Source of the DNA: Blastocatellia bacterium | Lineage (GTDB): Bacteria; Acidobacteriota; Blastocatellia; UBA7656 | DNA length: 64,000 bases | Direction of reading: 5' to 3' | Assembly (NCBI GenBank): GCA_963765495.1 | Contig: CAVXWP010000004.1 | Span: forward strand, 160,001 to 224,000 | Part shown: positions 1 through 64,000 of the stretch, piece after piece | How the letters are laid out: each line of letters starts with the position of its first letter | Position numbering within the stretch: position 1 is the first letter of the stretch | Position numbers and translations under genes: made by a program | The notes under the pieces: generated by a model | Seen by the model: the letters and a program-made list of their open reading frames with translations, nothing else | Databases searched by the model: none | Told to the model about the DNA's origin: nothing

Positions 1-1693
1 TGCGGGCATAGCTGGAAATCCTTATAAGAATCTCCTGCCTGAAGGTGTTCTTGGCGTTTTCGCTTATGCCGATCTGCTCTTCGATTGAACGCATGAGTTT
101 CTCGTCAGGTTCAAGCTCTTCTTCGGTGATCGGGTCTTTCAGCTTCTCCTTGTTGCAATAGGCTTCGACATTATCGAGATAATTGTCGCAAATGCCTTTG
201 GCCATCTCTTCAAATGAATAGACGAATGCGCGCTGGACCTCGTTTTTGGCGATGTCGTCGTATTCGCGCCGTGCCACCGAAACAAGATTCAGATAATGCT
301 CTCGCTGCTCGCCCGATATTCCGGTGTGCTGCTCGAAGCCGTCCTTGATCGCCCTCAGAGCGTCAATCGGATTGATGCAGAGGATGTTGTCGCGCACGAG
401 CGCGCTCGAAAGCCGGTTGATGACATAGCGAGGGCTGATGCCGTCCATCCCTTCGCGCTGCGCCTCTTCCTGAAGCTCGCGCACATCCTTCGACTTGAAG
501 CCTTCCACATCTTCGCCGTCATAAAGCTTCATCTTCTTGACTATGTCGATGCTCGCTCGTTTAGGCTCTTCAAGCCTCGTCATCACCGCAAACATCGCGG
601 CGACTTTCAGTGTGTTCGGCGCGATGTGCACGTTGCGCAGAGCTTCGGATTGCTTGAGCAGTTTGTCATAGATGCGTTCCTCCTGAGAGACCTTCAGGTT
701 GTAAGGAACCTTTATCATGATTATGCGGTCCTGTAGAGCTTCGCTCTTGCGATTGGCCACAAACGACGAGTATTCGTTCTCGTTTGTGTGCGACAGTATC
801 GCTTCATCCGCATAGATCATGGCGAAACGCCCGGTCTTGATATTCTGCTCCTGGCTGAGGGTCAGCAGGCTGTAGAGGAATTTTTCATCCACCTTCAACA
901 TCTCGACAAATTCCATCAACCCGCGATTGGCGATGTTCAATTCGCCGTCGAAGCGATAGGCGCGAGGGTCGGATTCGACCCCGACTTCGCCGATTGTCGA
1001 AAGATCTATCGAGCCGGTGAGTTCGGTGATGTCCTGGCTCTTTGGATCAGACGGGGCAAAGGTCCCGATCCCTATACGGTCTTTTTCGGAGAATACTATG
1101 CGATGGACCAGCACATCTTCGTGGCGTCCGCGATAGACATGCTCAAGGTTATAGCGGCACTGCGGGCAAAGCTCGCCCTCGATATACATTCCGTAATGGC
1201 GCGCGATCTCGGGGCGCAATTCGGGCGGGATCAAATGAAGCGGTTCTTCGTGCATGGGGCAGTCTTTTATAGAGTAGACCGCTCCGTCATCGGTTCTGGA
1301 CCACTTCTCAAAGCCGCGCTTGAGCATCGTGACTATGGTGGATTTGCCGCCGCCTACAGGCCCCATCAAAAGCAGGATTCGTTTGCGAACTTCGAGCCGC
1401 TGCCCGGCGGACTTGAAGTATTCGACTATCTTTGAGATCGGCCCCTCGATCCCGAATAATTCGTTGCTGAAGAAATTATATTTGGTGATCTCGTCGCGCG
1501 ATCCTTCGTTAATCTTCTCGACACCGGCATCCAGTACCATGTCACAGATGCGGGCGTGCGAAAGTTTTGATACGTTTGGATTTTGAAGGACTAGTTCGAA
1601 ATAATCCCTGAATGTTCCCTCCCAGGCCAATCGCTCGCGGTCGCGGCGATGTGACTCCAGAAGGTCGCTTATATTAAATTTGCTTTCTTCCAT
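1..1693 (-). CDS. prkA: PrkA/YeaG family serine protein kinase (AAA+), 3' end runs off the window
   Basis: Hand translation from ATG 1693: MEESKFNISDLLESHRRDRERLAWEGTFRDYF..., Walker A ILLLMGPVGGGKST; SD GGAGGT upstream. Missing from the ORF track because it has no stop in the window. Confidence 0.92.
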   Translation of the reverse strand, partial: MEESKFNISDLLESHRRDRERLAWEGTFRDYFELVLQNPNVSKLSHARICDMVLDAGVEKINEGSRDEITKYNFFSNELFGIEGPISKIVEYFKSAGQRLEVRKRILLLMGPVGGGKSTIVTMLKRGFEKWSRTDDGAVYSIKDCPMHEEPLHLIPPELRPEIARHYGMYIEGELCPQCRYNLEHVYRGRHEDVLVHRIVFSEKDRIGIGTFAPSDPKSQDITELTGSIDLSTIGEVGVESDPRAYRFDGELNIANRGLMEFVEMLKVDEKFLYSLLTLSQEQNIKTGRFAMIYADEAILSHTNENEYSSFVANRKSEALQDRIIMIKVPYNLKVSQEERIYDKLLKQSEALRNVHIAPNTLKVAAMFAVMTRLEEPKRASIDIVKKMKLYDGEDVEGFKSKDVRELQEEAQREGMDGISPRYVINRLSSALVRDNILCINPIDALRAIKDGFEQHTGISGEQREHYLNLVSVARREYDDIAKNEVQRAFVYSFEEMAKGICDNYLDNVEAYCNKEKLKDPITEEELEPDEKLMRSIEEQIGISENAKNTFRQEILIRISSYAR

Positions 1694-1704
1694 CTGGTAC
1701 CTCC

Positions 1705-1945
1705 GAATCCCACATGGGAAGATCGAGAACAGACACTTTCCTGCTGCGTCTGAAAGCGCCGACCATAAAGGCCGGCAGAGCATCACCCGTGGGCCAGTTT
1801 TGAAGCCCCTCCCTGAGCGGGAGACAAACGGCTTCGCCACTATAAACTGCGAGAGTTAGGACGACACTCAGTCTACGCCCTTTCGGACTCACAGTCGGAG
1901 GTCCGGGTCCGGCTGCTCATGGCTCGACTGGATGCACGCTCAACC
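1705..1945 (-). ncRNA. Candidate structured RNA in the prkA 5' leader
   Basis: Many nested stems on the minus strand, including a long-range closing stem (1930-1941 with 1778-1788), a GAAA tetraloop hairpin (1877-1888) and further hairpins. No family recognised. Confidence 0.55.
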
Positions 1946-2023
1946 TCTTGTTTCTGAAGCGAAGCATCTTGTCAAACTAGCTCAAGCTCAATCATCAATT
2001 GTTATGGCTTCCAACTGCTATGC

Positions 2024-2032
2024 ATTATAGCA
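2024..2032 (-). promoter_or_regulatory. Extended -10 promoter for the prkA leader
   Basis: Minus strand TGCTATAAT (TGn-TATAAT), about 330 nt upstream of the prkA ATG. Confidence 0.55.
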
Positions 2033-2084
2033 CAGCATTGCAAGCACCCGGGCGTGAAGTCAAAACCCCAAGTGATTTAAGCAT

Positions 2085-3014
2085 TTAGGGGTCTATATCA
2101 AGCACCACTTTCGGCCTCACCACCCTCATCTCCTCATCATAAAGGCCAAGCCCAACCAGTGCGCCCCGCTCATCACACAGGCGTATGGATTGCCCCCAAT
2201 CACCGGGCGCGTCTGTCAAAGACAACTCGATAGCGCGGCCTGTGACCACTCTCTTCAACTCTTCCCCGTCAAGCTCTACGCGGGGCAGATGGGTGAGCAT
2301 ATCAGCCGGGCTGATCAGGCTATCCTGTATCGTCCGGTCGCGGCCACGGGTCTCGACTTCTTCCAGAGTCAATGCCCGCGCCAGATCGAAATGGCCCACT
2401 GCCGTGCGACGGAGAGCGCATAGATGAGCGCCTGCGCCGAGCCTTTCGCCGATGTCGTTGGCAAGCGTACGGATATAAGTACCCGAAGAGCAACGAACCC
2501 GCATCACAAAATCTTTTGTTCCATCCGGGTTCAACCTGAGCGGCTCGGCGGATTCGGCCATCTCAATCGAGTAGATGTTTATCTCAATCATCTGTCGTTC
2601 GACTTCCCGGCCTTCGCGGGCCGCCCGATACAGCCTCTCGCCAGCGACTTTCTTGGCCGAATACATCGGCGGCAGTTGCAAGCTCCGGCCTGAAAATTCG
2701 CTCAAGACCCCGCGCACCTCTTCTTCGCTCAAGTTGTTCGATGATGCGAGAGGCGTGATCTGTTTGCCGGTCAGGTCCTGCGTGTCGGTGGCAAACCCTA
2801 GCCTGACGGTTGCGGTGTACTGTTTGTCGAGACCTGCAAGAAATTGAACGAGCCGGGTGGCGCGTCCCAGACAGACGACGAGCACACCTGTCGCAAAGGG
2901 GTCGAGCGTGCCCGCATGACCTACGCGCCGTGTGCCGCAAGCCTTCCGCACTCGCGCCACAGCGGTGTGTGAGGTAATGCCTTCCGGCTTATCAACTGTT
3001 AAAGCGCCTAGCAT
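2085..3014 (-). CDS. truB: tRNA pseudouridine(55) synthase
   Basis: DKPEGITSH, VGHAGTLDPFATG, PPMYSAKKVAG and CSSGTYIR motifs; start trimmed to MLGALTVDK. Confidence 0.96.
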   Translation of the reverse strand: MLGALTVDKPEGITSHTAVARVRKACGTRRVGHAGTLDPFATGVLVVCLGRATRLVQFLAGLDKQYTATVRLGFATDTQDLTGKQITPLASSNNLSEEEVRGVLSEFSGRSLQLPPMYSAKKVAGERLYRAAREGREVERQMIEINIYSIEMAESAEPLRLNPDGTKDFVMRVRCSSGTYIRTLANDIGERLGAGAHLCALRRTAVGHFDLARALTLEEVETRGRDRTIQDSLISPADMLTHLPRVELDGEELKRVVTGRAIELSLTDAPGDWGQSIRLCDERGALVGLGLYDEEMRVVRPKVVLDIDP

Positions 3015-3138
3015 GACGGGATTTGAGATTTGAGATCCGAAATCTGAGATTCTCCGACTCAGATCAGGTCTGGTTTCCATTTGAATAGTTGGGACAGACG
3101 GTCCATTTGACTATATGTCGAGCCAGACACATTTGCGG

Positions 3139-5262
3139 TTACTGGCTCTCTAACTTCTCTTTTAATCCTGTGAGCGACCCGTTGAGCTTTTTATAAAGCG
3201 ATTCGATTTGCGCCCGGCGCACCGACTCGGTCGGAGAACCGGGTTCAAAGCTGGCTATATAAAAATCGAGTGCGCGTTTCTCATCGCCCACCTGTTCGGT
3301 GGCTACGGCCAGATGCCAGAGTGCCGTTTTTCGCTCCAGATTATCGGGGTAGACCTGAACCGCTTTTGCCAGAGTTTCGAGCGCCGCTCGCGTATCGCCC
3401 TTCTTGAAGAGTATCCACCCCAGCGCATCATATGCCCGGCCAAGAAATACATCCCGGCGGCCTTGACGATCAAGCAGAGGCGCGTCGCGCATAGACCCGT
3501 CAGGCTCGGTAGCCGAATCGGCCATCTCTATGGCTCTTCTTGAAAGCTGTTCGGCGGCATCGAGCGCGACCTCAAGTTCGGTGAGCTTGCGCGCAGCGAC
3601 TATCATGCGAAATGCCTGACGACCATCATCGAGAGTTGTGAAGGTCTTGACCGCCTTGATCAAATCGGCAGCGCCGGGCAGACTCGAATCCGCCCCGGCC
3701 GACAGTTCGTTTGAATTAATCGGGGGGCTGGCCCGTCGCGGGCGAGTGGCGTTTTTGAGCGAATCATCCGCCTGCTTTCCTCCTCCTCTAGCCCCCCTGC
3801 GCCCCGTGGAAGCGGCAGGTTTGCGCGCTTTAGCCATTACATTTGCGTAATGATCCATACGCGCCAGCGCCTCGGCCAGCCGATACTGCATAGTAGTTGT
3901 CGGATAATCGTTTGAGAAAAGCGCCGCCTTGCGCTCGCGTTCAAGCAGCAAATCCAAACTGGGCGACCTCGCCTTCACCACTCCGCCAAGCAAGGTCTCG
4001 AACTCGCCTTCATCAGAGATTGTGAAATTCTGCTTTATCACATCGAGAGCCTGATCATAACCGTCAAGCGTCATCAAGGCTTTTACAAGCTCGAACTTGA
4101 GAGTCGCAAAACCCGCGAGCGTCTGTGCCTGAATGATCGTTGCAAGCGCATCGCCGTATTTGCCTTCGACCGCGTCAATGTTGGCTTTGGCGATAAAAGT
4201 CCACGCATAGCGAGGCTCTATGTGAGCGGCGCGCTCCATATAGGGGCGGGCGACGAGCGGCTTTCTCCGATTCGTGTAAAAGAAGGCAAGCTGCGTCATC
4301 AGGCGATAATCTTCCGGCGCAAGCTCGGCTGCGCGCTTGATCTCCGCATCGGCCTCTTCGTTGCGGCCAAGAGCAAGCAGCGACAAGGCCAGCCCGCCGT
4401 GCGCCTCCGCATCATCCGGTTTGAGCGCTATCTGTTTATTGTAATAGGTGATTGCCCGCTTGTGATCGCCCCCGGCGCGAGCCAGATTGGCAAGGTTCAG
4501 ATTGGCGAATTCGTCAGCCGGGTCTATTTCAAGCGCCCGCTCGAATTCCGACATCGCCTCTTCCAGTCGCAGGTTTATCAGATAAGCGCTGCCCAGCCCG
4601 TTGTGGGCCCGGTGATTATCGGGAGCGATTGCCACGGCATGCTCCAGCACGCGGACTGCTTCAATGGGGGCTTCGATCTGGACGTAGAAGAAACCAATCT
4701 GCACCAGCCGATTCGGGTCTCGTTCGAACCGGCTCTCAAAGGATTGCATCAGTTCTACGGATTCGACTCGATAACCGAACGCGCTCATCGCAAGCGGCAG
4801 GGGGAAGATAAATTGTCCGAAGACACGGTCGTTGATTTCGGCAGGCGCGTTGTTGAATACGGCCTTGAAATCGCGCATGGCCGGTTGCGGGTTGCCTTCT
4901 CTCAAATGCTGCTCGCCCCTGAGCGCATATTCCCTCATCAGCAGGTCGCGCGCCTGTTTTTCAAGCCCCGCGTCTCGATGAGCGGCGACAAATCTTTCGA
5001 GCAGTTTTATGCGTTCATCCTGCGTGGCAGCCGAACGGGCGCGCTCAAATGCTTCGCCGGGCGATTCCGAAGCAGCTTCGCTCGAAGCCGGGGCGGGCCT
5101 GTTTGGTGCTTTTCCGCCTTTTCTGCCTTTTTGAACCATCGAACCTGCCGACATCCCGTCAATCGAAATCGCCAGAACCAGCAGGGCCGGAAGCAGACAC
5201 CTACGCGACAGAAGCATAAAGCTTCCGGCAGTATTAATACATAATCCCTTGATCGTGTTCAT
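3139..5262 (-). CDS. Exported tetratricopeptide repeat protein
   Basis: 707-aa ORF with a hydrophobic N-terminus and several TPR units (AHNGLGSAY...ALEIDP; AYDALGWILFKKG). Confidence 0.85.
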   Translation of the reverse strand: MNTIKGLCINTAGSFMLLSRRCLLPALLVLAISIDGMSAGSMVQKGRKGGKAPNRPAPASSEAASESPGEAFERARSAATQDERIKLLERFVAAHRDAGLEKQARDLLMREYALRGEQHLREGNPQPAMRDFKAVFNNAPAEINDRVFGQFIFPLPLAMSAFGYRVESVELMQSFESRFERDPNRLVQIGFFYVQIEAPIEAVRVLEHAVAIAPDNHRAHNGLGSAYLINLRLEEAMSEFERALEIDPADEFANLNLANLARAGGDHKRAITYYNKQIALKPDDAEAHGGLALSLLALGRNEEADAEIKRAAELAPEDYRLMTQLAFFYTNRRKPLVARPYMERAAHIEPRYAWTFIAKANIDAVEGKYGDALATIIQAQTLAGFATLKFELVKALMTLDGYDQALDVIKQNFTISDEGEFETLLGGVVKARSPSLDLLLERERKAALFSNDYPTTTMQYRLAEALARMDHYANVMAKARKPAASTGRRGARGGGKQADDSLKNATRPRRASPPINSNELSAGADSSLPGAADLIKAVKTFTTLDDGRQAFRMIVAARKLTELEVALDAAEQLSRRAIEMADSATEPDGSMRDAPLLDRQGRRDVFLGRAYDALGWILFKKGDTRAALETLAKAVQVYPDNLERKTALWHLAVATEQVGDEKRALDFYIASFEPGSPTESVRRAQIESLYKKLNGSLTGLKEKLESQ

Positions 5263-5339
5263 AAGAATGCAAATACTATAGCGGTTTTTGCTGGAATCTG
5301 CTACACGGAAGAGTAACCAGAGAAGCGTGTGGCGATGGC

Positions 5340-5442
5340 TGATGCGTGATGCGTGATGCGTGACTTTGAGGAAGCCTGTTTGTTAATGACAGATTGCAAA
5401 TCAAGTAAATCACGCATCACGCATCACGCATCACGCATCACG
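5340..5442. repeat. Inverted heptamer tandem array (TGATGCG)n...(CGCATCA)n
   Basis: Two opposed tandem arms around an A/T-richer spacer, immediately after the phosphatase stop codon. Confidence 0.9.
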
Positions 5443-5446
5443 AGCC

Positions 5447-7189
5447 CTACCGCCTGCCCGGAGCCGGGCGCTCCGGGCCCATCGCTTCGTTAAGCACGCG
5501 GCCGACTCGATTCGAGGGAGGCTCGATGCCGAGCAATGCCGCAATCGTAGGCGCAATGTCGGAGGGGGAGCATTCGCCGTAGTAGCGACCCGCGCGCATG
5601 CCAGGCCCGCTGATGATTACCGGGACGTGTGTGTCATAGTTGTAAGGCGAGCCGTGCGTGGTCGCTATATCTCCTTCAACGAAAAACATGAAGGGTCTGG
5701 TTACAATCCAGACGTCCCCTGACCGCTCTCGATTGAACCCGTTCATCACACGGCGAGCAATGGGAGTCCTTGGAACGCGGCCTTCAACCAGTTCGGTTCG
5801 AGTGAAGTAATTGACGATGCCGGGAACTTTTAGCGCCGCTTGCCCCGCTATGCGCTCGGCCTCCGCGGGATCGACTTTGCGTTTTTCCATCATCTCAGGG
5901 TCGAGATACAGTTGATCGTTGACAAATGCCTGTACCCACTTCTCTCCCCCGAAACGGGCTGCCAGAGCCTTATTCACGGCATCAATCAATTGCTCGGGCG
6001 AGATTCGCCCCGCATCAAAGCCGAGAGATTCGGCGCGCTCGGGCACCGGAGAGACACCATGATCTCCCGTCAGGAATACTATCGTGTTACCCTGACCTGC
6101 ACGCCGGTCGATATAGGTCAAAAGATCGGCGATTACGCGATCAAGCTGAATATATGTATCCATCACTTCAAGGCTGTCCGGCCCTTTGGTGTGGCCTACA
6201 AGATCGGGAGTCGAAAAACTCACGGACAATAAATCCGGGTATTGATCCGCGCCGAGAGATTCGGCTTCGACGGCAGCCTTTGCGAAATCCGCCAGATACT
6301 CGGAGGCGAAAGGCGTGAATTGAAAAGCGCCATAGAATTTCGGGCCGGGTTTGTCGGCTCCGCCGTTTATCGTGTAAGGAAACTTCTCGTCCGACGACGC
6401 TTTCGCATCAGACCTGCTGGCTGCCCCTGCCTCCTCGTAGGCTTCGGGTTTGAGCGCAAGGTTCCACTTCGCGCCAAAGTATTTATCAGGGCGATGCGAT
6501 TTATTGAACGCACCGACCCACGGGGGAAGCGCCTTGAAATAGTAATCGCTCGACATCATCGTGCCTGTCGAGGCATCAAACCAGTATGCGCCGTTGGGCC
6601 GTTGCCCGCCGGGAAACACGGCCGAGCGGTCTTTCAAAGAGAGAGTCACGACTTTTGATCGGAGGTTTGTGGCAAGCCGCATCTGATCGCCTATGGTAGT
6701 GCCTATGAGCGCGCGCGGGCTCGGAGCGCCTCCCCTCTCCGCCGGGCCGTGATCGGTAACCGCGTGCGCCTTATCGTCAGAGACTATCATTCGCGTCTTG
6801 CCCGTTTCACGGTCAAAGTACATGTTGCCGACGATGCCGTTTTCAGCCGGAATCGAACCTGTAAAGATTGCCGCGTGTCCCGGAGCCGTATATGTAGGCA
6901 CGTAATCATATTTTGCGTCGGTAAAGAAAGCACCTTCGCGCATAAGGCGGCGGAACCCGCCTTCGCCAAATGCCCCCGCGAAGCGTTCGAGGAAATCGTA
7001 TCGGAACTGGTCTACGATAATAGCCAGCACAAGACGAGGGCTCGCGTTGTTTCGATTCGCTCCGCGTCGAGGTGATGTCTGTTGCCTCTGAGCCGTCCCG
7101 GTCGCGGGAGAGAGAGAAGCAAACAAACAGGTGAGCAGAATTATCGCGCGCGTTTTTCCATATTTCTTTTGATTCATAATAGATTCCAC
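5447..7189 (-). CDS. Alkaline phosphatase superfamily protein (PafA-like nucleotide pyrophosphatase/phosphodiesterase)
   Basis: VDQFRYD, TYTAPGHA (Thr nucleophile), KDRSA, DLVGH, GDHG and THGSPYNYDTHVP motifs; signal peptide. Confidence 0.92.
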   Translation of the reverse strand: MESIMNQKKYGKTRAIILLTCLFASLSPATGTAQRQQTSPRRGANRNNASPRLVLAIIVDQFRYDFLERFAGAFGEGGFRRLMREGAFFTDAKYDYVPTYTAPGHAAIFTGSIPAENGIVGNMYFDRETGKTRMIVSDDKAHAVTDHGPAERGGAPSPRALIGTTIGDQMRLATNLRSKVVTLSLKDRSAVFPGGQRPNGAYWFDASTGTMMSSDYYFKALPPWVGAFNKSHRPDKYFGAKWNLALKPEAYEEAGAASRSDAKASSDEKFPYTINGGADKPGPKFYGAFQFTPFASEYLADFAKAAVEAESLGADQYPDLLSVSFSTPDLVGHTKGPDSLEVMDTYIQLDRVIADLLTYIDRRAGQGNTIVFLTGDHGVSPVPERAESLGFDAGRISPEQLIDAVNKALAARFGGEKWVQAFVNDQLYLDPEMMEKRKVDPAEAERIAGQAALKVPGIVNYFTRTELVEGRVPRTPIARRVMNGFNRERSGDVWIVTRPFMFFVEGDIATTHGSPYNYDTHVPVIISGPGMRAGRYYGECSPSDIAPTIAALLGIEPPSNRVGRVLNEAMGPERPAPGRR

Positions 7190-7294
7190 CGTGGCTTGTA
7201 AGAGAGAGAACCTAATTCACGCGCAACGGGCATGTCAACTGAGGATCGGTCGCCGGACGTTAAAATTTTGTGACGGACAGGGCCATTCAGTTCT

Positions 7295-8119
7295 TTAACG
7301 GTTCGATTTCAGGAGTCTTTTGACATCTACCCTGACACCGAAATTTTCTTCGAGCGCTCGCTCGTATTCGTCTTCTCCGGCCAGCAAAATTTCCCGGCGC
7401 TCTCCGCCTTCTGTGATAATCAATCGCATATCGCTCAACGTTACTCGGCCCCACGACTTTGCAAGAGTGCAGAGAGGGCTCTTTGTAAAATGCGACTGCG
7501 GCGATGTCTGATGGTAATGACACATTTCCAGATAATCGCTCATCACACGCGGCTGCAACGAAAAAACATACTGGTCCTTCCAGTCGGAATCATCGTCTCG
7601 TCTGAGCAGCTTTAACAGGTCGCCATCTCGCGTAATGAGGTAACGGCTCCAGTCTCGCGCCTGCTCGCCTCTTTCATCCAATCGAAGAGGCTCGCGAAAG
7701 CTGTCGCCAAATCCTACGTCTGCAAGCCAGCGGTCTTCCAACTGCACAAGCAGAGCCATGTGATCAAACTCGGGGCCGAAGGTGTCTTCGCCGCTGGTCA
7801 CTCTTGCCGAGAGCAGCGTCACATCGAAGCCGAGTTCCCTGAGAAGAGCCGCAAACAACCCGTTCATCTCATAGCAAAATCCGCCGCGCCGATGCCTTAC
7901 GATCTTGTCAAAGAGCGAGGCTTCATCCAGTCGAATCGGCCTGCCAAGATGAATCTCCAGATTCTCGAATGGAACCGCCAGATGATGCGCCCTGTGCAAC
8001 GCCCGCAACGTATCAACGGTTGGCTCGATAGAACCGGAATAGCCGATTCGCTGCAAATAAGCGTTCACATCCAGCCGGGCGTTTTTCTCAACATTCTCTG
8101 TATGAGTGTCCACAATCAA
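7295..8119 (-). CDS. Arylamine N-acetyltransferase
   Basis: VPFENL, RRGGFCYEMN (catalytic Cys), DHMAL, LADVGFG. Confidence 0.95.
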   Translation of the reverse strand: MIVDTHTENVEKNARLDVNAYLQRIGYSGSIEPTVDTLRALHRAHHLAVPFENLEIHLGRPIRLDEASLFDKIVRHRRGGFCYEMNGLFAALLRELGFDVTLLSARVTSGEDTFGPEFDHMALLVQLEDRWLADVGFGDSFREPLRLDERGEQARDWSRYLITRDGDLLKLLRRDDDSDWKDQYVFSLQPRVMSDYLEMCHYHQTSPQSHFTKSPLCTLAKSWGRVTLSDMRLIITEGGERREILLAGEDEYERALEENFGVRVDVKRLLKSNR

Positions 8120-8131
8120 CTCCTGACCTCA

Positions 8132-10306
8132 TCAACCGAGCACAGAGTTTATATCGATTTCGATGCCCGAAGCGCCCCGCACGCACTCGACGACCGCGAA
8201 TGTCGCAAGCGTAGTCGCCACGAGCGATTCAAGGCTTATGGGCGCTAGACGGCCTTCGCGCGCCGATTCGAGAAAGGCGCTTATCTCAGCGCCGTGTCCT
8301 TTATCCTGCGTGCTTCCTCCGAGGCGCGTCTTCTTTGCGCCGCGTATGAATTGCCCGCTTTTGTAATCGTCTATAGTCGCAACCGAGCGATCACACAATA
8401 TTTCTATCTGCTCTTTCGGAACGGATTTGTCACCGCTCGCCGCGTAGACTATCGAAGCAACAGACCCGTCACCGAGCCTCAGCGAAATGGCCACGCTGTC
8501 ATCAACGTAGCCCGATGTTTTCAGGTGCGGCACGCCTTCGGCCGATACGCGAACGGGCAGAGAATCGGTCAGATACTGAACCAGGTCGATGAAATGGCAG
8601 ACCTCGCCAATGACGCGACCCCCGCCTTCTACGGGGTCGAGCGTCCAGTGGCCAGAAGCAAGCCCGCCTGCGTTCACCCGATAGAGGATTGTCATCGGTC
8701 CCGACCTATGCTCGAATCTCGCTTTGACCTCCCGAGCAATAGGAGCAAAGCGCCTATTGTAACCGACCATCAACAATCCGCCGGTTTCGCGGGCAGCGGC
8801 GGCGACCTCGCGCAATCCTTCCTCGGTGATGGCGAGCGGCTTCTCTACGAAAACCGCTTTCCCTTTTCTGAGAGCCTTTGCCGCAAGCAAGGCGTGAGAA
8901 TCGTGCCGGGTCGTTATGAAGACCGAATGAGTGTTCTCATTTTCAAGTATCTGTTCATAATCGGTGGTCGAATACGAGAATCCGAACTGCTCGGCGGTGT
9001 TACGGGCGCTGACGCCGGTTGCGGTTGCAAGCCCGGTCAGTTGAACGCCCTGAGAGCGTTTTACGATTGGCAGTAACACGCCTCGGGCAAAGTTCCCGGC
9101 CCCGATAAATCCTATGCCTATCTGACCATTTTCGAGCCGCTTTGTCTGATGCGGTCTTATCCCGGAGGCAGCCGCTTTTGTCGCGTTTGGATATTCGAGC
9201 ACGACCCCGCACGAGCGTTCGCCGCTCTGCCCCAGAATCAGGTCGTATGCCTGCTTTGCATCCTCTACGGTGAAGCGGTGCGTAGTCAGCAAATCCGTAT
9301 TTATTTTGCCTTCGGCAACAAGCCCTAAAAACGATTCCATATTCCGTTGCTCGGTCCAGCGCACATATCCTATGGGATAGTCGTTTCCCTTCTCTTCGTA
9401 TGAGGGGTCATAACGTCCAGGCCCGTAGGAACGCGAGAGCCTGACTTCAAGCTCTTTCATATAGTAAGCGTTTCGAGGGATGTCCATGCCCACGAGCCCT
9501 ACGACGACGACCCTTGCCCTGTCTCTGGCCAGATCGCATGCCAGCACGACCGGCTCGCTCGATTTTGTGCCGGCGGTAATCAATATGGAATCCGCGCCGT
9601 GCCCTCCGGTCAATTGATCGCAAAAGGCGAGCGCCGTTTCACGGTCTTCTGACACAAGGTCTGCGCCCGATTTCTTTGCAAGCGCGCAGGCCGCCGGGTC
9701 TATGTCTATTCCAAGCACGCGGCAGCCCGCCGCCTTTAGGATCTGGACTGCCAATTGCCCGACAAGCCCCAGACCTATCACGGCAATCGCCTCGCCCAAT
9801 CGGGCATCGGCCTGCCGAACTCCCTGCAACGCTATTGCGCCCACGGTTGTGTACGCGGCTGCTTCAAGCGATGCGCCTTCGGGAAGCTTGCAACAGAGAT
9901 TTCTGGGGATGAAATTCACTTCCGCGTGTGACGCGTAACCGCCGCCCGCGCACGCTACGCGGTCGCCCGCTTGAAGGTCGCGGACATCGCTGCCTACCTG
10001 AATCACAATGCCCGATGCGCTGTAGCCGAGCGGCTTTATCTGATCGAGCCTCGCCCTGACTTTTTCATATGTCGAGCGCAGCCCCTCTCGTTTGAAAGTG
10101 TCAAACACCTGGCGGACGAGGTCCGGGCGGCTTCGAGCCTTGCCGAGGAGTGAACTCTGAGCCGTCTCGACAATTGACCTCTCGGTGCCTGCGCTGATAA
10201 GCGAACAGGCGGTTTGCACAAGCACGCCGCCGGGACGGAGCGCGGGCGGGGGAAGCTCTTCCACTTTCAACTCCCCCGTGCGGTAATTCTGTGTGACTTG
10301 TTTCAT
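8132..10306 (-). CDS. Bi-domain oxidoreductase (MDR/Zn-ADH-like plus Gfo/Idh/MocA)
   Basis: SLISAGTE, GLGLVG, SRSYGPGRYD in the N-half; GAGNFA, FVEKPL, VGYNRRF, GEVCHFID in the C-half. Confidence 0.92.
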   Translation of the reverse strand: MKQVTQNYRTGELKVEELPPPALRPGGVLVQTACSLISAGTERSIVETAQSSLLGKARSRPDLVRQVFDTFKREGLRSTYEKVRARLDQIKPLGYSASGIVIQVGSDVRDLQAGDRVACAGGGYASHAEVNFIPRNLCCKLPEGASLEAAAYTTVGAIALQGVRQADARLGEAIAVIGLGLVGQLAVQILKAAGCRVLGIDIDPAACALAKKSGADLVSEDRETALAFCDQLTGGHGADSILITAGTKSSEPVVLACDLARDRARVVVVGLVGMDIPRNAYYMKELEVRLSRSYGPGRYDPSYEEKGNDYPIGYVRWTEQRNMESFLGLVAEGKINTDLLTTHRFTVEDAKQAYDLILGQSGERSCGVVLEYPNATKAAASGIRPHQTKRLENGQIGIGFIGAGNFARGVLLPIVKRSQGVQLTGLATATGVSARNTAEQFGFSYSTTDYEQILENENTHSVFITTRHDSHALLAAKALRKGKAVFVEKPLAITEEGLREVAAAARETGGLLMVGYNRRFAPIAREVKARFEHRSGPMTILYRVNAGGLASGHWTLDPVEGGGRVIGEVCHFIDLVQYLTDSLPVRVSAEGVPHLKTSGYVDDSVAISLRLGDGSVASIVYAASGDKSVPKEQIEILCDRSVATIDDYKSGQFIRGAKKTRLGGSTQDKGHGAEISAFLESAREGRLAPISLESLVATTLATFAVVECVRGASGIEIDINSVLG

Positions 10307-10310
10307 AGGC

Positions 10311-10388
10311 AGTGGTCGGTGGTCGGTGGTCAGTGGTCAGTAATCAGCCATCTGATCTGACCACTGACCACCGACCGCTGATCACCGA
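10311..10388. repeat. Inverted heptamer array (GTGGTCR)n...(YGACCAC)n
   Basis: Opposed tandem arms fill the gap between two co-oriented genes. Confidence 0.88.
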
Positions 10389-10389
10389 T

Positions 10390-11349
10390 TCAAATATGAG
10401 GGTATTCTGCTCGCCTTTTGTGCCTGTAGTTTTGAAGGATTTTGTGAACCTGCCGCGGGCTGACTTTTTCTATTCGCTCGGCAATGCTGTAGTGCAATCC
10501 GTGCTCGGGTGGAGAAGGCAGGGTCAGGTATTCGGAATAAGCGTCAAGTATATTCTGCTGGATTTCGGGCGACGGATCGGGAACGTTGGCAAACGAGCGT
10601 TCATCATCGTGGAGCACGTCTAGCCATCTGAGCACCTGCCACCTGGTAACAAATTTAAGCTCTTCGGCTATCTTTGCGGGCAACTCTGTCAGCCGATAAC
10701 GCTCATTTTCAAGTTCCTGCCAGTAGAGTTTTTCCACCTCGAAAAGCTGCTGGCGCGTAGGCGTGGGCGTAGGCGATTTTTGATACTCCGCAAGCGACCA
10801 CTCTCGAATCACCTTCATTACCTGCTTATACGGAACATTGAGCGCGAGGCTGATGGCGCGGCGGCGTCCCCCTTCCGGGCGATGCCCGCTTTCGACAAAC
10901 CTTTGATACATCTGGATCGCGCGCGCCTTCTGCTCCTCTGAAATCGTGGCGCTGGCGTGGCTCAATTCGCGCAGCACATCGGCAACAAGCTGTCGCTTCA
11001 GCCATAGCTTGTTGGCTATCTGAGAATGAGCTTCTTTAAGAGAGACATCTCCGTTTCTGTACTCCTCTTCGTACATCTGAATGATTCGTTCGCGAATCTC
11101 GGGAGTCATTTCGGAGGCTTTGGGCGCTCGCATAACCCGCTGTTTGCGCGGGGCCGCAGACGGAAAACTCGACGGTGAGGCAGGTCTGGGAGCCACGCGG
11201 GTGGCTTGCGCTACAACTTTTGGCGGCGCGGGAACATGTTTAACGACCTTTTTCTTTACGCACTTCAGACAGTACATGGCCTTCCGGTCGGGCGAAAAGA
11301 AGGTCGAGTTACACACTGAACACGTTCTGCGAAATTTCATTCCACTCAT
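10390..11349 (-). CDS. Hypothetical protein: N-terminal Zn ribbon plus four HTH-like repeats
   Basis: CSVC...CLKC, followed by four ~50-aa helical repeats ending in I(A/S)xxL..V...QV...L. Confidence 0.75.
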   Translation of the reverse strand: MSGMKFRRTCSVCNSTFFSPDRKAMYCLKCVKKKVVKHVPAPPKVVAQATRVAPRPASPSSFPSAAPRKQRVMRAPKASEMTPEIRERIIQMYEEEYRNGDVSLKEAHSQIANKLWLKRQLVADVLRELSHASATISEEQKARAIQMYQRFVESGHRPEGGRRRAISLALNVPYKQVMKVIREWSLAEYQKSPTPTPTRQQLFEVEKLYWQELENERYRLTELPAKIAEELKFVTRWQVLRWLDVLHDDERSFANVPDPSPEIQQNILDAYSEYLTLPSPPEHGLHYSIAERIEKVSPRQVHKILQNYRHKRRAEYPHI

Positions 11350-11427
11350 AATATTTCCCTAGTTTAGTTTCTAAGCTCTCAAACTTCAACCTTTCATCAT
11401 ATTTTCTGCCGCCAAATTTCACTTACC

Positions 11428-12468
11428 CTAATCTTTTAGAGTATAAGCCAGCAGCATCTGAGGCATCGCCTGCAAGGGCAGCATGGCGTTTGCGCAGCCT
11501 CTTTCGATAACAGAGCGCGGCATGCCAAAGACAACCGCCGTTTCGTTCGACTCCACGATCACGTGGCCGCCTGCCCTTCTCACTATCTCAGCGCCTCTTG
11601 CGCCATCCTCACCCATGCCTGTAAGCACGAGGGCGAGCGTTCTCGCTTCGCAAACCATTGATGCCGACTCAAACAGCGCATCAGCCGAAGGCGCGTGAAG
11701 ATCGGACGTTACGGGTTTACGGACTCGCATCTCCATCTCGCCTTGTTTGCCCGTAATCGTAGTCTGCATTCCAGCAGGTGCTATATAAATATTTCCTTTC
11801 AAGATCGGGCGCATATCGCTCGCCTCTTGAACTTTGTAATGAGAGAGCGAATTAAGTCTCTCGGCAAAAGGGGCCGTAAACCCGAACGGCATATGCTGAA
11901 CTATGATTATTGGCGAAGACAATCGCTTTGGTAAATGTGCAACCAGCCTCTGTATGGCGGCCGGTCCCCCCGTAGATGCAGCGATACAGATCACTTCGAC
12001 CTCGGCGTTGCGAGCATCCTGCTCGGCCTTAAGTATCTGAGCCATCTCATCGGCGCTCGTCTTCGGAACCGATGAGGGTCTGGCCAGCGCAGCCTCCTCT
12101 ACACGGCGGATGATCTTTTCTTCGAGGGTAGAGACCGCGGGTGTCGAGCGCGGAGTCGGCTTGAGAAGGAAATCAACCGCGCCGAGTTCGAGCGCCTTGA
12201 AGACGCGGTCGCGGTCGCTGAAGGAACTGCATACGACTATTGGAATCGGGCGAGTCTCCATCGCCCACCTGAGTACGCCAAACCCATCCATTCTTGGCAT
12301 CATCAAATCGAGCAAAACTATATCGGGATTAAGCTCGACGATTCGCTTTATAGCCACATCTCCATCTTCGGCCATCCCTACGACGGAAAGACGGCTCGAA
12401 CGCGCAAAAATCCGTGTGAAGCGCATGCGGTAATATGGCGAATCATCTACGATGAGCAAACGATGCAC
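11428..12468 (-). CDS. cheB: Chemotaxis response regulator protein-glutamate methylesterase
   Basis: REC domain (VDDS, LLDLMMP, KP) plus ASTGGP, VQHMP and LTGMGEDG. Confidence 0.96.
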   Translation of the reverse strand: MHRLLIVDDSPYYRMRFTRIFARSSRLSVVGMAEDGDVAIKRIVELNPDIVLLDLMMPRMDGFGVLRWAMETRPIPIVVCSSFSDRDRVFKALELGAVDFLLKPTPRSTPAVSTLEEKIIRRVEEAALARPSSVPKTSADEMAQILKAEQDARNAEVEVICIAASTGGPAAIQRLVAHLPKRLSSPIIIVQHMPFGFTAPFAERLNSLSHYKVQEASDMRPILKGNIYIAPAGMQTTITGKQGEMEMRVRKPVTSDLHAPSADALFESASMVCEARTLALVLTGMGEDGARGAEIVRRAGGHVIVESNETAVVFGMPRSVIERGCANAMLPLQAMPQMLLAYTLKD

Positions 12469-12487
12469 AGTTCCCTCTCAAACCGAT

Positions 12488-12606
12488 GCGTGAAGAGTGA
12501 ATCGTGATACGTTATTCGTGAAATAAGTAATGATCTTATAACCAGCCATCAAGCTGATAATCACGTATCACGATTCACTCTTCACGCATCACGATTCACT
12601 CTTCAC
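12488..12606. repeat. Inverted degenerate heptamer array (GTGA-centred) overlapping the cheR stop
   Basis: gcgtgaagagtgaatcgtgatacg...tcacgtatcacgattcactcttcacgcatcacgattcactcttcac. Confidence 0.8.
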
Positions 12607-13468
12607 CCTTCCTATGAGCAAGTTCGCGGCCAAACTGAACCGTCTTGAACCCTGTGCCAAGCGGCAGAAGCGATTCGGCATGGCCCAGCAAAAGGTACCC
12701 GCCGCCGCGCAGCATTCTATAAAAGGATTTCACGGTCTCTTTTGCCGCGTTGTCTTCGAAATACATCAGCACATTTCGGCAAAAGATCGCGTCAAATCGT
12801 CCCCTGCCTTTGTCGGTCTCGTCTGTCAGGTTGAGTTTCATCAAATTGAATTGCTCGAAATGAACCGAGGAGCGCAAGAGGTCGCTTACCGTCCACAACC
12901 CCTTTGAGACATGGGAAAAGTATTGTTTCTTGAACGAAGCATCCATCACGCGAAAGCTCGAAGAGGTATAGGTCCCGCGTACGCCCGCCTCGACTACCCT
13001 GTGGCTCAGATCGCTCGCAATAACCCGCGCCCGTCCGTTGCCAAGCAATCTTTGCTCGTTCATAAGCATAGCGACTGTAAAGGCCTCTTCGCCGGTCGAA
13101 CATCCCGCGCTCCATATCCTGAGCGGTCTTTCGCTGCGGGCGAGTTGCGGCAACAGATGTTCGGAGAAGAGATTGAGCTGACGCTTCTCTCTGAAAAAGT
13201 ATGTTTCGTGGACCGCTACCGCATCCAGCATCGCATCCATCTCTTCGCCGTCGAGGAGTTTCTCGTAATCTGAATAAGAGGTGACTCCGCGAACCCGCAG
13301 CCGGGGGGCAAGCCTGCGTTCAAGAATAAAACGCGCATTTTCGTCGCGGGCTACATAAATTCCGCTCGTCGTAGTAATGCGCCCTCTGAGTCGCTCGAAT
13401 GTCTTCGAGTCGAGTTCCGGTCCTTTCAACTTCGTGCTCATACCGATCTCACCATCCACATTAATCAC
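12596..13468 (-). CDS. cheR: Chemotaxis protein methyltransferase
   Basis: ETYFFRE, IWSAGCSTGEE, IFCRNVLMYF, LGHAESL. Confidence 0.96.
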   Translation of the reverse strand: MINVDGEIGMSTKLKGPELDSKTFERLRGRITTTSGIYVARDENARFILERRLAPRLRVRGVTSYSDYEKLLDGEEMDAMLDAVAVHETYFFREKRQLNLFSEHLLPQLARSERPLRIWSAGCSTGEEAFTVAMLMNEQRLLGNGRARVIASDLSHRVVEAGVRGTYTSSSFRVMDASFKKQYFSHVSKGLWTVSDLLRSSVHFEQFNLMKLNLTDETDKGRGRFDAIFCRNVLMYFEDNAAKETVKSFYRMLRGGGYLLLGHAESLLPLGTGFKTVQFGRELAHRKGEE

Positions 13469-13482
13469 GCCCGCTTCACGGG

Positions 13483-14004
13483 TTACATCTCACCCAATCG
13501 CTCTACATCAATGATAGGTATCTGTCTTTTTTCGCTCTTGAACAAAGCGCGAACCGGCCAGCCGAACCCTGCGCCCGCGCCCCGGTTGTTTTGAGAAGCT
13601 CGCGAGACGGGGTGAATCTTTTCAGGTGGCAGAACCACTACGCCTTCGACGCGGTCGGCAAGCAATCCGAGTTGAGCTTCTCCCTTCAAGAGAATCAGTC
13701 GTCGTCTCGCGGCCTTATGTCCCGCGCTCAGGCTCAGGTCTAGGATTATGATCATGTGCCCGCGAACGCTCGCTACACCCACGATCCCGTCAGGCGGGCT
13801 CGGCAGAGGAGAGACGACGGGGCAATCAACCACTCCGTCAGTATGCTCGACGCCTATGGCAAACTCTTCGCCCGCAATCTGAAATTGCAGCAGCGACACC
13901 TGTTCATGCTCATCCAAAGGCGTGTCGGGCGAGAACAATTCCAGAGGAATCGCGCCCCGGGCAAGGCTCGTTTCAGTGTCTTCCTTCCTGTTTTTTTTAC
14001 CCAT
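13483..14004 (-). CDS. cheW: Chemotaxis coupling protein
   Basis: PLPSPPDGIVGVASVRG..ILDL and GLLADRVEGV; operon context. Confidence 0.88.
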   Translation of the reverse strand: MGKKNRKEDTETSLARGAIPLELFSPDTPLDEHEQVSLLQFQIAGEEFAIGVEHTDGVVDCPVVSPLPSPPDGIVGVASVRGHMIIILDLSLSAGHKAARRRLILLKGEAQLGLLADRVEGVVVLPPEKIHPVSRASQNNRGAGAGFGWPVRALFKSEKRQIPIIDVERLGEM

Positions 14005-14071
14005 TCGCTTTATCTGAGTTCGCGGTCAAGAATTCGGTTGCCTGAGGTTTACAAGGATAATCGCCAGCCAA

Positions 14072-16225
14072 TCACATTCTCAAGCTTCTGAGTAGAAGCA
14101 GGCTCGGCAGATCAAGCACAAGGGCGACATCGCCGCCTTCAAGGTCCACCGCGCCGATGACTCCCTTGAATCGCTTTCCCAAAGAGCCAAGCGATTTTAC
14201 TATGATCTCGCGCTGCTCAAAAAAATTTTCCACGGCGACGGCCACGTGTCTTTCGGCGGCTCGCGTGATAAAGACCGGCACGCGAGGCGACCTGCTTTTG
14301 GCGGCGAGTTCACCGAGCCTTGCGCGCACGTTGCTTGAAAATGCGCCGCCCGAACTCGCGCTTTGAGACAGCACCCTCGCTCCTCCAAGCGCAAGCAGAT
14401 ACTTTAGCTCGACAAGCGGTATCGTAGAGTTGCGCCAGCGTATGTTTCGCTTGCCGTCCCGGCCTACGATGTCGCCCGCGCTCACGTAAAGCAATTCGAT
14501 GATCTGGCCTACATTGATCGCGTACCTCCACTGGTTCACACCGACAATAAAGGCCGAGATCATCACGAGCGTGGTCGGCACAACGAGTTCGAACCTTGTG
14601 CCCTTCCCTCTTTCGGAAAAGACCAGTATCTCTCCGCCCAGTTCGTGAATGGTGCGCTCGACGGCATCGAGCCCGACACCGCGACCCGAGACGGACGAGA
14701 CGTGTTCGGCGGTGGAAAAACCGGGCCGGAATATCAATCTGAGCGTCTCTTCGTAGCTCAGTTCTTCTTCGGGGTCGATAGCGCCTATCTCGATTGCGCG
14801 GGTGCGGACCTCCTCCGGGTCAATGCCGCGCCCGTCGTCGGAGATGGCAACAATGGCTCGTGTGCCGTCGAGGCTCGCCTCGATACGAATCTTGCTGCGA
14901 ATTCGCTTTCGCGCGGCTCGTCGTTCTGCGGAAGGCTCGAGCCCGTGGTCTATGGCATTGCGCAGGATATGGTAAATGGGGTCGCTTATGCGGTCTACGA
15001 TGACCTTGTCGAGTTGGGTTTCGCGTCCGGCCACTTCGACCGAAACGCTCTTTTTCAACTCGCGCCCAAGCCGTTCGGCGAGCCTTGCGGCGCGGGTAAA
15101 GGTCTGCGCAAGCGAGACCATACGGAGTTCGACAAGCCGCTCTTCAAGCTCCAGAAACTCACGCTCGATTCGCCGCGCGTTGAGCTTGAGATCAAAGCGC
15201 TCTCTGGCCCCCAGGCCCGCCGCTACCAGAATCTGATCGGCCATCGATGAGAGGGTTTGAGTTCGGATGGCAAGCTCGTGCGCAAGCCCCGACAGTTCGT
15301 CGATTTGAGACAGGTCTACGCGCACGCTGAGCGAAAGCGGCTGGAGAGATTCCTGAGCGAAGGTCTGCGGGAGGACAGCGGCAAATCTGCCCTTTTCAGG
15401 GCTTATGCTTCCCTCTTCGGTCTCCTTTTTCTTCTGTTTGCGGCCTACCCCGATAAGGGCTGCGCCCGCCCGCCGCCACGTGGAGCCTTTCAGATGCGAG
15501 ATTTTCCCGCCGAAGGGCTTTACAAGACGCTTGATGTCTGACTCTTTCATCTGAGCGGCGAAGATCAGCTTGAAAGCCACACAGGTCGGCTCTTCGGCAG
15601 GTTCAGGAAGCGTGGTTATGAGTTCGCCGTTTTCAGCAAGCTTTGACGTGAGTGCGCGATAATGTGTGTCGAGTTCGCCTACCTGAAATTGAACCACAAG
15701 AGCGAAAAACGATCTGCCGATGCGGAGGTTTTCGATTATTCTGTGTTCTTCATACTCGGTAAGCATCCCGCGTTCGCGCTCTGACAGACCGAGCGATTCT
15801 ATCTCGGCGGCATCCTTTCGGGCGCGGGCACGCGGCAGGGCAGCAATCGCCGCCAGAAGCTCGCGCAACCGATCAAACTCTTCTTCGGTGGCCGAGCCGC
15901 GAGCCGAGCCTCCGACAAGAGCCGCAAGCCCCGCGCCCGCTTCCTGCAATGCGGCGGTGGCCTCTCTATCGAGTGAAAGCCTGCCGAGCCTCATATCATC
16001 GAGCAGGTCTTCAAACTCGTGCGCAAGCGATTTGACATCAGGGAGGCCCATCATCCCTGACAGCCCCTTGAGCGAATGGACCGAACGAAATATGCGGTTG
16101 ATAAGATTTATATCGGGGCTCGACTCGCTGCTTGCATGCAACGAGTCGAGGTCGGAAAGCAATGAATCCAACAATTCTTCCGACTCGGAAAGATACTCAC
16201 TCAGTAGCGCCTTATCTTCTATCAT
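14072..16225 (-). CDS. cheA: Chemotaxis histidine kinase
   Basis: HPt IFRSVHSLKG, HILRNAIDHG, DDGRG, GFST..VSSVSGRGVGLD, C-terminal CheW domain; start trimmed to MIEDKALL. Confidence 0.95.
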   Translation of the reverse strand: MIEDKALLSEYLSESEELLDSLLSDLDSLHASSESSPDINLINRIFRSVHSLKGLSGMMGLPDVKSLAHEFEDLLDDMRLGRLSLDREATAALQEAGAGLAALVGGSARGSATEEEFDRLRELLAAIAALPRARARKDAAEIESLGLSERERGMLTEYEEHRIIENLRIGRSFFALVVQFQVGELDTHYRALTSKLAENGELITTLPEPAEEPTCVAFKLIFAAQMKESDIKRLVKPFGGKISHLKGSTWRRAGAALIGVGRKQKKKETEEGSISPEKGRFAAVLPQTFAQESLQPLSLSVRVDLSQIDELSGLAHELAIRTQTLSSMADQILVAAGLGARERFDLKLNARRIEREFLELEERLVELRMVSLAQTFTRAARLAERLGRELKKSVSVEVAGRETQLDKVIVDRISDPIYHILRNAIDHGLEPSAERRAARKRIRSKIRIEASLDGTRAIVAISDDGRGIDPEEVRTRAIEIGAIDPEEELSYEETLRLIFRPGFSTAEHVSSVSGRGVGLDAVERTIHELGGEILVFSERGKGTRFELVVPTTLVMISAFIVGVNQWRYAINVGQIIELLYVSAGDIVGRDGKRNIRWRNSTIPLVELKYLLALGGARVLSQSASSGGAFSSNVRARLGELAAKSRSPRVPVFITRAAERHVAVAVENFFEQREIIVKSLGSLGKRFKGVIGAVDLEGGDVALVLDLPSLLLLRSLRM

Positions 16226-16319
16226 AAGGTGACGGAACGAAGTGCAAATGGCAAAGAGCGAGGCGCAAGAGGCAAAGGGCGCTTTACTCCTGACTCTTTG
16301 CGCTTCGCTCTTCGCTCGT

Positions 16320-16769
16320 TCATTGCTTTGTGTTAGTAGCGATTGAGGCCGACTGATTGATATCAAGATCGCGTTTTATTGCATCAAGAATACCGTTAAT
16401 GAATTGTGTGGCTTCAAAGGTCGAAAACCTTCGAGCTATCTCAAGCGCTTCATTGATTACTACGGTTCTGGGAGTGTCCGACTCGTGGAGAAATTCGTAG
16501 ATTGCGAGACGCAGGATATTGCGATCGACTACGGCCATACGCGAAATACGCCAGTTTTCCGCCCGCTGCCTTATCAGATCATCTATCTCTTCCAGATGAG
16601 ATAAAGAGCCGAGCGTCAACCGATTGGCAAAATCTCTGGCAACATCGCCGACTTCATCGCCGAAGCTGTCCCAGTAATAGCCAATAATATCTTCGACCCG
16701 CGGTCGCGCAATGTCATATTGAAAGAGCATCTGTAAGGCACAAACGCGGGCCTTACGCCTGGCACCCAT
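16320..16769 (-). CDS. nusB: Transcription antitermination factor NusB
   Basis: RRKARVCALQ, WRISRMAVVDRNILRLA, VVINEALEIA, FINGILD; follows ribH. Confidence 0.96.
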   Translation of the reverse strand: MGARRKARVCALQMLFQYDIARPRVEDIIGYYWDSFGDEVGDVARDFANRLTLGSLSHLEEIDDLIRQRAENWRISRMAVVDRNILRLAIYEFLHESDTPRTVVINEALEIARRFSTFEATQFINGILDAIKRDLDINQSASIATNTKQ

Positions 16770-16803
16770 AACAAACCCGTTCCTTGATGTAAGAGTATGC
16801 CTC

Positions 16804-17286
16804 TCAGTCAGAGCGTCCACTACCAAATTCGCGATATAGATTTGCAAGCTCGACGGCAGTCATCGCAGCTTCAAACCCCTTGTTGCCGGATTTGGCTCCG
16901 GCGCGATCAATAGCCTGTTCGAGAGTGTCGGCTGTTATCACTCCCAGTGCGATAGGGAGGTTCGTTTCGAGAGATACGTGAGCGATGCCTTTGAAGACTT
17001 CGGAAGCGATGTATTCGTTATGTGAGGTTTCGCCTCGGATGATCACGCCAATGCAGACTACAGCATCATAGTCGCCGCTTGTGGCTGCTCTTTTCGTAGC
17101 CATCGGCAACTCGAAAGAACCCGGAACCCTTATGATCGTTATTGCGTCGTTTTGTGCGCCGAGCCGCTCGAAGGCATCGACTGCGCCGCTGATCAATCGG
17201 CTCACGACAAAATCGTTCCACCGGCTGGCAACGATTGCCACGCGAAGCCCTTCCGCGTTCAGCCGCCCCTGGATCGTCTTAGCCAA
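16804..17286 (-). CDS. ribH: 6,7-dimethyl-8-ribityllumazine synthase
   Basis: VPGSFELP, IRGETSH, GNKGFEAA; TTG start after SD GGGAG. Confidence 0.96.
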   Translation of the reverse strand: MAKTIQGRLNAEGLRVAIVASRWNDFVVSRLISGAVDAFERLGAQNDAITIIRVPGSFELPMATKRAATSGDYDAVVCIGVIIRGETSHNEYIASEVFKGIAHVSLETNLPIALGVITADTLEQAIDRAGAKSGNKGFEAAMTAVELANLYREFGSGRSD

Positions 17287-17424
17287 TTCGCGCAGTCTCC
17301 CTTCCAATTCGGCTCCGTTTTTTGCCCTATTTCCTCAAACAGATACGGCAGCCATTTTCAATCAACGACTGGGACGAGTATAGGCGGCTACTCGCAGGCA
17401 TGTCAAGTTAAGCCAATTCCCGTC

Positions 17425-17580
17425 CAGGGCCATTGCAAAGTCGAGCAAGAATGTAGGGGCAGGGCTTGTCCCTGCCCGAATCGCGCTTACGCGCGATGGC
17501 AGTCATCGCCCTTCGGGCGATCCGGGCAGGGACAAGCCCTGCCCCTACAATACATGTCAAGCTACTTTGCTATGGCCCTG
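17425..17580. mobile_element. Non-autonomous MITE with CAGGG ends (ISAs1-like) and 10-bp target duplication
   Basis: TIRs CAGGGCCATTGCAAAGT / ACTTTGCTATGGCCCTG (1 mismatch in 17); AATTCCCGTC at 17415-17424 and 17581-17590. Confidence 0.75.
17452..17549. repeat. GTAG-type REP inverted doublet (REPIN-like)
   Basis: TGTAGGGGCAGGGCTTGTCCCTGCCCG and its exact reverse complement; each copy is a GTAG tail plus palindrome. Confidence 0.85.
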
Positions 17581-17770
17581 AATTCCCGTCCAGGGCAGTT
17601 TGAAGGCCGGGTGGGACGCAGGCGTCGTGCCACTTGCAAACAGCCCCGCCGATTCTCACATAATCTTTCGTATTCCGAGCACTGCGTGTACAATAACAAG
17701 TTCTTATTGCGGTGTGAGAGCCGGCCTTGCGGGTTTCGGCACGCCGACCGGGTAGCTTTGGAGGTAAAGG

Positions 17771-18913
17771 ATGAATTTCGAGCTTAATGAAGAGCAGCAA
17801 CAGATAAAGCACTCCATACGCGAATTCGCCGAGGCCGAGCTTGGGCCTCACGTTCTGGAGTGGGACGAGTCGCAGCATTTCCCTATAGAATTACTGCCCA
17901 AGTTTGCCGAGCTTGGAATCACGGGCGTGATGTTCCCCGAAGAGTACGGGGGCGCAGGGATGGGTTATGTCGAGTATGCGACCATTATCGAAGAGCTGGC
18001 TCGCGTTGACCCTTCGATAGGGCTCTCGATTGCCGCTCATAATTCGCTCGGAGCCGGTCACGTCTATCTGGCGGCAAACGATCAGCAAAAAGAGAAATAC
18101 CTCGCACCCATGGCTCGCGGCCAGTATCTGGGAGCCTGGGGACTTACCGAGCCAAGCTCGGGGTCGGATGCGAGTTCAATGCGTACCGCCGCTGTCCGGC
18201 GAAACGGCGGATGGGTGTTAAGCGGTTCGAAAAACTTCATCACAAACGCTACCTTTGCCGGAATCACCGTGGCCCTCGCCATCACGGACAGAACCGCCGG
18301 GACTCACGGCATCTCGGCTTTTATCGTAGAGCGCGCGACAAAAGGATTTTCAATTGCAAAGAAAGAGAACAAACTCGGCATGCGCGCAAGCGACACGGCG
18401 GCGCTCGTCTTTGATGACTGCTTTATCCCGGACTCGAATCTGATAGGCGAGCCGGGACAGGGTTTTATTCAGGCCATGCGCGTGCTCGACGGCGGGCGCA
18501 TCTCGATTGCGGCGCTCGCAATAGGCATAGCTCAGGGCGCATACGAAGCGGCATTGAAATATTCCAAAGAGCGCTATCAATTTGGCAGACCCATTGCCGA
18601 ATTTCAGGCCATTCAGTTCAAACTCGCAGACATGGCCACGCAGATTGAGGCCGCACGGTTGTTAACCCTTCGCTCGGCGGCGCTCAAGGATCAGGGCAAG
18701 GTGACTACAAAAGAATCGTCTATGGCCAAGCTCTATGCCAGCGAAGTGGCTGTGCGGGTCGCCGAAGAGTCGGTTCAGATTCACGGCGGTTACGGTTATA
18801 TAAAGGACTATCCGGCTGAGAAATTCTGGCGCGATTCAAAGCTTTGCACCATTGGCGAAGGCACGAGCGAAGTGCAACGCATTGTGATCGCCCGACAGCT
18901 TTTGAGGGGATAA
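17771..18913 (+). CDS. Acyl-CoA dehydrogenase (short/branched-chain type)
   Basis: [43 protein letters not shown]. Confidence 0.95.
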
Positions 18914-18914
18914 C

Positions 18915-19008
18915 GCGAAGCGTGATGCGTGATGCGTGACTTTCAGGCAGATGGCTGATAACAGGAAATTGCCTCCATCACGCTTCACGCTTCACGCTTC
19001 ACGCTTCA
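18915..19008. repeat. Inverted heptamer array (GCGTGAW)n...(TCACGCT)n
   Basis: Opposed arms fill the ACAD-meaB gap. Confidence 0.88.
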
Positions 19009-19018
19009 CCAACCACGC

Positions 19019-19960
19019 ATGACGATTTCGGAAAAGATCATAAGCGGAGACAAGCGTTTCATCGGACGCGCCATCAGCATGGTCGAAGACCTCCGCCCCG
19101 ACGCCGCCGAGTTGCTCAAAGAGATTTATCCTCACACGGGCCGCGCTCTCGTCATAGGGATAACGGGGGCTCCCGGCGCGGGCAAGAGCACTCTCGTTGA
19201 CCGACTGGCCGCACATTATCGCGGGCTTGATGAAAAGGTGGGCATCATCGCCGTTGATCCTTCGAGCCCCTTCACCGGAGGCGCGATCTTAGGCGACAGG
19301 ATTCGCATGCAGGGTATGGCCACCGACCCGGGCATCTTTATCCGCAGCATGGCTGCTCGCGGCCATCTCGGCGGACTCGCGCGCGCGACGGTCGATGCGG
19401 TAGCGATACTGGATGCCGCCGGGTATAATAAAGTGATTGTCGAAACGGTCGGCGTGGGACAGGACGAAGTTGATATTGTGAAGACGGCTGATGTTACCGT
19501 GGTAGTGCTCGTCCCCGGAATGGGCGACGACATTCAGGCCATAAAGGCAGGGATAATGGAGATCGGCGATGTCTTCGCCATCAACAAGGCCGACCGCGAC
19601 GGGGTGTTAAGGACCGAGCGAGAGCTTGAATCGCTGCTTTCGATCTCGGAAAGGCCCGATGGTTGGAAGCCCCAAATAGTCAAGACGATTGCGACCGAAG
19701 ATAATGGGATTGACAGGCTGGCTGAGGCGATTCATGGTTACGCAGATTTCGTAGCATCGAATCAGGAGCGGGGCGAAGACAGGCGCGCAAGCGTAGCCGA
19801 GCACCGGATAATTGAAATGCTCCGCGACAGGCTTCTGAGGCTGGCTCTTGAAAAAGCAGTGAACCGGGACGAGTTGCGTGCGCTGGCACAGTCGGTGGCC
19901 GATCGCCGCCGCGATCCCTACTCGGCAGTCGACGAGATTATCGCGCGACTCGGTATTTAG
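19019..19960 (+). CDS. meaB: Methylmalonyl-CoA mutase-associated GTPase
   Basis: GAPGAGKST, VDPSSPFTGGAILGDRIRM, ETVGVGQ, KAGIMEI, NKAD. Confidence 0.95.
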   Translation: MTISEKIISGDKRFIGRAISMVEDLRPDAAELLKEIYPHTGRALVIGITGAPGAGKSTLVDRLAAHYRGLDEKVGIIAVDPSSPFTGGAILGDRIRMQGMATDPGIFIRSMAARGHLGGLARATVDAVAILDAAGYNKVIVETVGVGQDEVDIVKTADVTVVVLVPGMGDDIQAIKAGIMEIGDVFAINKADRDGVLRTERELESLLSISERPDGWKPQIVKTIATEDNGIDRLAEAIHGYADFVASNQERGEDRRASVAEHRIIEMLRDRLLRLALEKAVNRDELRALAQSVADRRRDPYSAVDEIIARLGI

Positions 19961-20034
19961 CGAGTTGTCCCTCGTTGTTAAGAGTTGATTGCAAAGGGCA
20001 ACCGATAAGGGATAACTGACAACTAAAGGGATTT

Positions 20035-20448
20035 ATGAAAATAGACCATTTAGGAATAGCAGTTCGCTCGATTCAGGACTCGCTCGCCTTTTACCGTGAC
20101 ATGCTCGGGCTTGAACTCTCAGGCCAGGAAACGGTAGAAGACCAGGGCGTACACGTAGCGCTTCTGCCTGCGGGCGAGGCGCGAATCGAGCTTCTGGAGC
20201 CGATTTCAGACGATACTACGGTGGGCCGCTTTATCGCTAAACGCGGAGAAGGACTGCATCATATTTGCTATGAGGTCGAAGACCTGCAATCCAGATTGGA
20301 AAAGCTCAATTCGCAGGGCGCGCGGTTGCTCGATGGTTATCCGCGACGCGGCGCTGAGGGCAAACTTGTTGCCTTTCTGCACCCGGCGAGCGCTAACGGC
20401 GTTCTCGTCGAACTGGTTGAAAAGGCGAGGATACCGGAAGGAGATTAA
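20035..20448 (+). CDS. mce: Methylmalonyl-CoA epimerase
   Basis: IDHLGIAV, IELLEP, GEGLHHI, FLHP..NGVLVELVE; next to meaB. Confidence 0.93.
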   Translation: MKIDHLGIAVRSIQDSLAFYRDMLGLELSGQETVEDQGVHVALLPAGEARIELLEPISDDTTVGRFIAKRGEGLHHICYEVEDLQSRLEKLNSQGARLLDGYPRRGAEGKLVAFLHPASANGVLVELVEKARIPEGD

Positions 20449-22062
20449 ATGACAACCAATTCAGATTCGGATGAGAACTTAAAACCCGAAGCAGATTCGT
20501 CATCAGACGAATCTGTCAGAGATGAATTCGCCACTACCCCCCTGGCTAAAACCGAGACCAGCGATTTGCCGGAGACGACCGACGCCAAAGCCGAGCCAAC
20601 AGCCGAAGTCGAAACCGAGCCGATAGCTGAGGCCGAGGCCGAGCCGACAGCCGAAGTCGAAACCGAAACGACAACCGAGGCCGAGGAGTCGGATGAGGTG
20701 AAAGCCGTGGCCGAGGAAGAGGCATCATCCGAGGCCGATGACGACGAGGTTTCGGCTGATACTCCCTCGCAGGGCGAGATTGTGAGCAAGGCCCCAAAAC
20801 GCAAGGCCGCAAAGTCGAATTCTGTTTCGGGGAAAGTGATTGCCGCCGTCCTGGTCGTGGTAGCGCTGGCAGGCGGCGGGTTGTGGGCGCAGTGGTCGTC
20901 TTCATCGTCCGGGTCTGTAAGCCTCTCTTCGGCGGATATGGAGATTCTGGTCAATGAGTTGTTCCCGCCCGCGCAGCAAAGCCAGCTCGCATCAGACCCG
21001 GAACAGAAAGGGAAGCTCGTCAAGAACCTCAGACAGATTCTTGCCGTGGCTCAATATGCCGACCAGCACGAGGGCTACGGCAAAAAACCCGAGGTCAAAT
21101 CTCAGATAGACCTTCAATCCGATCTCGTCCTGCGCGAAGCCTACATGAAAAAGAATCCCGGCGCGCAGATGAGCGACGATGAGGTCAACGCATACTTTCA
21201 GGCGCATCCGAATGAATTCAATGAGTTCCTTGATGCCAACCCGCAATACAAACAACAGGCACAGGGGCCGCAGGGCGAGAAGATCAAACGGCAGTACGGC
21301 GAGATAAAGGCGATGGCCGAAAAGGCGCGCAAAGAAGGCATCGATAAAGACCGGGCAACCCAGATACGGCTTCTTCTGGAACGCAGCCAGACGCTTTTTC
21401 AAGCATACATCTCCGATTATAACAAGAATATGGAGAAGCAGAGCACGGACGCCGAAATCGAGCAATATGTAAGAAATCATCAGGACAAGCTCAGACACGT
21501 GCGCCATATCCTTATCAGCACACAGGCACAGGGGCCGGAAGCCGAACCCGATCAGGACAAAGATAAGGCTGCCGCCAAAGGCAAAAAGGAAGAGAAACCC
21601 AAGCAGTTGACCGATGAAGAGGCTCGACAGAAGGCTCAGTCCGTTCTCGACCGTCTTCACAAGGGTGAGAATTTCGCCACACTTGCGAGCGAGTATTCCG
21701 ATGACCAGGGCTCAAAGACAAAGGGCGGAGACCTTGGGTTTGTGACCGAAGACGACCCGCTTGTCCTCGAGTTCAAAAAGGTGGCCTTATCGCTTGAGCC
21801 CGGACAGATGAGCGATCTGGTCAAGACCGAATTCGGTTATCACATAATCAAGGTCGATCCGGTCGATCAGTCGCTTCTGAGCGATCCTGAAACAAAGGAG
21901 AAAATCTCGCAAGAGATCACGAGAGACAAGATCGAGGCACACATAAACGAGATCGTCGCCAACAGTAATGTTCAGGTAGCGGAAAACTTCGAGATAAAAC
22001 CGCAGCCGGCAATGCCTCAGATTATGCCCTCGGTCACTCCGCAGACTCCGCCAACCCACTGA
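20449..22062 (+). CDS. Membrane-anchored parvulin-type peptidyl-prolyl isomerase (PrsA/SurA-like)
   Basis: Acidic low-complexity N-terminus, one TM segment, VRHILI, YSDD.GS..KGGDLG, KTEFGYHII. Confidence 0.9.
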   Translation: MTTNSDSDENLKPEADSSSDESVRDEFATTPLAKTETSDLPETTDAKAEPTAEVETEPIAEAEAEPTAEVETETTTEAEESDEVKAVAEEEASSEADDDEVSADTPSQGEIVSKAPKRKAAKSNSVSGKVIAAVLVVVALAGGGLWAQWSSSSSGSVSLSSADMEILVNELFPPAQQSQLASDPEQKGKLVKNLRQILAVAQYADQHEGYGKKPEVKSQIDLQSDLVLREAYMKKNPGAQMSDDEVNAYFQAHPNEFNEFLDANPQYKQQAQGPQGEKIKRQYGEIKAMAEKARKEGIDKDRATQIRLLLERSQTLFQAYISDYNKNMEKQSTDAEIEQYVRNHQDKLRHVRHILISTQAQGPEAEPDQDKDKAAAKGKKEEKPKQLTDEEARQKAQSVLDRLHKGENFATLASEYSDDQGSKTKGGDLGFVTEDDPLVLEFKKVALSLEPGQMSDLVKTEFGYHIIKVDPVDQSLLSDPETKEKISQEITRDKIEAHINEIVANSNVQVAENFEIKPQPAMPQIMPSVTPQTPPTH

Positions 22063-22084
22063 ACCGGCCCAAAGGATTTGAAGG

Positions 22085-22127
22085 GATGGATCGAGCGTTT
22101 ATAAAAACGCGCTCGATCCATCTTTTT
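22085..22127 (+). terminator. Intrinsic terminator-like hairpin
   Basis: GATGGATCGAGCG...CGCTCGATCCATC followed by TTTTT. Confidence 0.65.
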
Positions 22128-22145
22128 GCCGGGGAAAATAGACCT

Positions 22146-22988
22146 ATGAAATTGGGAGCATACGAAATTGATGTAGTATCTGACGGCACGTTCGCCCTCG
22201 ACGGGGGCGCTATGTTCAGCGTCGTCCCTCGTGTCTTGTGGGAACGGTATTTCCGGCCCGACGATCAGAACCGCATCCGGCTCGGCCTCAATTGCCTGCT
22301 CGTTCGCACAGGTCGTGAAAACGTTTTGATAGACACGGGAATGGGGCGAAAGTGGGATGCTCGGTCGCGCGAAAGATACGGCGTAACAGATGAGACAGAC
22401 TTAATCAGCGAGATTCAAAAACGAGGACTCGCGCCCGAAGATATCGATATAGTCATAAATACTCATCTTCATTTCGATCACGCGGGGACAAATACGATTG
22501 CTCGGAACGGGCGAGTGGAACCTGCATTCCCACGCGCTCGATATTTCGCTCAGAGAGGCGAACTCGAACACGCTCGGTCCCCGCACGAGCGCGACCGCGC
22601 AAGTTATGTTGATGCGGATTTCACCCCCGTAGTCGAAGCCGGGCAATTCGAACTGATAGACGGCGACACCGAAATCGTCCGGGGCATTCGCGCATTGAAG
22701 GTCGCAGGGCACAACCGCGATCTCCAATGCGTCCGCATCGATTCGGAAGGCGAGACGGTCTTTTTCTTCGCCGACCTGTTGCCCACGACCGCGCATGTAT
22801 CGCCCGCCTGGGTCATGAGCTTTGATCTCTATCCGGTCGAAACGCTTGAACAGAAAAAGAGGTTAATCCCTCAGGCAATCGAAGAGAACTGGATTTGTGT
22901 TTTCTATCATTATCCCCATACGCCGATAGGGAGGATCAAAGAGCAGGGCGGAAAATACAGGGTCGAATCTGCTTTACAAGAATTATGA
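22146..22988 (+). CDS. MBL-fold metallo-hydrolase (YtnP-like)
   Basis: LDGGAMFSVVP, THLHFDHAG, GH, ADL. Confidence 0.92.
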   Translation: MKLGAYEIDVVSDGTFALDGGAMFSVVPRVLWERYFRPDDQNRIRLGLNCLLVRTGRENVLIDTGMGRKWDARSRERYGVTDETDLISEIQKRGLAPEDIDIVINTHLHFDHAGTNTIARNGRVEPAFPRARYFAQRGELEHARSPHERDRASYVDADFTPVVEAGQFELIDGDTEIVRGIRALKVAGHNRDLQCVRIDSEGETVFFFADLLPTTAHVSPAWVMSFDLYPVETLEQKKRLIPQAIEENWICVFYHYPHTPIGRIKEQGGKYRVESALQEL

Positions 22989-23064
22989 ATTTTGAGTTAT
23001 GAGTTTTGAATTTTAAGTTTCAGACTCCTCAAAATCCAAAACTCATAACTCAAAATTCAAAACT
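22981..23064. repeat. Inverted heptamer array (TTWTGAR)n...(YTCAWAA)n containing the MBL stop
   Basis: aattatgaattttgagttatgagttttgaatttt...aaaactcataactcaaaattcaaaact. Confidence 0.82.
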
Positions 23065-23086
23065 AATTTTTCAGGAGGCATACAAA

Positions 23087-23959
23087 TTGTCACAGGCAAA
23101 GACAGGTGTGATAGGCGGAAGCGGGCTGTACAAGATGGATGCCCTTACCGATGTCGAAGAGGTTGAAATAGCAACACCGTTCGGCAAACCATCCGATGCT
23201 TTTATAGTCGGGAGCCTCGACGGCAACCGCGTAGCCTTTTTGCCGCGCCACGGTCGAGGTCATCACTTGCTGCCTACCGAGATACCGTTTCGCGCAAACA
23301 TCTACGCTATGAAATTGCTTGGCGTGGAGAGAATAATATCGGCAAGCGCGGTCGGCTCACTCAGAGAAGATGTGAAGCCGATGGATATAGTCCTGCCGGA
23401 TCAATTTTTTGATCGGACCCGCCATCGCATCTCCACTTTTTTCGGCGAAGGGATAGCCGCGCACGTAGCGATGGCCGACCCCGTATGCCACGATCTGTGC
23501 GATGTGCTTGAAAGCGTAGGTCGCCAGTCTCTCGAAGGCACAGACATTCATCGAGGCGGGACTTATCTGTGCATGGAGGGACCGGCATTTTCTACGCGGG
23601 CGGAATCGGAAGTCTATCGCTCGTGGGGGATGAAGATAATCGGCATGACGAACCTTCAGGAAGCAAAGCTTGCGCGCGAAGCCGAGATTTGCTACGCCAC
23701 GGTGGCGCTTGTGACCGATTACGACTGCTGGCACCCGGATCACGATTCGGTGACGGTCGATATGGTGATTGAGTATCTGAACAAAAATTCCGCAAACGCT
23801 CAACGGCTGATAGCAGGGGCGGTCAAGCGATTGGCCGACGAGGAGCGCGCGTGCAAATGCGGCGATTCTCTGCGATATGCTATCATTACGGCGCGTGAAA
23901 AGATCGCTCCAGAAACCCGGAATCGGCTCGAAGCGATCATCGGTAAATATGTAAATTGA
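23087..23959 (+). CDS. mtnP: S-methyl-5'-thioadenosine phosphorylase
   Basis: [38 protein letters not shown]; TTG start after AGGAGG. Confidence 0.94.
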
Positions 23960-23976
23960 ACTTGAGAGGTTGTTTT

Positions 23977-24393
23977 ATGTCAGGCATGAAGTCTATTGCC
24001 GGAGCATTTGTTTTTATCCTGGCGGTCGGCTGTCTAGCAGCTCTCGCGCAGGGGCCTGCGCGCGGGCGAATAGAGGAGCCACGCGATCCCGAACTGGAAA
24101 TTACGGCGAGGCACAACCTTGATGTGGCGCGGTGGTATATCACCAAGCGCAAGGCATATCAGGGCGGCCTCGACCGTCTCAAAGAGATCGTAGAAACCTA
24201 TCCCGACTTCTCAGGCATGGATGAGGTCGTATATTGGATGGGAGAAGCTAACCTGAAACTGGATAAACCTGAAATAGCCGTTACCTTCTATAAGCAACTG
24301 GTAAAGGATTATCCTGAAAGCCAACTTGTAAAAAAGGCGCGAGAGCGCCTTGATGAATTGAAACAGGTGACAGAGAAAAGGGCCAGGAGCTGA
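23977..24393 (+). CDS. BamD/YfiO-like small TPR protein
   Basis: Signal peptide; ARWY...AY..DRL..I..YP.F and LVKDYPES. Confidence 0.7.
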   Translation: MSGMKSIAGAFVFILAVGCLAALAQGPARGRIEEPRDPELEITARHNLDVARWYITKRKAYQGGLDRLKEIVETYPDFSGMDEVVYWMGEANLKLDKPEIAVTFYKQLVKDYPESQLVKKARERLDELKQVTEKRARS

Positions 24394-24451
24394 AAGCCAG
24401 GAGCAAAGGGCCAGGGGCAAAGGGCTAGGGGCAAAGGGCTAGGGGCAAAGG
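24380..24451 (+). repeat. Tandem 14-mer (2x7) repeat GGGCYAGGGGCAAA
   Basis: Visible tandem copies starting at the 3' end of the BamD-like gene. Confidence 0.8.
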
Positions 24452-24606
24452 ACCATTTAATTCCTGGAAAATTCTTAGCGTGCTAAGCGTGCTTTGCGGC
24501 TTTGCGAGAAATAGATAAACGCAAAGTCGCAAAGCGCGCTATGTCTCACCGGGCAATCAGTGTTTTTTTGTCCTGCTCTTCACCCTGTCACCTGAGAGGA
24601 AAATCA

Positions 24607-25548
24607 ATGTCCATACTTGTCGTGGGGTCGGTGGCCTTTGACTCAATAAAGACACCTTTCGGAGAAAAAGAGCATATCATCGGCGGATCGGCGACCTATT
24701 TCAGCGTCGCCGCTTCTTTTTTTACAGACGTTCGCGTAGTGGCAGTAGTCGGAGACGACTTCGGGCCGGATGAGGAAGCCGTCTTCCGCGGGCGAGATAT
24801 AGATATTTCGGATCTGGAGCGGGTGACCGGTCAGCCGAGTTTCCATTGGAGGGGCGAGTACGGCTATGACCTCAACGTGGCCCACACGCTCGATACGCAA
24901 TTAAACGTCTTTGCTGATTTCAAACCAAAGCTTTCGGATGCAGCCCGCAAAGCGCCTTACCTCTTTCTGGGGAACATACAGCCGCAGTTGCAGGTCGAAG
25001 TGCGCGAGCAGGTTGGGGCTCGCGTAGTCGCCGCAGATACCATGAATTACTGGATAGAAAAGACGCCAGGTGAGTTACGCGAGATGCTCAGGCACATAGA
25101 TATTTTAATCATCAACGACACCGAAGCCAGAGAGCTTGCCGGGGAAGCAAACCTCGTGCGCGCTGCCCGGCGCGTGCTCACGATGGGGCCGAAACGCCTG
25201 GTTGTGAAACGCGGCGAATACGGCGCGGCGATGTTTACCGAGGATTCTTACTTCGCCACGCCAGCCTATCCGCTCGAAGAAGTGTTCGATCCTACGGGCG
25301 CGGGAGACAGTTTCGCGGGCGGATTTATGGGATACCTCGCCGCCACGCAGGTATCCGATGACGCCGCCTGCCGTCGGGCGATCATTTACGGCTCGGTGAT
25401 GGCATCCTTCAACGTGGAAGAGTTCAGTTGCGAGCGGATGCGTCGCCTGACCCACGACGAGATAAGCTCTCGTTTCCGTGAGCTTCTGGCGATCACACAT
25501 TTTGAAGAGGCAGAGATGCCGCGTCGTCTGGTCAGCAGCGCAGATTGA
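24607..25548 (+). CDS. PfkB family carbohydrate/nucleoside kinase
   Basis: GGSATY, DTMNYWI, VKRGEYG, DPTGAGDSFAGG. Confidence 0.93.
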   Translation: MSILVVGSVAFDSIKTPFGEKEHIIGGSATYFSVAASFFTDVRVVAVVGDDFGPDEEAVFRGRDIDISDLERVTGQPSFHWRGEYGYDLNVAHTLDTQLNVFADFKPKLSDAARKAPYLFLGNIQPQLQVEVREQVGARVVAADTMNYWIEKTPGELREMLRHIDILIINDTEARELAGEANLVRAARRVLTMGPKRLVVKRGEYGAAMFTEDSYFATPAYPLEEVFDPTGAGDSFAGGFMGYLAATQVSDDAACRRAIIYGSVMASFNVEEFSCERMRRLTHDEISSRFRELLAITHFEEAEMPRRLVSSAD

Positions 25549-25580
25549 GCGGGCAGATCGAGAGGAGAACTGCGCCGCAA

Positions 25581-25988
25581 TCATTCAGGCATACAGATTT
25601 TACAGGGCTTGAGGCCGCGTCTTATCGCGGCTTCTTCGCTGAGCGCGCTACGGTCACAGCTTGAGGGCAGATGTGTTGAGTTATGGTAAAATTCGCCGTC
25701 TCCCGCACACGAATAGACCAGCCGAACCGGTGCAGATAGCCGTTTGACTTCGGGGCCTTCGAGCTTTTTCACCTGCACGGCGGTTGTAGCCGCGTCAGCC
25801 GTCGTAATCACAGACGGCTTTTCAGCCGCCTGATTGTCGGCAGTTCCGGTCATCTCGGCTTTCAGATAACAGACGGCCACCCATCCGGCGACAAGCAGGA
25901 CGGTAAACGCTGTTAAAGAGACAAGTTTATTGATTATCAGCAGAGGGTGGGTACTGCGTAAAGGGCTTCTAGCTTGGAGGCCTGCCAC
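25581..25988 (-). CDS. Membrane-anchored hypothetical protein with C-terminal Ada-like Cys/His metal motif
   Basis: One TM helix; YH...C...A...G..PCKICMP. Confidence 0.65.
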   Translation of the reverse strand: MAGLQARSPLRSTHPLLIINKLVSLTAFTVLLVAGWVAVCYLKAEMTGTADNQAAEKPSVITTADAATTAVQVKKLEGPEVKRLSAPVRLVYSCAGDGEFYHNSTHLPSSCDRSALSEEAAIRRGLKPCKICMPE

Positions 25989-26128
25989 AGATTACGCTCC
26001 TTTCGAGTGCTTCAATAAGGTATCTTTGGAAGCGTGGAAGGTATCATGGCGAGATAATCGAGTCAAGTGATAATTTACACGAAAAGCCCGCGCCGGTCGG
26101 GCCGGAGTTTGCCGAGATGGTGAGCGAA

Positions 26129-26977
26129 ATGAGATTTACAAAGATACAAGCTCTGGGAAATGACTTCCTGATAATCCCGGTTGATGATGTAACCGCGCTT
26201 TCAAATCCAGGCGAGATGGCCAGAGAGATGTGTGGGCGCAATTACGGCGCGGGCGCTGACGGCATTGTATTTGTCGCGCGGTCTCAGAATCAGGCGGCCG
26301 ATTTCACATCACGCATCTTCAACGCCGATGGAAGCGAAGCCGAAATTTCAGGCAATGGAACCCGGTGCGTGGCCGCATATGTCTATCACTCGGATTTGTG
26401 GAACGGGCCGAGCGTCAGAATAGAGACGGTGGTGGGGGTAAAAGAAGGCCGTCTGGCCGGACGTGAAGCCACGCGCTTCGAGTTCGAGTTCGATATGGGA
26501 GAGCCGCGATTTTCGAGCCTTGACCTGCAAATGACGCTTGATGAACCGCTCGCTGAGGTTGTCGGCTTTCCGCTCAAAGTCGGCCAGAACACTTTCGAAG
26601 TGACATGCGTTTCTATGGGAAACCCGCACTGTTCATTGTTTCTGCAAGGTACGCAAAGCATCAATCCCGATGAGACAGGCCCGCGCATCGAAAACCACCC
26701 GCTCTTTTCAAATCGCACAAACGTAGAGTTTGTAAGAGTGATCTCGCCCGATGAGATCGAAGTCTCATTCTGGGAGCGCGGGGTCGGGCGCACGCTCTCT
26801 TCCGGGACAGGCTCAAGCGCAGCTTCGGTAGCCGCTATGTTGAACAACCTCACCGGGCGCGACATCCGTGTGCGCACACCGGGCGGCAACCTCAGAGTCG
26901 AATGGCGCGCCGATAACAGGGTGATGCTCACAGGCGAGGCGGAAGTGATCTATGAAGGGCGCTGGTTGAAAGCGTGA
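26129..26977 (+). CDS. dapF: Diaminopimelate epimerase (both catalytic Cys replaced by Ser)
   Basis: GNDF, GADG, NADGSEAEISGNG, MGNPH, NVEF, ERGVGRTLSSGTG. Confidence 0.88.
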   Translation: MRFTKIQALGNDFLIIPVDDVTALSNPGEMAREMCGRNYGAGADGIVFVARSQNQAADFTSRIFNADGSEAEISGNGTRCVAAYVYHSDLWNGPSVRIETVVGVKEGRLAGREATRFEFEFDMGEPRFSSLDLQMTLDEPLAEVVGFPLKVGQNTFEVTCVSMGNPHCSLFLQGTQSINPDETGPRIENHPLFSNRTNVEFVRVISPDEIEVSFWERGVGRTLSSGTGSSAASVAAMLNNLTGRDIRVRTPGGNLRVEWRADNRVMLTGEAEVIYEGRWLKA

Positions 26978-27096
26978 TGCGCTCCACGATTACTATTGCG
27001 CATCAATGGTCGGGATAATATTATACTGAGCGGGCCTCGCGAGGTCTGGAGTTAATTATGCCTCTAGGACGCGGAGGCCGGTCAGGTGGGGGATCA

Positions 27097-27465
27097 ATGG
27101 CTTTTTGCCCAAACTGTGAAGCTGAGTACAAAGAAGGTATTAACGTTTGCCCTGATTGCAATATGGAGCTTGTCGCCGAGCTTACCGAAGCAAACAAGGT
27201 CCACGACACGAGCGATGGTGAACCCGTGGCGCTGCAATCTTTCAAGTCGAGCGCCGAGGCCGAAATGGTTCACGAAGTTCTCGCCTCAAATAATGTGCGT
27301 TCTTTTGTTCAGGGAGGCAATTTCGCTGTAATACCCGGCAGCTTTTCACAGGAAGTCGTCGTCATGGTTGACGAGCGAGACCTTCCACGCGCAATCGAAA
27401 TCTACGAAGCCTATTTCAACGCCGAATCATCTGCCCCTGAAGAAGAAACCGAAGACGAACAGTGA
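27097..27465 (+). CDS. Zn-ribbon plus DUF2007-like putative signal-transducing protein
   Basis: FCPNCEAEY...CPDC and EAEMV...L...V; acidic tail. Confidence 0.75.
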   Translation: MAFCPNCEAEYKEGINVCPDCNMELVAELTEANKVHDTSDGEPVALQSFKSSAEAEMVHEVLASNNVRSFVQGGNFAVIPGSFSQEVVVMVDERDLPRAIEIYEAYFNAESSAPEEETEDEQ

Positions 27466-27532
27466 CGCCCGGCGCTCGTGATGAAAATCGAATCCCTGGC
27501 GACTCACTTCGTGGTTCTTGAGGGGGTCTGTC

Positions 27533-28627
27533 ATGAAGAATCTCTTCCGTAATCTCTTTTTGTTTTCAATCGTAGCGGGACTCGCGTCTCTTGCGCACGC
27601 GCAGGATGGGCCAACGAGGGCTGAATTCGAATGTCTGTCGATGGCCAATTCGTCGAAGCTGGCCGTGCCTGGAGAACCGGGCCGCTCCGCATCATTTCAT
27701 CACGTCTGGTTGCCCGAGCTAAAGCAGGGCACTTTCGAGTCGAACGGGCTGAACCTGCTTTATGACATGGAAGGCACGGGCAGCGAGGTCGTCATCGTAG
27801 TGCATGGCGGGCCGGGTCTGCCGCACGAATATTTTCATCCGGCGCTTTCGTCTCTGGGGCCGTATGTGACGCTGGTTTATTTCGACCGCCGGGCCGATAT
27901 GCTCAGCACTCGCTCTTTGCACGAGCCGGTCTCTCTTGATGAGATGGCCGACGACATAGACGCCTTGCGGCAGAAGCTTGGATTGAGCCGGGTCACGCTG
28001 CTCGGACACAGCTTCGGAGGCGCGATTGCGCTTACCTATGCATTGAAGCATCCCGAAAATGTCAAACGGCTCATCCTCGTAGGCACGTCTGCCGTACTGG
28101 AAAATCCTGCTGATATTGAGAAGCGAATGATGAAATCGCTCTCGCCCGACGAGATGGCAGCCTTCAGTTCGAACGAGGGGCGGACGGGCGCAGGGTCTCC
28201 GTGCGATAGGGTGCGCAATCGCTATCGCGCGCTCTTTCCGCATTATTTTCTTCACAAGCCTGATGCGGTCACGCTTGATCGCGGAACCTACATGGCATAC
28301 TTCGACATGCTGGCAAGGAAGCAGATGGCCGCAGACGACAAAGACAGATTCGATGTTCGCGCCCAGCTGGGCCAGATCGATGTGCCGGTGCTGATCCTGG
28401 AGGGTCGCTACGATCAGGTAACACCGCTCGGATATTCGTCTGAAATGGCAAAGGAGTTGCCGCAATCCAGACTCGTTGTGATGGAGCATAGCGGGCACTT
28501 CCCTTTCACCGAAGAGAATTACCTCTTCACCGAATGGGTGCGTATGTTTATCAACGGGACGAAAGACAGATACGATGACAGGGCAAGCACGCAGCCGATC
28601 ATAACTCAGACCGACGGCTCGAACTAG
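27533..28627 (+). CDS. Exported alpha/beta hydrolase (proline iminopeptidase-like)
   Basis: HGGPG, GHSFGG, GRYD, SGH; signal peptide. Confidence 0.9.
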   Translation: MKNLFRNLFLFSIVAGLASLAHAQDGPTRAEFECLSMANSSKLAVPGEPGRSASFHHVWLPELKQGTFESNGLNLLYDMEGTGSEVVIVVHGGPGLPHEYFHPALSSLGPYVTLVYFDRRADMLSTRSLHEPVSLDEMADDIDALRQKLGLSRVTLLGHSFGGAIALTYALKHPENVKRLILVGTSAVLENPADIEKRMMKSLSPDEMAAFSSNEGRTGAGSPCDRVRNRYRALFPHYFLHKPDAVTLDRGTYMAYFDMLARKQMAADDKDRFDVRAQLGQIDVPVLILEGRYDQVTPLGYSSEMAKELPQSRLVVMEHSGHFPFTEENYLFTEWVRMFINGTKDRYDDRASTQPIITQTDGSN

Positions 28628-28649
28628 AATTTCTATCGGTTAAAAACAT

Positions 28650-28694
28650 GATGGACAGGATATGGTGAATCGAAGAAAATATCCTGTCCATTTT
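28650..28694 (+). terminator. Terminator-like hairpin
   Basis: ATGGACAGGATAT...ATATCCTGTCCAT followed by a T-rich tract. Confidence 0.55.
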
Positions 28695-28720
28695 ATTTAT
28701 TTCCGATTCGGGTTTTGCCA

Positions 28721-29059
28721 ATGAGCGATGAGCTTATAGTCTTTGTGACGGTCCCAAACGACGAAGAAGCCCGGCGCGTAAGCGAAACGGTAGTCTCTGA
28801 ACATCTGGCCGCCTGCGTCAACATACTTCCCGCAATCGAATCAATCTACTGGTGGGAAGACAAAGTAACACGCGACCGCGAGCTTCTGCTTATAATCAAA
28901 ACAACCGGCGACCGTTACGCTGAACTTGAGCGCCGAATCAAGGAGCTTCACAGCTACACCACGCCCGAAGTGATTGCATTCAAGATAGAGCGGGGTTCGG
29001 AGGCTTATCTGAAATGGCTCAGGGAGGCTATCGCACGGGGTGAGGCGAAAGACAATTAG
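28721..29059 (+). CDS. cutA: Divalent-cation tolerance protein CutA
   Basis: LAACVN, SIYWW, HSYTTPE. Confidence 0.93.
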   Translation: MSDELIVFVTVPNDEEARRVSETVVSEHLAACVNILPAIESIYWWEDKVTRDRELLLIIKTTGDRYAELERRIKELHSYTTPEVIAFKIERGSEAYLKWLREAIARGEAKDN

Positions 29060-29087
29060 CTTTCACGGTGTCTTATTGCAAAGGGGA

Positions 29088-29123
29088 ATAGGCCGCGTAT
29101 GACACGGATGCGGCCTATTTTTT
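29088..29123. terminator. Hairpin between convergent cutA and purH, derived from a repeat family
   Basis: AATAGGCCGC...GCGGCCTATT followed by T's. Confidence 0.65.
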
Positions 29124-29141
29124 CCCGCCTCATTTTGATTT

Positions 29142-30731
29142 TCAATGCTTGAAATGGCGCATACCTGTAAACACCATAGCAATGTTATGCTCATTGGCCG
29201 CTGTTATTACTTCTTCATCGCGCACGGAACCGCCGGGCTGGATTACTGCGGTGACGCCCGAACGCGCCGCCTCGTCAATCCCATCGCGGAACGGAAAAAA
29301 TGCATCTGAGGCGAGCACGGTTCCTTCGAGCGGCAACTGCGCTTTCATCGCTCCTATCTTAGCCGAATCAACCCGGCTCATCTGCCCCGCGCCTACGCCA
29401 ACCAGTTGCCCTTCGCGAGCATAGACTATGGCGTTTGACTTGACGTGTTTTGCGATAATCCACGCAAACAGCAAGGCTCGCATCTCTTCATTCGTAGGGT
29501 CTCTATGCGTCACGACCCTGAGGTCGCCTTCGTCCAGAGTTCCACGGTCGCGGTCCTGAACCAGCAAACCGCCGCTGATCATGCGAAGGTCGTAAGGCGC
29601 TTCGCCGCCCGCTCCTTCGCCCATTCGCATCACCCGCAGGTTCTTTTTAGCAGCGAGCGCCTGAATCGCCCCCGGTTCATAATCGGGCGCGATGATCGCC
29701 TCAAAAAAAGTCTCGGCAATAGCGCGGGCCGCATCTGCTGTGACAACGCGGTTGAAGCCTATGATGCCGCCAAATGCCGAAACCGGGTCCGTAGCCCTGG
29801 CTTTCTCGAAGACCTCGCGCGCGTCCTCGCCCGTAGCGGCTCCGCACGGATTCGTGTGCTTTATTATTACCGTGGCGAGGTCACCAAATTCCGACACGAG
29901 CGCCCACGCGGCATCAAGGTCAATCAGATTATTGTAAGAGAGCTCCTTGCCCTGAAGTTGTTCGGCGCAGGCCACTCCGCCTTCCGAGTCATATGGAACA
30001 TAGAGCGCCGCCCGCTGATGCGGGTTTTCGCCGTATCGCAGATTTTCGCGCTTCTTGGCAAAGAGCGTGAATCTGGCGGGCAGGTTTTCGGTCTTCTCTA
30101 CTCGCAGGGCTTCCGATTCAGCGTCCATGACGACCGCGCCCACCAGGAATTCCGAAATCGCGGCATCATATTGCGAGGTCGCTTCAAAGGCATGTCGGGC
30201 AAGCCGCAGCCGAGTCAGGCGAGACACAGCGCCGTCGCCTGCGTCCATCTCGTCGGCTATGACCGGATAATCGCCAGGCGAGACTACAACGGCGACATCC
30301 TCGAAATTTTTGGCCGCCGACCGAATCATCGAAGGGCCGCCGATATCTATGTTCTCTATGGCCTCTTCCACCCTAACATCGGCGCGGGCAACGGTCTCGC
30401 GGAACGGGTAGAGGTTCACAACTACCATGTCGATGTATTCGATATGGTTCTCTTCCACCTGCAAGCGGTGGGTTTCATCATCGCGAACGGCCAGTATTCC
30501 GCCATGAACTTTCGGGTGCAGAGTCTTGACTCTCCCGCCGAGTATTTCGGGGAACCCGGTCAAATCCGACACATCGCGGACCTCAAGCCCTGCCTCCCTT
30601 AACATCCGAGCGGTCCCTCCCGTCGAAACGAGTTCTACCGAGTGGCCGCTCAACCGCCGGGCAAATTCTACCAATCCGGCTTTATCCGATACGCTTATCA
30701 GCGCGCGTTTGATCTTCTTCAAAATTGACAC
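29142..30731 (-). CDS. purH: Bifunctional AICAR transformylase/IMP cyclohydrolase
   Basis: [49 protein letters not shown]. Confidence 0.98.
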
Positions 30732-30985
30732 CTCTCAAGCTGGAAAAAGAAAAAGACAGGCAATTCACTTGTTGAGACAATTGAAGCGCCCGCCACGATT
30801 TCCTACTATTATGGATATATGTCCTGTCACCTTCGATCAGAAACTAAAGATTCAAAAATTGCTCGAAACGAACTGTACAATATCACAGTTGCGGCGAGGA
30901 TCAAATTCGTTTCAGAGCAGGCGAGTTGCCCTGCTCTTAGCGCGCAGCTATACTTTTCGGCTTTCAGGACCAGGGGAGGGAAATA

Positions 30986-32155
30986 ATGAATGTCACGCAC
31001 CTCTATTGCTCGGCGTGCGGCAAAGAGCGCGAAGCCGGGCATCTTTACAACCTGTGCGACTGCGGCAAGCCGTTGATGGTTGCCTACGACCTGACACGTG
31101 CGCGGGCGACCATGACAAAAGAGGGGCTCGCCTCGCGCAGACCCGATTTATGGCGCTACAGCGAGGTGTTGCCTGTCACCGACACGAGCAATCAATTATC
31201 GCTTGGCGAAGGGATGACCCCGCTCATCCGGGCCACGCGGTTGGGCGAAAAGCTCGGCATGCCGCACCTCTACATAAAGGACGAATCGCTCAATCCTACG
31301 GGCTCGTTTAAGGCGCGCGGCATGGCCGTAGCCGTTTCGATGGCCAGAGAACTGGGTGCGCGCAAACTGGCGGTGCCCTCGGCGGGAAACGCGGCTGGGG
31401 CGCTCGCTGCCTACGCCGCAAAGGCCGGTCTCGAAGCCTTTATCTTCATGCCCGAAGACACGCCCCTCGCCAACATAATAGAGTGCAGACAGACAGGGGC
31501 AAATGTGGAACTGGTCGATGGATTGATTACCGATTGCGGGCGGATTGTAGCCGAGCGAAAGGAGAGCGAAGGCTGGTTTGACGTGTCTACTCTGAAGGAG
31601 CCTTACCGGATCGAAGGGAAAAAGACTATGGGTTATGAAGTGGCCGAACAACTCAACTGGGAATTGCCCGATGCGATACTTTATCCGACAGGAGGAGGGA
31701 CCGGGTTGATAGGCATGTGGAAAGCCTTCGACGAGATGGAACGCCTCGGGTGGATAGGAAGCAAACGGCCTCGGATGATAACGGTGCAGGCCGAAGGCTG
31801 CGCGCCAATAGTTCGGGCATTCGCTTCGGGGGCGAGTGTGGGCGCTGAGATTGAAAACGCGCAGACTATCGCGTCAGGGTTGAGGGTTCCGCGCGCAATA
31901 GGCGATTTCCTGATGCTTGATATACTCAGAAAGAGCCGGGGGACTGCCGTCGCGGTCAGCGACGCGGAATTGCTTGCGGCTGTAAAAGAAGTCGGGTCGG
32001 CGGAAGGGATATTTGCCGCCCCCGAAGGCGCTGCCTGTCTGCCCGCGCTAAAACGGTTGCTTGAGCGCGGAGAGGTCGGATCAGACGAGCGCGTAATCAT
32101 GTTCAATACGGGAGCAGGGGTAAAGTATCTGGATGCTTTTCAAAATGTAGAATAG
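30986..32155 (+). CDS. thrC: Threonine synthase
   Basis: N-terminal Zn ribbon, [33 protein letters not shown]. Confidence 0.88.
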
Positions 32156-32207
32156 AAAAAAGGAATAGGCCACCGATGACGTGGCCAATTCTCATCCTCC
32201 ATCTCAA

Positions 32208-32430
32208 CAGGGTCATTCAGTTTTTGAATTGCGGGCAACATGCGTCAGGCGTTTTGCCAGGTTAAGTTGAATGCAAGGCGAATTGAAATAGACCGCGGAT
32301 GACGCGGATGCGGCGGATATACGCGGATCTGACACTATATGATTTAATCCGCGTATATCCGCCGCATCCGCGTCATCCGCGGCCTATTCCCATTTTCCTA
32401 TTCTACATTTTGGGAAATTGAGTGGCCCTG
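32208..32430. mobile_element. Second CAGGG-ended MITE-like element carrying an inverted CGGAT-repeat hairpin
   Basis: Ends CAGGGTCATTCAGTTT / AAATTGAGTGGCCCTG; flanks CCATCTCAA / CCATCTCAC; long internal inverted repeat ~32287-32388. Confidence 0.65.
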
Positions 32431-32576
32431 CCATCTCACTGCCCGCAGGTCAAAAACTGATAGTATCTGATGACGTGAATACCTTGATCCGGCTATAATT
32501 GTGATTTGAATGGTTGGTACAACGAGTCCCGTGACAACCCTTTTTTCAGGTGTAATCCATATCCGAAGGTGTTTTG

Positions 32577-33029
32577 ATGAGATCGAATATTGTATTTAGG
32601 TTTCTGGTTCTGGTTGTAATCTGCTCTGTAATGGCCCCGATGGGTCTGGCTCAAAAGAACAGGGACAAGAAGAAGAAAATAAAAGAGAGCGCCGTAAAGA
32701 AATACAATCTTGCCGTCGAACTCTCTTCAAAAGAACAATGGCAGGAAGCTGCCGAGGTTTACAGGCAGGCTATCAGAATAAAACCCGAGAACGTCGAAGC
32801 CTACTTTAATCTGGGAGTAACCTACGGCTCGCTCAAACGCCTTACCGAAGCGATTGAGACGCTAAATCATGTGATTGCGCTCAGGCCCAATTACACGGAG
32901 GCGCATTACATGATGGGGCTGATTTATGTGGAGATGAAGGATAAAGACCGCGCCGTCGCAACGTACAATACGCTCAAAGGTCTGGACGAGAAACTGGCTG
33001 AAAAGCTTCTCGTCCAGATACCGGAATGA
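32577..33029 (+). CDS. Exported TPR protein
   Basis: Signal peptide; EAYFNLGVTY and EAHYMMGLIY. Confidence 0.85.
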   Translation: MRSNIVFRFLVLVVICSVMAPMGLAQKNRDKKKKIKESAVKKYNLAVELSSKEQWQEAAEVYRQAIRIKPENVEAYFNLGVTYGSLKRLTEAIETLNHVIALRPNYTEAHYMMGLIYVEMKDKDRAVATYNTLKGLDEKLAEKLLVQIPE

Positions 33030-33055
33030 ATTACCGGAATGAATTACCGGAATGA
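33019..33055 (+). repeat. 13-bp tandem triplication of the gene end (TACCGGAATGAAT)
   Basis: Three copies, the first containing the TGA stop. Confidence 0.8.
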
Positions 33056-33100
33056 GGCGAGAAGCTTTTCAAGGCTTACCGATTTGTGAGGCGTTTGCTG

Positions 33101-33562
33101 CTATTCGGTCGGGGTGACCACTTCGATACCGGCGGCGACAGCGGCATCGAGTCCGCCGCTCAGAGTAAAGGCATTTTCAAACCCCATCCCTCTTAGGGTG
33201 TGCATCTCGCTTTCAGCCGCTTCATCGTGCGGGCAGGTGCAGTAGGTTACGATCACGGTCTTTTTGTTTGCGCCCTTGGCCCAATCTTCGATGTTGTCCA
33301 CAGGAACGTGTATGGCTCCCTTGAGAATCTTCCCGTCGAGTTCGTGGCGCGCATCAATCACCGTGATCTTTTCTCCTTTGTCGAGACGCGCCTTCAGGTC
33401 TTTGGCGCTGATCTGATGGTTTTCGGTGTCGTCGATAGTCGTAAGACCGGCAGCCCCGCCCGAAACCGTCGCCCGCAGATGGCTGCCTCTTTGAGCAAAT
33501 GAGACTCCTGCTGTCAGAACTGTTATCGCCAATGTCGCAAGAAAAATATGCCGAATTTTCAT
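33101..33562 (-). CDS. Exported rhodanese-like protein
   Basis: VIDAR, LKGAIHVP, YCTCPHDE, LSGG; signal peptide. Confidence 0.88.
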   Translation of the reverse strand: MKIRHIFLATLAITVLTAGVSFAQRGSHLRATVSGGAAGLTTIDDTENHQISAKDLKARLDKGEKITVIDARHELDGKILKGAIHVPVDNIEDWAKGANKKTVIVTYCTCPHDEAAESEMHTLRGMGFENAFTLSGGLDAAVAAGIEVVTPTE

Positions 33563-33887
33563 TCTTATCTCCTTCTGAATTGATTGGCCGACAGACCCGC
33601 GCTCGCCCATTTTAGTCATAAATCAGACGGCTGCCGTCCAGACAGAAAATATACCACGCCTCTCGTTTCCAAGTCATGGCGGAAGCCTTCCAGGACAGGG
33701 AGCCACTTCCCACCCATTCGCATAGATCGGGGCCGTAAGATTTGAGACGCAGACTCCCGCGCCCGGTCCCCTTTGACCAAATCTGCAAGTAACGGTTGTG
33801 CATTAGGGAAATATTTTTTAGAATGGCCTACGCCACACTGTTCCGTTTATAACTCACAAGGTACGAGCGCGCACCAAGGAGGCGAAG

Positions 33888-35435
33888 ATGAAACTCTTGA
33901 AGATATTTGTTTTCACGGTTGTTTCTGTGTTCATAACCTATGCTGTGGTAACAAATAAATCGGTAGAAGCACAAAACGCATCAACCCGAATAGGGGAAAA
34001 ACCTGCCCTCGAAGAACACGTCAACGAGGCCGACATCGAAAATGGAACCCTCAAATTCAAGAAGGTTCTCGAAATCGGGGAGGAGATTTTTGCTGCCCGA
34101 TGGACAAAACTCGACGGTCAGGGACGCCCGGCCGCTACCGGAAACGGAGCGCCTACAAAACGCGATATAGCGAATGATCCCGGTTTCCTGCGCACATCCG
34201 GCACCGACTCCACAGGCTGCGCCGATTGTCACAGTCAGCCGACCGTGGGAGGAGCGGGCGGCTTCGTATCCAACGTATTCGTGCTGGCACAGGTTCTTGA
34301 TCCTGTCACGGAATCGGTCGCAGCCGATTTCTCGGATGAGCGCAATACGCTTGGCATGAACGGCTCGGGCGCAATAGAGATGCTGGCGCGTGAAATGACT
34401 ACGGATATGATCGCGATACGGGAAGCCGCCATTGCACAGGCGAAGGCTTCCGGGACCACTGTTACAAATCAGCTCAACACCAAAGGCGTCAACTTTGGTC
34501 AGATCACAGCGAAACCCGATGGCAGCGTAGATACTTCACATGTGGTAGGCGTTGATGCGGACCTCATCATAAAGCCTTTCCATCAAAAAGGCGTTGTAAA
34601 CTCGGTCCGTGTCTTTACGGTGAATGCCTACAATCATCACCACGGCATGGAACCGGTTGAAAGATTCGGGATCGGTCAGAAGGACAACAAGGGGAATATA
34701 ATCACGACCAACGATTTCGATGAAGATGGCGTGCCGGATGAATTGACCGTTGGCGACATCACGGCGGCAACTCTGTTTCAGGTGGCTATGAATATCCCCG
34801 GCAGAGTGATTCCAGGCACTGCGGCTCGCCGTCAGGCCGCGGAGCGCGGAGAGGCGCGATTTACCGAGATTGGCTGCGCGGATTGTCACATCCCATCCAT
34901 GATGCTCAACAGCCGTAACTTCACCGAACCGAACCCGTTTAATCCGCCGGGGAACCTTCGCCCGCAGGATGTGGGGCAACTGATAACTTTTGATCTGACC
35001 CGCGACATTCAAAAGCCCCGGCTTGAGAGGGCCGGATCGGGCAGCGCAATCGTTCACGCCTTTACCGATCTGAAACGTCACGTGATCTGCGATGATGCAG
35101 ACCCCTTCTTTCGTAACGAGCGCGTGGTTCAAAGCGGCGTGCCCGTCGATACGTTCATCACGCGAAAACTCTGGGATGTCGGCAATACGGCCCCGTACGG
35201 ACACAGAGGCGACCTGACTACGATCACGGAAGCGATCATGCATCATGCTGGCGAAGCACGACCGCAGAGGGAGCGCTTCGCGGCGCTCAGCCAGGATGCG
35301 CAGGCCGAGATTGTCGAGTTTTTGAAGCAGCTACAGGTCCTGCCCATTGGATCAAAAAATGTAGTGACCGAAGATGAGCTTCGGGCACTGTTAAAGAGCC
35401 AGAAGAAGGTCCACCCGTCAGATGTACTTGATTAA
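33888..35435 (+). CDS. Di-heme oxidoreductase (DUF1111 / thiol-oxidoreductase-like, bCcP/MauG superfamily)
   Basis: Two CADCH motifs; FTDLKRH, LWDVG..APYGHRG, AIMHHAGEA; signal anchor. Confidence 0.85.
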   Translation: MKLLKIFVFTVVSVFITYAVVTNKSVEAQNASTRIGEKPALEEHVNEADIENGTLKFKKVLEIGEEIFAARWTKLDGQGRPAATGNGAPTKRDIANDPGFLRTSGTDSTGCADCHSQPTVGGAGGFVSNVFVLAQVLDPVTESVAADFSDERNTLGMNGSGAIEMLAREMTTDMIAIREAAIAQAKASGTTVTNQLNTKGVNFGQITAKPDGSVDTSHVVGVDADLIIKPFHQKGVVNSVRVFTVNAYNHHHGMEPVERFGIGQKDNKGNIITTNDFDEDGVPDELTVGDITAATLFQVAMNIPGRVIPGTAARRQAAERGEARFTEIGCADCHIPSMMLNSRNFTEPNPFNPPGNLRPQDVGQLITFDLTRDIQKPRLERAGSGSAIVHAFTDLKRHVICDDADPFFRNERVVQSGVPVDTFITRKLWDVGNTAPYGHRGDLTTITEAIMHHAGEARPQRERFAALSQDAQAEIVEFLKQLQVLPIGSKNVVTEDELRALLKSQKKVHPSDVLD

Positions 35436-35567
35436 GACTGGCGCGGATAATTTTATCGTCAACAGGAGATAGATCATGAGTGCGCGGTCCAAAGATTGTT
35501 CACTTGTGATCTATTGTCTTTTAGTTCACTGTTGATTGATAGATTCTTTATCCGAGGATTGGCTAAA

Positions 35568-36224
35568 ATGCATAAGGAACATGATTTTCACAGCCGAGAA
35601 TATGTAGAGTCCTGGGCAGAGACAGTAAACGAAAGAAGACCGCAGCGAGCCGTCGTCTTCGATCACATCGCAGAGTTGATTTCGACGCTGGCGCATCCGA
35701 AACCCCATGTGGTCGAACTCGCGCCCGGTCCCGGAATGCTGGCCGAAGTCCTGCTGACAAAACTGCCTGAAATGAGTTATGAGGCCGTTGATTTTTCTCG
35801 GCCCATGCTGAAATTGGCCGAAGAAAGACTGGTCAATTTCAAGGACAGGACTCAGTTCCATTGCGCCGATCTGCTAAAACCCGGATGGACATCTTTGTTG
35901 GAAAAAGATGTGCAGGCATTTGTTTCCATGCAGGCGCTGCACGATCTTCGAAGCGACCGGGCGATTGCAGATGTCTACCGGGCGGCGCGGCAACATCTGT
36001 CAGGCGGCGGGATGCTTGTAAACGCGGATCTGATCGCGGGAGGGGAAAAACCTAAAGCGTCAAACACAGAAGAGTCAAATACCGGAAAGTCAAACCCAGG
36101 TCGCCTGACGGTTTCCCGTCACCTTAAATTGTTGAAAGAGGCAGGTTTCATCGAAGCCCGTTGCAGTCTGGACTTTGGCGATTATGCCTGTGTGGTCGCT
36201 AAGACCCCGATGCGTAAAGCGTGA
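35568..36224 (+). CDS. Class I SAM-dependent methyltransferase
   Basis: VELAPGPG, VDFSRPML, ALHDL, LSGGGML. Confidence 0.85.
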   Translation: MHKEHDFHSREYVESWAETVNERRPQRAVVFDHIAELISTLAHPKPHVVELAPGPGMLAEVLLTKLPEMSYEAVDFSRPMLKLAEERLVNFKDRTQFHCADLLKPGWTSLLEKDVQAFVSMQALHDLRSDRAIADVYRAARQHLSGGGMLVNADLIAGGEKPKASNTEESNTGKSNPGRLTVSRHLKLLKEAGFIEARCSLDFGDYACVVAKTPMRKA

Positions 36225-36322
36225 TTCGTAAAGCGTGATTCGTAAAGCGTGAATTAGCAAACTTGCGAGCTGGTTATTACAATCTGCTTTCCTGATGATC
36301 ACGAATCACGAATCACGCTTCA
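36211..36322. repeat. Inverted heptamer/14-mer array containing the methyltransferase stop
   Basis: (GCGTGATTCGTAAA)n...(TCACGAA)n. Confidence 0.85.
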
Positions 36323-36351
36323 TTAGCGGTTATCTGAGTTAGAGCGCGAGA

Positions 36352-37095
36352 TTAGCTCGGTTTCTTGTTGGCAGGCTCGGGCGGCTTTTCCGGCTGGCGC
36401 TGCTCGCGGCGCGGAAAAGGCAACACCGAAAGCGGGCGCGCGTGCCCTTGATGACACTCGTTGCAAGTGACCGCGCTCCCGTCGCTTTTCACAAGCCCGT
36501 GCTCATACTCGGTCATCATGAAACGGGCTATCTGTTTGCGTGGCGTGTCCTCATCGAAGTCCGATGTATGACAATAGATGCATTCAACGCCAAGCGCCTT
36601 GGTAAATTCCATCATCGTTTCCATCAACTTGGCGCGCGGAATGCCCTTGAGAACCTGTATCTCTTCCGTCTTGCGGCCAACTGCCATCTCAAACGGTCTT
36701 GTGCGCAGTAAGTTAGGCTGGTTCTTGTGACAAGCGGCGCAATCGAGCGCGCTGCCGTCCTTGTGCTTCATGCCCATTTCGTAATCGCGCAGCATCAAAC
36801 GCGCGACGGCCTTGCGCGGTGTGTCCTGTTCAAACGGGCGGACGTGGCAAAAGTTGCACTCGACGCCGAGTTCCTGTGACATTGACCTCATCTTTTGAAG
36901 GACCTGTTGAAAGGTCATATCTTTCGGAAGTACCTGTAGATTTTTTGGCGCGGGCGGCGTTTGCTGATTGCCCGCAGGCGCGCCCTTGGGCGGTTCTTCC
37001 TTCTGCCCGGTTTGATGTTTCGCCTCAACTATGGACGCGGCAACAAGGAGTGCCGAGAAGAGTATTACGACCAGCTTCAACCTCAGTTTGCTCAT
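36352..37095 (-). CDS. Tetraheme c-type cytochrome (PufC-like, internally duplicated)
   Basis: CNFCH, CAACH, CIYCH and CNECH; two QVL...M...LGVEC..CH...DTPRK..AR.M repeats; signal peptide. Confidence 0.88.
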   Translation of the reverse strand: MSKLRLKLVVILFSALLVAASIVEAKHQTGQKEEPPKGAPAGNQQTPPAPKNLQVLPKDMTFQQVLQKMRSMSQELGVECNFCHVRPFEQDTPRKAVARLMLRDYEMGMKHKDGSALDCAACHKNQPNLLRTRPFEMAVGRKTEEIQVLKGIPRAKLMETMMEFTKALGVECIYCHTSDFDEDTPRKQIARFMMTEYEHGLVKSDGSAVTCNECHQGHARPLSVLPFPRREQRQPEKPPEPANKKPS

Positions 37096-37363
37096 ATTCT
37101 TTCTCCAGTAGAGTTGATTTGAATAAAATGCCCGAGCGCTGATTATATACGATCCTTAAATTATCGCGAAACGCATAGCGATAGATCAGAGGGAGGAGGC
37201 CAGAAATTCCCAGGGTCATTAAAGGGGCCAGCTCTCCGCTTTGAAAATCTACTTTGCATCAGCCCCGGTCCGCAATCATTGGCCCGCGACTCAGGTCTAT
37301 GGTAAGTTATGCACTCGTTTTCAGGTGCGTTCTTTTAAGGCTGACTCGTATCTGAATCGCGGT

Positions 37364-38119
37364 ATGAATGAGTGGTATAAAGAAGACCTGGCCTATATAC
37401 ACGATGTCGGTTTTCGCGATTTTGCTATAAAATCCGCGCCCGGCATACTACGGATATTTCATCGTAATAAAATTCACAACGCGCTGGTGGTCGATCTCGG
37501 TTGCGGCAGCGGATTGTGGGCGCGCGAACTGGCTCAGGCAGGGTATAGGGTGCTGGGTGTTGATATTTCGGAATCGATGCTTCAAATAGCCCGACAAAGA
37601 GTCCCCGATGGCGAGTTTCGCCTCGGCTCGCTTTTCACAGCCGATATTCCGCCTTGCGGCGCTGTCACATCGCTCGGCGAATGCCTAAACTACGCATTCG
37701 ATCCAAACAACGATCAACAGGCTCTCGCGCGGCTGTTTGAAAGAATTTATAGCGGGCTTCTCCCCGGCGGCGTCTTCGTCTTCGACATAGTTGAGCCGGG
37801 GCAGATTCCTCGCGGGGCCATAACCAGAGCATGGACCGAAGGCGAAGACTGGGTTGTGCTGGTCGAAAAAGAAGAGGACGAGGAACAGACCGTCTTGAAG
37901 CGCAGGATTATGACTTTTAGAAAATTTGGTGAGCACTATAGAAGATCGGACGAAGTGCATCATCAGTGGTTGTTCAGGTCTGAAGACATCGCAAACAGAC
38001 TTCGAAGCACAGGATTTGACCTTCGAACTCTTAGAAGTTACGGCCGGTATAGATTGCCGAAGGCGCGTGTGGCATTCATAGCCCGCAAGCCGGAAGTGGA
38101 TAGGGTCAACCCTGTCTGA
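37364..38119 (+). CDS. Class I SAM-dependent methyltransferase
   Basis: VDLGCGSG, GVDISESML, LLPGGVFVFD. Confidence 0.9.
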   Translation: MNEWYKEDLAYIHDVGFRDFAIKSAPGILRIFHRNKIHNALVVDLGCGSGLWARELAQAGYRVLGVDISESMLQIARQRVPDGEFRLGSLFTADIPPCGAVTSLGECLNYAFDPNNDQQALARLFERIYSGLLPGGVFVFDIVEPGQIPRGAITRAWTEGEDWVVLVEKEEDEEQTVLKRRIMTFRKFGEHYRRSDEVHHQWLFRSEDIANRLRSTGFDLRTLRSYGRYRLPKARVAFIARKPEVDRVNPV

Positions 38120-38136
38120 GCTTTTTTCACTAAGCG

Positions 38137-40554
38137 ATGAAGAAGAAGCGCAAAACCGTGCAGACAAAAAAGGCATCCGGCGACCGTCCGGCGAGTGCCC
38201 TCCTTTACCTGACCATCTCGGTACTTGTCCTGGTCCCCCTGATCTTCAGCACATCATTTTATACAAAATTTTCGCTTCCCAAATTTGTAGTGTTGCTTAT
38301 CGGTTCGTCGCTGCTTCTCGTTTTGCTCGCGCTCAAATCGGCAGGAGATAAAACGAGCGCGAGCCTTGTACCGCGCCCGTTCAAATCAAGGATTGTGAAG
38401 GTCGTTTGCCTTTATGTCGTCCTGATCGCGGTTTCATCTCTTTTTGGCGTAGCCCCGGTCGTATCCCTGTTTGGAAGCCATTTCAATTACATGGGATTGA
38501 TCACTCGTCTCTGCTTTTTTGTCCTCTTCATTGCCTTGATAATATCAGTAGGCGAAAGCGAAGACCGATTGCGGAAGGTGCTCTGGCCGATGGTCGGCAC
38601 AGGGTTTATTGTGGCGCTCTACGGCGTGGCTCAGGCATTTGGTATTGACCCTTTTGTCTCTCCGAGCATTTACACATTTTCCTCACCCGATGGGCCGCTG
38701 GTTCGTGTGTGCGCCACGCTCGGCCATTCGGATTATCTGGGCAATTTCCTGCTTTACACTACCCCGCTCGGCGCAGGGCTTGCGCTTTCCTCGCGCGGCT
38801 GGCTGAAAATGGCTGCCATCCTTGCAACTCTATTATCGTTAGCCGCCATTGCCTTCAGCGGGACGCGCGGCGCATGGGTAGGCATCGTGGTCGGCGCAGC
38901 GGTTTTTGTCTTCCTCGAATTGAAGGGCAAGGCGACCGGGGCCGCCTTCTCAAAGAACCGCCGAATGGTGCTGGCCTCCGTGGTAGTCTCAATCGTAATC
39001 CTCGGATCAATAATTGCCGTAAGCCCGGCATCAAAGAGCATCTCAATACGGACAGGGGCGCTACTGAAGGAAGGAGCGGCAACATCAGGACGCAACATTT
39101 TATGGCGCGATTCTCTGAAGATGGTGTCTCCATTTTCGCTGATCGGTTGCGGCCCGGAAGGATTCCGCAAGGCTCTCTTAGGTTTCAAATCGAAAGAGCT
39201 GGCTCGTCTTTCTCCAAGCGCCAATAACGAAAGCTCACATAATTCATATCTTGACACGGCCATACTCTTCGGTTTGCCGGGGCTGATCGCGTACATATTT
39301 ATCATAGTGCTCGCGATGGCCCAATTCATCCGCGCTCGCAAAAAGGCAGGATCGCAAAACCTGCGAATCATCCTGACGGGGCTGGTCGCTTCATTTGCGG
39401 GCGTACTGGCGCACAATTTTTTCATCTACGATCAGATCACGACCGGCCTTTACTTCTTCGCCTTTATCGCGCTCGCGCAGATCGCGTCAATCATCACCGA
39501 TGGAACGAGCACGACGACCGATGCCCGCAGGGGTGAGCAATCTGGCTCTTCAAATAAGAATGTATCGGCAGGAAAGAGCCCGGCCCCGAACGCTCGGAAG
39601 CGAAACGTGTGGGCAGGGCCGATTGTCGCTGCCTGCCTATCGCTTGCTGCGATCTGGTACTCAATCGGACTGGCAAAATCCGATATGGCTTACAAAGAGA
39701 TGTTCGATCCGGCAAACCCGCTTGATTATGACGCCCTGGTGAGTTATGGCGAGCGCGTTACTAACAGCCCGCTGCCAACCGGGGCTTATGATTATCTTTT
39801 CGCGCGTGTCGTCCAGCTTTTCGTCAATCAATTGCCCGAGGCTTCAAAGACGCTCGACCGATCACAGGCGGGCAGCGTTGACGTTGGCGCGATTCGGGCC
39901 GGGGCGCTGGCTCTGGGCATCGAGCACGCGGAAAAATCGCTTGCTCACACGGTTACACCGGGTTTGAATTATTCGCTCCTTGGCGCGCTGGCGCTGGCTG
40001 CGGGCGATGTTGAGAAACTGCGATACGGGGCGGAGGAAGCTGTAAAAGCCGACCCGAACAACTATTACAATCGGTGGTTGATGGCCGAAGCATTTCTGGC
40101 TCGCGGGGAAAACGACCGCGCAGCCGTTGAAGCGAGGACGGCCCTCGATCTCTATCCCGCATCGAAAGAAGCGGCCTCCGCGCTTGCAAGGGCGATGGGC
40201 AAGGACCCAAAGGATGAAACCGTAATAGCAGAAATCCTGTCAGATGTACGCGAATCCAAATCCGGCGGCGAGGCATACGACGCGGCAGCCCTGATTCAAA
40301 GAGCGCGCCAGTATTCACAAGCGGGCAAGTTTAAGAAGGCGCAAATCAGGTTGATGGCCGCTATCCGAAAGACGGGTGATTCGTGTCCCGACTGCCATCA
40401 GGAACTTGCCATCGTTTACGAGAAGATGAATCGCTACGGCGATGCAATAGTCGAATGGGAAGCTTACCTCAAACAATCCCCTGAGGCCGCATCTGCCGAA
40501 GAGATCAAAGCGCGGATAGAAACACTCAAAGAGAAAAAGAATCCTTCAAAGTAG
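38137..40554 (+). CDS. O-antigen ligase family membrane protein with C-terminal TPRs
   Basis: Many TM helices; SGTRGAW, GR..LW, G.GPEGF, SHNSYL; TPR tail. Confidence 0.88.
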   Translation: MKKKRKTVQTKKASGDRPASALLYLTISVLVLVPLIFSTSFYTKFSLPKFVVLLIGSSLLLVLLALKSAGDKTSASLVPRPFKSRIVKVVCLYVVLIAVSSLFGVAPVVSLFGSHFNYMGLITRLCFFVLFIALIISVGESEDRLRKVLWPMVGTGFIVALYGVAQAFGIDPFVSPSIYTFSSPDGPLVRVCATLGHSDYLGNFLLYTTPLGAGLALSSRGWLKMAAILATLLSLAAIAFSGTRGAWVGIVVGAAVFVFLELKGKATGAAFSKNRRMVLASVVVSIVILGSIIAVSPASKSISIRTGALLKEGAATSGRNILWRDSLKMVSPFSLIGCGPEGFRKALLGFKSKELARLSPSANNESSHNSYLDTAILFGLPGLIAYIFIIVLAMAQFIRARKKAGSQNLRIILTGLVASFAGVLAHNFFIYDQITTGLYFFAFIALAQIASIITDGTSTTTDARRGEQSGSSNKNVSAGKSPAPNARKRNVWAGPIVAACLSLAAIWYSIGLAKSDMAYKEMFDPANPLDYDALVSYGERVTNSPLPTGAYDYLFARVVQLFVNQLPEASKTLDRSQAGSVDVGAIRAGALALGIEHAEKSLAHTVTPGLNYSLLGALALAAGDVEKLRYGAEEAVKADPNNYYNRWLMAEAFLARGENDRAAVEARTALDLYPASKEAASALARAMGKDPKDETVIAEILSDVRESKSGGEAYDAAALIQRARQYSQAGKFKKAQIRLMAAIRKTGDSCPDCHQELAIVYEKMNRYGDAIVEWEAYLKQSPEAASAEEIKARIETLKEKKNPSK

Positions 40555-40619
40555 GCTATTTACACGCCACAACCCGCAGATCATTGGATATATTTTCGGA
40601 ATGGGAGTACAAATGAGGA

Positions 40620-42224
40620 ATGAAAATCTTGCTGTACTGCCCTGATAATGGTGTAACTCGTAATTTCATGCCGCATCTGTGGATGTTTCTTTTGCAGGCG
40701 CTCACGCCGCCCGGTCATGAGGTGATCCTCATTGACGGAAATGCGCGAGCGATGAACGAGGATGAGCTTGTGGATTTTGTGCGCAAGCAAGGCATCGGTC
40801 TTGTAGGCATCGGCGCGATGACCAGAATGATAGCAAAGGCATATCGCATGGCTGATGCGATTCGCGCAGCGGGAGTGCCCGTAGTGATGGGAGGCCCTCA
40901 TGTAACGGAGGTTCCCGATGAAGCGCTTGGGCGCGATGGAGGCCCGCGCCACGCCGATGCAGTTGCCCTCGGTGAAGCCGATGAGACCTGGCCGCAAATA
41001 GTCGCAGATGCCGCCAGCGGCACGCTCAAGGACATATATACGCCGGTTGACTCGGCGGGCAAAGAACGCAAGCCCGCGCTTCAGCCCTATCCGGTCATTC
41101 CGTGGGAATCACTCGACCTCGAACAATTCAATCTGGTTCCAAAAATGTTTGCTCCCCTGCTCAGACGGCTTGGCGGCGGCTGGAGCACATTTCGAGTCAT
41201 CCCGGTCGAAAGCGGACGAGGCTGTCCATACGGCTGCGAGTTCTGCACCGTGACCGGCTTTTTCGGCGATTCGATAAGATTTCGCGCAAACGAATGCGTG
41301 GTCAGTGAACTCCTCAGATTGAAGGCCCGCGCCCATAGTGAGGAAGGGCAGATAGCCGTCTTCTTCATAGATGATAATTTCGCCATCAACATCAAGCGCA
41401 CGAAATCGCTGCTGCGTGATATTATCGCCGCCGACGCACAGCTATTCTGGGTTGCGCAGATCAGCGCCAATCTGCTGCGCGATGAAGAGCTTGTTGATCT
41501 CATAGCGGCCTCGGGCGGCAGGTGGATATTCATCGGCATGGAATCGCTTGACGCGACCAATCTCGCCGATGTGAACAAGGGATTCAATAAGCCTGATGAA
41601 TACGCCTCGGTTCTGGAAAGGCTCGCCGCCCGCAATATTCATGCGATCACCTCTTTCATCTTCGGCATGGATAACGATACGCCGGGCGCGGCCGAGCGAA
41701 CGCTCAACCAGATTCGCAACTGGCCTCCGGGGCTTCCCGTATTCGGCACGCTCACACCATTTCCTTCGACGCCGCTTTATAAGCGGCTTGAGGTCGCCGG
41801 ACGGCTTACCCGTCCAAAACACTGGCTGGATTTTCACCCTTTCCAGATGGCGCATACTCCATTGAAGATGACGATTGACGAGGCTCAGGCGGAGGTCAAT
41901 TTTGCCTGGAGCGGTTCCTATAACCCCGAGGCAATAGAAAGAGCCGTAAACTCGATCAGCGACAAGCACGTAGGCGAGCGCATAAACATTCTGATTTCGC
42001 GCCTGATATTTCGGGGCATCTATTTTCCACAGATGGGCGTCTGGGCCTGGACAAAAGTGCTTGTTCAAAACCGCCGCGCGATTTACAACATCGTAAAAGA
42101 GGGTCTGACAGCCTTGCGCCGCGCGCGAAAGCTAAGTAGGGCCAGACCCGAACCATACTACCCGTCTGAAAATCCCGTGGAGGTGGAACACGCAAGGAGT
42201 GTTGGAAGCAAATCGGGCGATTAA
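40620..42224 (+). CDS. B12-binding radical SAM protein
   Basis: GGPH in the B12-binding domain; RGCPYGCEFC; DDNF, GMES, IFGMD. Confidence 0.92.
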   Translation: MKILLYCPDNGVTRNFMPHLWMFLLQALTPPGHEVILIDGNARAMNEDELVDFVRKQGIGLVGIGAMTRMIAKAYRMADAIRAAGVPVVMGGPHVTEVPDEALGRDGGPRHADAVALGEADETWPQIVADAASGTLKDIYTPVDSAGKERKPALQPYPVIPWESLDLEQFNLVPKMFAPLLRRLGGGWSTFRVIPVESGRGCPYGCEFCTVTGFFGDSIRFRANECVVSELLRLKARAHSEEGQIAVFFIDDNFAINIKRTKSLLRDIIAADAQLFWVAQISANLLRDEELVDLIAASGGRWIFIGMESLDATNLADVNKGFNKPDEYASVLERLAARNIHAITSFIFGMDNDTPGAAERTLNQIRNWPPGLPVFGTLTPFPSTPLYKRLEVAGRLTRPKHWLDFHPFQMAHTPLKMTIDEAQAEVNFAWSGSYNPEAIERAVNSISDKHVGERINILISRLIFRGIYFPQMGVWAWTKVLVQNRRAIYNIVKEGLTALRRARKLSRARPEPYYPSENPVEVEHARSVGSKSGD

Positions 42225-42301
42225 GCAGAAACTATCTCCGTGAGGCGGCGGCTTCTACAATAGATATTTCTCGCCGCTGTGGATGCTGAATTTCACTTCG
42301 T

Positions 42302-42330
42302 TTGACACATCACCCCTCAGGTGGTAAGGT
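42302..42330 (+). promoter_or_regulatory. Sigma70-type promoter upstream of the RRM gene
   Basis: TTGACA-17 bp-TAAGGT with TG extension. Confidence 0.65.
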
Positions 42331-42624
42331 ACCTGAGAACCGAGCGTTGCTCACTCTCTTCTTCAGCTTCTCTGGAATCATCCAGTTCATCTGAACCCGG
42401 CAGCTAGTAAAGCAAGGATAAAAGAGGCCACACTGCTCTCCAGCAAGCAACGGAGATGTGTTCGGATCAGATTTCCCCGGACCGTCAATCGCTCGCAGAG
42501 CAGACAACCATTTACCCGTTTGAAGCCTTTCCCGAAAGCCTTCGGGATGCCGACCGTCTCCGCCCGCAACCGTTCTCGCGAACCGATTGGCCTGCTTCCA
42601 ACATTTCCCGAAAGGATAATGACT

Positions 42625-42918
42625 ATGACTTCCAAATTATTTATTGGAAACCTCTCCGTAGACACAAACAGCGAGGAACTCCGCACTCTCTTCAGCGAAG
42701 TAGGCGTGGTGGAGTCTTGCCAGGTGATAACTGACCGAGATTCAGGGCGCTCAAAGGGCTTCGGTTTCATCGAGATGAATTCGGTAGAAGCAGCCGGCGC
42801 AGCTAAAGAAAAATTCAACGGACAGGAGCTACACGGAAAATCGCTCACGGTTAACGATGCCAAGCCCAAGGCTCAGTACGCTAACCCGGCGGGCTATAGC
42901 GGGCCACGGCAGTCTTAG
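42625..42918 (+). CDS. RRM-domain RNA-binding protein
   Basis: RNP2 LFIGNL; RNP1 KGFGFIEM; LTVNDAKP. Confidence 0.95.
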   Translation: MTSKLFIGNLSVDTNSEELRTLFSEVGVVESCQVITDRDSGRSKGFGFIEMNSVEAAGAAKEKFNGQELHGKSLTVNDAKPKAQYANPAGYSGPRQS

Positions 42919-43111
42919 CTAATCCAGGAATGATCCGGTCTGAAACAGCCAGCGGGTTTGTATTCTTAACCGTTTGTCGCTTAAGGATCGATGATCATTT
43001 CGATTTTTTCTTTAACCTGTTGGAGCAAAGAAAAAAGCGAGACTTGCTTTTTTCTTTGCTCCTCCGGGCTTAACAGGATTAATAAACCGGCAGCATTCGA
43101 TAGGAGTAATA

Positions 43112-43387
43112 ATGTCTATTCAAGATATCGCGTGGAAAATCAGGGGGTTCTCATCCACTTCGGTCACTCGCGCAACTCGGGCAGCGGCTTATTTCGGAAT
43201 CATTGCGGCGGTGACGGGACCGTTCTTATTATTGACCGTAGGCGGACACGACGCGAACAACCTTCCGTGGTACATCTGGGCAATCACTCTCTCATTACTG
43301 CTGCTGGTCGCGGCTCTGGGCTTTTTGGCGTTCAAACGTGAGTCTCATGACGCGGAAGATATTTCAATCAGCCCGAGGCATCGGTAA
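43112..43387 (+). CDS. Small membrane protein (2 TM)
   Basis: AGGAG SD; two hydrophobic segments. Confidence 0.6.
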   Translation: MSIQDIAWKIRGFSSTSVTRATRAAAYFGIIAAVTGPFLLLTVGGHDANNLPWYIWAITLSLLLLVAALGFLAFKRESHDAEDISISPRHR

Positions 43388-43427
43388 GGTACGAATGTAG
43401 TTGGCTTCTGTTTAGAAGGGAGTAATC

Positions 43428-43787
43428 ATGCAAAAGCAATTTGAAACCGAGCGATTCGATTTCGTAAGTGCCGACAAAGTTCGTGTCGCCGATTATAGAT
43501 TCGGCCGCAACAGGCACGGCGAGCGTGACGTGTGGATTGAGACCAGCGGCAAGGGCGAAAGGTTTCTGAGCCGGATCATTGTACAGGGTGAAACCTATCA
43601 GGTGCGCTACGACGTCTATACGAACAGGTGCTACATCCTGCGCGAGAAGGCGACGGGCCGGTACTGGTTTTTAGATTCGAATGATTGCGGCTTCTGGCTG
43701 CAAAACGAGACCTTTGCCGGTGCAGAGACTTTCTCAGGTGATGAAGCCGCCAAAATCCAGAAATGGGTGACGGTTACTACCAATTGA
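43428..43787 (+). CDS. Hypothetical protein
   Basis: GGGAG SD, ATG start, 119 aa. Confidence 0.65.
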   Translation: MQKQFETERFDFVSADKVRVADYRFGRNRHGERDVWIETSGKGERFLSRIIVQGETYQVRYDVYTNRCYILREKATGRYWFLDSNDCGFWLQNETFAGAETFSGDEAAKIQKWVTVTTN

Positions 43788-43866
43788 TCAGGGACGGGAT
43801 GCTTTAATCGGCGCTTTCACGGCAGACCTGAAGGCTCGATCATATTAAACTTTCATTTTTCAGCTT

Positions 43867-43882
43867 GGTCCAATATTGAACA
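43867..43882. promoter_or_regulatory. Crp/Fnr-type palindrome, copy 1 (GGTCCAATATTGAACA)
   Basis: One of five similar 16-mers; 22 nt before TAAGAT (43905-43910). Confidence 0.6.
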
Positions 43883-43916
43883 GACTTCTCGGAAGGTTGG
43901 AGTGTAAGATGATGAC

Positions 43917-44093
43917 AGTTTCAAATCCGCCACCACCCACTTGAACTGGTGTCGAGAAGCATAGTAGAAAAGAGCCTGTAACAGCATCCCCCCTGGATGC
44001 TGTTACAAGCAGGCCCGATTTGAAAAGAAGCTAGTTATTGACCTCACTCCGAGGAGTAAGCTTGGGTTGAATTACTCCTCGGAGTATTTTTTT
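43917..44093 (+). ncRNA. Candidate sRNA
   Basis: Class II-type promoter, a 13-bp hairpin (43977-44007) and a strong terminator; no substantial ORF. Confidence 0.4.
44046..44093 (+). terminator. Intrinsic terminator
   Basis: Perfect 14-bp stem ACTCCGAGGAGTAA/TTACTCCTCGGAGT followed by A plus T7. Confidence 0.8.
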
Positions 44094-44206
44094 GATAGAC
44101 ATCTTTTAAGATGCGATGATCTTTGTAGGAGCAGCTTCGTCTATGAATTTGACCTCGCCCCTCAGTCACCCTGACTCATATCCACACAGTTGCCGCTTTT
44201 ACAAAC

Positions 44207-44620
44207 TTAAACCTGCAACTCTAAGGGGCGGGGGGGGATAAGCACTCCCACGGTTTGTTCGATGCTCTCTATGCCTGTAGGTTTGATCAGGTAATCTTGC
44301 GCGCCGGCAGCCATTCCTGCTTTGATGTCGCTCTCGTATGCCAGGCTTGAATAAAAAACGATAGGGGTTATCGGGTCAAATGCGCGGATACTGCGGCAGA
44401 GGTCTACGCCCGAGCCGTCGAGGTATTTATCCGCCAGTATCAGCAAGTCAAACCGCTCACCCCTGGCCCTGCGGAGACCCTCGGCTACGGTGCATGCCGT
44501 GGCTACCTTGTAGCCGGAATAACCTAGAAATGTGGCGAGCATTTCACGGCTGTCTTTATTACCCTCAACATAGAAAATCCGTCCCGCTTTTTCTGCCCCT
44601 TTAAGTTTTGCTGCCGTCAT
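44207..44620 (-). CDS. Stand-alone response regulator receiver (atypical, phospho-Asp replaced)
   Basis: RIFYVEG, DLLILADKYLDGSG, PIVFYS, GAQDYLIKP; start uncertain. Confidence 0.8.
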   Translation of the reverse strand: MTAAKLKGAEKAGRIFYVEGNKDSREMLATFLGYSGYKVATACTVAEGLRRARGERFDLLILADKYLDGSGVDLCRSIRAFDPITPIVFYSSLAYESDIKAGMAAGAQDYLIKPTGIESIEQTVGVLIPPRPLELQV

Positions 44621-44818
44621 CTCAAACATCCTCAAGCTGGCCTTGTCTTTAAGCTGCATTTTCAGGCTTTGTTCTTGATTCCCAGGGTAGTCAGGTCGAA
44701 AGCTAATTACCAAGCGATGTACGGAATCGCCGTAGATGAATTTCATTATGCCAAAAGGCCGATCCCGTACATCAATTGGTATCTTTGCTCTACAATAGAG
44801 CAAGTACCGATCCGGCGC

Positions 44819-44834
44819 TGTTCAATTATGCACA
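44819..44834. promoter_or_regulatory. Crp/Fnr-type palindrome, copy 2 (TGTTCAATTATGCACA)
   Basis: 21 nt from minus-strand TATTGT (44797-44792), upstream of the response regulator. Confidence 0.65.
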
Positions 44835-44874
44835 ACTATAGAAATAAATCTTCGAGGGGTAGGAGGGGCGGATT

Positions 44875-45132
44875 TCACCAGGCCCGGCGGCGGACAAACA
44901 ACACGTGATAAAGCGCCAGCAAGACTAACGCCCCAAGGATAGAGACGATCCATCCCGCAGGCTCGCCGGGTCTGTAGAGCCCAAGAGCCCTACCAATGTA
45001 ACTGCCCACGAACATACCCGCGATGCCAAGCAGTATGGTAACAATGAAGCCGCCAGGGTCGCGGCCGGGCATCAAGAGTTTGGCAATCACTCCAATAATC
45101 AGACCTGATATTACCAGTGCGATTATACTCAT
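44875..45132 (-). CDS. GlsB/YeaQ/YmgE family stress-response membrane protein
   Basis: GLIIGVIAKLLMPGRDPGG..TILLGIAG..VG and SILGALVLL. Confidence 0.92.
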   Translation of the reverse strand: MSIIALVISGLIIGVIAKLLMPGRDPGGFIVTILLGIAGMFVGSYIGRALGLYRPGEPAGWIVSILGALVLLALYHVLFVRRRAW

Positions 45133-45202
45133 GAGACTCCTAACGAAATAAGTGAATTGTATACGACAGTATGGCATGCTATTACAGACGAGCAGAGAAG
45201 TC

Positions 45203-45218
45203 TGTTCAATATTGAACT
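45203..45218. promoter_or_regulatory. Crp/Fnr-type palindrome, copy 3 (TGTTCAATATTGAACT)
   Basis: 21 nt from minus-strand TAGCAT (45181-45176), upstream of the GlsB-family gene. Confidence 0.65.
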
Positions 45219-45265
45219 ATACTGAGAGAAATTTGCGGGCGGACAGCCTGAACATGGCTATATCT

Positions 45266-45931
45266 TTAAGCGATTGATGCGAGGTAAGCAATGAGCTTCT
45301 TTTCCTTAATTATCAGGTGATGCTCTTCGCTGATCTCAATGAGGCCGAGGTTTCGAAATCTCTGCATAAAGACGCTGACACGTGGCCGGGTTGTACCGAT
45401 CATCGAGGACAATTCTTCGTGTGTGATCCTCAGTTCGATCCGAATGCTGCGAGGGTCTTTCTTGCCCAGTTTCCTCGCCAGTTGCAACAGTGTCTTCCCC
45501 AGACGTTGCTCGCTATCAACCGTCACGAGATTTGCGATGACTTCCTGCTGGTCTGCGACGCGCACCGCCATGTACCTGATGAAGCCTTCAAGCAGCGAGT
45601 CTTTGGATAAACGCGCAAGGAATCTGCTTCAATACCGTGTCTTCCATCGCGGTCGCTGTTTCCTGTCGTCCCCCAATCCGGCCAGACACAGTTCACCGAA
45701 AATATCTCCCGAATCGTGGATAGCAAGCATGCATTCTTTACCGTCGGTCGAGAGCATGACCAGTTTGATCTTCCCGGTTTCGATGAAATAGACCATCTCG
45801 ATTTGATCACCGATCAAGTAGGCATTGCCGTGTTTGGCTATCTCGATGGAGGTGGAGTTTCTAGTCTCGTTTTGTAACGACTCGCGCATATGTCGTTTGA
45901 ACAGGTCTGTCTGTGGGTTAGATTGAATCAT
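45266..45931 (-). pseudogene. Crp/Fnr family transcriptional regulator, frameshifted
   Basis: cNMP-domain half (GKIKL...GDIFGELCL) and HTH half (ITHEELSSMIGTTRPRVS); the conserved RQETATAMEDTVLKQIP segment is out of frame between ~45672 and ~45615, with TGA at 45631-45629. Confidence 0.85.
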
Positions 45932-46020
45932 AAGGCGCTTCTTTGTCGGAGAAGCCTCAGAAAATGAATACTGACGACACTCCTCCCAATCATAGTATAC
46001 ACCGATTATCGAAGCGGTTT

Positions 46021-46036
46021 TGTTCAATTGTGCACA
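46021..46036. promoter_or_regulatory. Crp/Fnr-type palindrome, copy 4 (TGTTCAATTGTGCACA)
   Basis: 21 nt from minus-strand TATACT (45999-45994), upstream of the crp gene itself. Confidence 0.68.
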
Positions 46037-46091
46037 ATTAGAATCAAATTTACTAAAGCCCTGAACGTCACCTGCCAACCATTCTCGGTCC

Positions 46092-46107
46092 TGTACAATA
46101 TGGGACA
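46092..46107. promoter_or_regulatory. Crp/Fnr-type palindrome, copy 5 (TGTACAATATGGGACA)
   Basis: 22 nt before CATTAT (46130-46135), upstream of the 46216 ORF. Confidence 0.5.
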
Positions 46108-46215
46108 GAAATCTATCTCGAAACAGGCGCATTATTAAATGGAGGCCCGTGTCGTATTACAAGCATCCGGCACGGTAGTGGCGAGGAAAATTTATAGGCT
46201 TTGAGGGCAAATAAA

Positions 46216-46524
46216 ATGGATCAATATACTATTATGAGGCGAGCCAACGGCGAGCTTTTTACTCTATCGCTGAAAGGGAAAGAACATCTCGCGGTCTGGC
46301 CAAGTATGCAAAGCGCAATTCGATACAAGGCTCGCAACCCTGAGTTGCTCGTTTTCTTGCCCGCTCTCGTAGCAAGCCCTTTTGGCCGAAAGAGCCTCAC
46401 GCCTCTACAGGAAGAGGACACGGGATTGCTCTTGTTATCTGATGCAGGCGGCGCGAACTTCCGAAACAGTCGAAAGATTGGATGGGAAGAGATAGAAAGC
46501 AGCCTGAATACAGTAATGATTTGA
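46216..46524 (+). CDS. Hypothetical protein
   Basis: GAGG SD and ATG; 102 aa. Confidence 0.55.
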   Translation: MDQYTIMRRANGELFTLSLKGKEHLAVWPSMQSAIRYKARNPELLVFLPALVASPFGRKSLTPLQEEDTGLLLLSDAGGANFRNSRKIGWEEIESSLNTVMI

Positions 46525-46559
46525 TAGATGATCGAAACTTAATCAGAGGGGTGAAGAAG

Positions 46560-46793
46560 ATGAATAGATTGATGAAAACGCACAGACTGGAAGAATCTCA
46601 TGAAGCATATATGCAGAAAAGGGCAGAAGATAAATACACGGGCAAGGCTGGAAAGGACTTTCCGCTGAAAGAGTTTCGCAAGTGCGCCGATTATCTGGCA
46701 GGCATACTTGAGAAAGCCTCCTTCGACGAGGAAGATTTGGGGGATATGGTGAGAGTGGCGATTTCGAAGCGCGAGCAAGCTGTCGGAATCTGA
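46560..46793 (+). CDS. Hypothetical protein
   Basis: GAGGGG SD and ATG; 77 aa, charged. Confidence 0.5.
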   Translation: MNRLMKTHRLEESHEAYMQKRAEDKYTGKAGKDFPLKEFRKCADYLAGILEKASFDEEDLGDMVRVAISKREQAVGI

Positions 46794-47118
46794 CGAATCA
46801 GACAATTTCCTTTTGTCTTTACGACAAATATAGAGACGATGACAGTCCTCGCTGATAAGGCCGATGATGTGCCTCGCACATGGCGGGCAATGTTTATCAT
46901 CGCGACGGCGCGCGATTCGGGCAGAGCCTTAATCCCGGGCAATCATTGGCGTGCGGAGGTTTTATCCCTCGATTCTAGCTTTTCATACCACGATTCATCC
47001 ACTTTATCACTTATTCTTAACAGTCCGTTCAACCGATACGATACTCTCAGGCGTATTTGCAGAGTCGATTTTTTAGAGGCGTTAAATGCTCGTATGATTG
47101 ATTTAGCGATTTGAGAGT

Positions 47119-48159
47119 TTGAAAAAAGCCACCAAATTCAATGTCGTTGCGCTGACGATTATTTGCCTGATGATTCCATCATCCAGCCTGTGCTATCGCC
47201 AGACAGCAGAAGAGCAGTTGAAGATTGCGACCACGGAACTTGAAAAGCTTTTATCATCTCTGAACATGCCGGATGACGAAGCAAGGGAGCGCAAGGGTGA
47301 AATCCTCTATGCGAGAAACGCTCTTAATTCCGGCTACTTCTATCTCAGTCTTTATACTCTACAGCCCTGCTGGGTTGAATTGAAGACGCGACAATATATA
47401 AACACAAACAGCCATATCGAAGAGAAGGGCATAGAAGCTTTCGAAGCTGAATGGAAGCGGTTGGGGGCGGAGTTAGAGAAGAGAGAGAAATTGCTTCTCT
47501 CCGGCTCGCAGGATCGAGCCGCCGCAGCCGTAATGGCGCTTGAAGAAATTTCCCGCGTTCAAATTCATCCTTATCATCAGGCGGGTCGGCTTTATGGCTT
47601 GAACACCAATATTGCAAACGGCCTCTATTATCTGGGTCTGGCTCCGGCCAATCTCGACTTTGCCCTGTTCTGCCGAGGGATTCAAAAAAGCGAAACCGGC
47701 CCCGCGCTCAAACTGACTTCCCTGGAACCTGAAATTGCCCGAATAGAATCGGAGACGTTGAAGCTTTACAATCAACCCGATGCATCCAGCCGGCAACCAC
47801 AATACAACAGGGTAAACGCCACTTTGAAGATGGCTGCCGAACTCAATAAAGAGGGCCTTTACGAAGGCGCTCTACAAAAGCTTCTTGAAGCCAGGCTTTA
47901 TCTTTATCTGATCAACAAGCGCAACATTGAAAAAGAGAAAATCCAGGAACTGAGGGAGCGATCCGCAATACTAAAAAACAGATTATCTGCCAAAAGAGCC
48001 GATCACAGCATCGGCCTGTTGTTTTGGGAGATGGCGCAAAACGGGCTCGACCGGGCCGCATCAGATGAATCAAACACAGATGATCTCAAACGCGCCTCGG
48101 TGATCCTGGACAATGTGTTGCCTGAATACTTTGAGATCGTGATGGGGAAGAGACGATGA
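47119..48159 (+). CDS. Exported all-helical hypothetical protein
   Basis: 346-aa ORF with signal peptide; its stop overlaps the next ATG (ATGA). Confidence 0.8.
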   Translation: MKKATKFNVVALTIICLMIPSSSLCYRQTAEEQLKIATTELEKLLSSLNMPDDEARERKGEILYARNALNSGYFYLSLYTLQPCWVELKTRQYINTNSHIEEKGIEAFEAEWKRLGAELEKREKLLLSGSQDRAAAAVMALEEISRVQIHPYHQAGRLYGLNTNIANGLYYLGLAPANLDFALFCRGIQKSETGPALKLTSLEPEIARIESETLKLYNQPDASSRQPQYNRVNATLKMAAELNKEGLYEGALQKLLEARLYLYLINKRNIEKEKIQELRERSAILKNRLSAKRADHSIGLLFWEMAQNGLDRAASDESNTDDLKRASVILDNVLPEYFEIVMGKRR

Positions 48160-49049
48160 AACACTTCAGAATTGCCACTCTAACCACCCTCTGGCTGTTG
48201 ACTTTTTTCAGCCCCCTTGCAGCCTTACAAAGAGGCCCGGCGAGAAAGACCCCGACAGGCGACAAGAAACTGACTGTTACGCTCGTTCGCTGGCCCTATA
48301 CTTGAAGCCTCTCCGATCCGGCAAGTTTGCTGATAAAGGAAGTTGTACAGGGCTACGGGGGGCGGGTCGAGTTTGTGAGCGAAAACTGGGGGGACTCCAA
48401 ACTGGCCGACAGGTATGGAGTCAAGAAATACCCGGCCGTCTTTGTTGACGACATACTTATCGCCGGTCCTAACGATTTCGGATGGTTTGGAGCAACGGGG
48501 AAATACACTCCCTGGCGGCAGCAGGCCAACCATGAAAAATTCAAGTCGGACCTTGCGGCGATGATAGAGCTTATTCTGAAAGGCAAGAAGGCCGACGCCG
48601 CCAGGGGCAGATCATCTACAGTAGAAGTCGCTGAAATATCTCAAATCCCCCTGCTTGAGACAAGCGATCTGGATGGACATAAAATTAATTCCGCGGGTCT
48701 TGCGGGGCAGGTTGTCATAGTCGAGTTATGGGCGACATGGTGCCCCCCGTGTAGAACTATATTGAGTTGGATGGGTGAGATTAAGTCCAGATACGGGGAA
48801 AAAGTTACGATTCTGGCCGTTGCTGTGGAATCTGAGGAAGCCGATGTGCGCAAGCTGACGGCCTCCATTCAACCATCCGTAAAGATAGTTATGGGGTCGG
48901 AAGCCCTAGTTTCATCCTTTGGAACACTGGGCAGCATCCCGCGAATATTCGTCTTTGATCGTGAGGGAAAGACAGCCGGTATTTTCTATGGAGCGCCCCC
49001 GGATTTACACGAAAGAGTAACTCGCGTGATTGATGCCATTGCAAAATGA
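48156..49049 (+). CDS. Putative selenoprotein: signal peptide + thioredoxin-like (UxxS) domain + TlpA-like (WCPPC) domain
   Basis: ATG 48156 is in frame with the 48327 ORF through a single TGA (48303-48305) in VRWPYT-U-SLS; SECIS-like hairpin at 48308-48339. Confidence 0.75.
48308..48339 (+). promoter_or_regulatory. Candidate bacterial SECIS element
   Basis: CGGCA-AGTT-TGCTG apical stem, loop beginning 18 nt after UGA with GU in it; lower pairs AT/AT and CCT/AGG. Confidence 0.6.
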
Positions 49050-49207
49050 GACAAATGAAGGTGATGCGCAATGCGTGATCCGTGAGAAAGAATTTGACAG
49101 GATTTCGAGGATTTTTCAAAGCATCTTTCAAAAACCTTGTTAATCCAGTAAATCCTGTAAAAAAATCGAATTTAGAAAGGCAAACATTTCTCGATCTTCT
49201 CACTCAA

Positions 49208-51034
49208 TCACTGAAGCGTTATTCGAAAAGGCGGTCTCTGTATCTCGTTTACGCAGGAAGAATCCAGGTCTTTTGCAGAACCCTTCCGAATAAATTCGGC
49301 CCGCAACCTGTCAAGACATTCCGAGTCGAATGAATGCCCGGTGTTATGAACTATGACGTGCAGGCTGTTCGGCAGATACTTTGCGGCCTCAGCGCCAAGC
49401 TCAGGCGGCGTAACCGGGTCTAACGCGCCCGAGATTATAAGCACCGGAGCGTTCGATTTAACTGGCTGATTGAACCCGTCCGGCAACTTGCTTTGAGGCC
49501 ATTGGCGACAGGCGGTAACATATGCCCGCACGTTGCTCGCTCCGTAATACGTATCGGCAGACTCGCGTTTAATATCATCTTCCGTGATTGACCGAACAAA
49601 TTCGGGGCAAACGACGCTCATTTGTAATCCTCTCGCAATGAAATCATCAAGGGTCTTGAATACCTGAAACGAGATTGAGGCGAATGACGAAAAATTTCCC
49701 TGTGACATTTGATGGATCAAGACGGGCAATAACCTCGCAATTTCGGGTGAGTAGAGCATCAATCGGATATGACTCATGAATACATCGCGCGACATCGTTA
49801 TCTGCTCCCTCTTGTGCGCATAGGGGTTGAACGCCTGGAACGTAATCGGCTCTTTGTCTAACTTCTCAAGGATGGAGTTAAACTCAAAGGCGAGATTGGG
49901 GAATGCTCTGTGGCAAGCGGAATCTTCGGCGCAGTCGTCAAAGAGTCGGGTCAGGGCATGCTGAACGCCTTTTGCAAAAGGCAATGGAATCTTACAGGTC
50001 GGCGGCGCTACGCCTTCGATCATGACGGAGCGGACTCTATCAGGGTGCTGTCTGAGAAAAACAAGCGAGGCCGTAGAGCCGTAAGAGCCGCCGAAAAGAT
50101 CGATCTTTTCGTACCCGAGCGCGGCGCGTACTTCATCAAAATCATCGACGGCATCCGGCGAAGTGTAGAGCGCAAGATCGGCTTTCTTTTCAAGCTGCTC
50201 GCGGCATTCACGCACTTTCTCGATTGTCAGCCCTTCTGTGAAATAGCCGCTCATAGTTTGCCTGTCTCCGAAAAACGAGCAGTCCAGAGGATTCGATTCG
50301 CCAGTGCCGCGCTGATCGATAAAGACCACATCTCGCTCTCTTCGGAATTTGGTCACAAAGTCACCGACGGTCTTGATCTTGCGAGTGGCGCTGCCTCCCG
50401 GGCCGCCTTCAAAATAAAAGACGGCATCCTTTGCGGGTTTGTCTGTGAGCGCGGGCAGAAGAATCACATTGAGCGCGATTTTGCGCCCTGATTTTGCGAC
50501 CCGATCTTCGAAGACCTCATATTTGCCGCACAGGGAGTCTTTTGTCAGGTCAGGCAGGTTGCAAGGCGAAAAAGCCACCCGTCCGCGTCGGTAAGACTTT
50601 ATGTCGGATTGCACCGGATTCGCATTTGAGACTTTGCGTTTGAATATAAGCGGTCGTGTGACTGCCTGCCGCCACTGTCCGGCAATCTCCGAACCATCGC
50701 GGCTGAGCGCCCCTTCAAAGATCGCGCCGATCCTCTCAATTTCAAAATGCACAAACCTGCCTTCGTATGTGATGGAATCAACCGGAAGCTCGATATTGTT
50801 TTGATCGACGCTTATGAGAGATGCACTCGTCTTACCATCCTTTGCTTTTGAGACCTTGAGAATGAGGCGTAGTTTGGTGCTCACGTAATCAATCGTCCCC
50901 TCCCATGTTTCCTGGCCTTCTTCCGGCGGCAAAGATTTGTCCTGCGGTCGAATTGAGTAAGCAGAGCAGGTTCCAGCCAGTAAGCAGAGCAGTGAAAGAA
51001 GAGTGACAAGATTAAGTAGACGGCTCTTTGACAT
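49208..51034 (-). CDS. Exported alpha/beta hydrolase (TAP-like peptidase)
   Basis: GGPG, DQRGTGES, GGSYG, DPVTP, GH; N-terminal beta domain. Confidence 0.9.
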   Translation of the reverse strand: MSKSRLLNLVTLLSLLCLLAGTCSAYSIRPQDKSLPPEEGQETWEGTIDYVSTKLRLILKVSKAKDGKTSASLISVDQNNIELPVDSITYEGRFVHFEIERIGAIFEGALSRDGSEIAGQWRQAVTRPLIFKRKVSNANPVQSDIKSYRRGRVAFSPCNLPDLTKDSLCGKYEVFEDRVAKSGRKIALNVILLPALTDKPAKDAVFYFEGGPGGSATRKIKTVGDFVTKFRRERDVVFIDQRGTGESNPLDCSFFGDRQTMSGYFTEGLTIEKVRECREQLEKKADLALYTSPDAVDDFDEVRAALGYEKIDLFGGSYGSTASLVFLRQHPDRVRSVMIEGVAPPTCKIPLPFAKGVQHALTRLFDDCAEDSACHRAFPNLAFEFNSILEKLDKEPITFQAFNPYAHKREQITMSRDVFMSHIRLMLYSPEIARLLPVLIHQMSQGNFSSFASISFQVFKTLDDFIARGLQMSVVCPEFVRSITEDDIKRESADTYYGASNVRAYVTACRQWPQSKLPDGFNQPVKSNAPVLIISGALDPVTPPELGAEAAKYLPNSLHVIVHNTGHSFDSECLDRLRAEFIRKGSAKDLDSSCVNEIQRPPFRITLQ

Positions 51035-51248
51035 TTCAATTCTCTCTATTCAATAGTCATCGTTTTTCAGATCCACAGGTTTAGGCCGAATTCACGGTAA
51101 TTCGAATGATTGCACCTGGCCTGCGCTGGGTCAACCGGAGCATCAGGCAAGATCCCTACACCACAAGGGAGCAAATTTTCTAAAAGATTTTCACTCCCGT
51201 CATATACACGCGGGTTCCGTCCCATTATACTGCGAAATTGGAGGCAAG

Positions 51249-51770
51249 GTGGACGACCAAACCAATCGCCGGGAATTGATCCATATACTCAGGGCCGCTT
51301 ATTCTGGTGAGCTTGCGGCGGCACTTGCTTACCGTGGACACTGGAAATCCTTAAGAACGGGCTCAAGCGAGCGTCAAAGAATTCAACAGATCGAGCAGGA
51401 AGAGTGGGTTCATCGCGAAAGGGTTGGATTCATACTCGACACGCTTACGTCTCGGCCCCGAAAGCTGAAAGAGGGAAGGATGTGGATTATTGGCCGAGTG
51501 ATTGGCGGCCTGTGTTACGTGCTTGGCTGGTTCATGCCCATGTATTTCGCGGGCCGGCTGGAAAGCCAGAATGTAAAGGAATACGAATCGGCCGCCTTCT
51601 ATGCCGACGCGCTGGGTCTGATCGAATTTCAGAATGATCTGCTTGAGATGGCGAGGGTAGAAAAAGAGCACGAAATCTTTTTCCTGAGCACGGTCGCCAA
51701 CCACCCTCTTTTACCTCTGATGCAAAGCATCTTCGGCTGGGGAGGAGAAGCAGTAGGCAGTAGGCAGTAG
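51249..51770 (+). CDS. Ferritin-like diiron protein (Coq7/demethoxyubiquinone hydroxylase-like)
   Basis: AYSGE, EEWVH, LE...Y and EKEH ligands. Confidence 0.78.
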   Translation: MDDQTNRRELIHILRAAYSGELAAALAYRGHWKSLRTGSSERQRIQQIEQEEWVHRERVGFILDTLTSRPRKLKEGRMWIIGRVIGGLCYVLGWFMPMYFAGRLESQNVKEYESAAFYADALGLIEFQNDLLEMARVEKEHEIFFLSTVANHPLLPLMQSIFGWGGEAVGSRQ

Positions 51771-51923
51771 GCAGTTATTTTGAAGCCAAGAACTGATCCG
51801 CGAAAATCCGTCTGATCCGCGTCATCCGTGGCCTATTCCAACTGCTCTGATCATGCAGTTGGCTGGAAAGCGATATGTATCCTTAAAAAACTGCCTACTG
51901 CCTACTGCTTACTGCCTACTGCT
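51749..51923. repeat. Inverted heptamer array (GCAGTAG)n...(CTACTGC)n with a nested CGGAT-family repeat
   Basis: The left arm supplies the TAG stop of the ferritin-like gene; it lies between convergent genes. Confidence 0.9.
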
Positions 51924-51928
51924 TTGCC

Positions 51929-54277
51929 TCACTCCGCGAGCAATTCCTTGATGTTTGCTTCGAATATCTCTTTTTTGGTCACGCCGACGTGTCTGTAACG
52001 GATGCGGCCCTGCTTGTCTATTATGATGGCTACCGGCAGAGACGAATCGCCTATCTTCAGGGATTCGGCTATTTTTTCATCGCCTATGACCTGTCTGTAA
52101 TCCATCGGGTGCTCTTTCAAGAAAGGTTTCACTACTTCCGCTCCTCCTTCATCGAGAGAAACCCCGATCAGTTCCATCCCGTTTGCCTTGTGCTCGCTTT
52201 GGAGTTGATTGAACATCGGGATTTCAGAGAGACACGGCACGCACCACGTAGCCCAGAAATCCAGAACCACTACCTTGCCCCGCAATGAAGCTAGATCGAG
52301 CGCCCCTCCATCCAGAAGGTTGAGATTCAAGGCAGGCGCGGCCTCGTACGCGCCGTTTGCGCCTGCGTCTGTCATTACAGATTTATCACCGCTCGTATTT
52401 CTAGCAAGCGTTCCATCCGTTGAAGGAGATTCGACCTGCTTCATCCTTGAAAGGAACTTATCGGGCTTTTCGAATCCTTCAAGTCTCAGTTCTCTTCTCT
52501 CTTTACCTTGAGGGTCGAGAAATAGGACCGTCGGAACACCGAGTATATCGAATCGTTTCTTTGCAGCAGCCGCTTCCGGGTTAGAATCGCTTGAGGTCAA
52601 ATCGAGTTTCAGAGTCACAAATCTCTCAGCATCGTCTTTGACACTGCCGTCTGTGAAGGTCACATTATCAAGCTCCTTGCACGGAATACACCAATCGGCA
52701 AAGGTGTCTATTATGACGCCCTTCCCTTCCGCCTGCGCCGAGGCAATCGCCTGCTCGCTGTAAGGATGCCACGTAATTCCGGCTTCGGTCTGCTTTGGCA
52801 TCGCAAGGACTACGGCTATTACAGCCGCGCCTACGCCTATTGCGCGAAGCACCCACGCAAACTGTTTTGGCCTTGTGCGGGCAGGCTCCCAGAAGATCAG
52901 GTAGAGAGCCGACAGCGCAAAGAAGGCGACAAAAACATAAGTGGCATACCTGCCCATCAAAGGCATCAGAAAATAGAGCGCCATGCCGATCAGGACAAGC
53001 CCGAACACTTTGCGAACCGTCACCATCCATTCACCCGAACGAGGCAAGGAATTGAGCGCGCCCGAAAATGTCCCCAGTATCAAATAAGGCAGTCCCAACC
53101 CGAGCGCCAGCACAAAGAACATGAAGAATCCGTATACGGGATCGCCTTTCGTGCTAACGTGAAGCAGCAATCCTAGAACGAAAGGACCTATGCAGGGAGC
53201 GGCAACGATCCCCATGGTCAATCCCATGACGAGCGCGCCTATTATGCCGTTTGTTGATTGAGTGCTTCTGGTCGCAAACGTATTCAGGAAACCGGGCAAT
53301 CGGAATTCGTAAACGCCAAACATCGAGAGCGCAAGCCCTACCATCAAAGCGGCAAGCCCGATCAACACAATGGGATTTTGCAGCGCCGCGCCAAACAACC
53401 CCTTCGTCATAGAAGCGATTACGCCCAGAATCGAGTAGGTTATCGCCATCCCTACGACATACATCGAAGCCATCGTAAAGGTGCGGCTGAGACGCGGCTT
53501 TCCTCCGCTCGCGCTTTGATTGGCAAAAAAGCCTATCGTGATGGGAATGATAGGATAGACGCAGGGCGTAGCGTTGAGCGCGAGGCCCGCCAGAAAGACC
53601 GAGATCAAGGCGAAGAAGAGTCCCCGGCTCGCGATCAGGTTTGACAGGTCATCGCTCTTTTGCCCGCCTCCGAACTGTACGAGATCAGATTTTGCTTCTC
53701 CGGCATTTGTCGCCGCTGAGGTTTGCATATCGGCTTTAGAAAAAATATCAGCGTTGATCTGCTGAACTGCCTGCCCTGCGGCGAGGGTTTTTACGGGTAT
53801 CTCTATCTTGAGGTCATCAGGCGCAAGACACTGCGAGTCGTTACAGGACTGTACCGTGACGGTCGCCTTGAGCGTAGCGTCTCCCGGCTTCAGCGATTTA
53901 TCGGTTTCCACTTCGGCCACCAGTATGACCGTCCCTTCGTGGACCGCCAGAGGGGTATCGGGCGAGAACTCGAATTTTACCTGTTCGGGCGCGGGGTATT
54001 TGACCTCGCCAAATTTGAATCCGGGAGCGGGATCGAACGCCACATTTGTAGCAATTAGATAATCGAGCGTCGGCGTGTGCGCGTTTATGTGATAGCCCTT
54101 ATCAATATCGAGGGTGATTGCGACCTTGAACTTATCGCCCGGGCGCACACCGTCAGCCGAGATGTCACCCTTTGCCCGGACTACGCGACTGCTCGACTGG
54201 CCAAACACCGCAAAAACGAACGACAGCGCAAAGATGAGCGCGAGGCACGATTGGAGGATTATTCTTTTCTTATTCAT
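51929..54277 (-). CDS. dsbD: Protein-disulfide reductase DsbD fused to an extra TlpA-like domain
   Basis: Alpha QSCNDSQC, beta TPCVYP/APC, gamma WCIPC, extra FWATWCVPC. Confidence 0.9.
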   Translation of the reverse strand: MNKKRIILQSCLALIFALSFVFAVFGQSSSRVVRAKGDISADGVRPGDKFKVAITLDIDKGYHINAHTPTLDYLIATNVAFDPAPGFKFGEVKYPAPEQVKFEFSPDTPLAVHEGTVILVAEVETDKSLKPGDATLKATVTVQSCNDSQCLAPDDLKIEIPVKTLAAGQAVQQINADIFSKADMQTSAATNAGEAKSDLVQFGGGQKSDDLSNLIASRGLFFALISVFLAGLALNATPCVYPIIPITIGFFANQSASGGKPRLSRTFTMASMYVVGMAITYSILGVIASMTKGLFGAALQNPIVLIGLAALMVGLALSMFGVYEFRLPGFLNTFATRSTQSTNGIIGALVMGLTMGIVAAPCIGPFVLGLLLHVSTKGDPVYGFFMFFVLALGLGLPYLILGTFSGALNSLPRSGEWMVTVRKVFGLVLIGMALYFLMPLMGRYATYVFVAFFALSALYLIFWEPARTRPKQFAWVLRAIGVGAAVIAVVLAMPKQTEAGITWHPYSEQAIASAQAEGKGVIIDTFADWCIPCKELDNVTFTDGSVKDDAERFVTLKLDLTSSDSNPEAAAAKKRFDILGVPTVLFLDPQGKERRELRLEGFEKPDKFLSRMKQVESPSTDGTLARNTSGDKSVMTDAGANGAYEAAPALNLNLLDGGALDLASLRGKVVVLDFWATWCVPCLSEIPMFNQLQSEHKANGMELIGVSLDEGGAEVVKPFLKEHPMDYRQVIGDEKIAESLKIGDSSLPVAIIIDKQGRIRYRHVGVTKKEIFEANIKELLAE

Positions 54278-54362
54278 AGGAGCCTTCTGTGAGTCGAAGC
54301 GGCAGGGTCGAATTTCAAAGCCTGGTAATTTCAAAGCCTGGTATCGAGCCGCTCGTCTTCGA

Positions 54363-54869
54363 TCAATTCTTTCGGAGGTTCTGGACCATCTCCGGCGTCA
54401 CTTCGCCGAAGGTCACGACCTTGCCGCCGTTTGCCGCCGCAAAGTCGCGCGCCTCTTCGGGTCTGTTGAAAGCAAGTAAGTCAGGTCCCATAGGGCCTTC
54501 GATTTTGCTTTTGTAAACCAGCGAGGCTTCTCTGGCGTCTATCACCTTCCTGCTGTTGTAGTCCTTGACGAGAACCTTTTCGATGTTTGTCCGGCTCTTC
54601 TGCGCGGCCGTGACATCGTTGTAACGATCCGGCGCAGAATAAAAAGTCATCATGTCGCCCGCCGATTCAAACATCAGCTTTGTTCCGTCTTTGTAAATGA
54701 TTTCGGACGCAAACTGGTCTCCCGAGGTCACCTTCATACCGCATACGGGGCAATAGCCCGTAGCGGCATCCGCTGAGATCGGGCCGCTTTTCTTCTCTAC
54801 ACAGGACCAGAAAACCAGAGAAAACATCAAACAGCTTAGAGCCGGAAAGATTCTCGTCATTTGCTTCAT
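54363..54869 (-). CDS. NosL family copper-binding lipoprotein
   Basis: Lipobox-like Cys, CPVCGM, GPMG, AF..EEA..F...GG. Confidence 0.85.
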
Positions 54870-55999
54870 CTATCAAGTTCCTTCGAGTCGTCTCCCTTTG
54901 ATTCGATCCACCCGCCGCCGACTACAACGTCGCCGTCATAGAAGACCGTGGCCTGCCCTGGAGTGATTGCCGATTGAGGTTCGTCAAACTCTACGCGGAC
55001 CCTGCCCGCGCCCGTAGGAATTATCGTGGCGGGCGCTTCGACCGCTCTGTACCTTATGCGCACGTTTGCGCGCACAGGCGCGTCGGGCGGCGCGATGCTT
55101 ATCCAGTTGACGCCCACGGCCGAAAGCGACTTGCCGTAAAGGTCTTCGCGCTTTCCTACCACGAGTTGATTGCGCGGCACATCGATCTTCACAACGTAAA
55201 GCGGATCGGGAGCGGCAATGCCTATGCCCTTCCGCTGTCCCACGGTGTAGCGGTGAAGCCCTGTATGCTCGCCAATGATCGAGCCATCGGTCGAGGCGAT
55301 CTCTCCGCGACCGAGCGTCGGGCTCTCTTGCCCGATTTCCTTTCGGGCATAGTCTTCGACAAATCGGGCATAGTTGCCGTCGGGGACGAAGCAGATTTCC
55401 TGGCTTTCCTGTTTTTCAGCCGTCTCAAGCCCGAGGCCGCGCGCTACCTCGCGCACCTCGGCCTTCGTCATATCTCCGAGCGGGAAGACCGCGCATCCAA
55501 GTTGCTTCTGCGTCATCTCAAACAAAAAATAAGACTGATCCTTTGAAAGATCGCGACCCTTCAATAGTCTATATCGCCCGGAGCCCTTATCGTATTCCAC
55601 ACGAGCGTAATGGCCTGTGGCCACGCTCTCGGCTCCGACCTGGCGCGCAACCGTGACCAGCCGGGCAAATTTCAGCTTCGTATTACAGGAAACGCACGGT
55701 ATGGGGGTGCGACCCGACAGGTAATCCTCCACGAAGGGGCGAACCACGGCGCGCTCGAATTCTTCTTCGAGATTAAGCACATAGAAAGGAAAATCCAGAC
55801 CTTCGGCCACTCGCCGCGCATCGTAAACATCGTCGAGCGAGCAGCACCTTGACGGCTGCGGCTCGCCTTCGGGCGAAAGCCTGCGGCGCTGATTCCACAA
55901 CTGCATGGTGAAACCCACTACGTTGTGGTTCTGGTTTTTGAGTATCGCGGCTGCGACAGAACTGTCAACGCCGCCGCTCATCGCTACTGCTATATTCAT
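54866..55999 (-). CDS. mnmA: tRNA 2-thiouridine(34) synthase
   Basis: [37 protein letters not shown]. Confidence 0.97.
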
Positions 56000-56325
56000 T
56001 CGCTGCTCACTCAATCGGCTACGGCCAATAAATTCTCAGGAAATACTAGGGTACTCAGTGTATCTGGCGGCTTTGCGAAAAATAGATCAACGCAAAGGCG
56101 CAAAGCCGCTAAGTACGCAAAGGCTTTTCATAAAGCAATCAGCAGTCCCCTGCAATCCCGACCTGTGGCCGAACCGCATTCGTCTTGGCTCGTTTAAGGG
56201 CCAGATGCTATGATCGTAATTTGTGGCGGTAAGGGTGAAAAAGCCTGCCAGCCACAAAGAAAGAAATTATACACGACCGGGAAACCTACAGCCAGTTTGC
56301 CGGTCCGCAATACTAAAGTGAAGAT

Positions 56326-57147
56326 ATGACATCTAATGAGACGCTGGAACAGAGAATCGAACAATATGTCCTCAAACGTGAGCCATACTACCTTCCCGTA
56401 GGCAAAGAGGTAGAGCTATTTGAGGCGGCCTACGGCACGAAACTGCCCGTGATGCTTAAAGGCCCGACCGGATGCGGGAAGACCCGTTTTATCGAGTATA
56501 TGGCGTGGCGGCTGGGCCGCCCGCTCATCACCGTAGCCTGTCACGAAGACCTGTCGGCCACCGATCTTGTCGGGCGATTTCTGCTTGAAGGAGACGAAAC
56601 GGTCTGGCACGACGGGCCGCTTACTACTGCCGTGCGTCACGGCGCTATCTGTTATCTGGATGAGGTCGTGGAAGCGCGGAAAGACACCATTGTGCTGATC
56701 CATCCGCTCACGGATGACCGCCGCATCCTCCCGGTCGAGAAACGCGGCCTGATCCTTCAAGCGCCCGAAGAATTTCTGCTCGTAGTCTCTTACAACCCCG
56801 GTTATCAAAGCGTGCTCAAAGACCTGAAGCAATCAACCAGGCAGAGGTTTATCAGCTTCGAATTCACATATCCGCCAGCGCAGCTTGAGATCGAGGTGGT
56901 GATGCACGAAGGCGGGGTTGATGAACAGACCGCTCAGGACCTTGTATTGATAGGCGAGAAGGTACGAAATCTCAAAGGCCACGGTCTTGAGGAAGGCGTA
57001 TCGACTCGACTGCTGGTTTACGCCGCACAGTTGATCAGCCGGGGCATCCACCCGCACGTAGCCTGCGAAGTCGCAATAAAAAGTCCCATCACCGATGATG
57101 CCGAGCTTCAGCGAAGTATCCGCGAAATCGTCACCACCGTCATCTAA
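56326..57147 (+). CDS. CbbQ/NirQ/NorQ family AAA+ ATPase
   Basis: [44 protein letters not shown]. Confidence 0.93.
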
Positions 57148-57437
57148 AGACGGGGCCAGGGGCCGGTAATTTCAAAGGAACCGCAAATTCGATTCGCGAA
57201 AATCCACCTTAATCCGCGCCCGTCCCGGTCTATCGCGATTACCCCAATCAAGCCGTTTTATCTATTACGATAAGAGCCCTTACGAACCGGCCCCCACCCC
57301 CTGGCTCCCGGCCCCCGTTTCCTACTCCCTTGAAAAGCCATGTAAAGATGTGGCACCTTGTTAGTGCGTGTCCAGCGGCCCCTTCTGTGTGGATGCTCAG
57401 ACATCGTCAATGTTTAGTGAGATGTGGTTGAACAAGT

Positions 57438-57662
57438 ATGAACAGAGGTCAGCAAGCCTGGATCAGAATTCGCGGGGCACCGGATGATCCGGAGTCTTTC
57501 GATCTGGCTACCTGGAACGGGATAGTCTGGGAAATACCTCGCAGAAATTCGCTCGGCGATACGATTCATATACAGATTCCCGATTATATGGTCATAGAGA
57601 CCATGCCGACCACAACCAACCCAATAGATGTCTACCGCGACCGCCCGGGCGAGGCGGGATAG
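57438..57662 (+). CDS. Small hypothetical protein
   Basis: 74-aa ATG ORF filling the gap before a convergent gene; weak SD. Confidence 0.45.
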   Translation: MNRGQQAWIRIRGAPDDPESFDLATWNGIVWEIPRRNSLGDTIHIQIPDYMVIETMPTTTNPIDVYRDRPGEAG

Positions 57663-57677
57663 AGGTAAATCTGTTTC

Positions 57678-58634
57678 TCACCCCTTCCTGTTGACCACTC
57701 TGTTTGCGAGTCTTCCGATGCGCTCTATCTCAACCTCAATCTGATCGCCCGCTTTTAAGAAGACCGGCGGATTGCGGAAAACCCCTACGCCCGAAGGCGT
57801 GCCCGTGGTAATGATGTCGCCCGGTCTCAGGGTCAAATCCTGAGAGATGAATTCGATCAACTGCGGAAGCTTGAATATCAAATCGTTTGTGTTGGAACTC
57901 TGCCGCAACTCGCCGTTTACGCGCAATTGTATGTCGAGTGTATGCGGGTCCCCTATCTCATCCCCTGTCACAAGCCAGGGGCCGCAGGGCGCGAAGCTAT
58001 CCAGGCCCTTGGCTCGCACCCACTGATTTTCTCTCTTTTGAAGATCACGCGCCGTCACATCGTTCATTATCATGTAGCCCGCCACGTAATCGAGAGCCGC
58101 ATCTGCTCCGACCGATCTGGCTTCGCGTCCAATCACAAAGGCAAGCTCGGCTTCGTAATCGACCTTATCGCTTATCTCGGGCAGGATGATCTCGGAATCG
58201 TGGGCCGCAAGCGCCGTGACGCATTTTGAAAAGATTAAAGGGAATTCCGGCGGGGTGATGTTTTGCTCTGCGGCGTGCGCGGCGTAATTCAAGCCCACGG
58301 CCAGAATCTTTTCGGGGGCTATCACCGGGGGATTCAGGCTGGCTCCCTCAAGCGGTAAGAGCGCGCCCTCCTTTTTACATTCTTCGGCAAGGAATCTGTC
58401 GCTCTCAAAGCGAGAGACCATCTCTTGCAACCAGCCAGCGCCTCGCAGCCAGAGCGCCAAAGCGTCCTGATATCTGTTATCGGTATGGCCAGCAGGTGTA
58501 GGATTTGCCGGTCTATCGACCCACTCGCCTTTCTGCTCCAGAATCTCACAAAGGCCGGTGACATCGAGCACGGTTTCGCCAAGCAGAATACCGCCACGCG
58601 CATGCCCTTCTACATTTATTGACAATAGCTTCAT
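57678..58634 (-). CDS. Fumarylacetoacetate hydrolase family protein
   Basis: GLNYAAH, DYEAEL, NDVTARD, AKGLDSF, TGTPSGVG. Confidence 0.94.
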   Translation of the reverse strand: MKLLSINVEGHARGGILLGETVLDVTGLCEILEQKGEWVDRPANPTPAGHTDNRYQDALALWLRGAGWLQEMVSRFESDRFLAEECKKEGALLPLEGASLNPPVIAPEKILAVGLNYAAHAAEQNITPPEFPLIFSKCVTALAAHDSEIILPEISDKVDYEAELAFVIGREARSVGADAALDYVAGYMIMNDVTARDLQKRENQWVRAKGLDSFAPCGPWLVTGDEIGDPHTLDIQLRVNGELRQSSNTNDLIFKLPQLIEFISQDLTLRPGDIITTGTPSGVGVFRNPPVFLKAGDQIEVEIERIGRLANRVVNRKG

Positions 58635-58743
58635 TGCTGCCTCCTTTACGGAGGCTTATTATAATGGTCCATCGCCAAAAGATGACAGCCTTGAGGAGAT
58701 TTTTTGATTCTTTAATCAGCCGGGTCGCGCTGGAGTGAGCAAT

Positions 58744-59781
58744 ATGAAAATGAGACTGGCTTTTGTGGGATTTGGCAACGTTGCGCGAGCATTTGCGCGC
58801 CAGCTTGACAGCCGCGCAAAGATGCTCGCGGATGAACTCGGCGTAACGTGGCAGACAACAGCGATAGCCACCGCAAATCACGGCTGCGTGGTTTCAGACG
58901 AAGGGCTGAACCTCGATAAAGCAATTAAGATGGCCGAACTTGGAGAGAGCCTTGTTGCGCTCAAGGGCGCTACCGCGTGCCTGGATTCGATGGATGTGAT
59001 CAAGAGATGCAATGCCGACCTGCTTTTTGAGACCACTCCACTCGACCCGCAGGCAGGCGAGCCTGCCGTCTCTCACATCCGCAACGCCCTCAAACGCAAA
59101 ATCCATGTCGTCACGGCAAACAAGGGGCCGGTTGCTTTCGCCTTCAAAGAATTGAAGGCTCTTGCAATCGAGCAGGGCGCACACTTTCGCTTCGAATCCT
59201 CGGTGATGGACGGCGCTCCGGTTTTCAATCTGGCCGAATATTGTCTCCCCGCCGCAAAGATAACCGCCCTTTCGGGTGTACTCAACAGCACTACCAACAT
59301 GATTCTTTCGGGGATGGAGAGCGGTCGCCCGTTTGATGAGAGCCTTGATGAAGCGAGACGGCTTGGTATAGCCGAAGCCAACAGCGATTACGATCTGGAT
59401 GGTTGGGATACGGCCGTTAAGATGATTGCGCTCGTGCAGGTATTGATGGGGATTGATGTGCGGCTTGCAGAAGTAGACCGCACTGGCATTCGCGACATCA
59501 CCCCTGATGTCTTGCAATCGGCGGCGCAGAAGGGCTCGGTCGTGCGTCTTATGGCTCGCGCAGAGAAGGCTGCCGGGGGCGTAAAGATCAAAGTTGCCCC
59601 AGAAAACGTGCCTCTGACTTCGCCCTTTGGCTCTGTGCGCGGCACTTCGAGCCTGCTTGTCATCAAATCGGATTTGATGGGAGAGATTGGCATTTACGAG
59701 GAAGCCCCCGGCATAGAGCAAACCGCCTACGGGCTGTTGAGCGATATGATGAGAATCTGCGAAGAATTAAAGCGGCCGTGA
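58744..59781 (+). CDS. hom: Homoserine dehydrogenase
   Basis: GFGNV, VTANKGP, FESSVMDG.P, NSTTN, GIAEA..DLDGWD..K. Confidence 0.9.
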   Translation: MKMRLAFVGFGNVARAFARQLDSRAKMLADELGVTWQTTAIATANHGCVVSDEGLNLDKAIKMAELGESLVALKGATACLDSMDVIKRCNADLLFETTPLDPQAGEPAVSHIRNALKRKIHVVTANKGPVAFAFKELKALAIEQGAHFRFESSVMDGAPVFNLAEYCLPAAKITALSGVLNSTTNMILSGMESGRPFDESLDEARRLGIAEANSDYDLDGWDTAVKMIALVQVLMGIDVRLAEVDRTGIRDITPDVLQSAAQKGSVVRLMARAEKAAGGVKIKVAPENVPLTSPFGSVRGTSSLLVIKSDLMGEIGIYEEAPGIEQTAYGLLSDMMRICEELKRP

Positions 59782-59800
59782 TGCGACTACTCTCCTCGCA

Positions 59801-60250
59801 CTAATCGATTGGAGGATCGGTGACATCTGCCGTGTCATAAGCGCGCGCGCGAATTACTCCGGTTTGATCTATGTAATATGAGAGCGTAGCCAGATATGCA
59901 GATTTTCGTCTTGCGCGGCCGTACCATTGAGATATATTTGGAGCCCCTCCTATGGTCGTTTCGGAATCTATGCTGTAGTTATATGCGATATCATCGGCTG
60001 TGTTATCGGATCGCAATGCCGCGTTTATGAATTTCTCTTGAATCAGCACTTCGTCATTGTCGGCATAATTACCGTGCACGCGCTTATACATTTCCTGACC
60101 GGGCAGCCAGGATTTCATATACCTGACGGCATTGGCCCCGTAAGCCGCTTTTCTCGCCTTCAAGACATTCGGCACTGCAATAGCCGAAACGACTCCGATA
60201 ATCGCCACGACGATCAGCAATTCGATAAGAGAAAATCCCTTTTCTTTCAC
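59801..60250 (-). CDS. Type IV pilin-like protein (N-methyl-Phe motif)
   Basis: KG|FSLIELLIVVAIIGVVSAIAVP. Confidence 0.92.
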   Translation of the reverse strand: MKEKGFSLIELLIVVAIIGVVSAIAVPNVLKARKAAYGANAVRYMKSWLPGQEMYKRVHGNYADNDEVLIQEKFINAALRSDNTADDIAYNYSIDSETTIGGAPNISQWYGRARRKSAYLATLSYYIDQTGVIRARAYDTADVTDPPID

Positions 60251-60302
60251 AGTCCGTCCCCCTGGCTCTCAAATACAAGCCTCCTAATTTGAATTATCTT
60301 GA

Positions 60303-60318
60303 AGCAATCCTGACGCCA
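60303..60318 (-). promoter_or_regulatory. Sigma54 (-24/-12) promoter of the pilin gene
   Basis: TGGCGTCAGGATTGCT: GG-N10-GC with TTGC. Confidence 0.75.
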
Positions 60319-60424
60319 TAATTGATTTTAGTCGGTCGGCGCGCTCAATTTACCGTATCCGGCATTTGTGATCCCCTTTCGGGGAAGACGTATCTCGGCA
60401 TGAGAGAGATAGTGGCCGGATGTT

Positions 60425-60527
60425 GTTGTAGGCTTTTGTTACAACATTTGTCATAGAAGTTAGACCACATAAGACCGACTCTCGTTGTAGGTTTTTGTTA
60501 CAACATTTGTCATAGAAGTTAGACCAC
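60425..60527. repeat. 44-bp direct repeat x2 (1 mismatch), period 59
   Basis: GTTGTAGGYTTTTGTTACAACATTTGTCATAGAAGTTAGACCAC at 60425 and 60484. Confidence 0.9.
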
Positions 60528-60674
60528 TTGTGACAAGAATTGTGACTGGCTCATAAAGCGGGAAGCGACTCTTCACTTAAGTCCTGCTCTAAGAATAAGT
60601 TTTATTTTGAGGGGCTTTACCCGATCTGGTATTAGAAATGCTTTATAATTGAAAATCAAAAACGGAGGTGGAGG

Positions 60675-61247
60675 ATGAAGTGTCCGAAGTGCAGTACTGA
60701 AACTCCTTCGGAGGCACTGTGTTGTCCGGGCTGCAAACTGGTCACCCCGAAAGGCCGGAGTTATAAGAAAAGCAAGGATATAAGGCAACAGGTACAGACG
60801 ACCAGGGCCGAAGCCAGGGAAAAAGCCGACGAAATAAAGGGGCCAAAAAAAATCGGACCCGTAATTATCGGTCTGTCAGTGCTGATGACCGTACTGATAT
60901 GCGGGCTGGGCAGCTACTTCCTACTCACATACTGGGAGACGACTCGGCCGGTCCTCGATAACCACCCACAGCTGGCGCTTGAGAAGATTCGTTTTCAGCC
61001 ATCAAAGCATCAGGGTCTCAATGTTGAAGAATGCCTGAACCAGGAGGTTGAAAGGGCACGCAAAGCAGGCCAGTTGCTCGAAGCCGAAGGATGGGATGTG
61101 CGCCCCATTCAGGGAGCAAGATTCCTGGTCAGTTTTACATATCAATTGAAAGACAAGGCGCAGCAACAGGCCCGGTGGGAAGTCGATATTGCCGAGAACA
61201 CCTTTGCGCCAAAGACCCAACTTGCCACAGCGGTTTATGGAAACTGA
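60675..61247 (+). CDS. Zn-ribbon plus TM hypothetical protein
   Basis: MKCPKC...CPGC, one TM helix; SD GGAGG. Confidence 0.78.
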   Translation: MKCPKCSTETPSEALCCPGCKLVTPKGRSYKKSKDIRQQVQTTRAEAREKADEIKGPKKIGPVIIGLSVLMTVLICGLGSYFLLTYWETTRPVLDNHPQLALEKIRFQPSKHQGLNVEECLNQEVERARKAGQLLEAEGWDVRPIQGARFLVSFTYQLKDKAQQQARWEVDIAENTFAPKTQLATAVYGN

Positions 61248-61415
61248 GTCATTCCACAAGAGATTGCTACAGATGAAAGGGTGTGAAGAGTAGATTTTTT
61301 GACAGTATTTTCAGGGTTAACAAGATTGATAGAAACATCCTGTTAATCCTGTTAACCCTCTCTAAAAAGCCCTGGTTTATGCTCGTCTCGATCCCGTTTT
61401 ACAACCCACCAATAC

Positions 61416-61445
61416 TTGCCCTTCCTCTCTACGGTGTGCTATAAC
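61416..61445 (+). promoter_or_regulatory. Sigma70-type promoter for hppA
   Basis: TTGCCC-18 bp-TATAAC with TG extension. Confidence 0.55.
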
Positions 61446-61568
61446 GCTTTCTTTGCCGTGACCAGGTATAGCTTTTCTATGCCAGTGGAGATCACCGGAA
61501 CGCTTTACTCCCACCGTGGCTTTAGCCCTGGTCCATAATTTTTTTTAGGATTTGGAATACCCTGAATT

Positions 61569-63635
61569 ATGGAACAATTATTTAGTAACCCACTAACTGC
61601 CTCTGTCCTCGGACTGCTCGGACTCGGCTTCGCCGGCCTGACCTACATGGAAGTGGTCAAGCGACCTTCCGGCAACAGTCTCATGGTAGAGATTTCAAAC
61701 ACCATCCACGACGGCGCGATGGTCTTCCTCAAACGGGAGTACACGATACTTGCGGTCTTCATCGTCGTCGTAGCCCTGCTGATAGCCTTCTTTCTTCCTT
61801 ACGGCCCGCAAACGGCCGGAGCCTTTGTCGGTGGAGCCCTGTTCTCGATTCTGGCGGGCTTTTTTGGAATGAAGGCCGCAACTCGCGCCAACGTCCGAAC
61901 CGCGGAAGCGGCAAGATCAACCGGTCAGGCCGACGCATTATTTGTGGCGTTCGCGGGCGGATCGGTAATGGGGATGGCCGTGGCCAGCCTCGGATTGTTC
62001 GGCATAGCCGGAATCGCTTATCTCTACCTCTTCACTTTTCAACTCAAACCGGAAACGGGCTTCAACATGGAAAGCGCGGCGGCGGCAGTGCTCTCAGGAT
62101 TCGCCATGGGAGCAAGCTCCATCGCGCTGTTTGCACGCGTGGGCGGCGGCATCTATACAAAGACCGCCGATGTGGGCGCAGACCTTGTGGGTAAGGTCGA
62201 AGCTGGCATCCCCGAAGACGACCCGCGCAACCCGGCTACAATCGCCGATAACGTGGGCGACAACGTAGGCGACGTGGCAGGCATGGGAGCCGACCTCTTC
62301 GAGTCGTATGTCGGGTCGATTGTGGCGGCAATGGCAATCGCCGCAACTTCCTACACATACACGCCCAGTCTGGGCTGGATGATGCTGCCCTTGATGGTCG
62401 CCGCTCTCGGGACAGTAGCCTCACTCATAGGGATTTTATCGGTTCGCGCAATGAAGAAGCTGGACCCGGCTGCGGTCTTGCGTTACTCGACATACATCGC
62501 GACGGTGCTAATGCTTGCCGGAACGGCGTTGCTTGTGATCACGCTCGATCTGAAGGCGACCGGATATTCCAAGTGGGGTCCGTTCTGGGCCGTGGTTGCG
62601 GGCGCGGTCGCCGGTATAGTGATCGGCGGAGTCACCGAGTATTACACCTCCGGCCCACCCATCAAAAAGATCGCTCGCGCATCGGAAACCGGCCCGGCTA
62701 CCAACATTATTACCGGCATGGCTACGGGGATGAATTCGGTGGCGATACCAGTGGTTATCATCTGCGTGGCGGTGCTCGTTTCGTTTCAGGTAATAGGCTT
62801 ATTCGGCATAGCTCTTGCGGGCGTGGGCATGCTCGCGACTACCGGAATCATCATGGCCGTAGACGCATATGGCCCGATAGCCGACAACGCGGGCGGCATC
62901 AGTGAGATGAGCGGGCTTGGCCCGGAAACACGCAAAATCACAGACGGGCTCGATTCGCTAGGCAATACCACGGCGGCTATGGGTAAAGGCTTTGCAATCG
63001 GTTCTGCCGCCCTTACGGCGCTTGCGCTCTTTTCGGCTTATCAGGAAAAAGCCGGTCTTTCTCGAAGCGGCATAAACCTGACCGAACCTCACGTAATCGT
63101 AGGATTGCTCATAGGCGGAGCGGTCGTCTTTCTGATCGCCGCGCTTACGATGGCCTCGGTCGGGCGTGCGGCAAACAAGATGGTCGAAGAGGTGCGCCGA
63201 CAATTCCGCGAGATACCCGGTCTGATGGAAGGCAAGGCCAAGGCCGATACGGCAAGGTGTATATCAATCTCTACCACGGCGGCGCTGCGCGAGATGATAG
63301 CGCCGGGATTGATTGCGGTCCTGCTTCCGCCGGTTGTCGGTTTCACGCTCGGCAAGGCGGCCCTCGGCGGCATGCTCGCGGGCGCTACGCTTGCGGGCGT
63401 GATGATGGCATTGATGATGGCAAACGCGGGCGGCGCGTGGGACAACGCCAAGAAATATATCGAAGGCGGAAACCTGGGCGGGAAACAATCGCCCGCTCAC
63501 AAAGCGGCCGTGGTAGGCGATACGGTCGGGGACCCCTTTAAGGACACATCCGGCCCGGCAATGAATATTCTGATCAAGCTGATGTCTATTGTATCGCTCG
63601 TCATCGCGCCTCTGCTCGGCGACGGGTTGTTTTAG
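61569..63635 (+). CDS. hppA: Membrane-bound K+-stimulated, probably Na+-translocating pyrophosphatase
   Basis: [50 protein letters not shown]. Confidence 0.95.
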
Positions 63636-63825
63636 CTTTCCCAAAAGAAATCAGGGAAATGGGAGCAGGCCGCATCCGTGGTCTATTCCCATTTCCTTTA
63701 CCTTCAGGATCATTTCCACTAATATCAAGCGGGCCGATTTTCCACTTCAAGACTCGCTTCTCTTCCGCCCAATTGCTTATACTTGTGCATTATTGGTATA
63801 TTACGCCCATTGAAGGAGAATTACC

Positions 63826-64000
63826 GTGGGTGACGCTGAACACACGCTCAAGCTAAATCTCAATGAGATTATACAGGCCACTGCAAAGCGGCCCGTACTC
63901 GTAATGCTTCAGGGCCATTCTATCGGCTTGACCATTCAGCTTGATCAGGAAAAGACCGTGATCGGACGGGGATCAATGGCAGATGTCGTGCTCAGAGATG
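63826..64000 (+). CDS. FHA-domain protein, 5' part only
   Basis: GAAGGAG SD, GTG start; ...PVLVMLQG...TVIGRGSMADVVL (FHA GR motif). Confidence 0.7.
   Translation, partial: MGDAEHTLKLNLNEIIQATAKRPVLVMLQGHSIGLTIQLDQEKTVIGRGSMADVVLRD

Follow-up and report, generated by a model that had tools for sequence, protein, structure and literature searches.

How the bacteria of this lineage control their PrkA operon is the question raised by the DNA that precedes it. PrkA, YeaH and SpoVR are encoded by a gene trio that is kept together in very many bacteria and is tied to starvation and stress, as yeaGH in E. coli and as prkA in Bacillus sporulation; the signal that the module answers is, to our knowledge, not known. 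In the window (the whole 64-kb stretch of DNA analysed here, part of a 7.3-Mb genome), truB ends at 2085 on the minus strand and the ATG of prkA follows at 1693, leaving a spacer of 391 nt. Pfam confirms TruB on the far side of this spacer, finds AAA_PrkA (7e-128) and the C-terminal PrkA domain (2e-96) in the prkA product, and recognizes a YeaH-type DUF444 (1e-110) and then SpoVR (3e-145) in the next genes of the operon. As judged from sequence comparison among relatives, a conserved structured RNA element in the leader of prkA is real, and we consider below how it is built and what it could do. The gene and its promoter region comprise the following features.

2..1693, minus strand: prkA, first gene of the prkA–DUF444(yeaH)–spoVR operon, which runs off the window (641 aa).
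1691..1706, minus strand: ribosome-binding site UCGGAGGU (1706–1699) and prkA start codon (1693–1691), in near-invariant alignment columns.
1694..2017, minus strand: inferred prkA 5' leader of about 324 nt, its start placed from the position of the -10.
2024..2032, minus strand: extended -10 TGCTATAAT, with the pattern TGnTA(T/C)A(A/C)T.
2040..2045, minus strand: box GCTTGC, 4–7 nt upstream of the extended -10, in (near-)invariant alignment columns.

PrkA tblastn alignments begin at the ATG at 1693, behind the Shine–Dalgarno (SD) sequence GGAGG at 1704–1700, so that an N-terminal extension of prkA from the GTG at 1840 was rejected; the columns of the ribosome-binding site and start codon are near-invariant even in leaders that lack the conserved core described below. 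At the other end, the extended -10 pattern lies upstream of prkA in 91/91 loci holding the prkA start (46 unique leaders), and a simple sigma-70 scan, which requires a -35 element, gave no promoter match. Farther upstream, the CTTGC of the box is present in 45 of the 46 unique leaders, the exception (L053) reading TATTGC. The gap between box and -10 is 7 nt in the window, and the combination of box and -10 pattern with a gap of 4–6 nt has one other match in the window's own genome (controls, 0–2). Because GCTTGC, at 4–7 nt from the -10, stands too close to serve as a -35, it may instead be bound by a regulator; a sigma-54 reading of GCTTGCA was discarded, with no TGGCAC seen by eye at the proper distance. 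Judging by the position of the -10, transcription of prkA would start near 2017. An intrinsic terminator was found nowhere within the leader on the minus strand, where the sole terminator-like site (1626–1607) falls within the coding region of prkA, and a transcription attenuator of that kind was rejected for a leader that holds no GC-rich hairpin followed by a U run.

Conservation is concentrated in the promoter-proximal half of this leader, in which two features stand out.

1847..1998, minus strand: conserved leader core of 152 nt, delimited by blastn identity and covariance model R1.
1847..1868, minus strand: conserved 3' tail of the core, AGUGUCGUCCUAACUCUCGCAG, in near-invariant columns.

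Identity of the core to the window averages 0.80, compared with 0.43 at four-fold sites of the adjacent prkA, and is the higher of the two in 37/37 comparisons, which argues that the core is under strong selection; TruB protein identity is only 53–65% in the same loci. A blastn search with the spacer gave matches in 15 of 24 other genomes of the family, at 73–87% identity across genera over 1998–1828, and in 0 of 16 genomes outside it. Of the 53 genomes sampled from this Blastocatellia family, all of them metagenome bins, model R1 finds the core in 38 (15 of 20 genera), in one copy per genome except for two in G054; 116 genomes from nine further families of the class gave no match, and a second model, R2, returned none from five sister-family genomes and none from 150 other genomes of the phylum. 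The match lay upstream of prkA in 16/16 first loci, with truB on its other side in 15, and all matches with examined flanks are found upstream of prkA, between the extended -10 and the gene; one family match out of 39 (L025) sits on a contig that stops short of prkA. The core is conserved, restricted to one family in single copy and fixed in position. What relatives have kept agrees with the original prediction in that the prkA leader carries, downstream of an extended -10 and on the strand of the gene, an RNA element that is conserved and apparently new; a few of its pairs covary.

The bin with two copies, G054, holds differing leaders (L046 on C146 and L050 on C255), each next to a prkA start that is 91–93% identical to that of the window. 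Contamination of this bin is given as 4%, and two strains may have been binned together there rather than a leader duplicated. An exact core motif occurs in 33 public records, of which 26 are titled as Blastocatellia (Acidobacteriota) bins; the other titles are Candidatus Onstottus arcticum, one "Acidobacteriota bacterium" and five with other labels. Those five (L068, L072, L075, L090 and L094) are titled Verrucomicrobiota or uncultured Clostridia, and at least three of them appear to come from genomes placed in the Blastocatellia family, so that the titles look like mislabels.

Fifteen genomes of the family are negative with R1. Nine of the ten that were searched have prkA, at 84–93% identity, and the eight R1-negative leaders that were read are shorter or different, with the promoter kept in 8/8 and the SD context in 7/8 (L055 has GACGGAGGU). 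The leaders of genus g20 are recognizably diverged copies of the core. One leader that scored as core-less (L057, from G016, a relative of G017 in genus g17) carries, some 200 nt ahead of prkA, AUCGAGGCUACGAGUGCAACAGUUGA, by eye close to one strand of the conserved hairpin (the 3' strand of P1, below) together with CAGUCGA; the presence of the core in the family may go back further than the model matches suggest. In the sister families (L099–L102; f2 and f3) the truB–prkA order is kept with GTGCTATACT 200–330 nt upstream, and the leader sequences are unrelated. We take this to mean that a long prkA leader is general in the class and that the core studied here is one family's version of it. By eye, UGACGCG seems common to the sister-family leaders and to the 3' half of some leaders of the family.

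No known RNA family accounts for the core. Rfam 15 at gathering score gave no match in the whole 64-kb window, nor did a search of positions 1–6000 at E up to 10; on the 411 nt from 1680 to 2090 the same permissive search returned STnc310 (17.1 bits against a cut-off of 40) and Ms_AS-4 (15.1 bits against 50) alone, with chance-level E values of 1.1 and 6.3. In line with the original prediction, the element has no match to 6S, SRP, tmRNA, RNase P or a known riboswitch, and the loose resemblance to the raiA motif that it had mentioned finds no Rfam match on the 411-nt stretch, even at E up to 10. A published RNA element upstream of prkA or yeaG was not found in the literature covered, which did not extend to supplementary motif lists. 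A small open reading frame in the core was also rejected, since the ATG in GCCAUGAGC is ACG, AGG or CCG in relatives and the indels are not multiples of three.

A rival reading takes the core for a separate small RNA of about 150–200 nt, transcribed from the conserved promoter and ending, or being cut, before prkA. Such a product would suit a strong, invariant promoter, a conserved part that stops about 150 nt before the ATG and a 3' half of the leader that is much less conserved. However, the minus strand has no terminator-like site between core and prkA, no U run follows the last hairpin (P5, below) in the window, inspection short of a systematic search showed no further conserved promoter close to the ATG, and the element has never been found away from prkA among the matches with examined flanks. 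We consider a free-standing small RNA unlikely, and return to an element that is probably part of the prkA message.

The fold of this element was derived from a MAFFT alignment of the 38 unique core-bearing leaders (A2), in which helices were tested singly, and model R2 was then built with the supported structure, giving a model-fitted alignment of 39 sequences. The supported fold begins with hairpin P1, continues with a three-way junction that P2 closes and has more variable hairpins downstream.

1931..1968, minus strand: hairpin P1, GAUGC (1968–1964) with GCAUC (1935–1931) and CGCUU (1961–1957) with GAGCG (1941–1937), closed by a variable apical loop.
1869..1930, minus strand: three-way junction closed by P2, CAGUC (1930–1926) with the second GACUG (1873–1869).
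1891..1916, minus strand: P3, GCAG (1916–1913) and CGGA (1911–1908) with UCCG (1899–1896) and CUGU (1894–1891), around a variable loop.
1876..1889, minus strand: P4, an optional GNRA hairpin, GUCC-GAAA-GGGC in the window.
1802..1835, minus strand: P5, a variable hairpin, GAAGCC(GU).../...GGCUUC, with the inner stem CUCCC/GGGAG in the window.
1708..1776, minus strand: three lineage-variable hairpins of the 3' half (1776–1758, 1752–1730 and 1719–1708), the first two of them in the window's minimum-free-energy (MFE) fold.

P1 is paired in 96.3% of alignment cells, shows double changes in two pairs and is present in the window's MFE; L015 has a 13-nt insertion in its loop, and in L049 and L064 both GAUGC/GCAUC strands are jointly shortened. 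P2 is paired in 99.5% of cells, with an A-U pair replaced by C-G in L058 and by G-U in three leaders, and has a pair probability of 0.01 in the window itself. Double changes occur in three of the eight pairs of P3, whose loop in L010 carries a 17-nt insertion that reads as able to form a hairpin of its own; in a reading made partly by eye, the centroid fold of L056 has an 8-bp helix GCCGCCGG/CCGGCGGU at P3. Single-sequence MFE folds of L058 and L061 contain both P2 and P3. The GNRA hairpin P4, named as such in the original prediction and upheld, is found in 33/38 leaders and cleanly absent from five, is paired in 94.5% of cells without double changes, and has a GNRA loop in 22/33 (GCAA in nine, GAAA in six, GCGA in six, GAGA in one). 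P5, the GAAGCC/GGCUUC helix that had likewise been proposed, has double changes in five of its eight pairs and 80.6% of cells paired in a poorly aligned region; RNAalifold recovers ten P5 pairs in one genus. Beyond P5 the 3' half of the leader aligns poorly between genera, and in genus g14 the prediction there is only a small hairpin before the SD. The three hairpins that had been drawn in this half have their strings in place, and two of them (1776–1758 and 1752–1730) belong to the window's MFE, whereas the sequence of the third (1719–1708) pairs otherwise.

For the helices considered together, pairing holds in 96.8% of the cells of the model-fitted 39-sequence alignment, compared with 26–39% when partners are slid, and in 91.1% of those of the plain MAFFT alignment, where seven pairs show double changes, five of them in P5. 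The figures from the first alignment are biased in favour of the structure, since it was fitted to the model and its sequences share ancestry. In the 39-sequence alignment, double changes affect six pairs (11 cells) against 1.3 (1.4) in shuffles, a level reached by 0/500 shuffles and with slid controls at 0–3, a control that overstates significance because the sequences are related. Compensatory changes in P1, P2, P3 and P5 are few, and this thin covariation is contributed by a small number of lineages; covariation in the prkA leaders of relatives, which had been named as a check on the idea, is present to this extent. With model R2 the score of L058, one of the diverged leaders of g20, rose from 13.2 to 18.9 bits (E 0.005) with its compensated pairs aligned, and these leaders retain P2 and P3 in other letters. 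Parts of the core are conserved outside this structure: no candidate pairing partner that we tried for the 3' tail was consistently kept, and of several stack-scan candidates for the 5' motif GAUCNUUGA none was consistent. An outer P1 helix, UUUGAC/GUCGAG, was rejected at 85.7% paired, its 5' strand varying freely in g14, and could at most be part of the masked state discussed below.

Folding stability alone is not above chance; conservation exceeds it. The leader from 1690 to 2020 (331 nt) has an MFE of -122.5 kcal/mol (z = -1.70; 7/100 shuffles as good) and its opposite strand a z of -1.14, and the core alone has a z of -0.42, with 67/200 shuffles as good, so that an exceptional folding energy finds no support. 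This unremarkable stability, like the odd conserved GCTTGC box in the promoter region, would fit conservation that acts on DNA, for example on transcription-factor operators downstream of the promoter, rather than on an RNA fold. The details of the variation speak against such operators: 152 nt is long for them, indels fall at hairpin tips, a whole hairpin is cleanly lost in 5/38 leaders, double changes exceed the controls, and pairing is kept through G-U on one strand only, with 80 G-U cells against 11 A-C cells. The strand test fits an RNA read from the prkA strand, and we regard selection on DNA as very unlikely.

The original prediction had drawn a different architecture, in which a long-range closing helix of GAGCGUGCAUCC (1941–1930) with GGGUGAUGCUC (1788–1778) encloses the helices AGUCG/CGACU, UGUGAG/CUCGCA and CAGUUU/AAACUG. 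Its quoted strings are where it put them, including GUCC-GAAA-GGGC (1888–1877), GAAGCC (1835–1830) with GGCUUC (1807–1802), the SD, the ATG and the extended -10 at 2032–2024. In the window the closing helix is worth -15.0 kcal/mol, with 4/100 shuffles as good, and ACUGUGAG/CUCGCAGU is part of the MFE. Among relatives, however, the closing helix beats 95/100 shuffles in only 3/38 leaders and is weaker than P1 in 31/38. AGUCG/CGACU is 99% paired because both of its sides hardly vary; it has no double changes, its pair probability averages 0.03, and the covarying P3 takes up its 3' strand, CGACUGU covarying with GCAGCCGG instead. UGUGAG/CUCGCA, GUUU/AAAC and CUCCC/GGGAG are jointly paired in 57.7% of cells, which 213/500 shuffles equal; the A-U pair of the first occurs in 2/33 leaders, and the CUCGCA and CAGUUU helices share two bases, so that both cannot form as written. 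We judge this nested architecture highly improbable and proceed with P1 and the P2-closed junction.

What the junction might do is suggested by a second pairing that is open to the 3' strand of P3.

1895..1902, minus strand: anti-SD ACCUCCGA, overlapping the P3 3' strand and exactly complementary to UCGGAGGU at 1706–1699.

The anti-SD lies about 190 nt upstream of the ribosome-binding site. In partition-function folds the anti-SD:SD helix has a probability above 0.8 in 21/38 leaders and a low one in every leader with high values for P3 and P2. UCCG belongs both to P3 and to the anti-SD:SD helix, and the predicted probabilities of the two are inversely related. When folds are constrained, the masked state is the MFE in 20/38 leaders, and the junction state is on average 7.1 kcal/mol less stable, being the more stable of the two in only two leaders. 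The mean probability that the SD is unpaired is 0.147, compared with 0.284 when the upstream part is shuffled, with the lower value in 27/38 leaders, and in 19/38 none of eight shuffles is as low; in the eight core-less leaders there is no difference (0.343 against 0.340 in shuffles). The anti-SD is damaged in about 8/38 leaders (L013, L015, L034, L035, L040, L046, L061 and L063), where the SD is predicted to be more open.

We propose that the extended -10 about 324 nt upstream of the start codon transcribes a structured leader of prkA–yeaH–spoVR, whose core would fold as P1 and then as a three-way junction with P2 closing and P3 and the optional P4 inside. The 3' strand of P3 could alternatively pair with the ribosome-binding site through ACCUCCGA/UCGGAGGU, the two pairings being mutually exclusive. 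A folded junction would leave the ribosome-binding site free and allow prkA to be translated; an opened one would mask it. The junction is made first in transcription, and a stabilizer (a small ligand, a protein or temperature) would turn the operon on. We infer the switch, its direction and any trigger from predicted folds, and give a probability of roughly 50% to the reading of the leader as a cis-acting translational switch of prkA–yeaH–spoVR, which we favour on the grounds of the predicted SD masking, the exclusivity of P3 and anti-SD pairing and a leader without a terminator.

The anti-SD pairing also has features that fit less well with a switch. In the 7-bp anti-SD:SD helix 96.2% of cells are paired; its changes are one-sided and wobble-compatible throughout, none is double, and shuffles do equally well. 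Any CCUCC matches any SD, and the most conserved letters of the anti-SD segment are those of the P3 strand, not ACC. For the window's own leader the predictions give a different local fold, with an open SD (0.74) and with P2, P3 and P4 at probabilities of 0.00–0.01. We also weigh an account in which the leader is structured without being a self-contained switch, the core serving for protein or small-RNA docking, stability or processing, and SD masking being incidental. The absence of covariation in the anti-SD helix and the open SD of the window would agree with it, as would the long invariant runs even where the core is drawn unpaired (GAGCC and the 22-nt tail). In the P1 loop, moreover, GAGGUU (1947–1942; AUCGAGGUU in most leaders) looks like an SD and resembles the true context of the ribosome-binding site, AUCGGAGGU, an arrangement that may be analogous to leaders mimicking the other target of a protein. 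Two observations run the other way: with one element per genome no shared regulon site is seen, and SD masking beats shuffles in the 27 leaders mentioned above. A docking or processing element is in our view possible, if rather doubtful. A pairing of the GAGGU of the SD look-alike with ACCUC was considered separately and dropped on account of fourth-base changes that, by eye, are uncompensated in seven leaders.

Within the translational-switch reading, the three-way junction could be the aptamer of a new riboswitch class that senses a starvation or stress metabolite and turns on translation of PrkA–YeaH–SpoVR, a proposal that we advance tentatively and think doubtful. If it were true, the ligand would name the input signal of the module; more generally, any ligand or protein bound by the RNA would offer a direct handle on the PrkA–YeaH–SpoVR signal. 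With a dedicated and strongly selected RNA in front of it, the operon would be under control after transcription start in at least one lineage. The element would contribute an RNA family from a phylum, the Acidobacteria, in which regulatory RNAs have been poorly sampled; its reach is limited to a single family of soil Acidobacteria, for which metagenome bins are almost the sole source.

Structured leaders in which an alternative pairing masks the SD are well known as a kind of system; the sequence and fold of the prkA core match no curated family. The closest likeness is to the adenine (add) riboswitch of Vibrio vulnificus, a translational ON switch with a three-way-junction aptamer: in both, a cis element in the 5' leader makes a three-helix junction first, one strand of which can alternatively mask the ribosome-binding site, with no terminator, features that are predicted in the present case. 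In contrast to add, the prkA element has no Rfam match, is confined to one Blastocatellia family and has variable hairpins between its anti-SD and the SD, which lie about 190 nt apart. RNA thermometers such as ROSE and fourU mask the SD in a short local hairpin with little sequence conservation. The prkA leader resembles them in that the ribosome-binding site can pair with a CU-rich stretch of its own leader, but its masking strand lies within a near-invariant 152-nt core. The raiA motif, from Firmicutes and Actinobacteria, is likewise a large conserved structured RNA near stress-related genes, whereas the prkA element is seen only in Blastocatellia and has no Rfam match to raiA. The nadA motif or NAD+-I riboswitch, found in Acidobacteria species, is also a leader RNA linked to one downstream gene (PMC6859854). 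It consists of two tandem bulged stem-loops upstream of nadA, in contrast to the hairpin and three-way junction found here, which bear no Rfam likeness to it.

One prkA gene behind a core-less leader departs from the others. In L055 (2308–3654; G009, contig C42) prkA carries an in-frame insertion of 449 aa after about residue 268, giving a frame of 1105 aa. Pfam finds LAGLIDADG_3 in the insertion (1.8e-22) and a sub-threshold match to Intein_splicing (30.9 bits, cut-off 35.8), on the strength of which we read the insertion as a probable intein that includes a homing endonuclease. The same residue is where prkA of G020 breaks between two contigs.

Follow-up and report, generated by a model that had tools for sequence, protein, structure and literature searches.

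The locus raises the question of whether the in-frame TGA at 48303-48305 ends a short leader ORF or is decoded as selenocysteine (Sec) and, if the latter, what kind of protein the read-through frame encodes. It lies in a 64,000-nt stretch of DNA of a Blastocatellia bacterium (contig CAVXWP010000004.1, positions 160,001 to 224,000), hereafter the window, whose coordinates are used throughout. Judging from sequence comparison and modelling, we take the UGA to encode Sec in an exported two-domain protein, and assign a probability of about 0.9 to this reading, Sec decoding and architecture together. An original prediction, made from the letters of the window, had proposed such an exported Sec-thioredoxin plus WCPPC redox protein, and the machinery, codon, SECIS and fold evidence presented below supports it. 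The features under discussion are the following:

47119..48159, plus strand: partner gene, whose putatively exported product of 346 aa matches no known family; the gene ends in a TGA that shares bases with the ATG of the selenoprotein gene.
48156..49049, plus strand: putative selenoprotein gene, 297 residues and a stop, with one Sec codon (UGA).
48156..48224, plus strand: probable signal peptide, residues 1-23, recognized by eye from a basic N-terminus and a hydrophobic run ending in LAA.
48261..48605, plus strand: N-terminal divergent thioredoxin-fold domain of the predicted structure, residues ~36-150, with U50-S-L-S53.
48303..48305, plus strand: putative Sec codon UGA, residue 50; TGA in 44/45 genome-derived and 52/52 metagenome contexts, TGC in locus L074.
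48319..48332, plus strand: candidate SECIS apical hairpin CGGCA-AGUU-UGCUG, with the loop at 48324-48327, 18 nt after the UGA.
48633..49046, plus strand: C-terminal TlpA/ResA-like thioredoxin-fold domain with W195-C196-P-P-C199 (Cys codons 48741-48743 and 48750-48752).
51929..54334, minus strand: DsbD-type membrane electron transporter with a TlpA-like domain, 800 aa; context only, a possible reductant supply.

The ATG at 48156 and the stop codon TGA (48157-48159) that ends the ORF at 47119-48159 are merged in the tetranucleotide ATGA, in agreement with the original prediction. The frame reads MKHFRIATLTTLWLLTFFSPLAA...TVTLVRWPYT-TGA(48303-48305)-SLSDPASLLIKE... and, past this single in-frame TGA, stays free of stops until the TGA at 49047-49049; the proposed read-through frame of 297 residues, continuing into the ORF at 48327, is therefore present as described. 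The truncation expected of gene callers is also seen, the called product of the locus (P0002, 240 aa) starting at TTG 48327. We found a comparable N-terminal hydrophobic segment in all nine aligned orthologs from the same bacterial family; residues 1-23, as judged by eye, probably form a signal peptide, and the selenoprotein would thus be exported.

Using search patterns that left out the Sec codon itself, we collected 97 related loci covering this position, 96 with TGA and one with TGC (Cys). They comprise 45 distinct genome-derived contexts, among which L074 is the one with TGC, and 52 metagenome contigs, none identical to any genome context. Among sequencing runs listed as containing the sequence, none was of RNA and one was soil-metagenome DNA. 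Nine genomes of the same bacterial family carry a full-length ortholog (E<1e-90) with exactly one TGA each, always at the same aligned codon; two more hold a partial copy at a contig end (G020) and a copy split between frames (G012). The TGA and both its flanks are kept in six or more groups of phylum or class rank. The peptide TVTLVRWPYT-U-SLSDPASLL, which spans the codon, is conserved, and in codons -11 to -1 the amino acids are retained and the four-fold sites vary (entropy 1.2-1.7 bits). Conservation upstream of the TGA, the lack of which had been named as an argument against Sec, is thus of the kind seen in translated sequence, with synonymous variation free. Some relatives possess UxxC in place of UxxS, and Cys at the Sec position (C-x-x-S) was found in L074/P0127, P0171, P0195, P0210 and P0230. 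TGA or else Cys at the aligned codon is what had been anticipated of relatives, and the DNA contexts conform to it. The stand-alone N-domain relative P0254 has Asp at the Sec site.

The hairpin CGGCA-AGTT-TGCTG (48319-48323, 48324-48327 and 48328-48332) was located exactly where it had been predicted, with 18 nt (48306-48323) separating the UGA from the loop. In the prototype, the SECIS of E. coli fdhF, the loop nucleotides G23/U24 are essential. Taken alone, 48319-48332 folds into 5 bp, including one G-U, at -5.4 kcal/mol, and a 71-nt fold of the window sequence does not exceed shuffled sequences in stability (z = 0.07); it is comparison (TGA conservation and invariant synonymous sites), not single-sequence stability, that places the hairpin beyond chance. 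Across relatives it retains the form C(G/A)GCA-[AGUU or GGUC]-UGCUG with the loop beginning 18 nt after the UGA. Codons +6, +7 and +9 are frozen as GCA (44/44), AGT (33/33) and CTG (44/44), and the hairpin nucleotides show no change at synonymous sites. Pairing of the helix holds in 95.8% of cells, compared with at most 50% in slid controls. Over 95 rows, pair 22-25 is A-U in 63, G-C in 29 and G-U in 2, and pair 18-29 is G-U in 48 and A-U in 47. This covariation lies inside the coding sequence, a Ser to Gly change being paired with a synonymous Leu change, which makes the GCA-[A/G]GU[U/C]-UGC hairpin at +18 a clean natural case of its kind. In the Cys-form locus the hairpin is lost (-0.1 kcal/mol). 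In the fdhA of the same genome, a GGUC-type loop (GGUCU) likewise begins 18 nt after the UGA. Conservation and covariation together thus bear out the assignment of the hairpin as a SECIS.

Published criteria for bacterial SECIS elements comprise an apical loop of 3-9 nt, an upper stem of 4-16 bp, a G in the first two loop positions, a UGA-to-loop distance of 16-37 nt and an MFE of -7.5 kcal/mol or lower (PMC13188914, Fig. 2 legend). The window hairpin falls within all of these limits, with a 4-nt loop carrying G then U at positions 2-3, a 5-bp stem, a spacing of 18 nt and an MFE of -8.7 kcal/mol for the UGA plus 45 nt (hairpin included). It resembles the bacterial consensus in its small loop, G-U at 2-3, 5-6 bp and in-ORF position (Zhang and Gladyshev, as given in PMC13188914). 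Unlike the usual bacterial SECIS, it is very short, its upper stem and loop are near-invariant across phyla, and it is invisible to Rfam: no SECIS or other family reached the gathering threshold in the whole window, and the sole match at E<=10 on 48250-48420 was a chance snoRNA (E 3.6). A genome-wide scan of open frames for a TGA followed by a 5-bp hairpin whose loop reads NGUN returned 106 candidates, mostly noise, and was set aside.

As for the decoding machinery, whose absence would have spoken against Sec, the genome possesses all four components: selA (566 bits, cut-off 268), selB (374 bits, cut-off 242), selD (386 bits, cut-off 125) and a tRNA-SeC with anticodon TCA (selC). Its fdhA contains one in-frame TGA (Sec) of its own. 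Co-occurrence does not discriminate, since selA is found in 51/52 genomes of the bacterial family and the selenoprotein gene in only about 11. Four of five other gene-bearing genomes were positive for selA; the possibly incomplete MAG of L045, a Sec-form locus, has no selA above the cut-off. The Cys-form genome retains selA, so that loss of the machinery does not explain the use of Cys there.

The N-terminal domain has no Pfam or NCBIfam match above threshold. Its best Pfam hits, all below gathering, were Glutaredoxin (E 0.0053, 2/21 members) and Thioredoxin_3 (E 0.049 or weaker, 4/21), and a profile search against the PDB gave thioredoxin at E 0.065. The predicted structure (pLDDT 87, pTM 0.82) has the topology b-a-b-a-b-b-a, with E4-10, H18-30, E36-42, H47-51, E59-62, E65-68 and H88-106. 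Sec is domain residue 15, in the loop that connects strand 1 of the thioredoxin fold to helix 1. In structural comparisons, the top matches were thioredoxins (Foldseek probability 1.0, E~1e-3; VIA Z 8-9.7), and a cis-Pro loop precedes strand 3, Y92-P93 being invariant in the nine family orthologs and P93 present in 21/21 N-domain rows. The model thus shows the core topology, redox residue and cis-Pro loop of a thioredoxin fold, and both models and structural matches agree with the earlier proposal of a UxxS thioredoxin domain with Sec in place of the first Cys.

The C-terminal domain scores 43.0, 43.3 and 41.7 bits with the Pfam models Redoxin, AhpC-TSA and Thioredoxin (cut-offs 26.6, 26 and 23.5), and in Foldseek it comes closest to thiol:disulfide interchange proteins, ResA, DsbE and CcmG (E 1e-11 to 1e-8, TM by target 0.75-0.86). 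The WCPPC motif is invariant save for its first P. With the NCBIfam models for TlpA, ResA and DsbE, the domain reaches 46, 59 and 23 bits against cut-offs of 230, 170 and 123, and is hence an ortholog of none of them. Of the fused TlpA domain in the original prediction, a TlpA/ResA-like WCPPC domain stands; its identification as TlpA itself does not, the score remaining far from that of an equivalog. In the longer relatives (P0013, P0123, P0151 and P0157), Pfam and NCBIfam searches of the C-terminal extensions detected the thioredoxin-type domain only.

We compared the protein with catalogued NCBIfam selenoprotein families (WAxxUGC_long, TsoX, TsoB, PDO_seleno_TRX and the DF family). Matches were confined to the C-terminal domain and lay far below cut-off (WAxxUGC_long 27 vs 300 bits, TsoX 20 vs 52 bits); Cys-form relatives scored 11.6 vs 185 and 12.1 vs 70 bits. 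A weak match (12 bits) was to the "DF family (seleno)protein", in which "DF" is an organism name (PMC12013277) and which is an unrelated family. The catalogued Sec-containing TlpA/Redoxin-type families listed in Table 1 of PMC13188914 share with the present protein a thioredoxin fold, Sec before the first helix, an in-ORF SECIS and an extracytoplasmic thiol-disulfide oxidoreductase context. In those families, as they are described there, Sec replaces a Cys in the CxxC of the TlpA/Redoxin domain itself, whereas here the TlpA-like domain keeps WCPPC and Sec resides in a separate, preceding thioredoxin-like domain, mostly as UxxS. A selenol with Ser/Thr three residues on, in a thioredoxin-type fold, is also characteristic of the Peroxiredoxin-like (cd02970, UxxS) and GPx-like (UxxT) families of the same source (PMC13188914), yet the N-terminal domain has no detectable affinity to them and the two-domain architecture (three with the partner) differs. 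With TlpA, ResA and CcmG (DsbE), the C-terminal domain shares fold, CxxC position and Pfam membership, and probably the dependence on a DsbD/CcdA-type reductant; in contrast to them, it is tethered to a Sec domain. Neisseria PilB (Trx-MsrA-MsrB) provides a precedent for a DsbD-fed TlpA-like domain fused to a catalytic domain that it re-reduces. Here, however, the catalytic partner would be a Sec thioredoxin-like domain plus an unknown helical domain, and Msr domains are absent.

We found no prior description of the family in the literature, and no match to it in the 2026 inventory of 119 prokaryotic selenoprotein families (PMC13188914); the supplementary tables of these papers could hold an entry under a generic name. 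The family is apparently uncatalogued, almost obligately Sec-using and at home in abundant soil phyla.

A homolog of the partner gene is positioned directly upstream in 40/44 related loci, and in 30/45 contexts the two are fused, an open frame of >=295 codons running through the partner as far as the Sec codon; P0127, P0171 and P0230 are fused Cys-form proteins. On this gene order, the upstream 346-aa gene is best regarded as part of the selenoprotein module, a point missed in the original prediction. The partner protein has no match in Pfam or NCBIfam. In alignment A5, the columns without variation hold G, L, W, A, Y, D, S and P, and there is no conserved Cys, His or Met cluster. ESM Atlas returned acidobacterial clusters, some auto-named "MotC family"; this name has no Pfam support, and the recognition was below an informative level. 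The fusion gives the 340-aa partner family its first functional handle. As for the transporter gene in the window, it belongs by a narrow score to the NCBIfam DsbD subfamily (337 bits, cut-off 330). In the other loci, the 3 kb on either side of the gene yielded cross-matches of the TlpA domain but no DsbD membrane part.

These observations suggest the following working scheme. SelB and tRNA-Sec would decode the UGA, recruited by the short in-ORF SECIS hairpin, with its AGUU loop here and GGUC in other lineages, 18 nt after the UGA. After maturation, the protein would carry Sec50 before helix 1 of the N-terminal domain (U-x-x-S; U-x-x-C in some) and the W-C196-P-P-C199 of a ResA/TlpA-like domain, and would work together with the product of 47119-48159, a ~340-aa domain that in most lineages appears fused in frame to give a ~600-aa three-part protein. 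Outside the cytoplasm, the Sec50 selenolate could attack an oxidized substrate (a disulfide, a sulfenate or a peroxide, for example) to form an Se-S or Se-OH intermediate. The tethered CPPC domain would resolve this intermediate and would itself be re-reduced by a DsbD/CcdA-type membrane transporter as the likely electron source. The partner domain would probably provide substrate or specificity. We give this relay as a whole roughly even odds, as the inter-domain geometry of the full-protein model is uncertain (pTM 0.57) and the DsbD linkage is absent within +-3 kb elsewhere.

A wider interpretation, which we put forward tentatively and consider possible rather than probable, is that partner, Sec-thioredoxin and CPPC domains form an unrecognized selenium-dependent redox machine operating outside the cytoplasm of soil bacteria (Acidobacteriota, Eisenbacteria and Planctomycetota), with a chemistry that effectively requires selenium. 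The use of Sec in 96/97 contexts is unusually strict for a thioredoxin-fold family. If this interpretation were true, the 340-aa domain would handle the substrate, so that the module would amount to a new pathway of the periplasm and not another thioredoxin variant, and it may be one reason why soil lineages retain the Sec trait.

The same selenoprotein might instead be a peroxidase, resembling GPx (UxxT) or Prx-like (UxxS) enzymes in its chemistry and regenerated by the CPPC domain, and not a disulfide reductase or isomerase. UxxT and UxxS are the motifs given for the GPx-like and Prx-like selenoprotein families (PMC13188914, Table 1). The single nucleophile of U-x-x-S in most members points in this direction, and near-obligate Sec (96/97) would fit a reaction in which Sec resists over-oxidation. 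However, the N-terminal domain matches GPx and Prx neither in sequence nor in structure, its best matches being plain thioredoxins and PDI domains, and the UxxC of some lineages is typical of dithiol-type oxidoreductases; we therefore regard a peroxidase as rather unlikely.

A non-catalytic role, in which the Sec domain would be a binding site for a metal or metalloid (Cu, Hg, As or Se species) and the partner would act in the periplasm as chaperone or sensor, is improbable. TlpA-type proteins do have roles in copper-centre and cytochrome maturation, the function of the partner domain is unknown, and P0013 gave a weak SCO1/SenC match (18.6 bits, cut-off 22.8). Yet one selenol accompanied by Ser chelates poorly, the missing Cys, His or Met cluster in the partner domain argues against metal binding as well, and no metal-handling genes adjoin the selenoprotein gene in the window.

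Still less probable is that the TGA is a true stop, leaving a 49-aa leader ORF and an independent 240-aa TlpA-like gene at TTG 48327, or a recent pseudogene. Gene callers do call it so everywhere (P0002 and 118 other truncated entries among those listed), and decay does occur, as L059 and L131 have the Sec-site segment deleted with a frameshift. Against this stand the conservation of the TGA and both flanks across groups and contexts, the Cys forms that read straight through, and the stretch from TGA to TTG, which is kept as protein in the Cys-form locus despite differing nucleotides; moreover, a protein starting at 48327 would possess neither an export signal nor the first strand of the N-terminal domain.

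Homologs with Trp at the codon had likewise been named as counter-evidence to Sec: no TGG occurs in the 97 DNA contexts, although the database protein P0117 prints W at the site, possibly through a table-4 call of TGA; none of the related loci is close to P0117 (best identity 54%). That the UGA specifies Trp or some other standard amino acid, through an alternative code or near-cognate suppression, is hardly credible even with P0117 in its favor, since TGA is an ordinary stop in this genome (the upstream gene and the selenoprotein gene both end in TGA), selA, selB and selD have no internal stops, the only sense codon found at the site is TGC, and a conserved SelB-type hairpin follows at the same spacing as in fdhA.

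With Sec as the preferred reading, the annotation of the family can be reconsidered. Among the database relatives listed, 119/120 extend over no more than 83% of the read-through protein and hence start after the TGA. These listed entries appear as truncated "TlpA disulfide reductase family protein" or "thiol-disulfide isomerase", deprived of signal peptide, first strand and catalytic residue. A model of the N-terminal domain combined with the conserved SECIS word would fix the annotation of at least 96 TGA-bearing loci, and probably of many more.

We found that the gene at 48156-49049 is, judged from sequence comparison, a real selenoprotein gene. Its predicted identity as a hidden exported protein, a UxxS thioredoxin domain fused to a TlpA domain, is supported by the Sec machinery of the genome, the conservation of the Sec codon, the SECIS element and the fold. 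The gene and its upstream neighbor are arranged as follows:

48156-49049, plus strand: selenoprotein gene, frame open past TGA 48303-48305 up to TGA 49047-49049, 297 residues
47119-48159, plus strand: partner ORF, 346 aa

As originally described, ATG 48156 overlaps the upstream stop, the TGA of ORF 47119-48159, and the frame runs from a hydrophobic N-terminus through TVTLVRWPYT and the TGA, its sole internal stop, into SLSDPASLLIKE. The proposed hairpin (CGGCA / AGTT / TGCTG) lies at 48319-48332, with 18 nt between UGA and loop. Mechanical ORF calling splits the gene into a 49-aa ORF and a 240-aa ORF, the latter starting at TTG 48327, within the hairpin loop.

The Sec machinery on which the prediction depends is encoded in the same genome (7.3 Mb, 97.9% complete), where selA, selB and selD each exceed curated cut-offs and a tRNA-SeC with anticodon TCA was found. 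Elsewhere in this genome, at a site beyond the window (G000:C10:125141), the gene for the alpha subunit of formate dehydrogenase contains one in-frame TGA (ARI-U-HSASVPG), and the loop of its SECIS (GGUGCCC-GGUCU-GGGCAUC) begins 18 nt past the UGA, the same spacing as in the selenoprotein gene. TGA otherwise serves as an ordinary stop, terminating both the selenoprotein gene and the partner gene. We did not detect selA in one MAG with the Sec form; it is present in the genome of the Cys-form locus.

When the read-through product was searched against 5.8 billion proteins, 119 of the 120 matches listed spanned just 75-83% of the query, so their start lies past the TGA; the exception among them, P0117, covers 88% and has W printed at the Sec site. 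The NCBI-sourced names of the shortened forms read "TlpA disulfide reductase family protein." Six-frame DNA searches reading through stops revealed full-length orthologs in nine genomes of the same bacterial family, with exactly one TGA apiece at the same aligned codon. Of two additional family genomes, G020 holds a partial copy cut by the contig end, and G012 a copy whose reading frame changes near residue 175 (L032, G012:C3:249113-249936), through either a frameshift or an error in assembly, with the Sec TGA intact. The search of genomes representing all species yielded further loci, labelled Pyrinomonadaceae, Blastocatellia, Terriglobia (Ca. Angelobacter), Thermoanaerobaculia, Vicinamibacteria, Eisenbacteria, Planctomycetota and Armatimonadota. 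As anticipated for a Sec site, tblastn returned only TGA (44/45) or a Cys codon (TGC, 1/45, Armatimonadota locus L074) among 45 distinct contexts covering the codon. A metagenome scan contributed 52 more distinct contexts, all with TGA; the peptide patterns used for retrieval excluded the Sec codon itself. A profile search of 1.84 billion representative proteins recovered further Cys forms, i.e., P0127 (matching L074), P0171, P0195, P0210 and P0230. P0254, a stand-alone homolog of the N-terminal domain (131 aa), carries Asp at this position (VRFPLPD-ALSD) and may represent a non-redox offshoot. The residue at Sec+3 is mostly Ser, with Cys in several lineages (U-TIC, U-HLC/HIC, U-NLC), a pattern to be expected if the motif derives from a CxxC redox motif. 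Two tandem copies of the gene occur on a Thermoanaerobaculia MAG contig (L047:148-195 and L047:1934-1981), both equipped with a TGA and a GGUC-loop SECIS of their own.

Taken alone, the window hairpin is unimpressive (-5.4 kcal/mol; z = 0.07 for a 71-nt fold against shuffles), and an Rfam search gave no match for it. In 44 genome-derived Sec sequences, the peptide upstream of the TGA is kept alongside free variation at four-fold sites (entropy 1.2-1.7 bits), in line with the predicted coding character of this segment. Downstream codons are frozen: Ala+6 is GCA in 44/44, Ser+7 AGT in 33/33 and Leu+9 CTG in 44/44, and Pro+5 is CCG or CCA with no other codon. The frozen nucleotides pair as a helix (C-C-R-G-C-A / U-G-C-U-G-G), paired in 95.8% of cells compared with at most 50% in slid controls. 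Over 95 rows, the loop reads AGUU (63), GGUC (29), GGUU (2) or GGGA (1), and the loop-closing pair covaries (A-U 63, G-C 29, G-U 2); in GGUC rows a Ser-to-Gly change is coupled with a synonymous TTG-to-CTG change, and pair 18-29 is G-U in 48 rows and A-U in 47. At the Cys-form locus every frozen synonymous site differs and the hairpin is lost (-0.1 kcal/mol). The hairpin fits all constraints of the published bSECIS model as given in PMC13188914.

We also observed altered copies. Metagenome contig L173 bears a one-base deletion within the hairpin (AGTTGCTGG) that shifts the frame and may be a sequencing error or mark a pseudogene. In a Myxococcaceae MAG (L059:2950-3010) and a near-identical metagenome contig (L131:550-610), the WPYT-U-xxSDP segment is deleted with a frameshift and a GCAAGTTTGC hairpin remnant is retained, which looks like Sec-site decay in one lineage.

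Pfam and NCBIfam matches are confined to the C-terminal domain, where AhpC-TSA, Redoxin and Thioredoxin exceed gathering cut-offs and TlpA, ResA and DsbE models score far under theirs. In the full-length structure model (pLDDT 76.7), this domain resembles thiol:disulfide interchange proteins, ResA, DsbE and CcmG. No curated sequence model reaches threshold for the N-terminal domain, nor does any NCBIfam release 20 model match it. Modelled separately (pLDDT 87, pTM 0.82), it is predicted to adopt a thioredoxin fold of b-a-b-a-b-b-a topology in which Sec occupies the strand 1-helix 1 loop, and Foldseek (probability 1.0, E~1e-3) and VIA (Z up to 9.7) match it best to thioredoxins and PDI domains. 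Several relatives, namely P0006, P0009, P0013, P0014 (473-477 aa), P0123, P0151 and P0157 (543-550 aa), carry an extra C-terminal extension of ~230-300 aa past the TlpA-like domain, for which Pfam holds no family.

A homolog of the partner ORF lies directly upstream in 40/44 related loci. We sorted 45 contexts into four classes by the reading frame leading up to the Sec codon. In 30, at least 295 codons are uninterrupted by a stop, placing the partner, Sec and CPPC domains in one protein of ~600 aa, as exemplified by the Cys-form P0127 (599 aa); 13, including the window, are split with a separate signal peptide, one is intermediate (197 open codons) and one is truncated where its contig ends. 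The partner protein matched no family in Pfam or NCBIfam and shows no cluster of conserved Cys, His or Met residues.

The selenoprotein belongs to a well-known kind, the thioredoxin-fold selenoproteins with an in-ORF SECIS; its noteworthy points are that Sec is used almost obligately and that a partner domain of unknown function is fused to it. A review of May 2026 (PMC13188914) catalogues 119 prokaryotic selenoprotein families, and the available part of its Table 1 has no entry with matching architecture or motif; full-text searches of articles' main texts gave no description of the family. For the single acidobacterial genome on which deep-Sep was tested, the passages covered of that paper (PMC12013277) report no new family. 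Within the same bacterial family, several genomes also contain TlpA-like domains inside open frames of ~700-718 aa with one in-frame TGA each, which may constitute a second, different TlpA-linked selenoprotein family:

G050:C160:8095-8505, TlpA-like domain in TGA-bearing frame
G052:C307:2062-2469, TlpA-like domain in TGA-bearing frame
G051:C250:4983-5390, TlpA-like domain in TGA-bearing frame
G002:C145:2191-2544, TlpA-like domain in TGA-bearing frame
G009:C24:48625-48939, TlpA-like domain in TGA-bearing frame

The gene thus described carries UGA recoding signals, places Sec at what the model indicates is the canonical redox position of the thioredoxin fold, tethers a CPPC thioredoxin-fold domain to the Sec domain and is linked to the partner domain via gene fusion. 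The protein would be exported from the cytoplasm and attack an oxidised substrate through its Sec selenolate; the resulting Se-S or Se-OH intermediate would be resolved by the CPPC domain, itself presumably re-reduced by a DsbD/CcdA-type transporter. Disulfide reduction/isomerisation, sulfenate or peroxide reduction, and a reaction involving the partner domain are all candidate activities. Two nearby genes were considered:

51929-54334, minus strand: DsbD-type transporter fused to a C-terminal TlpA-like domain, 800 aa, 2.9 kb from the selenoprotein gene
51249-51770, plus strand: ferritin-like protein, 173 aa, COQ7 match E 2e-7, rubrerythrin below cut-off

The transporter scores 337 bits against a DsbD subfamily cut-off of 330 and 475 bits, under the cut-off of 805, against the TsoB rhodanese/DsbD selenoprotein model, and it lacks an in-frame stop; no such linkage recurs within ±3 kb in the other loci. 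The ferritin-like gene has an alpha/beta hydrolase gene on one side and the DsbD fusion on the other.
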